From: Eledone cirrhosa
Taxonomy: Eukaryota
Reading direction: 5' to 3'
Assembly: GCA_964016885.1 (NCBI GenBank)
Contig: OZ024743.1
Coordinates: 236,158,001 to 236,222,000, forward strand
DNA: 64,000 nucleotides
Positions 1 through 64,000 of this stretch are shown one piece after another (the first letter of the stretch is position 1; every line of letters starts with the position of its first letter). A model generated the notes under the pieces. That model was not told the origin of the DNA, made no database searches, and was given only the letters and a program-made list of their open reading frames with translations. The position numbers were made by a program, and so were the translations under genes.

Positions 1-1052
1 ACTTCAATGCTCGTTCCACTGAACGCGTCGCCGGATACCTTCCCTATTGATATAAGGTTGTCCTCGTCCAAGTTGAGGAAACCGGTTAGTAACCACCAGT
101 AGTTTATGTTTGGGGTGATGGTAGTTATCCAAATTCTTTGGGTTTTTTTTACCCATGTAGGCTGGAAAAAAGGTGTAATGCGTGGAACGAATTGGCGACA
201 CAGAGTATTTTTTCGCCGCCAATTCGTCTTTCATCAATATGGATAAACTCCCATAGAGTTTATCCTTTTGTATGAAAATTATATCTTTCATAGCCTCTTT
301 CAGAACCAACTGAATTTCAGCTTGAGATGGTTGTGCTGGTTTTCTTGTTTTGTTGGCAATTGTACGGAATACAACAGTTTGTAATTCCGTCTGTTTTTTT
401 AGTTCTGGGGGCGAATTGATGGAAAAAGATCCATTTTCGCCAAAAGATACATATTTCTTTGCTTTTTCAAGCATTTCTTTTGCATTTGTTATATCTTCAA
501 GCACATAGGTGACTGATATTTTAGCAGTCTGTGCAAAAGATATTTTGTTTTCGTTTTTGGTGTTTGAGGTGTTCTGTTTCTCGTTGTTCTGTTTCACGTA
601 GTTATTTTCATTTTTGTTGTTGTTGTCTTTCTCATTTTGGTGTGTTGGTTTTGTCATTGTTAGTGTTTTCGTTGTAATTAATTGGTTTTGCACCCATATT
701 TACTTGTTTGTCAGGCATATCGCCTTTTACAAAATCTTTTAAAACGTTGACGCGGGAAAGCAAAGCGCTTTGTACCGCTTGCTCCTTTCTCTCTTCCTCC
801 TTAGTGAGCGTGGCGTTTTCGTTCACACGTGCTACAGACATGGCGTCAATTTTTTATCATGTGAGTCAGCAAACATTTTTTGGAGTAGTTTTTACCCCCA
901 AAAGGGGTAAAGATACGATGAACGCCCGTCTACAGACATAGCCCGGTGGTTAAAAGACACTAAGACAACACAATAAAGAGACAAACACTTACTGTCAATA
1001 GGTAAAAATTCAAAAAGGCAGGAGCCGATGTTGTACGCGTCTATACTATGCG
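1..1052 (-). mobile_element. 5' part (5'UTR + ORF1) of a second Tx1/L1-clade non-LTR retrotransposon, running off the window
   Basis: ORF 4..693 (SFAQT...FSINSP...FRT..N.TRKP...YGS.S.L...YTFFP.YMGKK) aligns by eye with ORF1 at 4784..6472. Removing one A from the run at ~143-150 restores KTQRIWITTITPNINYWWLLTGF, matching KTQKIKIKIKNIPPNVNIWWILAGF. Confidence 0.85.
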
Positions 1053-1302
1053 AGATAAATAGATAGATATATTTCTTTATTAGCCACAAGGGCGCACAAG
1101 CAAAGGGGACAATACAAAGACATGCCGGGGATTTTACATACAGTCGTGTAAAAAATATAAAAACAGACAATTTCAACAATCGAAATCCCCAATAGGGGGG
1201 AGGCGCCACAAATGGGTTGTTTAATACCCCGTCGATAGAACAACCCTCAACTCCAGGAGCGTGTTGTGCAAGTGCTCCTTTCTTCCTTTTGCTCTCTTCA
1301 AC

Positions 1303-4300
1303 CTACAGGCTTATACACAGAGTAGGCCCAATCACTCGGGCCATTTTCGCTTCATTCACCCACCTTTCAGTAAATTTACTGGGGTGCAGTGCCTCTCTTT
1401 CCCCCCTGATTCTCCTTCTAAAGTGATACTTAAAGAAGGGAATCAATTGTTGTCCGGAGAGAAAGGCATCTGTCCTCAGTCCTCTCAACCTCGTCCACCA
1501 TATAACTTCTTTCACCATAGCCACCGTACAGAGGAAAACCGCCTCTCTTTCGTTTTTGAAAGAGGCTGGCGGTTTGATCCTTACTATGGACTCGGCAGTC
1601 AACTGCATTTGTCCCATACGCGACAGTAGTTGTTCTGCATAGTTCCACAGGTCGCTTACGCCCGGTCAGTGTACAATTGCGTGCAGAACTGTTTCGATGT
1701 CCTGCGCACATCCTGGACACGTCCTCTTGGAAGGATCCCTGCCAGGGCGTCCGTGCCTGTAGATCTTGTCACGAACCGGTAGAGCTCCTCGGTAGCACTG
1801 CCAGGCCAGGGACCTTTGGAAGTTGTCCATAGGTCCCGGGCGGAAAGTCCTACCAAACAGACTGGTGAGCTCATCGTCTTCGACGCCCAGAGTCTCTCCG
1901 AGCACGTCGTCGCCCTTGTAACGTACAATCCCTCTATAGAATGTCGAAGTGGAGTCTCCACTGATTGCTGCGCCCGCTTGCCAGAGGACTGTGAGCGCGT
2001 GAGCGCATTCAATGTGCCAGGTACCCATCGTTTTCGGTCTTTTCTTCACGCAGGACTGCAGCTCCGTTAACGAGACGAGCTGTGGGAAAGCCTGTCTCAC
2101 AAACGGTGCCCACACCGGTTGGGGGTCGGTGAGGAATACCTGGAGATGCCGCAGCCTCAGCGCATGTTTGCGCATCATCAGCCACGGCATTCCCAGCCCT
2201 CCGTTGGAAGGGTGCTGACAGCAGACGGATCTCCTCACCAGCGGAGCCTGCTTCTTCCACAGAAATTGGAAGAGCATGCGTTCCATCTTGGCGAGGTGTT
2301 CACGGGGACAAGGCACGACAGTCAAGCGGTAGTAGATGACGGACGCTATGAAAGTGTTCGCCACCTCCGCTCGACCTTTCAAGGACAGTTTGCACTCTGC
2401 CCACTTCTGAGTGAGTGCAAACACCTTGGCCGTGACCGCGTTCCAGTTTTTCTCCACCTGGAGGTCTGGACCGAACCAGACCCCGAGCAATTTCACCGGT
2501 CCGTCCGTCCAGCGTCCAACGACGCTGTCGGATGTCATCGGTTTGCCTCTCCACGTATCGTGTTGCAAACCGACAGACTTGTCTGGGTTTAGTTTTGCTC
2601 CCGTCAGCGTTTCGTATTCTTTCAGTAAGTTGCCGAGCACCCCGATTTCCGAGGTGCTCGACACCATTACCGTCACGTCGTCGGCATAAGCCGACGCCGC
2701 TTTGCGCAGTCCTGGTTCTAGAGGGATGCCCTGCAATAGCTCCAATTTCGGCAGTAGTGGCTCTAGAGTCAATACATACAGAATGGAGGAGAGAGGGCAT
2801 CCCTGTCGAATGGAACGCGTGATTGCGAACGGCTCCGATAGGTAGCCGTTCACCTTGACCCTCGAGCAGATGCTGGTGTGCATCGCCTCGATCCATCCTC
2901 TGAACACGGGACCGAAACCGACCGCCTTGAGAACCGCTTCCAAGTATCGATGGTCGACCCTATCGAATGCCTTAGACTGATACAAGTTGATCAGAGCCCC
3001 ACCGAAGCCGGGTTTACTACCCACCCTCTCTGTGATGTATCGCATGAGGTGGAGGTTGTCGTGTATGGACCTGGTCGGGATTGCACACGTTTGCGCTTTC
3101 CCTACCAGGTTCTCGACAAGCGCCAACCTCGTCGCTAGCACCTTGGCCAAAATCTTTAACTCTGTGTTGAGCAGAGTTATGGGCTTGAAGTTGTTAATTT
3201 CGTCCCCCTTGTTCTCGTCTTTCCTGATCAGAGTTACTACGCCCTTGCCTGCAGAACTGGGAATTCTCCCGTTCTGCTGCCAATTGCAGTAGACGGCTTC
3301 GAGGACGCCAGAGAACAAGTCCGGCATGCCTATGTAAAATTCGTAGTGTAGACCATCTAGACCGGGTGACTTGCGTTTCCGGCATAGGCCCAGAGCGTCT
3401 CGTATCTCAGTGTCCGTGATCGGTCTTTCGCAGAACTCGGCGTCCGTGTTCGAGAGACGCGGCAAGCCGTCGAGGTATGAACTAAAGTCCATTGCCCCGT
3501 TCGGCTCACCGTCGTTCTGCTCAAACAGTCGCGCAAAGTGCTGCTGAAAGGCCGCGCACATTTGCTTTGGGGTCAAGTAGCACGCGTCCGTTTTGGTCTT
3601 TCAAAGACCGAATCGTGGACTTGTTGCCACTTTTTGCCTCCGCCACTCGGGCCCATCTGACAGCTTTCGCTCCTTCGTTTCCTAGAGCACGTGTTTTGCT
3701 TCTGACCACGCAGCCTTCGTGTTTCGCATCGAAGAACTGGTCCACTGCCGTTATCGACGCTAACAATCTAGCCGCGTTGGCACTTCTAAGTGCCTCCTCT
3801 ACCTTGGCTACTAGTTCTCTTTCTATTCTGTTTTTCTCTAAGGCTAACTCTCTGCTATACCCTATCGATTCTATTCTAATTGCTTTCTTGAGAGAGTACC
3901 ACCATCTATTGTTGACGATGGCTCCCGTTAACTGTTGCTTGACTAGCCTACTTATCCGTTCACTGTAAGCTTTACGTGCCGGCAACGACACGTTCAGCTT
4001 CCAGTATCCGGGACCCTGTCTATGTATTCTATCACGGTTGACTAAGCAGACGACTAACTTGTGATCTGAATAGGCAACCATGTGCATTCGTGGACAGCTT
4101 AACATCTGCTTGTCCCTTTCTCTAATGAAGAACCTATCTAAATACGATCTAGATGTCCCACTGCGGTTTACCCACGTCCACTGTAGTGCAGTCGGGAAAT
4201 CCAGTCGATACCTATCGGCCAGATGGAATTGGCCGATTAAAGTTTTGAGGCTGTTGTACTCCGCTCTACTGAGACATGCTCCCACATAGTCCCATCGTGC

Positions 4301-4742
4301 ATCTAGGATACCATTCCAGTCCCCCACTAAAAGTAAGGAGCGAGACGTTCCCAGAAAAGACTCTAGACGTTTAAAGAAGTCTGGCCGTGATTACGATTGC
4401 CCGGTCGAAAACGGCCACCAGTCTGAAGGCTCCACCTCCGATACTGTTCACGTCTAGGACTACCAGTCTACCCTCCGCGTCCAAGTGTACTTGCTGTACT
4501 CCGACGTCCAGGTTATTCCGAAACATAACAGCCACTCCACCTCCACCTTCTGGCTGACAGAGAGATGCGTAGATCTCAAAGTCGTCGAAAATGGGGGTTA
4601 GTTGCTGCCTGTTGTGGATCCTGGACTCGGTGATGGCTATCACATCCATACTGTGTGACCTAAGGTCGTTTAAAAGTTGGCCCTGTTTCCAGGGCATCCC
4701 TAGGCCACGCACATTCACGGTTTCAACTCGTAAACCAGCCAT
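1303..4742 (-). pseudogene. ORF2: APE endonuclease + reverse transcriptase + C-terminal Zn motif; 2 frameshifts and 1 premature stop
   Basis: APE motifs TVNVRGL, AITES, GDWN, YLDRFF, SDH, GYWKLN. RT motifs KSPGLDG, FKPITLLNTELKILAK, KAFDRVDH, RQGCPLS, AYADD. CPGC...ETVLHAIVH* has TGA at 1666-1668 where Cys is expected and continues in frame into 1303..1617. Confidence 0.93.
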
Positions 4743-4783
4743 GTTGGTGAAGAAAAGTTGGAGAAAAAGGACGAAAGGTGCAC

Positions 4784-6689
4784 TTACCTTTTCGTTTCCT
4801 GGAGATCGGGTTGTTCAATCTCCATTTGGATGCTGGATGGGGTGTTAGGTGGGGTGGGGAAACATTTTAACAGGACGCGGTTGATGGGTTTGTGGCAGGG
4901 GTTGCCCACGTCCTGTGAAAATTTAATTTTTAGGTCTTTATAGGTTTCCATAGAAACCCTTATAAGTTTAAGGTGTGGAGACGATTCTGCCTTGACGAAA
5001 GTTTTGCCCTCCGTCTCCACCTTGGGGTTTTGGGAGATGACCTCCACCAAATTCTTGTTGTTTGTGTTGATGCATGCGTATTGTTGTTTGTGTTTTTGTT
5101 GTGTTGTTTTAGTTTGTTGTTCATCCGGGAATTTTCTTTTTATGGTGGGTGCTTGTGTTTGGGGTGGTGTTGGTGCTGGTTTTGCTGATAGGGGGATGTT
5201 TGACTGTGATGTTGTTTGTGTTGTTGTTTGTGTCTGTGGTTGTGTGTTGGTGTTGGTGATTGGAGTTTTGGGGGTTTTGTGGTGTCTCTTTTTTTGTTTT
5301 TTAGATTTTCGCGGTTCTCCCTCTTTTTCACTTAAAGAAGGAGAAGCAGCTTCTTCCGTCGATGAATAATCATCGTCAGGTGTGTGGGGTAAGGGTATGT
5401 TGTGTGGTGGTGGTGTTTCGGTATGTGTGTTTGTGGTAGTGTTTGATGGAGTGGGATGCAGTGGGGATGTGTTCTTCAGGGGTGTTGTCTCTATTTTTTC
5501 TGTTGTTGTTGGTTGAGTGTCTGTTTGTTTTGGTGTGGTTGCTCGTTTCGTCTGTCGTTGTACTTGTGGTGGTGGTGGTTGTTTTGGTGTTGGTGTTGGT
5601 AATAGTGTTTTTTTTATGATGTTGTTGTTGTGTGTTTGTGGACAAGAGGCTTTTAGGTGAGCTGTGCTACCACAGCGAAAGCAATGAAATTTTCGTCCTT
5701 CTACCGAAATGTATATTTTGTTGTTATTATCAATAACGACTCTTTCGGGTATTTTGGAGATTCTCTCCGGTTTCATTTGCAACATAATCTCCAAATCTGT
5801 GCCCGCCCACCTTTGTCGAATAGATTTTCGTATTGTAAGTATTATGTCTGTTTCTGGCTCTACGAAGCCAGCCAAGATCCACCAGATGTTAACGTTTGGA
5901 GGTATGTTTTTTATTTTTATTTTTATTTTTTGTGTCTTTTTCCCCATGTATGTAGGGAAAAAGGTGTATGCTTTTGACACTATTGGTGTCACAGAGTTTT
6001 TTTGGGCGAGTGCCTCGCTTTTAAACAGTACGGAAACACTTCCGTACTGTTTTTCTCGCTGGAGAAAATCGACATTTGCTAGAATTTCCTTGAAAGAATC
6101 TTCTATATCTGCTTGATTAACAAATGTCGGCTTTCTTGTCGAATTTGACACAGTCCTAAAAGTGACTGATCTGCGGATTGTGTCTTCCTTTATGTCAAGG
6201 GGTGAGTTAATTCTAAACCCACCTCTTTCTTCGAAAGTTACACATTTTCTTCCTTGCTGGAGCATATCTCTTGCGTTGGAGATATCAAGATTTATAAAAT
6301 CTTGTTTTTTGTTCACTGTTTCAGCGAAAGACATTTTCTTTTTTTTGTGTGGTGTTGCTGTTGATGTTGTTGTTATCGTTGTTGGAAATCTCAGTTCCTT
6401 GTCGAGGTGAAACTTTATGTGTAGATGTATCTGTAGAGTTGTTGATGTCTTTTTCATGTGTATGTATGTCAATGGGTTTAATTGCTGTGTTTTCCTGTGT
6501 GTTATTGTTATTTTTCTCCGCTTCGGCGGTAGAAATTTTCAAATTTTCAAGTGTTAATATATTTTTTTCTTTTGTGACAGTTGTATCTATGGCGACGTCC
6601 ATAGTAGGAGAAGCAGATATAACGTTAATATCTGCCTCTTTCTCTCTCTTTTCTCTATTAACGTTCTCCAGCGTTCTTGTGTTGCTCAA
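4784..6689 (-). pseudogene. ORF1 (gag-like, CCHC zinc knuckle, P/T/K-rich tail), split by a +1 shift
   Basis: CFRCGSTAHLKASC = CX2CX4HX4C. The N-terminal piece 6321..6689 joins the main frame if one A is removed from the A-run at ~6339-6346. Confidence 0.8.
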
Positions 6690-6907
6690 GTTATTTACTT
6701 TGTAAAATCTGATATTTTAAAACAAATTTTTAAAATAAAATTTTCGCCCCTACAGGGGCGAAAAATGGGATTACCACCCAGCTGACAATTCAGCTTTGGG
6801 GTTAATCTACAAAGTGTTGTGTTTTTTCAAACAATTAGATCGGTTTTTTGCATAGAAATTAACAAAAAAGCTTACCGACGATGTCCCACACGTCAGACAG
6901 AAAGAGA

Positions 6908-6908
6908 T

Positions 6909-6978
<70 letters not shown>
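6908..6978. repeat. (GATA)n microsatellite abutting the Tx1 5' end
   Basis: Direct reading. Confidence 0.95.
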
Positions 6979-7102
6979 TCCTGTATCTATCTATCACTTG
7001 TTATCTATCATAGTAAAAAGACCTCATCCATTTCCCCCTGGGCCTGATATTAATACAAGTTTGTGCTTTTGGATGCATACTCGTGTTTGTTTTATCATTT
7101 TC

Positions 7103-7147
<45 letters not shown>

Positions 7148-7150
<3 letters not shown>

Positions 7151-7566
7151 AAGTAAGTGACACAGTCACTACTTTAAAATGATAGCGCAAGGTCTTCAAC
7201 ATGTTTTTAATTAAACATACAGTATATTGCCAAATATACTATACATACATTCATTTATACATCGCTATTTCAGAGCACCAATTCTACTTTTCAATTTTTG
7301 CTGAACCCACAATCGCTCTGTATTATCAATTCCTGATTATTACTGGAATTCTATAAGAATCCAGCCTCTATAATTTTTGGCAGCTGTCGGCGAGTACGTT
7401 GCTCTGAGGAACACCAACAGTGTGAAACAGATCTGTCAGCTTATCTCCCTTCCTTTGCTGAAAAAAGAAGCAAGTGACATAGTCACTACTTTAAAATAAT
7501 AGCGCAAGGTCTTCAAAATGTTTTTAATTAAACATACAGTATATTGCCAAATATACTATACATACA

Positions 7567-7570
<4 letters not shown>
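7148..7570 (+). mobile_element. ~1.3 copies of a 317-bp HHR-containing repeat between two (TA)n tracts (PLE pLTR- or retrozyme-like)
   Basis: 7148-7252 recurs at 7465-7570. A diverged inverted copy lies at ~11935-12165. Confidence 0.7.
7401..7440 (+). ncRNA. Minimal type I hammerhead ribozyme motif
   Basis: gct-CTGAGGA-acac(caaca)gtgt-GAAA-cagatctg-TC-agc: palindromic stem III, GUC triplet, only a 3-bp stem I. Confidence 0.7.
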
Positions 7571-7605
<35 letters not shown>

Positions 7606-8286
7606 TGACAAAACTATCCCCATGTTTACACTCTAATAATGTATTGAGTACCTTACTAAATGTGGTCACCCCCGATTGAACCCGGGTCTCACTCACATAT
7701 ATCCACTATAAACCATCGGTAACTAAACTCAAACATCGTAGTCGGTTAGTTAATGAATGTTTAATGAATGGGTGTATGTGTATATATGTATGCGTGAGTG
7801 AGAGAGAGTGAGAGCGAGAGAGAGAGAGAGAGAGAGTTTCAAAACAGTTAATTTAAAGTTGACATCTTTAAGACAGTCCAGCATTAAAGGGTTAACTAGA
7901 AATATAAAAATATAATGAAGTACGTGAAACTGCAAACATCTGTAAACTGGAGAGGTGGTTGTGGTAGTGGTTGTGGAGGTGATAGTGGTGGTGGTAGTGG
8001 TCGTGGTGGTGGTGGTGTGGAGAGGGCTGTGGTAGAAGTGGTGGTAGTGGAGTCTGTGGCATTGGTGATGGTGGTGGAAAGAAGGTGGAGGAAGAGAGTA
8101 TATATAATGTTATTTAAAGTCACGAACTTCATTATATCTGTTAGAACACGAAAAGTGTGAACAACAGAATGTTCACTTTTCGTGTTCTAACATATATGCC
8201 TAGCTTCTTCATAAATTTTTCGGGGATAGCCGTGGTGGTGGTGATCGTATGTCATTGGCTAATTTTCAACCAATCAGAGTAAGTGT

Positions 8287-8346
<60 letters not shown>

Positions 8347-8809
8347 TATTCCCCCTCTCTCTATATATATCTTACGCTTTCGCTTTACACTCCTCCCCTT
8401 CAATAACACATTTCCCCCTCTCTATATATCTCTTCCACTGTTACTTACGCCTGTTTCTCTCTATCTGTTCCGTCTCTATATATATCTCTCTTACTCTTTC
8501 GCTTTGCACTCCTCCCCTTCAATACCATCTCTCCACCTCTCTATATATTTGTTACTCTATCGCTGCACGCTCCTCTCCTTCAATATATCAATTACACACG
8601 CTTTACACTCCTTTATCCCCAGCGCCCCTATATATACACCCCCCCCCCCTCCCGCATCTATATTTTAATGTTCCGTTGCACCGTGAATATATGTGTCTAT
8701 ATATATATAGACATATATATTGTATATACACATTCATGTATGTGTATACACACTCATGTATGTATATACACTGGTTTTATGTGTGTTATGTGTGTATTGT
8801 AAATTTGTA

Positions 8810-8920
8810 CTGTTAAAACACGAAACTAACATTCGATTGACACTTTGATTACCTGTACAGGCAATAGTTATTAGAATGCTGTTGAAGTGTGTATATATTT
8901 TTGGGGGACATCCTGTATAT
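8810..8920 (-). mobile_element. Possible Tc1/mariner-type terminal fragment
   Basis: The minus strand starts TA-CAGGATGTCCCCCAAAA, resembling TA-CAGGGTGTCCC TIRs. No partner end was seen. Confidence 0.3.
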
Positions 8921-9683
8921 ACACACATTATATATAATACAATAAACAGATAAATACACACATATATATATGAGCTTATTTAATTATAAATATTGTGAAT
9001 TTTTAACTCAGTTCAATTATATATATAAATGGCTTCTACAGGACTAGAACTGTTTCATTCGAAAGAAATCATCATAATATTGAGAGGGGGGACTAGATAA
9101 AATATTTCAAATCAAATGTGTATAAGTTATAAGTTAAAATGTATAAATCGAGACGATAGTGGAGGTATATCTGTTTAGTGGAACAGTAGACGATAGAATT
9201 AAATACAGACGAGAATCTCCCTTTAATGAAACAGCAGACGATAGAATTAAGGCAATTTAAATTTTAAGCATTTGCATTTCATCGTTACGGGGTCGATAAA
9301 ATAAAGTACCAGTAATACACTGTCACTATAAGTAGACGACTTTCAAATTGAATTGTTGGTTCCATTTCTTTAGTATTTTCAATTGTAGTTATCTACTTAA
9401 AAAGCGTTACACGGTTAGAGACATAATTGGTAAGTTATATCTTCCCTATTAAACCATTGCATTATTTCGCCTAAAATAGAACAAAAATGAAATGTTCTTT
9501 AAAGAAACAGGAATATAACTTTATAAAAAAAAAATTGCATCCGCTTCTTTTATCATTGATAATTTTTTCGTTTTAATATTAATTGTTTTTTGTAGTTATT
9601 TATATTAAAAATCTTACTGTAATATTTACTTAAACGAAGGCAGACATCTAAACTTATAGATTAATCTTGAGCGAAGGACTAGA

Positions 9684-9754
<71 letters not shown>

Positions 9755-10239
9755 CGAAGAATGATAACATTTCAAGCAAAGAGTTTAATTAGGTAATGAC
9801 TTACAAATTTGTTTCATTATATAGACAAAGCCTGAAGCGCTAATTATAATAATTAGTTAATAATATTACAAAATATATTAATATTATATTAAATATATAC
9901 TGAAACAAATTTGTTTAGCAGAAAGTTTCCAGACAAGAAACACGCATATTTTGCTATCCTCAAACACGTTTACACATGGCATGAAATATAACTAATCCGA
10001 GATGGCTAGGTTTCATCTTCTAACTGGATAAACGAAATCCATTATGTCTTGACAACAACATGAGGTAACATTATGTTATTCACAGACACACTTTGTACAC
10101 TGTTCCATATCAGAATGTATTTCCTTCGTCACATTCACAAACAGTATTGAAAATATGTTCTTCGGCAAATAAAAATGTTTTGTTCATAATATTTCAACTA
10201 GCGATTGCTCTACTCCACGCACGACCACCATAAATTAAT

Positions 10240-10430
10240 GACCAGCTCAACACAAGTATTGGTAGAGCGTCAGACACCATGCTTTGCAGTATTGTTATGG
10301 TCCTTTGCATTCTAAGTTCAAATCCTGCCGAGGTTAACTTCGACTTTCATACTTACTAATTCGATAAAATAAAGTACCAGTAATGGACTGCCGTAATGGA
10401 TTTGTGCCGAAAAATAGAAACACTATTAAT
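10240..10430 (+). mobile_element. tRNA-derived SINE, family 1 (Meta-domain-like core), diverged; further fragment at ~9278-9325
   Basis: B-box GTTCAAATCC; core ctttcat...tcgataaaataaagtaccagt. Confidence 0.7.
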
Positions 10431-10965
10431 GTGCAATAAGAGCAAAATATAACGACATTGCTCAATTATTTTATCTAATGTTGTAATAACACAAGGAAAT
10501 GTTGTTTGTGTATTTTTTTTTATATTTGCTCATAGGCTTTTACAATTTCGCTCAGCCAACAACTATTAAAAAGTGAGTTGCTTAAGATAACAATTTAATC
10601 ACAAATTGTTGCTATCTTTTAATACACACCAACAAGTCATCAAATTATGTACAATAAAAACAAATCTTATTAATTTGCTCAGGGAATATAAAGAAAATGT
10701 ATATACACTGATAATTGCAATTGTATGTAAATATTTTGTATTTGTATTGTTTATTTTATGTCTTCTATTATGTATAATATATTGATTTAATATTGATTGT
10801 TTTTTGTAGTTGTTTATATTAAAAGTCTGAAAATATTTTTATACATCTTACACTAATATTTATAAGATAATTTATAATAACAATTACATTACAACGATAA
10901 TTTATTATTAATATATATCCTGTTTAACTAGAGTTATTACAAGCGTTGCCTTAAAAAAATATTAA

Positions 10966-11922
10966 ACTAGACATGAAAAATGCGCAAGCTCAAAAGTGCC
11001 ACAGAATGTTATAATAAACCTTCAAAAGTGTGGGACTAGAGTTGTTGCTAAAAAATATTGTAATCATTATATATCGTACATTCTGTGGCATCCTTTATAA
11101 AAATAGCTTAAACCAACGAAGCCTTTATTTTTACGCTATTTCACTTAGTTAATTCTTAGAGTGTAACATATAAAAATAAATACATCTATGTTTAATGTAA
11201 TAACAGCTATAAATAATTACGTAATATTATTATCATATACTCATAGTAACAAAATAATTGTGTTGAAAATTAATATGATGCTTATATGAACGATCAAATC
11301 TATAATGATAATTTCTTAAATATACTAATAGTAAAATAATTTAGTTATCTATTGTTACATTTTCATAGAACTATAATATTAACAATCGTATTGCATTATC
11401 AAATTTTTATCACTACAAACTTTCATATTGGAATTACCTTAAGCCACTTATTATTACTTCGCTTTCGTACTTTTACAGCTGTAGATATTGCGCTGTATCT
11501 TATATCTAATATCAATATCTCATGGTAATTTGCATGCAGTGTAAAATAGGTTTATTAATAACTTTAATATGAAATGTATTATACAGGGCTGCGGAGTCGG
11601 CTAAAAATTGACTGGCTCCAACTCAGGATCCGATACTCCATTATTTCCTAAATTTCAGCTCCGCAACTCTGTTATTATATTAATTAATTTATTTTATAGT
11701 TGTAAATCATATTTTTATATGTTACACTCTAAGAATTAACTAAGTGAAATAGCGTAAAAATAAAGGCTTCGTTGGTTTAAGCTATTTTTATAAAGGATGC
11801 CACAGAATGTACGATATATAATGATTACAATATTTTTTAGCAACAACTCTAGTCCCACACTTTTGAAGGTTTATTATAACATTCTGTGGCACTTTTGAGC
11901 TTGCGCATTTTTCATGTCTAGT
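10966..11922. repeat. Near-perfect ~213-bp inverted duplication (10966-11178 / 11710-11922) ending at (TA)n
   Basis: Arms are reverse complements by direct comparison. Confidence 0.9.
11584..11671. mobile_element. 88-bp hAT-like MITE
   Basis: TIRs CAGGGCTGCGGAG / CTCCGCAACTCTG; flanking 8-mers gtattata / ttattata (7/8 TSD). Confidence 0.65.
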
Positions 11923-11934
11923 ATATATATATAT

Positions 11935-12165
11935 ATGAATGTATGTATAGTATATTTGATAATATACCGTATGTTTAATTAAAAACATTTTGAAGACCAT
12001 TCGCTATGAATTGTAAAGTAATGACTATGTCACTTATTCTCGGCAGAAACAAAGGAGAGTGTTGACAGTCCCGTTTCTCGCTCGTTAGCGGTTATCAACA
12101 CTACTCATCCCTTCGCTTCTGCTGAGAATTATAGAGGCTGGACTCTTATAGAATTCCAGTAATAT
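11935..12165 (-). mobile_element. Diverged copy of the 317-bp HHR repeat family with a damaged core
   Basis: Reverse complement matches ~7340-7570; at 12058-12102 reads agtgtt-gataa-ccgct(aacg)agcga-GAAA-cgggactg-TC-aacact. Confidence 0.6.
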
Positions 12166-12767
12166 TTAAGAGCTGGTTAAATATAGAGAGGAGTGAGAAT
12201 TTGATGATCTTGTGTGAGAGGGGGATTTGTGAGAGCGTGAGGTACATAGTGCGATACAGAGGGTGGCAGAGAGTTTGGTGGTTTAGTGAGAGAGGTGGAA
12301 TCGTGAGAATGTTAGAGGAGTGAGGTATGTAGTGGGATATAGAGGGTGGCAGAGTGAGTGAGAGAGGTGGAATTGTGAGAATGCTAGAGAGTGAGGTATA
12401 TAGTCGGATATAGAGAGAGGGAGAGAGTTTAGTGGTTTAGTGAGAGAAGGAGAGCATTTGGTGGTTTAGTGAGAGAGGGAGAATGTTGGTCTAGTGAGAG
12501 AGTGAGGGATGTAGTGGTATATAGAGAGGGTGAGAAAGGTATAATGTTTTAGTGAGAGAGGGGTAATATTTTGAGTGACAAAATAAGTGCAGGAGAGGAG
12601 AGAAGAAAAATGTTTTGATATTAGGTTTCACAGTAAATTGGCTGTGTATATGAGTGTGTGTTTATATGTATATGTGTGTGTATGTATATATATATATATA
12701 TGTGTGTGTATATATAGATGTGTGTGTGTGTGTGTGTTTATATATGTATTTATGTCTGTGAAAGTTC

Positions 12768-13068
12768 GTGGTTAAGGTATTCGACTCACAACCGTAAAAT
12801 CGTGAGTTCAATTCCCGCTGGCGTGATGTGTCCTTGAGCAAGACACTTTATTTCACGTTGCTCCAGTCCACTCAGCTGGTAAAAATGAGTTGTACCTATA
12901 ATTCGAAGGACCAGCCTTGTCGCACACTGAATCTCCCTGAGAACTACATAAAGGGTAGGCGTGTCTGTTGAATGCTCAGCCACTTGCCCGTTAATTTCAC
13001 GAGTAGGCTGTTCTGTTGATAGTATCAACTGGAACGCTCGTCGCCGTAACCGACGGAGTGACTCCATT
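12768..13068 (+). mobile_element. tRNA-derived SINE, family 2 (CORE-like)
   Basis: A-box remnant gtggttaagg, B-box gagttcaattccc, core gtgtccttgagcaagacactt. Confidence 0.8.
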
Positions 13069-13244
13069 TATGGGTGTGTTTGTTATATATATATATATGC
13101 GTATGTGCGTATTTGTGTGTGTTTAATTGTATGTGTATGCTTGAGTGATTATATATATATATATATTTGAAAAAAGGAAATGAATGACTTCACTTGTAGT
13201 TCTAAATAATTTGATTTTATTTTATAATATTATGAGTTGGTAGA

Positions 13245-13290
13245 TCTAGTTATGCATTTCAGGCTTGGCTGGTCTTCTTCAGGACGGTCC
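13245..13290 (-). ncRNA. Degenerate HHR in a PLE-end-like fragment (13170-13320)
   Basis: CTGAAGA-agac...gcct-GAAA-tgca-TA; stems I and II are imperfect. Confidence 0.45.
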
Positions 13291-13344
13291 CCCCCCCACC
13301 GCTTAGGCGGTGGAGGGACCGTATATATATATATATATATATTT

Positions 13345-15475
13345 GTTTTGCGAGGTTTTTGATATGAAATCGTGTGGAGATGATCATTGAGAGTGAGGTG
13401 GAGTTCTGCGACGTCCACACAGATGAACTGGGCATCCTACTTAGACTTACCTATGACACCGACTACCTAGACAGCCATGACCTTAGCCGTTTCTGCCCGA
13501 GTAGACTCATAAGAGGTAGACCCGCCCCCCATAACCTCAATGGCAAAAAAGACTCCCATGGGAAGGTGGATTGGATGGACCAAAGCCGTACGGACCCCCC
13601 AAAACAATGATCAGGTAAGAAAAATGGTCGCGCATGCAATAGGGGCTAGTATTAAAACTACTCTAAAAGGCCACATATTCAAATTCAACGAGAAGATCTA
13701 CACCCAAAACGAGGGAGCAGCCATTGGCGTCAGTATAGCTGGTGACGTTGCCAACCTTTTTATGGTATGGTGGGAAAGGAGACTCAAAGATCTCTTTGAT
13801 GAGAGCTCCATAGACCTCATCATGTACTCTCGTTACGTAGACGATATTAATATAGTAATAAGGACACCCCCACAAGGGAGTACTAACAAGTATGATTTAG
13901 AATGTAGAATGTGGAAGGGTAGTCGATAGTTACAGTTATACTCTGGTGTATGCAGTTATCTAACTGTAACTATCGACTACCCTTCCAAACACCCTAACAA
14001 TAGACTACCTGTATTAGACACGGAACTCTGGATTAACACTATAGACGAGAGGGCCCAAATTCTCCACTCACACTACGCTAAGCCCATGGCCTCCAAATAC
14101 CTGATACTCAAAAATTCAGCAATGTCCAGTAGTGCTAAGTTTAATATTCTGATCGCAGACTTGGTACGAGTGATGAAGGACGTGTCCCGCACGTGCGACC
14201 CAACAGAAATGGAAAAACACATCCAACACTTCATCAACCGCATGCAGTTCTCTGGCTACAACCAAAGAGACAGAATCAGAGTATACGAAGGAGCCACGGG
14301 GAAGTATAAGACCCTCGTAGAACTGGACATGAAAGGAATTCCATTATACAGGAGCAAATCATCGAATAGCTTAGATAGGACTAAACATAAGATAGGGAAA
14401 GCCACCTCATGGTACGACAACCAGAGATACCAGAGTGTCATGTTCGTGGACGCTATCTCTGGAGGGAAACTAGCTAACCAGTGTAGAAAGGCCCTGAGAA
14501 AGACGCACTTAAAGATTAAAGTGGTAGAAAAGCCAGGAACTACCATAAAATCCCTGATTAGCAAAACACACCATTTAAGAAACCCCACTGTACTAATATG
14601 AAATGTGTTATATGTAAAGTAAACTCCCGAATAAACTGTAAAACTAGAAATGTAGTCTATAGTATAAGATGTACAGAGGGTACTTGCAGAAACAGGACAA
14701 CAACATACATAGGCGAGACAGCTCGTAGCATAGGTGAAAGGATAGACCAACACTGGGGGGAACTAAAAGGACGAAAAAACGGTTCAGTACTATACGAACA
14801 TGCCAGACAACAACATGACGGTAACATAGACAGCATAGAAATTAAAATAATATCTAAACATAGAAATCACCCACCAGATAGGCAAATCAGAGAGGCTAGT
14901 GAAATAGAACGCCAAAACTAAACAGAAAAAATGAATGGAATAACAACGCCCAAACAAACAATACTGACTTAAGAGAAATATAAATAAATAAATAAATATA
15001 TACACAAGCACAATAACAACAAACACATATAAACACACACTAGTAAACTAAGATAGAATACAATAACCAAAACACAGTCACCCAAACGCGAACACACACC
15101 AAACACTATACACACACGCAAACACATGTGCAGAGAAGACAAAAATAAATAAATAAATAAATAAACAGATAAAATAAAGATGGCGTAGATATACAATACA
15201 ACAGGAGGAACATAATAGTACCACTGATGATGTTGCAGATGTGCAACGAAAGAACTTTGTTAGACTATATATATGTGTTTATATCCATATTATATCTGTA
15301 TTTTTACCGTTGGTCAGTCAATGGTAAACATTGAGGACCGAATGAATTAACTGTGGAGATATAAAAGATACAGAAGTGAAAACCAACCAAACAGTGAGTG
15401 TGTTCTGTTGTTATTTCTGGCAATACTATTACATCAATATGACCCTCCCCAAGTATAACAATATAGATATTCCAG
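13345..15475 (+). mobile_element. 5'-truncated Penelope-like element (Neptune-like), RT + GIY-YIG, frameshifted, bounded by (TA)n
   Basis: RT motifs YTQNEGAAIGVSIAG, RYVDDI, LPVLDT, HYAKP. GIY-YIG NVVYSIRC...C...YIGETARSIGERIDQH with upstream CxxC. ORF pieces span 13374-14921. Confidence 0.9.
15216..15266 (+). ncRNA. HHR motif in the 3' region of the PLE
   Basis: CTGATGA (15224-30), t-gttgca(gatg)tgcaac, GAAA (15248-51), gaac-TT; stem I is imperfect. Confidence 0.55.
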
Positions 15476-15509
15476 GTTTGTTATATATATATGTATATGT
15501 ATATATATG

Positions 15510-15600
<91 letters not shown>

Positions 15601-16074
15601 CGTTTCTGAATTTGTTTAGCAAGATTCTTTATCTGAAAACGTGTGTTGAAACCGATATTGTTATACTTTGGGAGGGTCATGTTGCCAATAAGAAACACAC
15701 GCACCAGTTGCTTTCACTTCAATTTATTATAAATTAAATTTATAAATTTAGGAATTTATAAATTTCCGGTTGGTTGGTTGGTTCCACAACCAGACGATTG
15801 TTCATATATTGTCAACGTTCTTTGTGATTATGTCTAATGTGATTATGTCATTTATTTTGTCTGACCTGTTTAGCTTGACTTGTTTTTTGGCTTAGGTGGT
15901 TAATGGCTTCTTGATCGCCTTCTCACTTTGTATGGCCTTTATAACCTATGTTTATTGCTTTGGTCATTTTTAGCCCATGGAGCGCTTGCCAGCATGATTC
16001 GGAATTTGCGTTACGTTGCGCTTTTTCTACCCGCCGAAATGCGATTCTCGCTTAATTTATACTTATATATATAT

Positions 16075-16320
16075 ATATATTGGTAAACAGAATAGAAAAT
16101 GGTGACAAATTGTTCACAGTTGAAAAATGGTTTAATTAGGAATAAAAGAGTATTAGTAATTGTATGGGTTAGTATTCAGTTGTGGTTTTAAGTTTTTAAA
16201 AACTTAAAACCACAACTGAATACTAACCCATACAATTACTAATACTCTTTTATTCCTAATTAAACCATTTTTCAACTGTGAACAATTTGTCACCATTTTC
16301 TATTCCGTTTACCAATATAT
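16075..16320. repeat. ~246-bp spacerless palindrome adjoining (TA)n
   Basis: Centre ttttt|aaaaa at 16197/16198; one mismatch seen between the arms. Confidence 0.92.
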
Positions 16321-16354
16321 AATAACTTGTGTGTTACACCTCTATTCTTTTAAC

Positions 16355-16461
<107 letters not shown>

Positions 16462-16559
16462 TATAATTTCATTCCATTTCCTCTGTCTCTCTCTCTCACT
16501 TTATGTCCCTCTTTCAATCTACTCTCTCACAACCACTATATCTTTCTCTCTATCTTTAT

Positions 16560-16710
16560 CTTATTTTTTGTTATATCTTATTTTATTTTTATATTTTGTT
16601 ATTGCCTCCTCCTTATTGAGGACGCCTTTTTGTGTAAACTCCCCCCTTTGTACTTGTCCCACTTTTGATGCCCTAGTGGCAAATAAAAGAAATATATCTT
16701 TATCTCTCTA
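16560..16710 (+). mobile_element. 3'-end fragment of a related Tx1 element
   Basis: gcctcctccttattgagga...tgtaaa...ctttgtacttgtccc...gccctagtggcaaataaaagaaatatatct matches the reverse complement of 1060-1205. Confidence 0.7.
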
Positions 16711-16878
16711 TTTATGAAGGTACCCGGAAAAAACCCGTATCTCGGGAACCGTGCTTCGATTTACGCGAAATTTGTTTTATTTCATTTATATTCCTATTTC
16801 AGGGTCAACTTCCTTTCAAAGTATTTTCCCATTATGTGGTGTTTTGGCTGCATTAAGTTTCAGACAATCACAAAGTTT

Positions 16879-16966
<88 letters not shown>

Positions 16967-17033
16967 CTTATAGTAGCTATATATATATATATATATGTGT
17001 GTCTTATGGTAGCTAAGATGCGTCCATAGGCGG

Positions 17034-17092
<59 letters not shown>

Positions 17093-17547
17093 GTGAAAGA
17101 GTGAAGAATAACATGATCGGCTGTACAAAAAGGGTTTTATTTACAGTATTAACAATTGTTTCATTGATCAGGTGAGTCTAAAACCCGCTAATCACTCGAA
17201 ATTGCGTCACTCGACCTTAAATACAGTGTTATCCCATATATATATTCGGCGCTGCCATTAAAGTCATTGAAGTCTAAGCGGCAAACCTCAGAGAGACGCT
17301 TTACTGAACCTTAAAGATTCACAGATTCATAGAAATATGTATAATTAAATTGAATATATTATATTTAATTGTGATTAATAAATAAATGATTAAATATTAG
17401 AGAAGGGGGCGGGGCGTATAGGAGAAAGGACACATTATTGTGAGAAGGGAACTCATTAATTGAAGGGTCGCTTAACTGGGAGGAAGTTGCGCATGACTAG
17501 AAGGGACGGCACATTATAGAGATAGTATACGGAGCTATATATCTACC

Positions 17548-17655
17548 ATGGTGATGGGAGAACAATGATGACGGTGATGATGATGATGATCATGATTATG
17601 GTGAAGATGGGGGTGGTGATGATGGTGATGTTGATGGTGATGATGGAGGAGGTGG

Positions 17656-17687
<32 letters not shown>

Positions 17688-17825
17688 GTGGTGAAGGTGA
17701 GGATGATGGTGATGATGGTGGTGGTGGTGGTGATGATGATGGTGGCGGTGGTGGCGATGATGGTGGTGGCGGTGGTGATGGTGGTGAAGGTGATGATGAT
17801 GGTGATGGTGATGATGATTATGACT
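17548..17825. repeat. (GAT/GGT)n compound trinucleotide repeat
   Basis: Direct reading. Confidence 0.95.
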
Positions 17826-17879
17826 AGAAGAGGAGGAGGGAGAACATCTGTTGGAACAGAAGACACCCAGTTTCACCAG

Positions 17880-18097
17880 GCTGCTGCTGTTGTTGTTGTT
17901 GGTGGTGTTGGTGGTCGTGGTGGTGGTGTTGTTGGTGTTGTTGTTGTTGGTGTTGTTGTTGTTGTTGGTGTTGTTGGTGTTGTTGGTGTTGTTGTTGTTG
18001 GTGTTGTTGTTGTTGGTGTTGGTGTTGTTGGTGTTGGTGTTGTTGTTGTTGGTGTTGTTGGTGTTGTTGTTGGTGTTGGTGTTGTTGGTGTTGTTGG

Positions 18098-18128
<31 letters not shown>

Positions 18129-18927
18129 GTTGTTGTTGTTGTTAGTAGTGGTGTTGGTGGTGTTGTTGTTGGTATTGTTGGTGTTGTTGTTGGTGTTGTT
18201 GTTGTTGTTGTTGGTGTTGTTGGTGTTGTTGGTGTTGTTGTTGTTGGTGGTGGTGTTGTTGTTGTTGTTAGTAGTGGTGTTGGTGGTGTTGTTGTTGGTA
18301 TTGTTGGTGGTGTTGTTGGTGTTGTTGTTGTTGTTGTTGTTGGTGTTGTTGGTGTTGTTGGTGTTGTTGTTGTTGGTGGTGGTGTTGTTGTTGTTGTTAG
18401 TAGTGGTGTTGGTGGTGTTGTTGTTGGTATTGTTGGTGGTGTTGTTGGTGTTGTTGTTGTTGTTGTTGGTGTTGTTGGTGTTGTTGGTGTTGTTGTTGTT
18501 GGTGTTGTTGGTGTTGTTGTTGGTGTTGGTGTTGTTGTTGTTGGTGGTGGTGTTGTTGTTGGTGTTGTTGTTGTTGTTGGTGGTGGTGTTGTTGTTGGTG
18601 TTGTTGTTGTTGTTGTTGGTGTTGTTGTTGTTGTTAGTAGTGGTGTTGGTGGTGTTGTTGTTGGTATTGTTGGTGGTGTTGTTGGTGTTGTTGTTGTTGT
18701 TGTTGGTGTTGTTGGTGTTGTTGGTGTTGTTGTTGTTGGTGTTGGTGGTGTTGTTGTTGGTGGTGGTGTTGTTGTTGGTGTTGGTGGTGTTGTTGTTGTT
18801 GGTGGTGGTGTTGTTGTTGGTGTTGTTGTTGGTGTTGTTGGTGGTGTTGTTGGTGTTGTTGTTGTTGGTGTTGTTGTTGTTGTTGTTGTTGGTGGTGGTG
18901 TTGGTGGTGTTGTTGTTGGTGTTGTTG

Positions 18928-18959
<32 letters not shown>

Positions 18960-19689
18960 GTTGGTGGTGTTGTTGTTGTTGTTGGTGTTGTTGTTGTTGT
19001 TAGTAGTGGTGTTGGTGGTGTTGTTGTTGGTATTGTTGGTGGTGTTGTTGGTGTTGTTGTTGTTGTTGTTGTTGTTGTTGGTGTTGTTGGTGTTGTTGGT
19101 GTTGTTGTTGTTGGTGTTGGTGGTGTTGTTGTTGTTGGTGGTGGTGGTGTTGTTGTTGTTGTTGGTGTTGTTGGTGTTGTTGGTGTTGTTGTTGTTGGTG
19201 TTGGTGGTGTTGTTGTTGTTGGTGGTGGTGTTGTTGTTGTTGTTAGTAGTGGTGTTGGTGGTGTTGTTGTTGGTATTGTTGGTGGTGTTGTTAGTGTTGT
19301 TGGTGTTGTTGGTGTTGTTGTTGTTGGTGTTGGTGGTGTTGTTGTTGTTGGTGGTGGTGTTGTTGTTGTTGTTGGTGTTGTTGTTGTTGTTGGTGTTGTT
19401 GGTGTTGTTGGTGTTGTTGTTGGTGTTGGTGTTGTTGTTGTTGTTGTTGGTGGTGGTGGTGTTGTTGTTGTTGGTGTTGGTGTTGGTGTTGTTGGTGTTG
19501 TTGGTGTTGTTGGTGTTGTTGTTGGTGTTGGTGTTGTTGTTGTTGGTGGTGGTGTTGTTGTTGTTGTTGGTGGTGGTGTTGTTGTTGGTGTTGTTGTTGT
19601 TGTTGGTGTTGTTGGTGGTGTTGTTGGTGTTGTTGTTGTTGTTGGTGGTGGTGTTGGTGGTGTTGTTGTTGGTGTTGTTGTTGGTGTTG

Positions 19690-19721
<32 letters not shown>

Positions 19722-20238
19722 GGTGGTGTTGGTGGTGGTGTTGTTGTTGTTGTTAGTAGTGGTGTTGGTGGTGTTGTTGTTGGTATTGTTGGTGGTGTTG
19801 TTGGTGTTGTTGTTGTTGTTGTTGGTGTTGTTGGTGTTGTTGGTGTTGTTGTTGTTGGTGTTGGTGGTGTTGTTGTTGTTGGTGGTGGTGTTGTTGTTGT
19901 TGTTGGTGTTGTTGGTGTTGTTGGTGTTGTTGTTGTTGGTGTTGGTGGTGTTGTTGTTGTTGGTGTTGTTGTTGTTGTTGTTGTTGTTGGTGGTGGTGTT
20001 GTTGTTGTTGGTGTTGGTGTTGGTGTTGTTGGTGTTGTTGGTGTTGTTGTTGTTGGTGTTGTTGGTGTTGTTGTTGGTGTTGGTGTTGTTGTTGTTGGTG
20101 GTGGTGTTGTTGTTGTTGTTGGTGGTGGTGTTGTTGTTGGTGTTGTTGTTGTTGTTGGTGTTGTTGGTGGTGTTGTTGGTGTTGTTGTTGTTGTTGGTGG
20201 TGGTGTTGGTGGTGTTGTTGTTGGTGTTGTTGTTGGTG

Positions 20239-20270
<32 letters not shown>

Positions 20271-23200
20271 GGTGGTGGTGTTGGTGGTGTTGTTGTTGTT
20301 GTTGTTAGTAGTGGTGTTGGTGGTGTTGTTGTTGGTATTGTTGGTGGTGTTGTTGGTGTTGTTGTTGTTGTTGTTGGTGTTGTTGGTGTTGTTGGTGTTG
20401 TTGTTATTGGTGTTGGTGGTGTTGTTGTTGTTGGTGGTGGTGTTGTTGTTGTTGTTGGTGTTGTTGGTGTTGTTGGTGTTGTTGTTGTTGGTGTTGGTGG
20501 TGTTGTTGTTGTTGGTGGTGGTGTTGTTGTTGTTGGTGTTGGTGTTGGTGTTGTTGGTGTTGTTGGTGTTGTTGTTGTTGGTGTTGTTGGTGTTGTTGTT
20601 GGTGGTGGTGTTGTTGTTGTTGTTGTTGGTGGTGGTGGTGTTGTTGTTGTTGGTGGTGGTGTTGTTGTTGTTGTTAGTGGTGGTGTTGGTGGTGTTGTTG
20701 GTGTTGTTGGTGGTGTTGTTGGTGTTGTTGTTGTTGTTGGTGTTGTTGTTGGTGTTGTTGTTGTTGGTGGTGGTGGTGTTGGTGGTGTTGTTGTTGTTGT
20801 TGTTGGTGTTGTTGTTGTTGTTGGTGGTGGTGTTGTTGTTAGTGGTGGTGGTGTTGTTGTTGTTGGTGGTGTTGTTGTTGTTGTTGGTGTTGTTGTTGTT
20901 GTTGGTGGTGGTGTTGTTGTTAGTGGTGGTGTTGTTGTTGTTGGTGGTGTTGTTGTTGGTGTTGTTGGTGGTGTTGTTGGTGTTGTTGTTGTTGTTGTTG
21001 ATGGTGGTGGTGTTGTTGTTGTTAGTGGTGGTGTTGTTGTTGTTGGTGGTGGTGTTGTTGTTGGTGCTATTGGTGGTCGTGGTGGTGTTGGTGGTGTTCG
21101 TGTTGGTGTTGGTGGTGTTGTTGTTGGTGTTGTTGGTGTTGTTGTTGGTGTTGTTGTTGGTGTTGGTGGTGTTGTTGTTGGTGTTGTTGGTGTTGTTGTT
21201 GTTGGTGGTGGTGTTGTTGTTGGTGGTGGTGGTGTTGTTGTTGTTGGTGTTGTTGTTGGTGTTGGTGGTGTTGTTGTTGGTGTTGTTGGTGTTGTTGTTG
21301 GTGGTGTTGTTGTTGTTGGTGTTGTTGGTGTTGTTGTTGGTGTTGTTGGTGTTGTTGGTGTTGTTGTTGGTGGTGTTGTTGGTGTTGTTGGTGTTGTTGT
21401 TGGTGTTGTTGGTGTTGTTGTTGTTATTGGTGTTGTTGTTGTTGGTGGTGTTGTTGGTGTTGTTGTTGGTGTTGTTGGTGTTGTTGTTGTTATTGGTGGT
21501 GTTGTTGTTGTTGTTGGTGTTGTTTGTGTTGTTGTTGGTGTTGTTGGTGTTGTTGTTGTTATTGGTGGTGTTGTTGTTGTTGGTGGTGTTGTTGTTGTTG
21601 GTGTTGTTGTTGTTGTTGTTGGCGTTGTTGTTGGTGTTGGTGGTGTTGTTGTTGTTGCTGTTAGTGTTGTTGTTGTTGGTGTTGTTGCTGGTGTTGGTGG
21701 TGTTGTTGTCGGTGTTGTTGGTGTTGTTGTTGGTGGTGTTGTTGTTGGTGGTGGTGTTGTTGTTGGTGTTGTTGTTGGTGGTGGTGTTGTTGTTGGTGTT
21801 GTTGTTGGTGGTGGTGTTGTTGTTGGTGTTGTTGTTGGTGTTGTTGTTGGTGTTGGTGGTGTTGTTTTTGGTGTTGTTGGTGTTGTTGTTATTGGTGTTG
21901 GTGGTGTTGTTGTTGTTGGTAGTGTTGTTGTTGTTGTTGTTGGTGGTGTTGTTTGTGGTATTGGTGGTGTTGTTGTTGGTGTTGGTGTTAGTGGTATTGT
22001 TGGTGTTGGTGGTGTTGGTGGTGTTGGTGGTGGTGGTGTTGTTGTTGTTGGTGGTGGTGTTGTTGGTGGTGTTGTTGTTGTTGGTGTTGGTGGTGTTGTT
22101 GTTGTTGGTGGTGTTGTTGTTGTTGGTGGTGGTGTTGTTATTGTTGGTGGTGGTGTTGTTGGTGTTGGTGGTGTTGGTGTTGGTGTTGGTGGTGTTGTTG
22201 TTGGTGTTGTTGGTGTTGTTGTTGGTGTTGTTGTTGGTGTTGTTGGTGTTGTTGTTGGTGTTGTTGTTGGTGTTGGTGGTGTTGTTGTTGGTGTTGTTGG
22301 TGTTGTTGTTGTTGTTGGTGGTGTTGGTGGTGGTGGTGGTGGTGTTGTTGTTGTTGGTGTTGTTGTTGGTGTTGGTGGTGTTGTTGTTGGTGTTGTTGGT
22401 GTTGTTGTTGGTGGTGTTGTTGTTGTTGGTGTTGTTGGTGTTGTTGTTGGTGTTCTTGGTGTTGTTGGTGTTGTTGTTGTTATTGGTGTTGTTGTTGTTG
22501 GTGGTGTTGTTGGTGTTGTTGTTGGTGTTGTTGGTGTTGTTGTTGTTATTGGTGGTGTTGTTGTTGTTGTTGGTGTTGTTTGTGTTGTTGTTGGTGTTGT
22601 TGGTGTTGTTGTTGTTATTGGTGGTGTTGTTGTTGTTGGTGGTGTTGTTGTTGTTGGTGTTGTCGTTGTTGTTGTTGGCGTTGTTGTTGGTGTTGTTGGT
22701 GTTGTTGTTGGTGTTGGTGTTGTTGTTGTTGTTGGTGTTGTTGTTGTTGGTGGTGGTGTTGTTGTTGGTGGTGGTGTTGTTGTTGTTGGTGTTGTTGTTG
22801 GTGTTGGTGGTGTTGTTGTTGGTGTTGTAGGTGTTGTTGTTGTTGTTGGTGGTGTTGTTGTTGTTGCTGTTAGTGTTGTTGTTGTTGGTGTTGTTGCTGG
22901 TGTTGGTGGTGTTGTTGTTGGTGTTGTTGGTGTTGTTGTTGGTGGTGTTGTTGTTGGTGGTGGTGTTGTTGTTGGTGTTGTTGTTGGTGGTGGTGTTGTT
23001 GTTGGTGTTGTTGTTGGTGTTGTTGTTGGTGTTGGTGGTGTTGTTTTTGGTGTTGTTGGTGTTGTTGTTATTGGTGTTGGTGGTGTTGTTGTTGTTGGTA
23101 GTGTTGTTGTTGTTGTTGGTGTTGTTTGTGGTATTGGTGGTGTTGTTGTTGGTGTTGGTGTTGGTGGTATTGTTGGTGTTGGTGGTGTTGGTGGTGTTGG

Positions 23201-26200
23201 TGGTGGTGGTGTTGTTGTTGTTGGTGGTGTTGTTGTTGTTGGTGTTGTTGTTGTTGGTGTTGGTGGTGTTGTTGTTGTTGGTGGTGTTGTTGTTGTTGGT
23301 GGTGGTGTTGTTATTGTTGGTGGTGGTGTTGTTGGTGTTGGTGGTGTTGGTGTTGGTGTTGGTGGTGTTGTTGTTGGTGTTGTTGGTGTTGTTGTTGGTG
23401 TTCTTGTTGGTGTTGGTGGTGTTGTTGTTGGTGTTGTTGGTGTTGTTGTTGTTGTTGGTGGTGTTGTTGTTGGTGGTGGTGGTGTTGTTGTTGTTGGTGT
23501 TGTTGTTGGTGTTGGTGGTGTTGTTGTTGGTGTTGTTGGTGTTGTTGTTGGAGGTGTTGTTGTTGTTGGTGTTGTTGGTGTTGTTGTTGGTGTTGTTGTT
23601 GTTGGTGGTGGTGGTGTTGGTGGTGTTGTTGTTGTTGTTGTTGGTGTTGTTGTTGTTGGTGGTGGTGGTGTTGTTGTTAGTGGTGGTGTTGTTGTTGGTG
23701 GTGGTGGTGTTGTTGTTGTTGTTGGTGTTGTTGTTGTTGTTGTTGGTGGTGTTGTTGTTAGTGGTGGTGTTGTTGTTGTTGGTGGTGTTGTTGTTGGTGT
23801 TGTTGGTGGTGTTGTTGGTGTTGTTGTTGTTGTTGTTGATGGTGGTGGTGTTGTTGTTGTTAGTGGTGGTGTTGTTGTTGGTGGTGGTGTTGTTGTTGGT
23901 GCTATTGGTGGTCGTGGTGGTGTTGGTGGTGTTGGTGTTGGTGTTGGTGGTGTTGTTGTTGGTGTTGTTGGTGTTGTTGTTGGTGTTGTTGTTGGTGTTG
24001 GTGGTGTTGTTGTTGGTGTTGTTGGTGTTGTTGTTGTTGTTGGTGGTGTTGTTGTTGGTGGTGGTGGTGTTGTTGTTGTTGGTGTTGTTGTTGGTGTTGG
24101 TGGTGTTGTTGTTGGTGTTGTTGGTGTTGTTGTTGGTGGTGTTGTTGTTGTTGGTGTTGTTGGTGTTGTTGTTGGTGTTGTTGGTGTTGTTGGTGTTGTT
24201 GTTGGTGGTGTTGTTGGTGTTGTTGGTGTTGTTGTTGGTGTTGTTGGTGTTGTTGTTGTTATTGGTGTTGTTGTTGTTGGTGGTGTTGTTGGTGTTGTTG
24301 TTGGTGTTGTTGGTGTTGTTGTTGTTATTGGTGGTGTTGTTGTTGTTGTTGGTGTTGTTTGTGTTGTTGTTGGTGTTGTTGGTGTTGTTGTTGTTATTGG
24401 TGGTGTTGTTGTTGTTGGTGGTGTTGTTGTTGTTGGTGTTGTTGTTGTTGTTGTTGGCGTTGTTGTTGGTGTTGGTGGTGTTGTTGTTGGTGTTGGTGTT
24501 GTTGTTTTTGTTGTTGTTGGTGTTGTTGTTGTTGGTGGTGGTGTTGTTGTTGTTGGTGGTGGTGTTGTTGTTGGTGTTGGTGGTGTTGTTGTTGGTGTTG
24601 TAGGTGTTGTTGTTGTTGTTGGTGGTGTTGTTGTTGTTGCTGTTAGTGTTGTTGTTGTTGGTGTTGTTGCTGGTGTTGGTGGTGTTGTTGTTGGTGTTGT
24701 TGGTGTTGTTGTTGGTGGTGTTGTTGTTGGTGGTGGTGTTGTTGTTGGTGTTGTTGTTGGTGGTGGTGTTGTTGTTGGTGTTGTTGTTGGTGTTGTTGTT
24801 GGTGTTGGTGGTGTTGTTTTTGGTGTTGTTGGTGTTGTTGTTATTGGTGTTGGTGGTGTTGTTGTTGTTGGTAGTGTTGTTGTTGTTGTTGGTGGTGTTG
24901 TTTGTGGTATTGGTGGTGTTGTTGTTGGTGTTGGTGTTGGTGGTATTGTTGGTGTTGGTGGTGTTGGTGGTGTTGGTGGTGGTGGTGTTGTTGTTGTTGG
25001 TGGTGGTGTTGTTGGTGGTGTTGTTGTTGTTGGTGTTGGTGGTGTTGTTGTTGTTGGTGTTGGTGGTGTTGTTGTTGTTGGTGGTGTTGTTGTTGTTGGT
25101 GGTGGTGTTGTTATTGTTGGTGGTGGTGTTGTTGGTGTTGGTGGTGTTGGTGTTGGTGTTGGTGGTGTTGTTGTTGGTGTTGTTGGTGTTGTTGTTGGTG
25201 TTGTTGTTGGTGTTGGTGGTGTTGTTGTTGGTGTTGTTGGTGTTGTTGTTGTTGTTGGTGGTGTTGTTGTTGGTGGTGGTGGTGTTGTTGTTGTTGGTGT
25301 TGTTGTTGGTGTTGGTGGTGTTGTTGTTGGTGTTGTTGGTGTTGTTGGTGGTGTTGTTGTTGTTGGTGTTGTTGGTGTTGTTGTTGGTGTTGTTGGTGTT
25401 GTTGTTGTTATTGGTGTTGTTGTTGTTGGTGGTGTTGTTGGTGTTGTTGTTGGTGTTGTTGGTGTTGTTGTTGTTATTGGTGGTGTTGTTGTTGTTGGTG
25501 TTGTTTGTGTTGTTGTTGGTGTTGTTGGTGTTGTTGTTGTTATTGGTGGTGTTGTTGTTGTTGGTGGTGTTGTTGTTGTTGGTGGTGGTGTTGTTGTTGT
25601 TGGTGTTGGTGTTGTTGGTGTTGTTGGTGTTGTTGTTGTTGGTGTTGTTGGTGTTGTTGTTGGTGGTGATGTTGTTGTTGTTGTTGTTGGTGGTGGTGGT
25701 GTTGTTGTTGTTGGTGGTGGTGTTGTTGTTGTTGTTAGTGGTGGTGTTGGTGGTGTTGTTGTTGGTGTTGTTGGTGGTGTTGTTGGTGTTGTTGTTGGTG
25801 GTGTTGGTGGTGTTGTTGTTGGTGTTGTTGTTGGTGTTGTTGTTGTTGTTGGTGGTGGTGGTGTTGGTGGTGTTGTTGTTGTTGTTGTTGGTGTTGTTGT
25901 TGTTGGTGGTGGTGGTGTTGTTGTTAGTGGTGGTGTTGTTGTTGTTGTTGGTGGTGTTGTTGTTGTTGTTGGTGTTGTTGTTGTTGTTGGTGGTGGTGTT
26001 GTTGTTAGTGGTGGTGTTGTTGTTGTTGGTGGTGTTGTTGTTGGTGTTGTTGGTGGTGTTGTTGGTGTTGTTGTTGTTGTTGTTGATGGTGGTGGTGTTG
26101 TTGTTGTTAGTGGTGGTGTTGTTGTTGTTGGTGGTGGTGTTGTTGTTGGTGCTATTGGTGGTCGTGGTGGTGTTGGTGGTGTTGGTGTTGGTGTTGGTGG

Positions 26201-29200
26201 TGTTGTTGTTGGTGTTGTTGGTGTTGTTGTTGGTGTTGTTGTTGGTGTTGGTGGTGTTGTTGTTGGTGTTGTTGGTGTTGTTGTTGTTGGTGGTGTTGTT
26301 GTTGGTGGTGTTGGTGTTGTTGTTGTTGGTGTTGTTGTTGGTGTTGGTGGTGTTGTTGTTGGTGTTGTTGGTGTTGTTGTTGGTGGTGTTGTTGTTGTTG
26401 GTGTTGTTGGTGTTGTTGTTGGTGTTGTTGGTGTTGTTGGTGTTGTTGTTGGTGGTGTTGTTGGTGTTGTTGGTGTTGTTGTTGGTGTTGTTGGTGTTGT
26501 TGTTGTTATTGGTGTTGTTGTTGTTGGTGGTGTTGTTGGTGTTGTTGTTGGTGTTGTTGGTGTTGTTGTTGTTATTGGTGGTGTTGTTGTTGTTGTTGGT
26601 GTTGTCTGTGTTGTTGTTGGTGTTGTTGGTGTTGTTGTTGTTATTGGTGGTGTTGTTGTTGTTGGTGGTGTTGTTGTTGTTGGTGTTGTTGTTGTTGTTG
26701 TTGGCGTTGTTGTTGGTGTTGGTGGTGTTGTTGTTGTTGTTGGTGTTGTTGTTGTTGGTGGTGGTGTTGTTGTTGGTGCAGGTGTTGTTGTTGTTGGTGT
26801 TGTTGTTGGTGTTGGTGGTGTTGTTGTTGGTGTTGTAGGTGTTGTTGTTGTTGTTGGTGGTGTTGTTGTTGTTGCTGTTAGTGTTGTTGTTGTTGGTGTT
26901 GTTGCTGGTGTTGGTGGTGTTATTGTTGGTGTTGTTGGTGTTGTTGTTGGTGGTGTTGTTGTTGGTGGTGGTGTTGTTGTTGGTGTTGTTGTTGGTGGTG
27001 GTGTTGTTGTTGGTGTTGTTGTTGGTGTTGTTGTTGGTGTTGTTGTTGGTGCTGGTGGTGTTGTTTTTGGTGTTGTTGGTGTTGTTGTTATTGGTGTTGG
27101 TGGTGTTGTTGTTGTTGGTAGTGTTGTTGTTGTTGTTGGTGGTGTTGTTTGTGGTATTGGTGGTGTTGTTGTTGGTGTTGGTGTTGGTGGTATTGTTGGT
27201 GTTGGTGGTGTTGGTGGTGTTGGTGGTGGTGGTGTTGTTGTTGTTGGTGGTGGTGTTGTTGCTGGTGTTGTTGTTGTTGGTGTTGGTGGTGTTGTTGTTG
27301 TTGTTGGTGGTGTTGTTGTTGTTGGTGGTGGTGTTGTTATTGTTGGTGGTGTTGTTGTTGGTGTTGGTGGTGTTGGTGTTGGTGTTGGTGGTGTTGTTGT
27401 TGATGTTGTTGGTGTTGTTGTTGGTGTTCTTGTTGGTGTTGGTGGTGTTGTTGTTGGTGTTGTTGGTGTTGTTGTTGTTGGTGGTGGTGTTGTTGTTGGT
27501 GGTAGTGGTGTTGTTGTTGTTGGTGTTGTTGTTGGTGTTGGTGGTGTTGTTGTTGGTGTTGTTGGTGTTGTTGTTGGTGGTGTTGTTGTTGTTGGTGTTG
27601 TTGGTGTTGTTGTTGGTGTTGTTGGTGTTGTTGTTGTTATTGGTGTTGTTGTTGTTGGTGTTGTTGTTGGTGTTGTTGGTATTGTTGTTGTTATTGGTGG
27701 TGGTGTTGTTGTTGTTGGTGTTGTTTGTGTTGTTGTTGGTGTTGTTGGTGTTGTTGTTGTTATTGGTGGTGTTGTTGTTGTTGGTGTTGTTGTTGTTGTT
27801 GGTCTTATTGTTGTTGTTGTTGGCGTTGTTGTTGGTGTTGGTGGTGTTGTTGTTGGTGTTGTTGTTGTTGTTGTTGGTGGTGTTGTTGTTGTTGGTGGTG
27901 GTGTTGTTGTTGTTGGTGTTGTTGTTGGTGTTGTTGTTGTTGTTGTTGTTGTTGTTGGTGTTGTTGTTGTTGGTGGTGGTGTTGTTGTTGTTGGTGTTGT
28001 TGTTGGTGTTGGTGGTGTTGTTGTTGGTGATGTAGGTGTTGTTGTTGTTGTTGGTGGTGTTGTTGTTGTTGTTGGTGGTAGTGTTGTTGTTGTTGGTGTT
28101 GTTGCTGGTGTTGGTGGTGTTGTTGTTGGTGTTGTTGGTGTTGTTGTTGGTGGTGTTGTTGTTGGTGGTGGTGTTGTTGTTGGTGTTGTTGTTGGTGGTG
28201 GTGTTGTTGTTGGTGTTGTTGTTGGTGTTGTTGTTGGTGTTGGTGGTGTTGTTTTTGGTGTTGTTGGTGTTGTTGTTATTGGTGTTGGTGGTGTTGTTGT
28301 TGTTGGTAGTGTTGTTGTTGTTGTTGGTGGTGTAGTTTGTGGTATTGGTGGTGTTGTTGTTGGTGTTGGTGTTGGTGGTATTGTTGGTGTTGGTGGTGTT
28401 GGTGGTGTTGGTGGTGGTGGTGTTGTTGTTGTTGGTGGTGGTGTTGTTGGTGGTGTTGTTGTTATTGGTGTTGGTGGTGTTGTTGTTGGTGGTGGTGTTG
28501 TTGTTGTTGTTGGTGGTGTTGTTATTGTTGGTGGTGGTGTTGTTGGTGTTGGTGGTGTTGTTGGTGGCGTTGTTGGTGTTGTTGGTGTTGGTGGTGTTGT
28601 CGGTGGTGTTGGTGGTGTTGTTGTTGGTGGTGTTGTTGGTGTTGCTGTTGGTGTTGGTGGTGTTGTTGTTGGTGTTGGTCGTGTTGTTGTTTGTGTTGTT
28701 GGTGTTGTTGTTGTTGGTGTTGATGGTGTTGTTGGTGGTGTTGTTGTTGTTGGTGGTGTTGTTGTTGGTGGTGTTGTTGTTGGTGGTGGTGTTGTTGTTG
28801 TTGGTGGTGGTGCTGCTGGTGTTTGTGGTGTTTTTGGTGTTGGTGTTGGTGGTGTTGTTGGTGTTGGGGGTGTTGGTGGTGTTGGTGGTGTTGTTGGTGG
28901 TGTTGTTGGTGTTGGTGGTGCTGTAGATGTTGGTGGTGTTGTTGTTGGTGTTGGTGGTGTTGTTGGTGTTGGTGGTGGTGGTGTTGTTGTTGGTGGTGGT
29001 GTTGTTGGTGTTGGTGGTGTTGTTGGTGGTATTGGTGGTGGTGTTGTTGTTGTTGATGGTGTTGTTGTTGGTGGTGTTGTTTTTGGTGTTGTTGGTGTTG
29101 TTGTTGTTGGTGTTGGTGGTGTTGTTGTTGTTGGTAGTGTTGTTGTTGTTGTTGTTGGTGTTGTTGGTGGTATTGGTGGTGTTGGTGTTGGTGTTGGTGG

Positions 29201-29472
29201 TATTGTTGGTGTTGGTGGTGTTGGTGGTGTTGGTGGTGTTGGTGGTGTTGGTGGTGTTGTGGTGGTGGTGTTGGTGTTGCTGGTGGTATTGTTGTTGGTG
29301 GTGTTGTTGGTGGTGTTGGTGGTGGTGGTGGTAGTGTTGGTGTTGCTGGTGTTGTTGGTGTGGTTGTTGGTGTTGTTGGTGTTGGTGGTGTTGGTGGTGT
29401 TTTGTGTTGTTGGTGGTGGTGTTGATGTTGGTGGTATTGTTGGTGTTGGTGGTGTTGGTTGCGTTGTTGGTG
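17880..29472. repeat. 11.6-kb (GTT/GGT)n compound array with kb-scale internal duplications; Thr/Pro mucin-like frame open on the minus strand
   Basis: Unbroken 3-nt phase; variant markers recur at 21066, 23901 and 26151. Confidence 0.95.
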
Positions 29473-29688
29473 TGAAAGGTGTTCCTCCTCTGATAATTTT
29501 ACTGTTTAACACTTGATTGATCAGAGATATTAGTATTTTAAAAAAACCTGTAATGTTCGTAGAAATGCACGTTTGGGTTGTGTTTATATTATTGTATGTT
29601 TGTATAGGTAGTATATAATGTATGTTTATATAGGTAGTAGATGGGGTGTGGTGAGGGTATACAGTTTTAAATAGTACTAAGAAATATT

Positions 29689-29879
29689 TTTTTCTACTTT
29701 TGGCACAAGGCCAGCAATTATTATTCCAGTGCATTACTGGTACTTTATTTTATCGACCCCGTAAGGATGAAAGGCAAAGTTAACTTCGGCAGGATTTGAA
29801 CTGAGACCGTAAAGGGACGTAACTCTATGCTGCAAAGCATGGCGTCCGACCCTCTACCGATACTGCCAATCTACCACCC
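29689..29879 (-). mobile_element. SINE family 1, full length
   Basis: tRNA-like head plus Meta-like core; TSD taagaaatatt at 29678-88 / 29880-90. Confidence 0.88.
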
Positions 29880-30094
29880 TAAGAAATATTACGTGGTATT
29901 AGCCTAGATACTATATATTGAAGTTGTTGTTATACATAAGTTCAAAGACCTCCACCATCCTGTCTTTTGTTCAGATATAGTCTACCTAGACATATATAAT
30001 CCAATGTGTCCTTTGACAGAAAAGTTGGAAAGGTGTGGTGTGAGAGGAGGTTTTTAAGTTGGTCGATTTCGTAGAGCTGTTAGGTCAGACAGAT

Positions 30095-30101
30095 TCTTCT
30101 T

Positions 30102-30132
<31 letters not shown>

Positions 30133-30182
30133 TTCTTCTTCTTCTTCTTCTTCTTCTTCTTCTTCTTCTTCTTCTTCTTCTT

Positions 30183-30214
<32 letters not shown>

Positions 30215-30725
30215 CCCACTTATTCCTGAGAGAGTCGTGAGGAGAGAGTCCTCAAACACTCCTTCCAGCGGATCCTGTGAGCAGCAACCATCTTCAATTG
30301 CTCCAAGCAGCCAAGCTCATGGACGTTATCCAACCATCTTGCTCGGGGGCAATTCTGGGTCTCCTGCCGGCTGGTTTTGCCCGTCAAATCTGTCCAATGA
30401 TTCTTTCCTGAGATATTTTAACCACATGTCTATAGTATCGGAGCCCTGATCACTCAATTCGGAGAAGTAATAACTCTACATGGAGTGACTCTCTGATCTC
30501 CGAACTAAGCACTTTATCGAGAGCACTTTATCCAAAGACCCTCTGGAGGAACCCCATTTCGGCCGCTTGTATCAGCGATCGTATTCTTTCGGTTATTACC
30601 CAAGATTCATGACCATGGGTAAGGGTTGGCACTAATACCGAATTAAAGATAGCGAGTTTGGCTTTTTCGCCTATCTCTCTTCTTCTGATTACTGAATGCT
30701 GAATCTGTCAGATAGATTGCGTTAC
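30095..30725 (-). mobile_element. 3' fragment of an RTE-clade LINE (Expander/Rex3-like) with (AAG)n tail
   Basis: Minus strand encodes PTLTHGHESWVITERIRSLIQAAEMGFL; (CTT)n at 30095-30212. Confidence 0.75.
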
Positions 30726-31734
30726 AATAATGATCTGGAGCTGTGAGTTCAGATCTTGGCGATATCTACTTTGTCACTCGATTAAGAAAGTACGAACCCA
30801 GTGTTGATGTGATCCACTCTTCCTTCATCTCTCACATCCTAGATGTTCCCTTCAGTTTAAGAAGGTACGTCAAGGGTCAACTTTACATTTCATCCAAAAA
30901 TACCAGTCAAATACTGGAGTTGGTTAAATCCATTCCACCTTAAATGTACTTCTTTGTTCACGTATAAGAAATGTTGATATTTATCGTAAGGTGAATGGTC
31001 AAGGTTTATTTTAAAACAGTGAGGCCTGACACACGATTAATCTATAGATTTTCCGGTGTAATTCTCTCATAAAGACTTCCATTTGTTTTAAAGTTAAAGT
31101 TGTTTCAATTTCAAGTCAATAACGGGACCTGAGTCCGTCTCCCCCCCCCCCCTTACAATTACTGACATCCTGCTATTAAACATAAATGAATTATACACTG
31201 CTCCCACTGCTTACAGAGACAATCTGTGTCTAAGCCAGTGGTTGTCAAACTGACAAACTTACATACACGCACACACACATACATATACATACACACACAC
31301 ACACAGACACACACATGCACGCACACACACACATACACATACATACAGACACACACATACACACGTGCACACACACACACATATACTCACATACACACAC
31401 ATACACAAAGACCACAACTCCGCTAATCGACCACCATAGAGGAGCAGAGACCATTGCAGTAACGGTACAAAAGAGGAACAGATATTGGAGAGTGTTAATG
31501 TGGGACTTTCAAGCGATTAACGAGTGATTGTTCTCTGTAAGAGAGGCAACTTCACTAAAGATACCCTAGGGTAGATAGGAGTGTTAAACTGGGTGATGGA
31601 TTATGTCTACCACCCAATTAAGCCAGAGAATGATTTAAACAGATGAAAGAAAGAGGCAACGAGATGCCAAAGGACATCTCGTTCTGACGACTCCACTAAC
31701 CAACAGCCGTAGACTGTTAGGTAGTTCATCATAA

Positions 31735-31900
31735 TAATTGTTTCTACTTTTGGAACAAAGCCAGCAGTTATCCCAGTGTATTACTGGTACTTTATATTAT
31801 CGACCCCGTAAGGATGAAATGCAAAGTTAACCTCGACCGGATTTGAACTCAGACTGTAAAGGGCCGTAACTCTTTGCTGTAAAGCATGGCGTCAGAGCCT
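31735..31900 (-). mobile_element. SINE family 1, 5'-truncated
   Basis: Same core; TSD-like cataataat on both sides. Confidence 0.8.
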
Positions 31901-32398
31901 CATAATAATAGTCATGTCTATTCAATATTCAAAGGATTCTATGTTGGCTATCGTACTGAAAATTATCTGAATGAAACCCTCAGTTATAATAGTGGCTATT
32001 ATATAATACTTTCATTATTGAAGACACTGCTTGGTTAGAATATCTTGTACGAAATTGTTTAGAAAGAGAGAAAAAAATCTGCCGAAAAAAAAAATGGTTT
32101 GCAGACACGCAGTAACACAAATATATCTGTGTAAAACGTGTATGTATGTGTATGTGTATGTGTGTGTGTGTTTGTGTGTGTGTATGTGTATATATATCTG
32201 CATGTATGTATGTATATATAGATGTATGTATGTATAGGTGTGTATGTATGTATATATGCATATATGTATATATATGCATATATGTATATATATGCATATA
32301 TACATACATACACATCTATACATACATACATCGATATATACATACATACATACATGCAGATATATATACACATACACACACACAAACACACACACACG

Positions 32399-32494
<96 letters not shown>

Positions 32495-32577
32495 TGTGTG
32501 TATGTATGTATGTATATCTATATATATATATATAGAGAGAGAGAATAGAATGAAACGAAATTTCATTTCTCACTCTT

Positions 32578-32634
32578 AGGAAGGTATACGATGCTGACGA
32601 TAGCTAATAAGCTTGAAACTAGTACATCGTTCCT
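32578..32634 (+). ncRNA. Type I HHR (430-bp family)
   Basis: agga..acgatg-CTGACGA-tagct(aata)agctt-GAAA-ctag-TA-catcgt-tcct. Confidence 0.8.
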
Positions 32635-32849
32635 GTGTCAGTGTTGAACAAAAAGGTGACGTGGTTGCCTAAACACTGTACGGCGTAATTCGGGGTGTTG
32701 GTTTGTTTACAAACAAACAAACCGAACATTATAGTAAATGTTCAGTAAACCGATACGTGCATATATATATATGTGTGCATGTATGTATATATATACATAC
32801 TACTGTACGTCTGTATACATATATGTATGTACGTATACATACATACATA

Positions 32850-32928
<79 letters not shown>

Positions 32929-32931
32929 ATA

Positions 32932-32983
<52 letters not shown>

Positions 32984-33170
32984 TATATATATATGTATAT
33001 ATATATATATATTCATATATATATATACATATAGATACATATATACATATACATACATATATATATGTATATATACATATACATATATATATATGTATAT
33101 ATACATATACATATATATATGTATATATACATATACAGACACATATAAATGTATACATACATATACACAC

Positions 33171-33201
<31 letters not shown>

Positions 33202-33310
33202 TTCATATATATATATATACATATAGATACATATATACATATACATACATATATATATATATGAATGTATGTATATGTATATATGTATCTATATGTATAT
33301 ATATATATGA

Positions 33311-33342
<32 letters not shown>

Positions 33343-33559
33343 GTGTATATGTATGTATACATATATATGTGTGTGTATATGTATATACACATATATATAT
33401 GTATATGTATATATACATATATATATATGTATATGTATGTATATGTATATATGTATCTATATGTATATATATATGAATATATATATAAATGTAAGTATGT
33501 ATGTATACGTACATACATATATGTATACAGACGTACAGTAGCATGCATATATATATATA

Positions 33560-33775
33560 AGGCGTGTGGCTGAGTGGTTAGAGAATTGGATTCGCAATCG
33601 TAAGGTTGTGAGTTCGATTCCTGGACCAGGCGATGCGTTATGTCCTTGAGCAAGACACTTTATTTCACGTTGCTCCTTCTACCTGGAGCTGCGACCGATA
33701 GATAGTATTAGCAATTGGAAAGACCAACGGAAACATTGTTCCCTCGGTCCGATTTGACGAAAGTCGATCGTTCTT
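33560..33775 (+). mobile_element. SINE family 2 (CORE-like); its 3' part recurs inverted at ~36990-37113
   Basis: A-box tggctgagtgg, B-box gttcgattcc, core tgtccttgagcaagacactt. Confidence 0.8.
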
Positions 33776-33946
33776 CTTCTTCATATATATATATATACAT
33801 ACAGGTACACATATATATATGTACGTATCAGTTTAGCGGACGTTTATTATAACGCCCGCTTTGTCCGTTTGTAAACAAACGGACAGCCTGATTTATGCCG
33901 TACGGTGTTAAGGCAACCACGTCACCTTTTTGTTCAACACTGACAC

Positions 33947-34003
33947 AGGAACGATGTACTAGTTTCAAGCTTCTTAGCTATCATCAGCACTGTGTACCCT
34001 TCT
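33947..34003 (-). ncRNA. Type I HHR (430-bp family), stem I partly decayed
   Basis: acagtg-CTGATGA-tagctaagaagctt-GAAA-ctag-TA-catcgt. Confidence 0.65.
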
Positions 34004-34228
34004 GCCAGATGGTTGAACGTTCGAAAGTATATACTTTCCTTATGAAAATTAACGGCTGAGCAGCCTAATTTGCATATCGAGTGAGTTCAGTCGGCCAGGC
34101 GTACCGAAAACGATAAGTTGTAATAGAATGAAACGAAATTTCATTTCTCACTCTTGGAACGGCACTTACTTAAATGTAAGTATGTATGTATACGTACATA
34201 CATATATGTATACAGACGTACAGTAGCA

Positions 34229-34308
<80 letters not shown>

Positions 34309-34474
34309 CAGGTACACATATATATATGTACGTATCAGTTTAGCGGACGTTTATTATAACGCCCGCTTTGTCCGTTTGTAAACAAACGGACAGTCTAATT
34401 TGTTTACAAACGGACAAAGCGGGCGTTATAATAAACGTCCGCTAAACTGATACGTACATATATATGTGTACCTG

Positions 34475-34534
<60 letters not shown>

Positions 34535-34739
34535 TGCTACTGTACGTCTGTATACATATATGTATGTACGTATACATACATACTTACATTTAAGTAAGTG
34601 CCGTACTAAGAGTGAGAAATGAAATTTCGTCTCATTCTATTACAATATATATATACATATATATATAATATATATATATAATATATATATAATATATATA
34701 TAATATATATATAATATATATATATATACATATACATAT

Positions 34740-34808
<69 letters not shown>

Positions 34809-34852
34809 ATATATATATATACATATATGTATATATATATATAGAGAGAGAG

Positions 34853-34901
<49 letters not shown>

Positions 34902-35093
34902 CATGTATATATATATACTTATATATACATAAATATATATATATACATATATATATATATACATATATATATGCATACGTACGTATATATATGCATATAT
35001 ACATACATACACATCTATACATACATACATCTATATATACATACATACATGCAGATATATATACACATACACACACACAAACACATAGATAAA

Positions 35094-35338
<245 letters not shown>

Positions 35339-35444
35339 CTATATTGTTTCTTCACCGTTAAATATTTCTAAAGATGTTCTCAATACAATAAAAGATGTAT
35401 TGAGAACAGGTTTGAACCAGTGAAATATTTGACGATAGTTAAAA

Positions 35445-35855
35445 TAACAACAAAAACTACAACAGCAGTAGCAGCCACAGCAGCAGTAGCAGCAGCAGTA
35501 ACAACAACAACAGCAGCAGCAGCAGAAGCAGCAGTAGCAGCAACAACAGCAACAACAACAGCAACAACAAAGAAAACAGCTGCAGCAGCAACACAACAGC
35601 AGCGCTAACTACACCACCACTACTATCATGACCACCACCACTACTATCATGACGACGACCACCACCAGCATCACCACCACCACTACTATCACTACCACTA
35701 CCACCACCACACCACCACACCACCTCTACCACCACCATCACCACGACGGACACCACCACCACCCCACCACCACCACTATTACGACAACGACGACGACCAC
35801 CACCACTACCACTATTACCAGCACCACCACCGACAACAACAACAGGAACAACAGA
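35445..35855. repeat. (CAG/CAA)n followed by (CAC)n trinucleotide repeats
   Basis: Direct reading. Confidence 0.9.
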
Positions 35856-36029
35856 AAAAAAGCTAAAATTTCTAATCGGATCTTGGACAAAATAATGAAG
35901 AAAAAAAAATCAACAGAAATCTTAGAATTAAAATTTCAGAAACCTGAAATATCGATTGAAATTGTATTGAAATTGTATTGAAATTGTATTGAAATTATAT
36001 TATAGCAGTTTTTGGAAAAATATAATTCT

Positions 36030-36190
36030 CGCTAACAAAGGACCAGGCCAATAATTTGGGAGGAGAGGAAAGACGAGGTTATTGACCCCAGTACTTTACT
36101 GGTACTTATTTTATCAACTGAAGATGAAAGATAAAATTGATCTTGGCCTGATTTGAACTCGGAAAGTAAATGGTCGGAAGTAAATACCGC
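36030..36190 (-). mobile_element. Diverged SINE related to family 1
   Basis: actggtacttattttatc...gatttgaactc. Confidence 0.6.
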
Positions 36191-36254
36191 TCTCACGATT
36201 CTTGTACTCTCATCTCTTTATGCCAATCAAAATGAAATCGGAGATAATCACCGA

Positions 36255-36635
36255 CCAGATGAGCTGGGTGACTTGGGACAGACTTTTTAAACAGGAGATG
36301 AGAGAGTCACTCCAGGTAGAGCTGCTACTTCTCCGAATTGAGATATCATAGCTCTGATACTATGGATATATGGTTAGAATGGGGTTTCTCCGAAAGGTCT
36401 TTGGAGTAACGTTAAACGATAGTGTGTAGTTCGGAGATGAGTCACTCCTGGTAGAGCTGCTACTTCTCCGAATTGAGAGATTATAGCTCCTATACTATTG
36501 ATATGTGGTTAGAATGTCTCAGAAAAGAATTGCAGGGCAGATTTTACATGCAAAACCAACCGGTAGGAGATCCAGTAGTAGACCCTGAGTAAGATGGTTG
36601 GATAGCATCCTTGAGGTTGGCTGGTCTCGCTTGAT
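36255..36635 (+). mobile_element. RTE LINE 3' fragments with an internal duplication
   Basis: gagtcactccaggtagagctgctacttctccgaattgag occurs twice; homologous to the reverse complement of ~30330-30550. Confidence 0.6.
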
Positions 36636-37155
36636 CAGTTGGTGGTGGTGGTGGTGGTGGTGGTGGTGGCGGTGGCGGCGGCGGCGGCGGTGGCGGCGGT
36701 GGTGGTGGTGGAGAATTTTTCATTTGTAGCAGTCCGTTCAAGAATTCATTCTTTCATCTCTAATATTTATAATTGTTATATATATCTTTGAGAAGTTTAA
36801 GAAGCCTTGGCTCAGGCCATGTAATGTTAAAGAGACCGGAACCAGCACAGGTGAAATAATTGTGCCGTATTGTTGTTAAGAGATGCGAGTTTGATTTTTG
36901 GTGTATATATATATATATATATATGAGTATATATATATATATAAATATATATATATATAAATATATATATATATAAATATATATTGACAGTCGATCGACT
37001 TTCGTCAAATCGGACCAAGGAAACAATGTTTCCGTTGGTCTTTCCAATTGCTAATACTATCTATCGGTCCTAGTAGAAGGAGCAACGTGAAATAAAGTGT
37101 CTTGCTTAAAGACATAAAACGAGGTGGGTGTTATATATATATATATATATATATA

Positions 37156-37347
37156 ATAATTGTTTCTACTTTAGGAACAAGGTCAGCAATTACCCAGTGC
37201 ATTACTGGTACATTATTTTATCGACCCCGTAAGGATGAAAGGCAAAGTCAACCTCGGCGGGATTTGAACTCAGATCGTAAAGGGACGGAACTATGCTGGA
37301 AAGCATGGCGTCCGACCCTCTACCGATACTGCCAATCCACCGCCCTT
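37156..37347 (-). mobile_element. SINE family 1, full length; its head is duplicated in inverted orientation at 37514-37586
   Basis: Direct comparison. Confidence 0.88.
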
Positions 37348-37374
37348 ATATATATATATATACTCACCTCCTAC

Positions 37375-37461
<87 letters not shown>

Positions 37462-37472
37462 TCACCTCCTAC

Positions 37473-37517
<45 letters not shown>

Positions 37518-37583
37518 GCGGTGGATTGGCAGTATCGGTAGAGGGTCGGACGCCATGCTTTCCAGCATAGTTACGTCCCTTTA

Positions 37584-37626
<43 letters not shown>

Positions 37627-37912
37627 GTAGGAGGTGAGTTTTATTGTAGTACAATAAAGCAATGCAGATATCGGATAAGAAGCACTCTACAGTTTGTGGG
37701 ACTGGAGTATGCATAATATAAGATCAAAAGATGGTTAAAGGAGTTCCATATATTTTATTATGCGCATTTCAAAAACAAACATCATCAAGCAATAATATTT
37801 GTGTTTTCATCAGATAAAACAGGAGAAACATGATATGAAGGCTAAAAAAACACTTGTTGATAGTGCAGTTTTAAATCAACATTTTTTTTAGCCTTCATAT
37901 CATGTTCTCCTG

Positions 37913-37979
37913 TTTTATCTGATGAAAACACAAATATTATTGCTTGATGATGTTTGTTTTTGAAATGCGCATAATAAAA
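37913..37979 (+). ncRNA. Type I HHR with long stem II; inverted twin at 37753-37819
   Basis: ttttat-CTGATGA-aaacacaaatattatt(gctt)gatgatgtttgttttt-GAAA-tgcgca-TA-ataaaa. Confidence 0.75.
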
Positions 37980-38011
37980 TATATGGAACTCCTTTAACCA
38001 TCTTTTGATCT

Positions 38012-38071
<60 letters not shown>

Positions 38072-38077
<6 letters not shown>

Positions 38078-38514
38078 ATAAAATGTATCATACCTAAACT
38101 GCTCCTAGATTCCTCGACTACGTAGTTTCGTGGCATAAACAAAAACAATACATCATAAAGATATATAGTCCCTGCGAGGTCTGCCGACTTATCAAGAGGA
38201 TACCTCATTTTACTAGACCTCGCAGGGACTCTATATCTTTATGATGTATTGTTTTTGTTTATGCCACGAAACTACGTAGTCGAGGAATCTAGGAGCAGTT
38301 TAGGTATGATACATTTTATTACTAATTATATCTAAATGTTTCTTCTCTCTTCATAATGTATTTTTAACTCTGATACTGGTTCAGTCTAGTTCAACACTAT
38401 TGGTCTGTCCCAGTCATTCATTGAGCAACATCGGTGAAGTTAGCACCCTTAACTCACGGTTGGGTGCGGGTGCATTCATGTATATGTGTGTGTCCGCATG
38501 TATCTGTGTGTTTC

Positions 38515-38564
<50 letters not shown>

Positions 38565-39404
38565 TTAGAAACACACAGATACATGCGGACACACACATAT
38601 ACATGAATGCATCCACACCCAACCGTGAGTTAAGGGTGCCAACCTCACCGATGTTGCTCAATGAATGACTGGGACAGACCAATCCGGTTGAACTAGACTG
38701 AACCAGTATCAGAGTTAAAAATACATTATGAAGAGAGAACGAACATTTAGATATAATTAGTAATAAAATGTATCATACCTAAACTGCTCCTAGATTCCTC
38801 GACTACGTAGTTTCGTGGCATAAACAAAAACAATACATCATAAAGATATAGAGTCCCTGCGAGGTCTGCCCACTTATCAAGAGGATACCTCATTTTACAA
38901 GTCTCAAGAACGCGTCTACACGACGTGAGAAAGAATCCCAAAAGGCGGAGGGGGAGATAGTCACGCGATATAACGGTCGAGAAACAGAGCTAAGCCTCTT
39001 ATAACCCCGAAGAAAATACCACAGAGGCGGAGGGGGTATTCATATCGAAGCCGTAGAAGAGGTGGTGAAGGAGGCTTCTACGGCTTCGATATGAATACCC
39101 CCTCCGCCTCTGTGGTATTTTCTTCGGGGTTATAAGAGGCTTAGCTCTGTTTCTCGACCGTTATATCGCGTGACTATCTCCCCCTCCGCCTTTTGGGATT
39201 CTTTCTCACGTCGTGTAGACGCGTTCTTGAGACTAGTAAAATGAGGTATCCTCTTGATAAGTCGGCAGACCTCGCAGGGACTCTATATCTTTATGATGTA
39301 TTGTTTTTGTTTATGCCACGAAACTACGTAGTCGAGGAATCTAGGAGCAGTTTAGGTATGATACATTTTATTACTAATTATATCTAAATGTTCGTTCTCT
39401 CTTC

Positions 39405-39472
<68 letters not shown>

Positions 39473-40963
39473 GAAACACACAGATACATGCGGACGCACA
39501 CATATATACATGAATGCATCCGCACCCAACTTTGAGTTAAGGGTACCAACTTCACCGATGTTGCTCAATGAATGACTGGGACAGACCAATTCAGTTTGAA
39601 CTAGACTGAACCAGTATCAGAGTTACAAATACATTATGAAGAGAGAAGAAACATTTAGATATAATTAGTAATAAAATGTATCATACCTAAACTGTTCCTA
39701 AATTCCTCGACTACGTAGTTTCGTGGCATAAACAAAAACAATATATCAAAGATATAGAGTCCTTGCGAGGTCTGCCGACTTATCAAGAGGATACCTCATT
39801 TTACTAGTCTCAAGAACGCGTCTACACGACGTGAGAAAGAATCCCAAAAGGCGGAGGGGGAGATAGTCACGCGATATAACGGTCAGTTGGGTGCGGATGC
39901 ATTCATGTATATATGTGTGCGTCCGCATGTATCTGTGTGTTTCTAAATATATTAATAACTCCCTCTGGTTGAGCAATCTTTGAGGTGTGGGGACAACTGG
40001 AAAGCTTCCATTACTCATACTTCTCGCCTTCTTCACTACCTCTTCTACGGCCTCGATATGAATACTCCCTCCGCCTCCGTGGTATTTTCTTCGTGGTTAT
40101 AAGAGGCTTAGCTCTGTTTCTCGACCGTTATATCGCGTGACTATCTCCCCCTCCGCCTTTTGGGATTCTTTCTCACGTCGTGTAGACGCGTTCTTGAGAC
40201 TAGTAAAATGAGGTATCCTCTTGATAAGTCGGCAGACCTCGCAAGGACTCTATATCTTTGATATATTGTTTTTGTTTATGCCACGAAACTACGTAGTCGA
40301 GGAATTTAGGAACAGTTTAGGTATGATACATTTTATTACTAATTATATCTAAATGTTTCTTCTCTCTTCATAATGTATTTTTAACTCTGATACTGGTTCA
40401 GTCTAGTTCAAACTGAATTGGTCTGTCCCAGTCATTCATTGAGCAACATCGGTGAAGTTGGCACCCTTAACTCACAGTTGGGTGCGGATGCATTCATGTA
40501 TATATGTGTGCGTCCGCATGTATCTGTGTGTTTCCAAATATATTAATAACTCCCTCTGGTCGAGCAATCTTTGAGGTGTGGGGACAACTGGAAAGCTTCC
40601 ATTACTCATACTTCTCGCCTTCTTCACTACCTCTTCTACGGCCTCGATATGAATACCCCCTCCGCCTCCGTGGTATTTTCTTCGTGGTTATAAGAGGCTT
40701 AGCTCTGTTTCTCGACCGTTATATCGCGTGACTATCTCCCCCTCCGCCTTTTGGGATTCTTTCTCACGTCGTGTAGACGCGTTCTTGAGACTAGTAAAAT
40801 GAGGTATCCTCTTGATAAGTCGGCAGACCTCGCAAGGACTCTATATCTTTGATATATTGTTTTTGTTTATGCCACGAAACTACGTAGTCGAGGAATTTAG
40901 GAACAGTTTAGGTATGATACATTTTATTACTAATTATATCTAAATGTTTCTTCTCTCTTCATA

Positions 40964-40968
<5 letters not shown>
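38072..40968. mobile_element. Cluster of a 591-bp HHR-containing tandem repeat (retrozyme-like), direct and inverted copies bounded by (TA)n
   Basis: Direct tandem ~39885-40968 with period 591; further near-identical copies on both strands. Confidence 0.88.
40216..40303 (+). ncRNA. Variant HHR with U3:A8 core (591-bp family); also + at 39249-39338 and 40807-40894, - at 38111-38200, 38796-38885 and 39704-39791
   Basis: tcctc-TTGATAA-gt(c)ggca...tgccac-GAAA-ctacgtag-TC-gagga. Confidence 0.78.
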
Positions 40969-41034
<66 letters not shown>

Positions 41035-41215
41035 AACAATAATGATACTATTTATAGTTATGTATATACTATAATCAACTATAAACAGGAAAGGTCAGTA
41101 ATTTCTACTACCTTATTACCAGTAAGAGGAATAGCTCAATGTAAGAACATCAGGTGTTTTACAGAGCAGGAATATAAATTACACAAGTATCAAAGTTATG
41201 TTCAAATCATTTAAT

Positions 41216-41262
41216 TGCTGACAATCGTTTCTTCCAAACTTTCGTTTGGAATCATCGGAGCA
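41216..41262 (-). ncRNA. Type I HHR motif with a U4C core change
   Basis: tgct-CCGATGA-ttccaaac(gaaa)gtttggaa-GAAA-cgattg-TC-agca. Confidence 0.65.
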
Positions 41263-41755
41263 TTATCAATGTTTGTACATATAATTAACCACCTATTCAA
41301 CTGAACAATCATATAGATACATATATATTGATGTTGTGAGCAACAGTTTCGTATTTATAGGGTGTACTGGATGCGATATATATTATACGAGAATTGTACA
41401 AAAATTAAAATTAAAATTAAAAGCACAGAGTGGAATACATGCGACAGATAATACAAGAGAATAGTTTAATAATTAAAGAGGCATTGAGAAAGAATGAGGA
41501 CATTAGCAGTACATATGCAAGCGTGTAGAAAGTGCATATGCGTTAGTCATATATATGAGAAGGGAGCAAGCAAAGGTATTAGGCATATATAGATAAATAA
41601 ATAAATACTGTATGGCAAGCAAATGTGTTAATGTATTAAAAATTTATGGCGGATGTAAGGTGATGATAGTGTTCATATATATATACATATGTATATATAT
41701 ATATGAGTATATATACATATGTATATATATATATGAGTATATATACACACAAACA

Positions 41756-41790
<35 letters not shown>

Positions 41791-41801
41791 GTGTGTGTGT
41801 G

Positions 41802-41856
<55 letters not shown>

Positions 41857-42159
41857 GTATCCGTATGTATGCTCCGTAACTTAACTTTTAACAAAATGAG
41901 ATCGATAATATGTAGGGGAATTGGACAAAATAAAACTACTGGAATTGATATGATTGACTAAATTCCTTCAAGTCGGAGCCCCGGTATGGCCGTAGTCTAA
42001 TGATTAAACTAACAAAAGAATATTGCCCCAGCTAAGCCGTCAACTTTGCACAGATTCAGTCAGATACAGGACATCTGATTACAGGAGAAACAGGTTGGGT
42101 TTGGAGAGAAGTTGTAGATCGGGACTGACGTGGAGCTAAACTACAACAGCAGCAACAGC

Positions 42160-43385
42160 ATCATCACCACCACCACTACTACCACTACTACCACTAACAC
42201 TACCACTACCACCACCACCAATACCACTACTACCACCACTACTACCACCACTACCACTACTACCACCACTACCACTACTACTAGCACTACTACCACCACT
42301 ACCACTACCACTACCACTACCACTACCACTACCACCACTACTACCATCATTACCACTACCACCACTACTACCACCACTACCACTACCACTACTACCACCA
42401 CTACCACCACTACCACTACCAGTACCACCACTACTACCACCACTACCACCACTACCACTACTACCATTACCACTACCACTACTACCACTACTACTACCAC
42501 TACCACCACTACTACCACCACTACCACTACCACTACCACAACTACTACCACCACTACCACTACCACTACCACTACCACTACTACTACCACTACCACTACT
42601 ACCACCACTACTACCACCACTACCACTACCACTACCACCACTACTACCACTACTACCACTACTATCAGCACTATCACTACCACCACTACTACCACCACTA
42701 CCACTATCACTACCACCACTACCACTACCACCACTACCACTACCACTACTACCACCACTACTAGAACTACCACTACCATCACCACCACCACCACTACCAC
42801 TACTAGAACTACCACTACCACCACCACCACCACTACTACCACCACTACTACCAACACTACCACTAATACTACCACTACTACCACCACTACCACTACCACT
42901 ACCACTACCACTACTACCACCACTACTACCACCACTACAACTACCACCAATACTACCACTACTACCACCACCACCACTACACCACCACCATAACCATCAC
43001 CACTACCACACCACCACTACCACCACCACGACCACCACCACGACCACCACCACCATCACCACACCACCACTACCACCACTACACCACCATCACCACACCA
43101 CCACTACCACCACTACACCACCATCACCACACCACCACTACCACCACTACCACCATCACCATCACCACTACCACACGACACCACCACCACCACTACACCA
43201 CCATCACCACACCACCCCTACCACCACTACCACCACCACCATCACCACTACCACACGACACCACCACCACCACTACATCACCATCACCACACCACCACTA
43301 TCACCACCACCACCACCACCACCACCACCACTACCACTACTACCACCACTACTACCACCACTACCACCACCACCACCACCATCAT
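42160..43385. repeat. (CAC/TAC)n compound trinucleotide array
   Basis: Direct reading. Confidence 0.95.
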
Positions 43386-43542
43386 TAATCCATATTTAAT
43401 CCTACCTCATACTGATGATATAATCCTTTAACTAATCGAACCTATTTTCCCGATTATTTTCCTGCATTGATTAACTTGAAAGAACTGATTCTCCGTTCCA
43501 CCAGAGAGAATTGGCAATTTGGTTCGTTTTTCATGATGGAAT

Positions 43543-44470
43543 TACTCAATAATATATAGTGTAGTACTCAATAATATATAGTGTTGTACGTGAAACACTG
43601 GTGTTGCTACTCAATAATATATAGTGTAGTACGTGAAACACTGGTGTTGCTACTCTATAATATATAGTGTAGTACGTGAAACACTGGTGTTGCTACTCAA
43701 TAATATATAGTGTAGTACGTGAAATACTGGTGTTGCTACTCAATAATATATAGTGTAGTACGTGAAACACTGGTGTTGCTACTCAATAATATATAGTGTA
43801 GTACGTGAAACACTGGTGCTGCTACTCAATAATATATAGTGTAGTACGTGAAACACTGGTGCTGCTACTCAATAATATATAGTGTAGTACATGAAACACT
43901 GGTGTTGATACTCAATAATATATAGTGTTGTACGTGAAACACTGGTGTTGATACTCAATAATATATAGTGTAGTACGTGAAATACTGGTATTGCTACTCA
44001 ATAATATATAGTGTAGTACGTGAATCACTGGTGTTGCTACTCAATAATATATAGTGTAGTACGTGAATCACTGGTGTTGCTACTCAATAATATATAGTGT
44101 TGTACGTGAATCACTGGTGTTGATACTCAATAATATATAGTGTAGTACGTGAAACACTGGTGTTGATACTCAATAATATATAGTGTTGTACGTGAAACAC
44201 TGGTGTTGATACTCAATAATATATAGTGTAGTACGTGAAACACTGGTATTGCTACTCAATAATATATAGTGTAGTACGTGAATCACTGGTATTGCTACTC
44301 AATAATATATAGTGTTGTACGTGAATCACTGGTGTTGATACTCAATAATATAGAGTGTAGTACGTGAATCACTGGTATTGCTACTCAATAATATATAGTG
44401 TAGTACGTGAATCACTGGTGTTGATACTCAATAATATATAGTGTAGTACGTGAATCACTGGTGTTGCTAC
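43543..44470. repeat. 43-bp minisatellite, ~21 copies
   Basis: Unit tactcaataatatatagtgtagtacgtgaaacactggtgttgc. Confidence 0.95.
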
Positions 44471-44560
44471 CAAATCAACTACTTTATGTACAGAGTGTAT
44501 ATTATAGAATTAAAGGAGGAAGTTTCGTTTACATATAAAAAATATATCTTTTGTCACATC

Positions 44561-44652
44561 ACCAGTCTGGGGAGCAGATCTATACTGGAGTTGGGTCCAT
44601 AACTCCTATGAGTCACCTTGAGCCAATCCTTTGCGAAACGCGCGTAACAGGT
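44561..44652 (+). ncRNA. Degenerate HHR (A6G) with branched stem II, inside a 20-bp inverted repeat (44516-35 / 44677-96)
   Basis: accagt-CTGGGGA-gcaga...tttgc-GAAA-cgcgcg-TA-acaggt, followed by AATAAA. Confidence 0.55.
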
Positions 44653-44888
44653 CGATACGCAATAAATATTTTTCCTATGTAAACGAAACTTCCTCGTTTT
44701 TTTTTTCTATTTCTGTTTACATGCCGACACGAGAGCAAGAATGTCATTCTACTGACATGGCTTAAAAAAGAGGCTGTTTGCATAATTGCAAACGTATCGA
44801 ATATTATTATTAATGTTCGAATAACTCAGATTACATTTATTGTATTCACTCATGTAGAGCGATACACTATTTATATATATATATATAT

Positions 44889-45715
44889 ATACAAATAAAT
44901 CATCGAGAATCGGAACTTCGGCCCACGAAATAACGAAATACAATCTTCGAAATGTGCAGCAAAGTGCTCAATAGTTCGGATAAACCAGAGCTAGCTATAA
45001 CTAACGTTTAATACCAACACACTGAGACGATGCTTAAACAATCATTCGCACAGCCAAAAATACGACCAAGAAAATTCGGGTCTGACAAATAAAAATATAT
45101 ATGAATGAAAAATTTACCCGGACCCCCTGGAAAGATGGTAAATTCCAGCATTTGGGTTTCTGCGGCTCCTAAATCAGTTACCGTCAGCCTACATAAAAAA
45201 TATCCGGCTTCTGGTAAGACGATGAACAAGGAAGTCACTTTTTCAACAGGCGTTTAGTTCAAAAATACAAGGGAAGTCCGTTACTAAATCCAGGTGGGGA
45301 CCAGCAAGGGAGGGAACCCCTATATTAGGCGAATGAATTCAGTTGTGTATATTATTGTAAGAATACAAAATATCACAAATCGAATTAGAGTTCTCAACAG
45401 ACGGGTTAAAATTAACATGAGCTATTCATCAGTCAATAGGATCAACTAAAAAATCAATAAAATTAACTGATCAATAGCTAAGGACTGGAGATAAATACAA
45501 ATAAATTATCGAGAATCGGAACTTCGGCCCATGAAATAAAGAAAAAACAATCTTCGAAATGTGCGGCAAAGTGCTCAATAGTTCGGATAAACCAGAGCTA
45601 TAACTAACGTTTAATACCAACACACTGAGACGATGCTTAAACAATCATTCGCACAGCCAAAAATACGACCAAGAAAATTCGGGTCAGACAAATAAAAATA
45701 TATATGAATGAAAAA
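44889..45715. repeat. ~225-bp direct repeat (period ~605) starting at (TA)n
   Basis: 44889-45113 is nearly identical to 45495-45713. Confidence 0.85.
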
Positions 45716-45999
45716 TATATGAAATATAAAATTATAAGTTTGAAGAACAGCCAGACAAAATATATTCAGTTTTTCTCCTCCTTAGTCCGTAGAAATTAAC
45801 CAGATAAATAATCATTTAAACGGAGCTAAGTTTAAAATGTAACTTTGAAGAAATAACAGATAAATGTTACAGACTTTTCTCTGTGAGGAACAGTCAGATA
45901 AGATTTACCTTTTAGTCCGTAGAAATTAACTAGTCAAATAATCAATTAAACGGAGCTAAGTTTAAAATGTAAGTTTGAAGGAAAAAAATTTATATAAAC

Positions 46000-46762
46000 T
46001 TTACCAAAATTCTTCTAGTCCTGACTATCGATAGTTTCGCTCGTACTTTGTGGATATGTCCAATCCTGGTATTATCCATGAGGTTTCGAGCTTTTCAAGA
46101 GACTCCCTCAGTTTGGACTAAAACTTCTAAAGTGATCGCCGCCTTATGCCGACTCTTGCCGACTCCTTCGCCGTATAATTTGTTCACTGATTCCTTCCTT
46201 AGACATTCTAACCACTCGCCCGTAGTACCGAAGCTGTGATCTCATGATTTGGAGAACTGGCGGCTCTAAGTAGCGTGACTCCTTCATCTCCAAGCTACGT
46301 ACCTAATCGAATAACATTACTCCAAAGACTCTTCGGAGGAGTCCCATTTCGGCCGCTTGTAGTCGCGATCATATTCTTTCAGTCATCACCCACGATTCTT
46401 TTAATCATAACCCACGATTCAATCGGTCATCACCCACGATTCAATCGGTCACAATCCACGATTCAATCGGTCACCACCCACGATTCAATCGGTCACAACC
46501 CCCGATTCAATCGGTCATCACCCACGATTCTATCGGTCAATACACACAACTTATGACCAAAGGTAAGGGTTGTCATGAACAGACAATTGAAAATAATCAG
46601 TTTTGCTCTTACGCCAACCTCTCCCCTTCTTCTGATGACTGAATGCTAAAGCTGGCACAATACTGCCCCACCTACAGCAATTCTTTCATTCAACTCAGCT
46701 TCTTTCCCTCCATCATTTGTAAATATAACCCCGAGGTATTTGAATTTCATCTGCTTCATGTG
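46000..46762 (-). mobile_element. RTE LINE RT fragment containing a 22-bp minisatellite expansion
   Basis: Minus strand has FKYLGVIFTNDG; homologous to 30550-30700. Confidence 0.7.
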
Positions 46763-46774
46763 TAACTCTCAGCC

Positions 46775-46930
46775 GGATGACGGATTGTGTTCTTGAGCAA
46801 GACACTTAGTTTCACGTTGCGTTAGTTAACTCAGCTGGAAGTGAATACCATCAGCAGCAACTGGGAGTTATCCTTGCGATAGACTGGCGTCCAATCCAGA
46901 GTGGAGTCTTATACTCTCACTCACTTAACA
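46775..46930 (+). mobile_element. SINE family 2 fragment
   Basis: gtgttcttgagcaagacactt core. Confidence 0.6.
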
Positions 46931-47004
46931 CTCATCGAGCCTGAATAAGTTCTGAGCTTCATCAAACCCATGTAAATACGGAAAATTGGATATAATACAA
47001 TAAT

Positions 47005-47192
47005 TGTTTCTACTTTTGGCACAAGGCCAGCAATTATCCCAGTGTATTACTGGTACTTTATTTTACCGACCCCGTAAGGGTGAAAAGCAAAGTTAACCTC
47101 GGCGGGATTTGAACTCAGATCATAAAGGGCCGTAACTCTTTGCGTCAAAGCATGGCGTACGTCCCTCTACCGATACTGCCAATCCACCGCCC
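47005..47192 (-). mobile_element. SINE family 1, full length
   Basis: 18-bp TSD tggatataatacaataat at 46987-47004 / 47193-47210. Confidence 0.92.
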
Positions 47193-47337
47193 TGGATATA
47201 ATACAATAATAACTGCTATTTTACTCTGCAAAATTGGTAGGAGTGTATTTCGCTTGAGGTGGAGTGGCTGACGCAGCGTGTGTCGCTGGCTATTCTCCGT
47301 GTCAATCCTTTCACCATTTTGTGTTCGGAGTGTGGCA

Positions 47338-48108
47338 GAGATATATCACAGAGATACACCACAGATATACCAGAGATATACCACAGAGATATACCACAGA
47401 CATACCAGAGATATACCACAGAGATATACCACAGAGATATACCACAGAGATACACCACAGAGATATACCAGAGATATACCACATAGATATACCACAGAGA
47501 TATACCACAGAGATACTCCACAGATATATACCAGAGATATACCACAGAGATATACCACAGAGATATACCACAGAGATACACCACAGAGATATACCAGAGA
47601 TATACCACAGAGATATACCACAGAGATACACCACAGAGATATACGAGAGATATACCACAGAGATATACCACAGAGATATACCACAGAGATATACCACAGA
47701 GATATACCACAGAGATACACCACAGAGATATACCAGAGATATACCACAGAGATATACCACAGAGATACACCACAGAGATATACGAGAGATATACCACAGA
47801 GATATACCACAGAGATATACCACAGAGATATACCACAGAGATATACCACAGAGATACACCACAGAGATATACCACAGAGATATACCAGAGATATACCACA
47901 GAGATATACCAGAGATATACCAGAGAGATATACCAGAGATATACCAGAGATATACCAGAATGATATACCACAGAGATATACCACAGATATATACCAGAAA
48001 TATACCACAGAGATACACCACAGAGATATACCAGAGATATACCACAGAGATATACCACAGAGATATTCGACAGAGATACACCACAGAGATATACCAGAGA
48101 TATACCAC
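47338..48108. repeat. 13/11-bp minisatellite (agagatataccac)
   Basis: Direct reading. Confidence 0.95.
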
Positions 48109-48242
48109 ATAAACCGAGATGTAGAATCTGCCGTTTCCCCTTATTGTCGCTATTTTACGTTTTTTCTGACTTTTTCTATTTTTTTATTCCAAAAACTGTA
48201 TAAAACAATAAAACATTGTTGAATGCAATATGAATTATAAAC

Positions 48243-48652
48243 ACCTCTCTGTCTCATCAACCTCTCTGTCTCATCAACCTCTTTGTGTCATCAACCTCTT
48301 TGTGTCATCAACCTCTCTGTGTCATCAACCTCTCTGTGTCATCAACCTCTCTGTCTCATCAACCTCTCTGTGTCATCAACCTCTCTGTGTCATCAACCTC
48401 TCTGTGTCATCAACCTCTCTGTCTCATCAACCTCTCTGTGTCATCAACCTCTCTGTGTCATCAACCTCTCTGTCTCATCAACCTCTCTGTGTCATCAACT
48501 TTTCCGTGTCATCAACCTTTCTGTATCATCAACATTTCTGTATCATCAACCTTTCTGTGTCATCAACCTTTCCGTGTCATCAACCTTTCCGTGTCATCAA
48601 CCTCTCTGTGTCATCAATCTCTCTGTGTCACCAACCTCTCTGTGTCATCAAC
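48243..48652. repeat. 17-bp minisatellite (acctctctgtgtcatca)
   Basis: Direct reading. Confidence 0.95.
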
Positions 48653-48869
48653 CATTCTATAACTATCGTTGTTGTGGTAAATGTATGGCGACTGCCTTCG
48701 GTCGTTTTTCTTGGTGTCAACTTTATAACTGATGTATTTACTCTGGACCATAATGTATTAACATATCGATCCACTGAGTGCTTTGTGATTGCCTCAAACA
48801 ACTCAAATAGTACCTGCTGTCAACTTCGGTCAATACCTTATATATATACCTTCGGTCTATACCTTATAT

Positions 48870-49613
48870 ACGCAACAACATAGCGGCCACTTTCTCCAGG
48901 GCTTTGGATAAGCACTTCCATAAGCAGCACCGGTACCACGCCATTTTCAACAGGCACACTATTAAATTGTTCTACTCCACAACTAGAAACCTAGCGCAAA
49001 ATATAGACGCCTTAAACCGCAATAGATTAAAAAACGTCCGCAACTCCAGGGTAAACAGCAACTGTGAGGAGATGCACCACGCAAATACCTCTTCCTCTGT
49101 TGGTAACGTCTTAAACCGTGAAAGACCGGGGAATCATACAACGCGATCCGGAGATCCGAGCGGCAATACCCCTCCAGGCTGTAATTGTAGAAACACCAGT
49201 AACTGCCCCTGGAGGGTAGGTGCCTCGGCAGTGGCTTAGTATATAAATGTAGGGTGAATACCAACAACCAAACCTTCACCTATATCGGAGCCACACCTAA
49301 TAAATTTAAGGAACGCTGATACAATCACTGCCACACCTTTAAGAGAGTCGATAAGAAACACAGCACCGCCCTCTCAGAACTGGTGTGGCGTCTGAAACAT
49401 GATAACGTAGAATACACCTTGTCGTGGTTCAATGTAGCCTCAGCCCAACCCTACAGAGGGGGTGGACATGACTCGTGCTATTTGTGTGTCACCGAGATTA
49501 TGGAAATAATCGAGAGGGGATCTCGAGTTATCAATAAAATGAGTAACCTCTTCAGCACCTGCCTCCACAGATCATCTGGAACCTTCCTCAAACTGTACGG
49601 ACTAACAACGTAG
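48870..49613 (+). pseudogene. Penelope-like element 3' coding remnant (GIY-YIG, Naiad-like Cys pattern)
   Basis: LDKHF...IFNRHTIKL.YS, CNCR...CP, frameshift, GRCL...LVYKC...YIGAT...FKER*YNH...STALSELVWRLK...CYLC...CLH. Confidence 0.82.
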
Positions 49614-50021
49614 TTGTACTAGTTGAAGACTATTGCAAACTTGACTGTGGAAGCCGGGCGTGGCCACGCAACAACCCCAGCGTCAGGCGAACCTTGGATA
49701 TCTTGTTTGCACACCTGGAGTCTCTGTGTGTACATGTTTCATGTCCCTTGTTCCTTATTCTCTGTTGTTTTTTTTATGTATTTTGGTCCCGTTCTTTTAT
49801 TATTGTGTTCTCTATATGTGTTCTCGATTTCTTATCTGCTTGTTCCTGTCCCTACTTTCGCTTCCCGTAACTCTCTTCCATAGCCTAACAGCCCTTTTAA
49901 TAGTATTGTTGCCACTGTAGTTAAGACTGAATGGTATTGTGGTTAACCGTTTTTTCTGCACTATAATTATTGCTAGCCTCGTGCCTTAGAATGATAGAGA
50001 GGAGTGTATTAACTGTGCATG

Positions 50022-50083
<62 letters not shown>

Positions 50084-50999
50084 CATCTATGTTTCTATCC
50101 CATTTTCGCTTCCTTGTTTCAACGGAATACTATTGTGGTTAGTTTATTTTTCATGGAAGCGAGGCCTTTTCCTGTTGCCGCCGTCACCGTGGTGGGATCA
50201 TCACTGGTGTTGTTGTTGGTGTTACCAATGGGCTTAATTTTAATATAAATGATACCACCACTACTACGACGAACGGGGTGGGTGATGGGCGGTGTTGGTG
50301 CTTGTTGCCGTTACCATTGTTGTTGTTGCTATTTATGGCCATGGTGATTGATACCACCAACTCTGTGTACCCACCTACCTCTGAACTCCTTTTTATTGCT
50401 TTGGCATTATCGCTGTTTATTGTCGACATGGTGATACCGTCACTGCGACTGCTGCGGCCTGTATACACGACGCTGGTCTATGTTTTTGCTGTTGTTGTCG
50501 TTGTTGTTGTTGTTGTTGTAAGTGTTTACTGTAGCTGTTGCTTTAGTTGTTGTTGTCAATAGGGTGGTGGTATCACTACGACTATTGCGGCCAGTGTGGA
50601 CGATATTGGTCGGCGGTTTGTTATTATTGTCGTTATTGTTGCTGTTGCTGTTGTTGTTGTTGTTGTTGTTGTTGTTGTCTATCGGTGGTTGTCAACAACA
50701 TATATACCCCACCCTCCCCCAGAGCTCCATTTATTGCTGCCACTGTCTACTGGATTTTGGCTACACACAGTTCTTCGTTCTTTTCGTCTTTTTCGTTGAT
50801 AACTTTTTCTAGCAAACACGACGGCTGGCAAACCTGGAACTCATATGTATGCTGAGCACACAGGCATTAGGATGTGTGTGTTTTCCTGCTAACGACATAT
50901 CAAACATATCGATGTTCATCTGAGGATACCGTTCTCATAATCAACAGCAAATGCATGAAGGACATCTCGATTGCATGGGAGAACCGTGGAAAAAATTAT

Positions 51000-51139
51000 A
51001 ATTGTTTCTACATTTGGCACAAGGCCAGCAATTACCCAGTGCATTACTGGTACTTTATTTTATCGATCCCGTAAAGATGAAAGGCAAAGTTAACCTCGAC
51101 GGGATTTGAACTCAGACCGTAAAGGGACATAACTATGCT
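51000..51139 (-). mobile_element. SINE family 1, 5'-truncated
   Basis: Core present; tataat on both sides. Confidence 0.8.
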
Positions 51140-51181
51140 ATAATGATTAAACGATATATGTAACCTCAGCATCTTATTTTG

Positions 51182-51231
<50 letters not shown>

Positions 51232-51514
51232 CAAATTTGTATTGGTAGTGTATATATGTATATATATATATATATATTTGTGTGTGTGTGTGTTTATAAA
51301 AAGGAAAAGAATGACTTCACCTGTAGTTCTAAACTGTTTAGAAGTGAAGTCATTATTCCTTTATAAATATTCCTAACTGTACCAAGGATTTCACATATTT
51401 TCCAATATGCATGTGCACTGAAAAACCTTATTCCTAGTGATATGAAGTTGACAGTATTGATTTATATGGTTGGTGACACGGATGGATGGTGTGGTTGAGT
51501 AGAGTGAGGCTAGG

Positions 51515-52252
51515 GATGGAGATATATCGATACTGTAGTGTGGTAGTTGATAGAGGGAGGGGTTGGAGGGGGGAGGGGTGTGAGAGAGTGAGAGAGAAAT
51601 ATCAATACTGTAGTGTAGTAGTTGATAGAGGGGGAGGGGTAGAGATAGATAGGGAGGGAGAGGAGGAGAGAGGAAGAAATATTGATACTGTAGTGTGGTA
51701 GCTGATAGAGAGGGGGTTAAAGATAGATAGAGGGAGAGGGAGGGGGGAGACAGAAATATTGATACTGTAGTGTAGTAGATGATAGAGAGGGGGGATGTAT
51801 AGATAGATAGAGAGAAAGTGTGAAAGAGAGATATAGTGAGAGAGAGAGGGTGTGGGGGAAAGAAAGGGCGTGAGAGAGAGGGTGAGAGGAAGAGATGTCA
51901 GAGAGATAGAAATATTGATACGGTAATATAGCAACAGATAGAGGGGGGGGGGGTATAGATAGATAAATAGATAGATAGATAGAGAGGTAGGTAGAGGGGG
52001 TGAGCGGGAAAGATGTCAGAGAGACACGAAATATTAAAATGTTGTATAGTGGTACTGAGAGAGAAGGGGAGAGAGGGTGAGAGAGAGGGAGGGTGAGAGA
52101 GGGAGAGAGAGAGAAAGAGAGAAAGAGAGAGAGTGAGAGAGAGTGTGTGAGTGTGAGAGAGAAAGAGAGAGGGTGAGAGAGAGTGTGTGTGTGTGTGAGA
52201 AAGTGAGAGAGGGAGAGAGATTGTGAGTGAGAGAGAGAACGGGAGAGAGAGA

Positions 52253-52307
<55 letters not shown>

Positions 52308-52565
52308 GGAGAGGGTGAGAGAGAGAAATGTCGAAGAAACACGAAATATGAATACAGTACAGTGCAGATAGAGAGAGGGGTGGGAGAGGGGTTGGTAGAG
52401 AGAGGGTGGAGAGACAGAACAGGAGAGAGAGATATAGAGAAAGAAAGAGGGAGAGAGATAGAGAGAGGGAAAGCGGGAGAGCGATATATATATATAGAGA
52501 GAGAGATAGGGAGAGAGAGAGAGACGGAAGGGAGGAGAGAGATAGAGAGAGAGAGTAAGAAAGGA
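51515..52565. repeat. GA-rich low-complexity tract with a recurring gatactgtagtgt motif
   Basis: Direct reading. Confidence 0.8.
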
Positions 52566-52662
52566 GGATAAAAGAAAGGAAGAAAGAAATATAAGGAAAT
52601 ATGTTCTAAACATAATTATGTCAAGATGTGGTTGTATAGAAGATGAGGTAAACTTCAAATAT

Positions 52663-52724
<62 letters not shown>

Positions 52725-53124
52725 CATATATATATACATACACACACATATATATATATACAGACACACATATATATATATATATAAACGGAAAAGATGA
52801 AACGAAATTTCATTTCTCACTCTTAGTACGGCTATTACTTAAATATAAGTATGTATACGTACATACATATATGTATACAGACGTACAGTAGTATGTATAT
52901 ATATATATACATACATGCACACATATATATATGTACGTATGGATTCACCGAACATTTATTATAATGCTCGGTGTGTTTGTAAACAAACATCCCGAATTAA
53001 GCCGTACAGTGTCTAGCAGCCATCGTTGCTCATTTGTTCAACACTGACAAAGGAACGCTGTACTAGTTTCAGCCGTTAATATGCATAAGGAAAGTATATA
53101 CTTTCAGCCGTTCAATCATCTGGC

Positions 53125-53181
53125 AGGAAGGTATACGCTGCTGACGATAGCTAATAAGCTTGAAACTAGTACAGCGTTCCT
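53125..53181 (+). ncRNA. Type I HHR (430-bp family); second copy at 53555-53611
   Basis: agga..acgctg-CTGACGA-tagct(aata)agctt-GAAA-ctag-TA-cagcgt-tcct. Confidence 0.82.
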
Positions 53182-53482
53182 TTGTCAGTGTTGAATAAAT
53201 GAGCAACGATGGTTGCTAGACACTGTACGGCTTAATTCGGGATGTTTGTTTACAAACACACCGAGCATTATAATAAATGTTCGGTGAATCCATACGTACA
53301 TATATATATGTGTGCATGTATGTATATATATATACATACTACTGTACGTCTGTATACATATATGTATGTACGTATACATACTTATATTTAAGTAACAGCC
53401 GTACTAAGAGTGAGAAATGAAATTTCGTTTCATCTTTTCCGTTTATCGTTTTCGGTATGCTCGGCCGATTAACTCACTCGAT

Positions 53483-53534
53483 ATGCAAATTAGGCTGCTC
53501 AGCCGTTAATATGCATAAGGAAAGTATATACTTT
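53483..53534 (+). promoter_or_regulatory. Octamer (ATGCAAAT) plus palindromic TATA cassette upstream of the HHR
   Basis: ATGCAAAT at 53483-90 and aaagtatatacttt at 53521-34; both conserved in the copy at 34024-34075. Confidence 0.35.
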
Positions 53535-53810
53535 CAGCCGTTCAATCATCTGGCAGGAAGGTATACGTTGCTGACGATAGCTAATAAGCTTGAAACTAGT
53601 ACAGCGTTCCTTTGTCAGTGTTAAATAAATGAGCAACGATGGTTGCTAGACACTGTACGGCTTAATACGGGATGTTTGTTTACAAACACACCGAGCATTA
53701 TAATAAATGTTCGGTGAATCCATACGTACATATATATATGTGTGCATGTATGTATATATATATACATACTACTGTACGTCTGTATACATATATGCATGTA
53801 CGTATACATA

Positions 53811-53893
<83 letters not shown>

Positions 53894-54376
53894 CTGATGG
53901 TAGCTAAGATGCTTCCACAGGCGGTATGCCGGTTGAGCACTCTATACTCTTACAGAGCAGAGTATGATATAATATAAAAATAAAAATCAGTGATGCATTT
54001 GAACTCAATTTATTGTGTGTTACAATTGTTTCGCCGGCAGACAGCTCGAGACACGATCATTTTATGGAGATGTCTGATTCTGTGGTATCTGACCCTCATT
54101 AGACGTGTCCGTCATTAGACGTGTCCGTCATTAGACGTGTCCGTCGAACCTGCGGCTCCAGAATCAGACAGATCCACACAGTGATCCCAAAAGTTGATGC
54201 CTTAAGGAAGACACTGGTCTGTTGGAGACGCAGGACATGGCAGTGATAATGAGGGACAGAGACTGCTGGAGGGAACTCGGTCATGGATCTCGGGAATTTT
54301 ACCCGCCTTAGAATAGATAGATATATACACACACACATATATATATAGACACACACACACACATATATATATACAG

Positions 54377-54423
<47 letters not shown>

Positions 54424-54799
54424 TATATATATAGACACACACACACATATATATATACAGACAAACACACATATATATATATATACACACACACACATAT
54501 ATATATATACACACACACATATATATACATACACACACACACAAACACAGACACAGACACATATACACACAGACACACATATACACAGACACACACTCAC
54601 ACACATATATATATACAGACACATATATACACATACACACAGACACACACAGACACATATATACATGCATACATATACATACACACACACAGACACAGAT
54701 ATACACCTACATACACACACACAAAACAAACATACACGCTAAAAACTCACACACATACAAACACACTCACAAACACACACATACACACAGACGCGTGCG

Positions 54800-56180
54800 C
54801 AAACACACACTTACACACTCAAACACACATTCACACATACACTGGAACACCCACACACACGTATACACACACTCGATCACAAACACACACATACACACTC
54901 AAACACACACTCACACATACACTGGAACACCCACACACACGTATACACACACTCCATCACAAACACACAATTACACACACAAACAGACACTCACACATAC
55001 ACTGGAACACCCACACATACACTGGAACACCCACACACACGTATACACACACTCGATCACAAACACACACTTACACACACAAACAGACACTCACACATAC
55101 ACTGGAACACCCACACACACGTATACACACACTCCATCACAAACACACACTTCCACACTCAAACACACACTCACACATACACTGGAACACCCACACACAC
55201 GTATACACACACTTCATCACAAACTCACACTTACACACACAAACAGACACTCACACATATACTGGAACACCCCCACACACGTATACACACACTCCATCAC
55301 AAACACACACATACACACACAATCAGACACTCACACATACACTGGAACAGCCACACACACGTATACACACAAAGACACACTTACACACTCAAACACGCAC
55401 TCACACATACACTGGAACAAACACACACACGTATACACACACTCCATCACAAACACACACTTACACACACAAACAGACACTCACACATACACTGGAACAG
55501 CCACACACACGTATACACACACTCGATCACAAACACGCACTTACACACACAAACAGACACTCACACATACACTGGAACACCCACACACACGTATACACAC
55601 ACTCGATCACAAACACACACTTACACACACAAACAGACACTCACACATACACTGGAACACCCACACACACGTATACACACACTCCATCACAAACACATAC
55701 TTCCACACTCAAACACACACTCACACATACACTGGAACACCCACACACACGTATACACACACTTCATCACAAACACACACTTACACACACAAACAGACAC
55801 TCACACATATACTGGAACACCCCCACACACGTATACACACACTCCATCACAAACACACACATACACACACAATCAGACACTCACACATACACTGGAACAG
55901 CCACACACACGTATACACACAAAGACACACTTACACACTCAAACACGCACTCACACATACACTGGAACAAACACACACACGTATACACACACTCCATCAC
56001 AAATACACACTTACACACACAAACAGACACTCACACATACACTGGAACAGCCACACACACGTATACACACACTCCATCACAAACACACACGTATACACAC
56101 ACAAACAGACACTCACACATACACTGGAACACCCACACACACGTATACACACACTCCATCACAAACACACACACACACTC
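54800..56180. repeat. 80-bp CA-rich satellite built of 10-bp subunits
   Basis: actggaacac ccacacacac gtatacacac actccatcac aaacacacac ttacacacac aaacagacac tcacacatac. Confidence 0.92.
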
Positions 56181-56357
56181 CTATATAAAATATGTAAACC
56201 TCTAAACTAAATTTCTGATATGAAATACAAGAGTTTTACAATTTTGCTATTTATAACATTTTCGATTTTGAAATAGAAAATATGATATAGATCTCTCGTT
56301 TTCTCTGTTTTATATATTGTAAATATATACCTATATCTATGTTGATATATATATATA

Positions 56358-56466
<109 letters not shown>

Positions 56467-56654
56467 TTTTATATCAAGTAAGAATATTTTCGAAACAGCG
56501 CGTGGGTTTGAAATTATTAGAAATGTAAGCTATCGCCGTATTTTGACTAAAGAAATTAAAGAAATTATTTAGCCTGATAGGGGGGTTAAATAATTTCAGG
56601 GTAAATAATTTCTTTAATTTCTTTAGTCAAAATACGGCGATAGCTTACATTTCT

Positions 56655-56707
<53 letters not shown>

Positions 56708-56709
<2 letters not shown>

Positions 56710-57778
56710 AGATAGAAAAATGCGTACAGCAAAAAAAAGTAATATTGTTGGAATATAAACCTTTAAAAATACAGGACAAGAATAGGACAAGAAACTAAGT
56801 TAAAACTTTAAAAGAATAGGACAAGAAACTAAGATAAAACTTTAAAGAATTGGACAAGAAATATAAAATTTTACAATAATATTAGTGGCAACATTTTTAT
56901 TGGTAAAAAAATCGAGTTCCACATTCATAGGCTCTGGGTTCCACATTCAGAAGTCGTCATCAGACCGGGGGGATCATTTGATCCTGGTTTGAACACCAAT
57001 TGGGCTATAACCATACCCCTATTTCATCATTCGGCGACACGCCTCATGTGTCATGCATAATGTGAATGGACCCATGGGCCCATGAGCACAGATCTTGAGC
57101 AGCAGCGGACGGTCTTGTCGTCCCGCTCATCCTTGATCTTGACCAACCCGTCCATCTTCTCCTTGCATCTTGTCCTTGAGTTCAAGTCCGGCAGTCCAGA
57201 TGAATGCGTGCCACAGCTTTCTGGTACAGGAAGGGGGAGCAGGAGGACTGGAGGGATGACAGGACAGGGGGAGGGAGGACCGGTGGTTGAGGGAGGTGCC
57301 GTAGTCGGTGGTCAGAGTCGACATCTTGTCCCGGTCGTCTTCTCCATCTTCGTCTGGTGTTGCGGGACCAGAAGTGCATTCTTGGAGGAGACCTGCAGCT
57401 GCATCGGCCAATTCTTCTTGCAATGGTCATTCTGACGGAGCAGAACTGCTCAGCCAACCAACCCCAACCAGAACCAACCGCTCAGGGGCAACGCACAATG
57501 AGAGCATGACAATTATTATGCACTAATCAAGAAGATACTGGGGCATAGCACAGGAAACGAATAAAAAAATTTTGCCACTAATATTATTGTAAAATTTTTT
57601 ATTTCTTGTCCAATTCTTTAAAGTTTTATCTTAGTTTCTTGTCCTATTCTTTTAAAGTTTTATCTTAGTTTCTTGTCCTATTCTTTTAAAGTTTTATTTT
57701 AGTTTCTTGTCCTGTAATTTTAAAGGTTTATATTCCAACAATATTACTTTTTTTTGCTGTACGCATTTTTCTATCTGG
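56708..57778. repeat. ~190-bp inverted repeat (56708-56898 / 57565-57778) enclosing a GC-richer coding-like segment
   Basis: Direct comparison; the left arm starts at (TA)n. Confidence 0.85.
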
Positions 57779-58584
57779 TCTACTATTTTTTAAGGCGATG
57801 CAAGCAACAACTATCTAATAATTAAATGATCATAGTGAATTACTGACAAGTGATTGACATTTTAAAGTTCTTTTGAGTATAATTGTAATCTAGTTGAGGC
57901 AACTGGCTTAATGACAAAGCTAGTAAATCATGAATGCATTTGAGATGATTAGTGCATAATAGTGAATTGGTGAAACTTGTGCATTTCAATGGTGTTACAA
58001 CAATAGATGTAAGTTATATAGTAGTAATACTTTATCATTTTAACTTTTTAGAATGGACAAAAACCCATGCAAAGAAATGACTTTGACTGCAGTGATTCTC
58101 CCCAATTTACTTACAAAGCAATAAGATAATACAAAGCAATAATGATAATATCTTATCATCTCTGATAAAATGCCCATTGAATCACTGAAAATCGGATGCA
58201 TGGAATTCCTCATAAAATGCACCTATGAATCGGAAGCCATCACATATATCAATGGATATAGGGAGTTGTTCACACTGGAAGACCATCACTTCATTTGTGA
58301 CTTCATCAGTTATCTCCACGATTATCTCAGACACCCAATGCCATTGATGAGAGGTGATCCAATGTGTGAGCATGTAACTAATCTTATAGAAGTTGTTATC
58401 GACCACATTTGACTGATTTGACTGATAATGATGTATTTTTAAAAAGTATGTGTACATTCTTGTTACTATTTTAAGGCAATGCAAGCAACAACTATTTAAT
58501 AAAATTTAAATTTAAAAATGACCATTGTAGTATGATGACATTTTATTAAGTCACAAAATTAGTCAGTCAGCCATAGAACAAGGA

Positions 58585-59338
58585 TCAGGTGGCAAAAACA
58601 TTGGCAAAAATTTGTGTCAATTTAAGATTTCCAACATTGTTCAAATGAATCATATCTGGTTTGAAGTCAGATTTGTCAAATTTTGACCAATTTTCAATGT
58701 TGTGAAGATTGGGCAAGTTCAATTTTAGAATCATTTCTTTCATGCAGTAATTAAACTTTTCCAAACGAGAATTTCTCTTGCCCAAGTCATTTTTATTTTC
58801 AATTACACTTTGTGGACGTGGAATGACACCACTGTAGAAAATGGGTGTACAGTGGTGCTTTTCCGCTATTTCCTGTCGCCTTGCAAAGAGACTCTTCCCC
58901 TGTTTTTCCGGTTTTGTGCCTCGAATGGGCACTTTGTCCTTAATTTACAAATAAATGATTAATAAAAAATACTTGGGCAAAAATTATTGTATTACTTTGC
59001 ACAGCTTTGTAGTGCCAACGGTGCGACGAGGATTCAGATCATTAGAGCCGACATGAACCACCAATACTTTCACAAAAGGACAACAGATAACAATGTTGGC
59101 GATTAACATTACCTGGCCCTGACGAGCCCCAGGTATACAAAATATCTAAGTATTTTTGTTGGTATGATAAGTAAATACATTTGAATTAATATTTTTATAC
59201 CTTCTGGTCATTCTATTTCGCCACATTTCTAATTATGGATTTGTAAAAACTGGCATGAATGTGAATTTGATCAGTCCAATTGCCCGATTTTAGTGAAAAG
59301 TTTTGATTCGAAATGGAAATACTCCATTTCCGTGCCAT
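58585..59338 (-). pseudogene. Three-exon SGNH/GDSL hydrolase-like gene with one in-frame TAG
   Basis: Exons 59338-59201, 59145-58996 and 58938-58585, joined by phase-0 GT-AG introns of 55 and 57 nt. Blocks YKSIIRNV, CIPGA, VVHVGSND, SGVIPR, DMIHLN. Confidence 0.72.
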
Positions 59339-60492
59339 GGAAAAAATGAATAAGCCGATCAAAAAGCCGCGAAACATCATTTTTAATTAAGCGAAATTAG
59401 TGGATGCAAATCTCAGAAAATATTGTACACTATTCGCACCTATCGCACTATTCGCACCTATCGGTACAAAAATATAGCGCACTATTCGCACCTATCGGTA
59501 CAAAAAATCGCACGACTGTTAATAATACTAGAAGTGCAAACTATCTGTTGAATACCTGGTATATGAAGAGCAACCGATACGATCGGTCGGCGATCGGTCT
59601 TGAAGAAGAATGAAGAATGAAGTGAAATTTTGGTCTGGTTGTTGTCATCGGTGTTTCGCAGAGATGCCGGCACGAACAAAGGTGTCAGTGACACAAAGTT
59701 GTCCGCTTGAACAAAGGTGTCGGTCCGACAAAGGTGTCAGTCAGACAGACAGTCAGACAGTGTCACAGTCGGTGCGACAAAGCGATCGATGCGATTAAAA
59801 AAAATTTAACTCACATGTTTACCTATATTTTCGCAAACTATTGATAGATTGGTACACAAAATAGCTTTGATAATAAACATAAATTTTTAACGAAGTATTT
59901 AAAAAGCATTTTAGCAGTGAAAAGTGAAGTAATGTTTCACACTGACGCAAGTAGGGCCGTTCAGAAATGACGTAGTCAATTAGAAGGAGGGGATTCGGCG
60001 ATTTGACTTCATTTGACTAACGTAATCACAATCACAAGAGTTCCGCCGAAAAAAATTCGTCATTTCTGGATTACCTCCCCCAGCGTCACGCTTACTACTC
60101 ATTCACTTGAACACAAGATTTATCAGCAAACTTTGATTATAAACTTTTTCCCGCTGGACCAAATTTCTAGATTTTTAAGCCAAAAGATGCGTAATGATCT
60201 ACTGTTCATGCTCATATAAGTTTTATCTCAGTTAAATAAAGTAGAGCCACGCTATACTGTCGTAAACAGACGATTGCCAACGAAAACACGACAACAACAA
60301 TATTACTAAACGGACTACCGTCCGTTTAGGATAAACGGACTACCGTCCGTTTACGATATACTAGACCACCCATGACGCATTGGTTCACGTTCACTTAAAA
60401 ATATAATTTTTAAAGTCATGTTCACTTAAAAGTAATTTTTAAATAATTAAAATATACAGGCATGTATATATTGTAAAATGAAATTGGAAGGC

Positions 60493-60566
<74 letters not shown>

Positions 60567-60649
60567 ATAATAATAAATTTGAAGACTAAAATCCAAAGAG
60601 GGCTCGATAAGGATAAATATATATCAAATATATAAGAACCGTAGAGCAA

Positions 60650-60886
60650 ATATTTATTAAAATAACAGATTAAAGTTTAAGCAAAGAATCGCTGCTTTCA
60701 CCCTTAACGGGATCTTCTGAAACTAACAAAGTCAATCTGTAAACGCAGAACTGGATATTTCAAAAAACGTTGCAACCGGAGGAAGACAGGAAGACGATAC
60801 CTTGGTTCGTGGAAACGTTCGCTTCAGAAGATCCCGTTAAGGGTGAAAGCAGCGATTCTTTGCTTAAACTTTAATCTGTTATTTTA

Positions 60887-60894
<8 letters not shown>
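60650..60894. repeat. ~72-bp inverted duplication ending at (TA)n
   Basis: 60650-60721 / 60823-60894. Confidence 0.88.
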
Positions 60895-60974
<80 letters not shown>

Positions 60975-61351
60975 GTATTTGGGTGTATGTTACCTATATA
61001 CACTGGTCACAGATATTAATATTCAATCACAAAATTTTAGCTAGATACAGTAATGCTGTATTCGATTCTTTGAAGTCACATGTTATAATTTCATTCAATA
61101 GCACCACCAGCTCACTCTTTCATTCTTCAAAACTACCACATCCACACCATGCTTATCTCTCAAATGGCAGCTTGTTGAAGAGTTGAGGGCGTTTGAACCC
61201 CAGGCTATTGCAATATCTTCTCCTTATTCTAGATGTATATATATATGTGTGCATGTTTGTATATATATATTGTGTTGGCCGTCACAAGCAGTCATAGCCG
61301 GAACGGACTGGAGTCGAATTCTGTCGATCGTTGGTTATTGATTAGGCGATA

Positions 61352-61462
61352 CCCGCTGATGAAGCCACATGCGGTGATTATGCATTGTTGCATAATATAT
61401 GCGGACAGAGGGTGCAGTGCACTCTACTGCTGCATTAAGTGTGGCAGAAACTCGAGTTCGGG
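61352..61462 (+). ncRNA. Type I HHR with multibranched stem II
   Basis: cccg-CTGATGA-a-gccacat...gtgtggc-a-GAAA-ctcgag-TT-cggg. Confidence 0.72.
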
Positions 61463-61607
61463 GAACTACTATAGTTACTCGTTTACGTGTGTTGTATTGA
61501 AGCGAATAACTATGTGTATACTCTGGGAGTGTATTTTACATTACATATCGAGTACGCTGAGATGCAACCAGTCCTAGCAGTGATACCTATGCTAGGTCCG
61601 TCAACTT

Positions 61608-61656
<49 letters not shown>

Positions 61657-61744
61657 GACAATATATACGGCAATCATCTGCAAAGATGAAGCAATCACTA
61701 TATATATATACGAATATACGAGTATATATATATATATATATATA

Positions 61745-63712
61745 GTGATTGCTTCATCTTGGCAGATGATTGCCGTCTCCCTATGCAACCCCATCAACCG
61801 TCATCAACTCCAAACGTCCGTTCGTGGGCTTTTAAGTCCAGCATTAGATTTGCACGATCTGCAGCAAATTTGACAGACAAAAGATGTGCCCTCTATTTGA
61901 TTTATTGGGTAATCTTGGTGATGTCATCCTTATGTACCCTCACATTCCTTTTAAGACCAGAGATTGATTTACAGATCTTTCTACACACAACACATGTTCT
62001 CTCACATAGCATTGGAGGGATAGAGCTGCATACAGTTGTCTTTTTATGTGATTTTAAATGAGTGATGTACCCAGATTTAGAGAGCAGTAAATGACCACAC
62101 ACCCCACAAATCCAGCTCCCTATGTTCTTATTGAGGTTGATACTGTGGCCTTTTCGAAGCTGATGTTTATGTTTTTCATGATCAAGACATCTCTCTTCAA
62201 ACATTCTGCAGCTTCCTTCACATGTCCTCTCCATTTACCCCTCTTTAAAGCAAGCACTTCCCAGTTCTAAATTTTAAACTGTAGATCTTCAAGATTGCTT
62301 TTTATGCAATCCTTATATCTTTTTCTTGGTTTGTGCTGAGGACGTTTCCCTGTGTGTAATTGACTGTAAAATAGTTATTTTGGGAGTTTTTCCTCATTCA
62401 TGTGCACAATGTGGCCTACCCAACACATTTGAGAGGATATGATGGTAGAATCAATGCTCGTGCAACCAGCAACTATAAGGATTTGTGTATCAGGTATTTT
62501 TTGTTGCCATTTGATGTTTAGGATTCGTCTTAAACACTTTTGATTAAAGTGTTCAAGCAAATTAAGGTGTCTACGGTGTACTGTCTACTTTTCCGAAGAG
62601 TACAACATAGCACTAGGAACGCAGGCCTTGTACACACTAGTGTTGGTCTTGGCATTGATCCCATGATCCACCCACACTCTCTTTTCAAGTTTTCCGAAGG
62701 TTACAGAGGCCTTCTGAATGTGCAGGTGTATTTCTGCATCCAGTGAACCATCCCTTGGTAACGCACTACCCAGGTAAACAAAAGTATCAACTACACCCAA
62801 CCTAGTTACATTCACCATTGGTGAATTGGCAATATCGGTAGAGGGTTGGACACCATGCTTTCTAGCATAGTTACGTCCCTTTACGGTCTGAGTTCAAATC
62901 CCGCCATGGTTAACTTTGCCTTTCATCCTTGCGAGGTCGATAAAATAAAGTACCAGTAATGTGCTGGGTAATTGCTGGCCTTGTGCCAAAAGTAGAAACA
63001 ATTATATTTGACTCAATATATACTTCCCCTGGTGATGGGGTGAACATTACCTTGGTCTTTTTTATAATCGTCATGCCAAAGGCATTACAAGAAGCTATAA
63101 AAGAATCCATGATGTGTTGCATGTCATCTTGAGAGTGAACCAGAAAGTCAACTTCGTCTGCATACAGGAGTTCTCTAATTAATATTTGGAACACCTTGGA
63201 TTTGAAATTGAACCTTCTTAGGTCAAAAATCCTTCCTGTTGTTCTAACTTGCAGTGGAACACCCTTTGCACAGCCCTGGAATGCATGAGTCAGTATCACA
63301 GCAAAAAATATTGAAAACAGTGTGGGAGCCGGGATATCTCCCTGCTTCACACCATTATCAACTGGGATTTCATTGGACAATTCTCCATTCAAGACAACCC
63401 GAGCCTTCGTATTTCTGTGCAGTCGGACAAACATATCAATAAACTTTGTTGGGCACTCTATTTTCCCTATTTTAACAGTGCACCTCCGTTCACCGTATCT
63501 AAGGCCTTTGTCAGATCAACAAAAACCTGATACAGAGGTTGCTGTATCAGAGGTTGCTCAATACATTTCTCCTAAATCTGCCTTGCAGAGATCATATCAA
63601 TCGCTCCTCTGCCAGATCTAAAGACACTTTGTGATCCAGGGATTACTGTAGGACAAATGTCCTCCATTAACCTGTTCAACAATAATCTAGCAAGAACTTT
63701 GTCTTTTTAAAA
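61745..63712 (-). mobile_element. 5'-truncated RTE-clade LINE (RT + C-terminal C2H2 fingers), decayed, with (TA) tail
   Basis: GVKQGDIPAPTLF, ELLYADE, FVYLGS, HFNQKCLRRIL, WVGHIVHM; fingers CGVC..H..SH and CVVC. Confidence 0.9.
62818..63004 (+). mobile_element. SINE family 1 inserted into the RTE ORF
   Basis: Interrupts ...ESNI / MVNVTRL... Confidence 0.88.
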
Positions 63713-63719
63713 AAAATAT

Positions 63720-63900
63720 TTATATACATACATACATGCATACATACATGCATACATACATGCATACATACATAAATACATACATACATGCATACATACA
63801 TAAATACATGCATAAATACATGCATACATAAATACATACATACACACATACATACATACATACATACATACATACATACATACATACATACATACATACA

Positions 63901-63934
<34 letters not shown>

Positions 63935-63952
63935 CATACATACACACATACA
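63720..63952. repeat. (TACA)n microsatellite
   Basis: Direct reading. Confidence 0.95.
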
Positions 63953-64000
63953 TTGAAAACGTGTTCTGTTGTGGAGATCAGCTGCCCACTTGATGTAAAC

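Follow-up and report, generated by a model that had tools for sequence, protein, structure and literature searches.

A two-armed insertion between (TA)n tracts of a tandem hammerhead element in Eledone cirrhosa: a likely non-LTR retrozyme with a candidate U6-like promoter

Metazoan non-LTR retrozymes are reported as RNA circles in coral, mussel, and axolotl, and those of mussel amount to about 5000 cores in units of 350-390 bp (Cervera & de la Peña 2020, PMC7229834). In Xenopus, one of nine retrozyme dimers was reported to cleave in vitro, and the elements resemble pLTRs (Li, Clavereau & Pollet 2026, 10.64898/2026.07.22.740005). Mobilisation of retrozymes by Penelope elements (PLEs) has been proposed from co-occurrence and pLTR similarity (PMC7229834, 10.64898/2026.07.22.740005). 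The insertions of PLEs are described as carrying an inverted 5'-truncated copy, partial tandems, a tail of 30-40 bp that is often at one end only, and (TA)n targets (PMC8557442). Hammerheads of the PLE type are described as slow, and the minimal architecture with palindromic stem III as inefficient when monomeric and active when tandem copies form a dimer (PMC4209133). Two further systems couple a promoter to a hammerhead: the SINE-like SM-alpha of schistosomes is reported to be transcribed by Pol III, and newt satellite 2 by Pol II from an snRNA-type promoter. In both, the promoter of one unit is reported to transcribe the next, and single copies cannot propagate (PMC6765202, PMC2220036). The accessible text of PMC5680766 holds nothing decisive for the comparison.

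The window, a 64,000-nt stretch of the 3.0-Gb, microsatellite-rich genome of Eledone cirrhosa, contains three insertions of one hammerhead family. We read the most complete one, at 52784-53820, as a two-armed insertion of an abundant non-coding tandem element with a structurally conserved type I hammerhead, that is, a non-LTR retrozyme. Each unit likely bears a U6-like promoter, the RNA is predicted to cut itself as a dimer and to yield circles, and a PLE likely copied it into (TA)n. We give this reading a probability of about 0.62.

Locus architecture and hammerhead form

Self-comparison by period reveals a 430-bp direct repeat at 53069-53820. At period 430, 314 of 320 positions are identical, compared with 54-98 of about 320 at periods 428, 429, 431, and 432; the two units disagree at 53138, 53193, 53237, and 53365. 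The inverted partial copy is 97-99% complementary to the direct copies, overlaps them by 3 nt (53069-53071), and holds only the 3' part of the hammerhead. With (TA)n present on both flanks, the layout is the one given by the initial annotation, the roughly 1.7 direct copies named there measuring 1.75 units. Positions along the unit are given as phases, with phase 1 at 53069 and the predicted cut after phase 103. No ORF of at least 150 aa occurs within 52784-53820, hence the RT + GIY-YIG ORF of an autonomous EN+ PLE is absent, and no LTR layout is visible in the element sequence. Among the other two insertions, the one at 32545-32848 has one hammerhead (core 32594, plus strand) with A-U at stem I pair 3. 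The one at 33496-34635 is interrupted near 33560-33782 and has its core at 33987 on the minus strand, with G·U at stem I pair 3 and U at N7. Aside from the family, the window holds LINE-like ORF pieces at 1666-4390 and 62910-63515 (both minus strand; RT, weak endonuclease match), and an 11.6-kb GTT/GGT simple-repeat array at 17889-29473 with near-total strand skew, which yields stop-free frames of about 4000 codons.

Table 1. Features of the 52784-53820 element and of the other family insertions, in window coordinates
Feature	Position	Strand	Remarks
Left target microsatellite	52686..52783	.	(TA)n-rich; from sequence
Inverted arm	52784..53071	-	unit phase 93-378; ends at 'long' 3' end with 56-nt tail
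Direct arm	53069..53820	+	1.75 tandem 430-bp units, 5'-truncated; 'short' 3' end, phase 322
Hammerhead 1 with extended stem I	53120..53188	+	predicted cut after 53171
Hammerhead 1, stem I	53135-53140/53172-53177	+	from pairing
Hammerhead 1, core	53141-53147	+	U10.1 = 53148, U11.1 = 53161
Hammerhead 1, stem II	53149-53152/53157-53160	+	from pairing
Hammerhead 1, G12-A14	53162-53164	+	
Hammerhead 1, palindromic stem III	53165-53170	+	
Predicted cut-to-cut monomer	53172..53601	+	430 nt; no ORF; strongly self-paired
'Tail' between the two preferred 3' end points	53391..53446	+	56 nt; at one outer end only in inverted insertions
Only two T4 runs on sense strand of unit	53435..53452	+	at 53435 and 53449, around the long end
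Promoter-like block	53482..53530	+	12-nt box 53482-53493, TATA 53525-53530
Hammerhead 2	53550..53618	+	predicted cut after 53601
Right target microsatellite	53821..53877	.	(TA)n; from sequence
Second family insertion	32545..32848	+	inverted tail fragment 32545-32577 plus 5'-truncated arm; short end
Third family insertion, two-armed	33496..34635	-	diverged subfamily, 81-83% identical; short and long ends

The type I cores begin at 53141 and 53571, and their GUA triplets end at 53171 and 53601. The motif positions of the cleavage predicted in the initial annotation, 430 nt apart, are hence confirmed, and so are its stem I letters at all three places that it cited. It listed the cores at those places correctly and overlooked the fourth, at 33987. 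Its statement that N7 varies between C and T does not hold for the three cited cores, which all have C, and is right for the fourth core and for the family as a whole. The stem I extension that it drew as agga/tcct is not a conserved register, as columns 53127-53129 differ between subfamilies; the conserved extension pairs 53129-53131 with 53179-53181 and 53120-53125 with 53183-53188. The core has the type I letters C3 U4 G5 A6 N7 G8 A9, G12 A13 A14, A15.1-U16.1, and H17. N17 is A in this family and U in a 466-bp sister unit. Stem III consists of 2 bp and a 2-nt loop, and the 6-mer 53165-53170 is self-complementary. Rfam at gathering thresholds returned no match in the window, a result that says nothing against the hammerhead motif.

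The usual G10.1-C11.1 pair is replaced in this family by U·U, and the sister unit has G-C. A 31-place pattern of the hammerhead core has 25,179 exact matches genome-wide on both strands, with none for the reversed control, and all of these have T at 10.1; a non-T base at 10.1 is found in only 189 core matches. U10.1·U11.1 is hence the state of the family and not a product of decay. As U·U is also reported to be a natural hammerhead variant and the best-tolerated mismatch at this pair (Perreault et al., PMC3088659), we count G10.1-C11.1 as a consensus feature, not a defining one. Both points settle the caveat about U-U that had been attached to the motif. At least 11 of the 189 matches carry the double change C10.1·A11.1, and none of the 100 listed is G-C. 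These C10.1·A11.1 copies form a small propagated subfamily with a second non-Watson-Crick pair at that place (e.g., L129:4778-4827). Other hammerhead families of the genome also open stem II with U·U, one of them in the 3' repeat of an RT + GIY-YIG PLE. A ribozyme that combines U·U at 10.1-11.1 with a stem III of 2 bp is expected to be weak.

Folded as a linear molecule, the cut-to-cut monomer has -145.5 kcal/mol (z -9.0); as a circle, in which the extended stem I and stem II both form, it has -141.1 (z -8.0). A natural stretch lacking the TA-rich core still reaches z -3.4. The unit has 36.5% GC.

Hammerhead-like motifs of other kinds recur in the genome. A further family with a longer palindromic stem III is present at window positions 7385-7450 (plus strand) and at L020, L034, and L062. 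Another recurrent motif, with a short stem II, is present at L015, L135, L138, L142, and L147. An unrelated 310-bp hammerhead array family (L051, L052, L121) has U·U at 10.1-11.1 and a different palindromic stem III.

Family size and conservation of pairing

The promoter-side pattern of the unit has 15,869 matches genome-wide. Units of the family are 420-500 bp long, and insertions are dispersed over many chromosomes. Of 127 sampled insertions, 68 have a single core and 36 have two, and arrays reach 14 cores. The family thus shows the sequence properties of non-LTR retrozymes: a short non-coding tandem unit with a hammerhead in consecutive units, dispersal, high copy number, low GC, and a highly self-paired monomer. 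A pattern for relatives with the same stem III and a different stem II start gave 173 matches, of which the 100 listed are mutated family copies. The 466-bp sister, which lies at L188:1-830 and was found only as a neighbour, is identical to the unit at 256 of 430 positions and shares the stem III palindrome and the U6-like box described below. Runs X4 and X5, from two other organisms, gave 9 and 14 short contigs at low depth and are not counted toward the distribution.

For the family alignment we collected 238 distinct cores in 127 clusters, with a cutoff of 11 mismatches from the 43-nt motif. At stem I pair 3, the 127 insertions have U·G (62), G·U (31), A-U (22), C-G (6), U-A (4), and U·U (2); 125 are therefore paired, in five pairing forms. 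When 26 clusters that had been picked as best BLAST matches are left out, 99 of 101 remain paired against 50.6 expected if the two sides were independent, and C-G drops to one. These counts reflect few lineage events rather than 100, and most loci were selected on the core pattern. The C-G at 53138 is a rare one-sided variant of the common U·G. The compensatory change in stem I that the initial annotation had reported between loci is thus compensatory across the family, although the C-G form on which it relied is rare.

An independent check comes from run X1, whose reads were placed at 80% likeness and are unselected for the ribozyme. Over 53135-53177, only 53138, its partner 53174, and loop II position 53155 vary at a depth of at least 10%, and N7 varies at about 5%. 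With 3 of 43 columns polymorphic, the hammerhead region shows no overall deficit of polymorphism relative to the rest of the unit. The ribozyme of the 466-bp sister aligns without gaps and keeps the core and stem III, and both sides are changed in three pairs of stem II and in two further pairs of stem I. In an 8-row alignment that includes the sister, double-sided changes occur in 6 of 13 pairs, a number reached in none of 500 shuffles, and slid controls gave 0-2; the shuffle test ignores the relatedness of the rows, and five of the six double changes come from the one sister lineage. Within the family, covariation amounts to one pair and few lineage events, with stems II and III invariant. 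Invariance means that stem III carries no covariation; the fold of stems I-III with an open stem I is supported by covariation overall. The stem I change is hence no isolated coincidence, the sister adding five double-sided changes, and the pair-preserving changes in family and sister support the earlier proposal of a retrozyme under selection for structure.

Insertion ends, template, and candidate promoter

The 3' ends of insertions fall at phase 322 ('short') or phase 378 ('long'), 56 nt apart, and both merge into (TA)n via a short TA-like match. (TA)4 or longer is present after 88 of the 104 short ends and after 74 of the 89 long ones, a count made without a shuffle control and in which some 'long' calls are diverged continuing units. 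Among 49 divergent two-armed insertions, 43 pair a long with a short end, two are short/short, none is long/long, and four are unclassified; the rule of one long and one short end (43/45) has a p of about 6e-11. A landmark method applied to 60 insertions gave 45 long+short, two short/short, no long/long, and 13 others. All three insertions in the window follow the rule. The family hence displays the traits of PLE-type insertion, namely an inverted 5'-truncated arm, partial tandems, a tail at one end, and a microsatellite target. These findings support mobilisation by PLEs, and the one-tail end rule speaks for the PLE RT that the initial annotation had named.

EN+ PLEs are abundant in the genome, which gave 150 scored GIY-YIG matches from 10,596 candidates, and RT and GIY-YIG stand together in 5 of 20 ORFs scanned. 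One PLE family has the same two-end geometry: at L146, a tail of about 50 nt closes one arm and is missing from the arm opposite. In 50 GIY-YIG loci (of the 10,596 candidates), the unit has no homology to PLE ends or terminal repeats, and BLAST of the 430-bp and 466-bp units against these loci returned only embedded copies and microsatellite matches. A 936-aa frame abutting the L095 array was considered as a partner and rejected, being an RT ORF without GIY-YIG and with an in-frame microsatellite fusion. The RT + GIY-YIG PLE family at L136, L137, L139, L146, L149, and L090 has two 3' ends about 50 nt apart and a 3' repeat with its own U10.1·U11.1 hammerhead.

The lengths of the arms bear on the template. 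Among the 124 arms whose 3' end is canonical and whose identity reaches at least 86%, 102 run more than 8 nt beyond the cut site, one stops there, and 21 stop before it, the share crossing being inflated as most loci were chosen for core presence. More than half of the arms (64/124) are longer than one unit, and the longest has 3220 nt. Partner arms do not pile up at phase 104, so the usual template was not a cut linear monomer. At 39 polymorphic columns, opposite arms are discordant at 39 of 959 sites (4.1%; 36 pairs) and tandem neighbours at 111 of 2489 (4.5%; 87 pairs). The corresponding value for random insertions is 39.5%, and the background at other columns is 2.4-3.5%. Since arms differ at 4.1% rather than 39.5%, one RNA haplotype usually supplied both arms; clear mixtures occur in two of the 36 pairs of arms and in about 10 of the 87 pairs of neighbours, the latter with 4-7 polymorphic differences. 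At 52784-53820, rare letters are shared at phase 366 by the inverted arm and unit 1 and at phase 40 by both direct units, and the arms differ at polymorphic phases 128 and 169. A circular template would be a simple fit to these data, and a homogeneous uncut multimer would fit as well.

The latter possibility defines the strongest alternative, which keeps the same element and the PLE machinery. Here a linear multimer made by read-through, either uncut or cut in part, would serve as the template, the hammerhead would only trim 5' ends or cut rarely, and no circle would be needed. Arms that cross the cut site and homogeneity within insertions are also expected from homogeneous source arrays. The mixed neighbour pairs reveal that some arrays are heterogeneous, and a weak-looking ribozyme agrees with the low cleavage reported in PMC4209133 and 10.64898/2026.07.22.740005. 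Against it, the predominance of one- and two-core insertions means that long homogeneous arrays are uncommon, while arms reach 3220 nt, and the retrozymes of coral, mussel, and axolotl are reported to accumulate as circles (PMC7229834). We regard this template as possible but unlikely.

Changes counted on the ribozyme-sense strand are asymmetric. Among changes common to all units of an insertion, A>G outnumbers T>C by 14 to 3 (p 0.013), whereas unit-private changes are balanced (42 vs 41). At two context-matched palindromic sites genome-wide, A>G counts are 84 and 99 and T>C counts 56 and 63 (183 vs 119); with neighbours merged by eye from the listings, they become 157 vs 107 (p = 0.0025). The A>G excess suggests that the strand bearing the hammerhead passes through an RNA stage. 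The excess stems from recurrent columns, as columns with at most one event have 17 vs 23. ADAR has a neighbour preference that the A>G sites do not show. With this misfit and without an excess in singleton columns, ADAR editing is not established as the cause. The excess may instead reflect selection for G·U pairs, for which the same sign is predicted. One unit, at L195:1283-1605, has six A>G among eight changes at near-fixed columns, like a hyper-edited template.

Each full unit contains a promoter-like block upstream of the hammerhead. Its 12-nt box has a match, at -77 to -79, in six of nine distinct upstream regions of host U6 genes, drawn from three genomic sites with 20 of 48 U6 matches examined. 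It is absent from 7 distinct U2 upstream regions (16 of 48 U2 matches examined), which also hold TATA-like runs. The box arose in 2 of 4000 unit shuffles, its motif having been written after both sequence sets were seen, and is 12/12 identical in the 466-bp sister. The spacing from box to TATA is 42 nt in the unit and 46-48 nt in host U6. Local alignment of the promoter region with U6 upstream DNA was borderline, at best 14 and 17 of 300 shuffles, and the TATA sits in a palindrome and may simply belong to an RNA hairpin. The box was found in none of 20 cores of the 310-bp array family and in none of 7 cores of the PLE terminal repeat studied in detail, which has a different upstream layout. 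A box that is shared with host U6 upstream regions and missing from those of U2 suggests a Pol III promoter of the upstream type. U6 geometry would place the start near 53555 (phase 57), at the 5' strand of the extended stem I, and the two T4 runs are candidate weak Pol III terminators. At 52784-53820, the arm is truncated at phase 1 and the box stands only before the second hammerhead, so transcription from the locus's own promoter would probably give no 430-nt monomer. U6 snRNA genes stand in tandem at C19:31.78-31.84 Mb with a period of about 1.8 kb, and U2 snRNA genes at C3:307.35-307.45 Mb with a period of about 2.2 kb.

In the mechanism that we propose, Pol III-type initiation would occur about 30 nt past the TATA, and the weak T4 runs would be read through into the next unit. 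Two tandem hammerheads paired through the 6-nt palindromic stem III would cleave the dimer into unit-length RNAs, which would then be ligated to a circle. The GIY-YIG endonuclease of a PLE would nick (TA)n, its RT would start from short TA-like matches at two points separated by 56 nt, and the same RNA would be copied to either side of the break, frequently going round more than once.

Remaining alternatives and relation to known systems

The unit could be the pseudo-LTR of an unsampled autonomous PLE, with the arrays as its 5'-truncated tandem insertions and no independent retrozyme. The end geometry is that of PLEs, Xenopus retrozymes are reported to resemble pLTRs (10.64898/2026.07.22.740005), and the loci examined cover 50 of the 150 scored GIY-YIG matches. 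In the approximately 130 insertions examined, however, the unit runs 5' into itself and no shared upstream coding sequence was seen. The long ORF at L095 is set off by (TA)n aside from lacking GIY-YIG, homology to PLE flanks is missing in the 50 loci, and the one PLE terminal repeat studied differs in upstream layout and lacks the box, all of which makes this reading improbable. Very improbable is a DNA-level satellite or LINE-mobilised SINE with the hammerhead as a passenger without current function: RT ORFs without GIY-YIG adjoin some copies, arrays reach the lengths given above, and run X1 reveals no reduced polymorphism in the hammerhead region, yet the dispersal over many chromosomes, the pair-preserving changes, the fixed staggered ends, and an A>G asymmetry confined to insertion-shared changes stand against it, and end geometry and covariation have largely refuted it already.

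A more specific form of the retrozyme reading is a self-sufficient RNA circle, in which every unit would have a Pol III promoter of the host U6 type, a U·U hammerhead gated by dimerisation, and two TA-like sites for priming, spaced by 56 nt. A PLE enzyme would start twice on a single circle and copy outward by rolling on either side of the (TA)n break. We propose it tentatively. If true, the rule of one long and one short end would let the chemistry of PLE integration be read directly from the genome, and the element would offer a minimal substrate of 430 nt with which to reconstitute that reaction. An in vitro system for tandem and inverted PLE insertion is named as the next task in PMC8557442, and a short non-coding substrate that is primed at two defined places would be well suited to such a system. 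The natural pair of sisters, one with G-C and the other with U·U, makes it possible to ask directly whether selection favours a weakened core for the survival of circles or multimers.

The retrozyme class and the proposed PLE route are already known, and the family itself appears to be a new member; titles and the beginnings of abstracts revealed no published description of it, and cephalopod hammerheads may be among those tabulated in the supplements of PMC7229834 and Lünse et al. What is new is countable evidence for the PLE route at the level of insertions, namely staggered ends that match those of a resident PLE, a single template haplotype shared by the two arms, and copying that does not stop at the cut site. 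The family also offers a concrete promoter candidate.

Like the metazoan non-LTR retrozymes as reported, the family consists of non-coding tandem units with a type I hammerhead, low in GC, self-paired, present in thousands of copies, and coexisting with PLEs. Its units are at or above the reported range of 150-450 bp, and it differs in the family-wide U·U at 10.1-11.1 and in ends that merge into (TA)n. Two-armed insertions with staggered ends and a U6-like box are not described in the accessible text of PMC7229834 and 10.64898/2026.07.22.740005. Metazoan retrozymes have been observed as RNA circles; those of this family are predicted. Unlike EN+ PLEs, it has no ORF and no sequence homology to the sampled PLE ends, and its tail has 56 nt compared with the reported 30-40 (about 50 in the resident PLE family). 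Different from the minimal PLE hammerhead form, it has a canonical 6-bp stem I and a 4-bp stem II. It resembles EN+ PLEs and their pseudo-LTR hammerheads in the partial tandems, the inverted 5'-truncated copy, the one-end tail, the (TA)n, and the palindromic minimal stem III (PMC8557442, PMC4209133). Its candidate promoter would give each tandem unit the order known from schistosome SM-alpha and newt satellite 2, in which an internal promoter precedes the hammerhead (PMC6765202, PMC2220036). Unlike the Pol II promoter reported for newt satellite 2, the box of the family matches host U6 and not U2, which suggests a promoter of the Pol III type.
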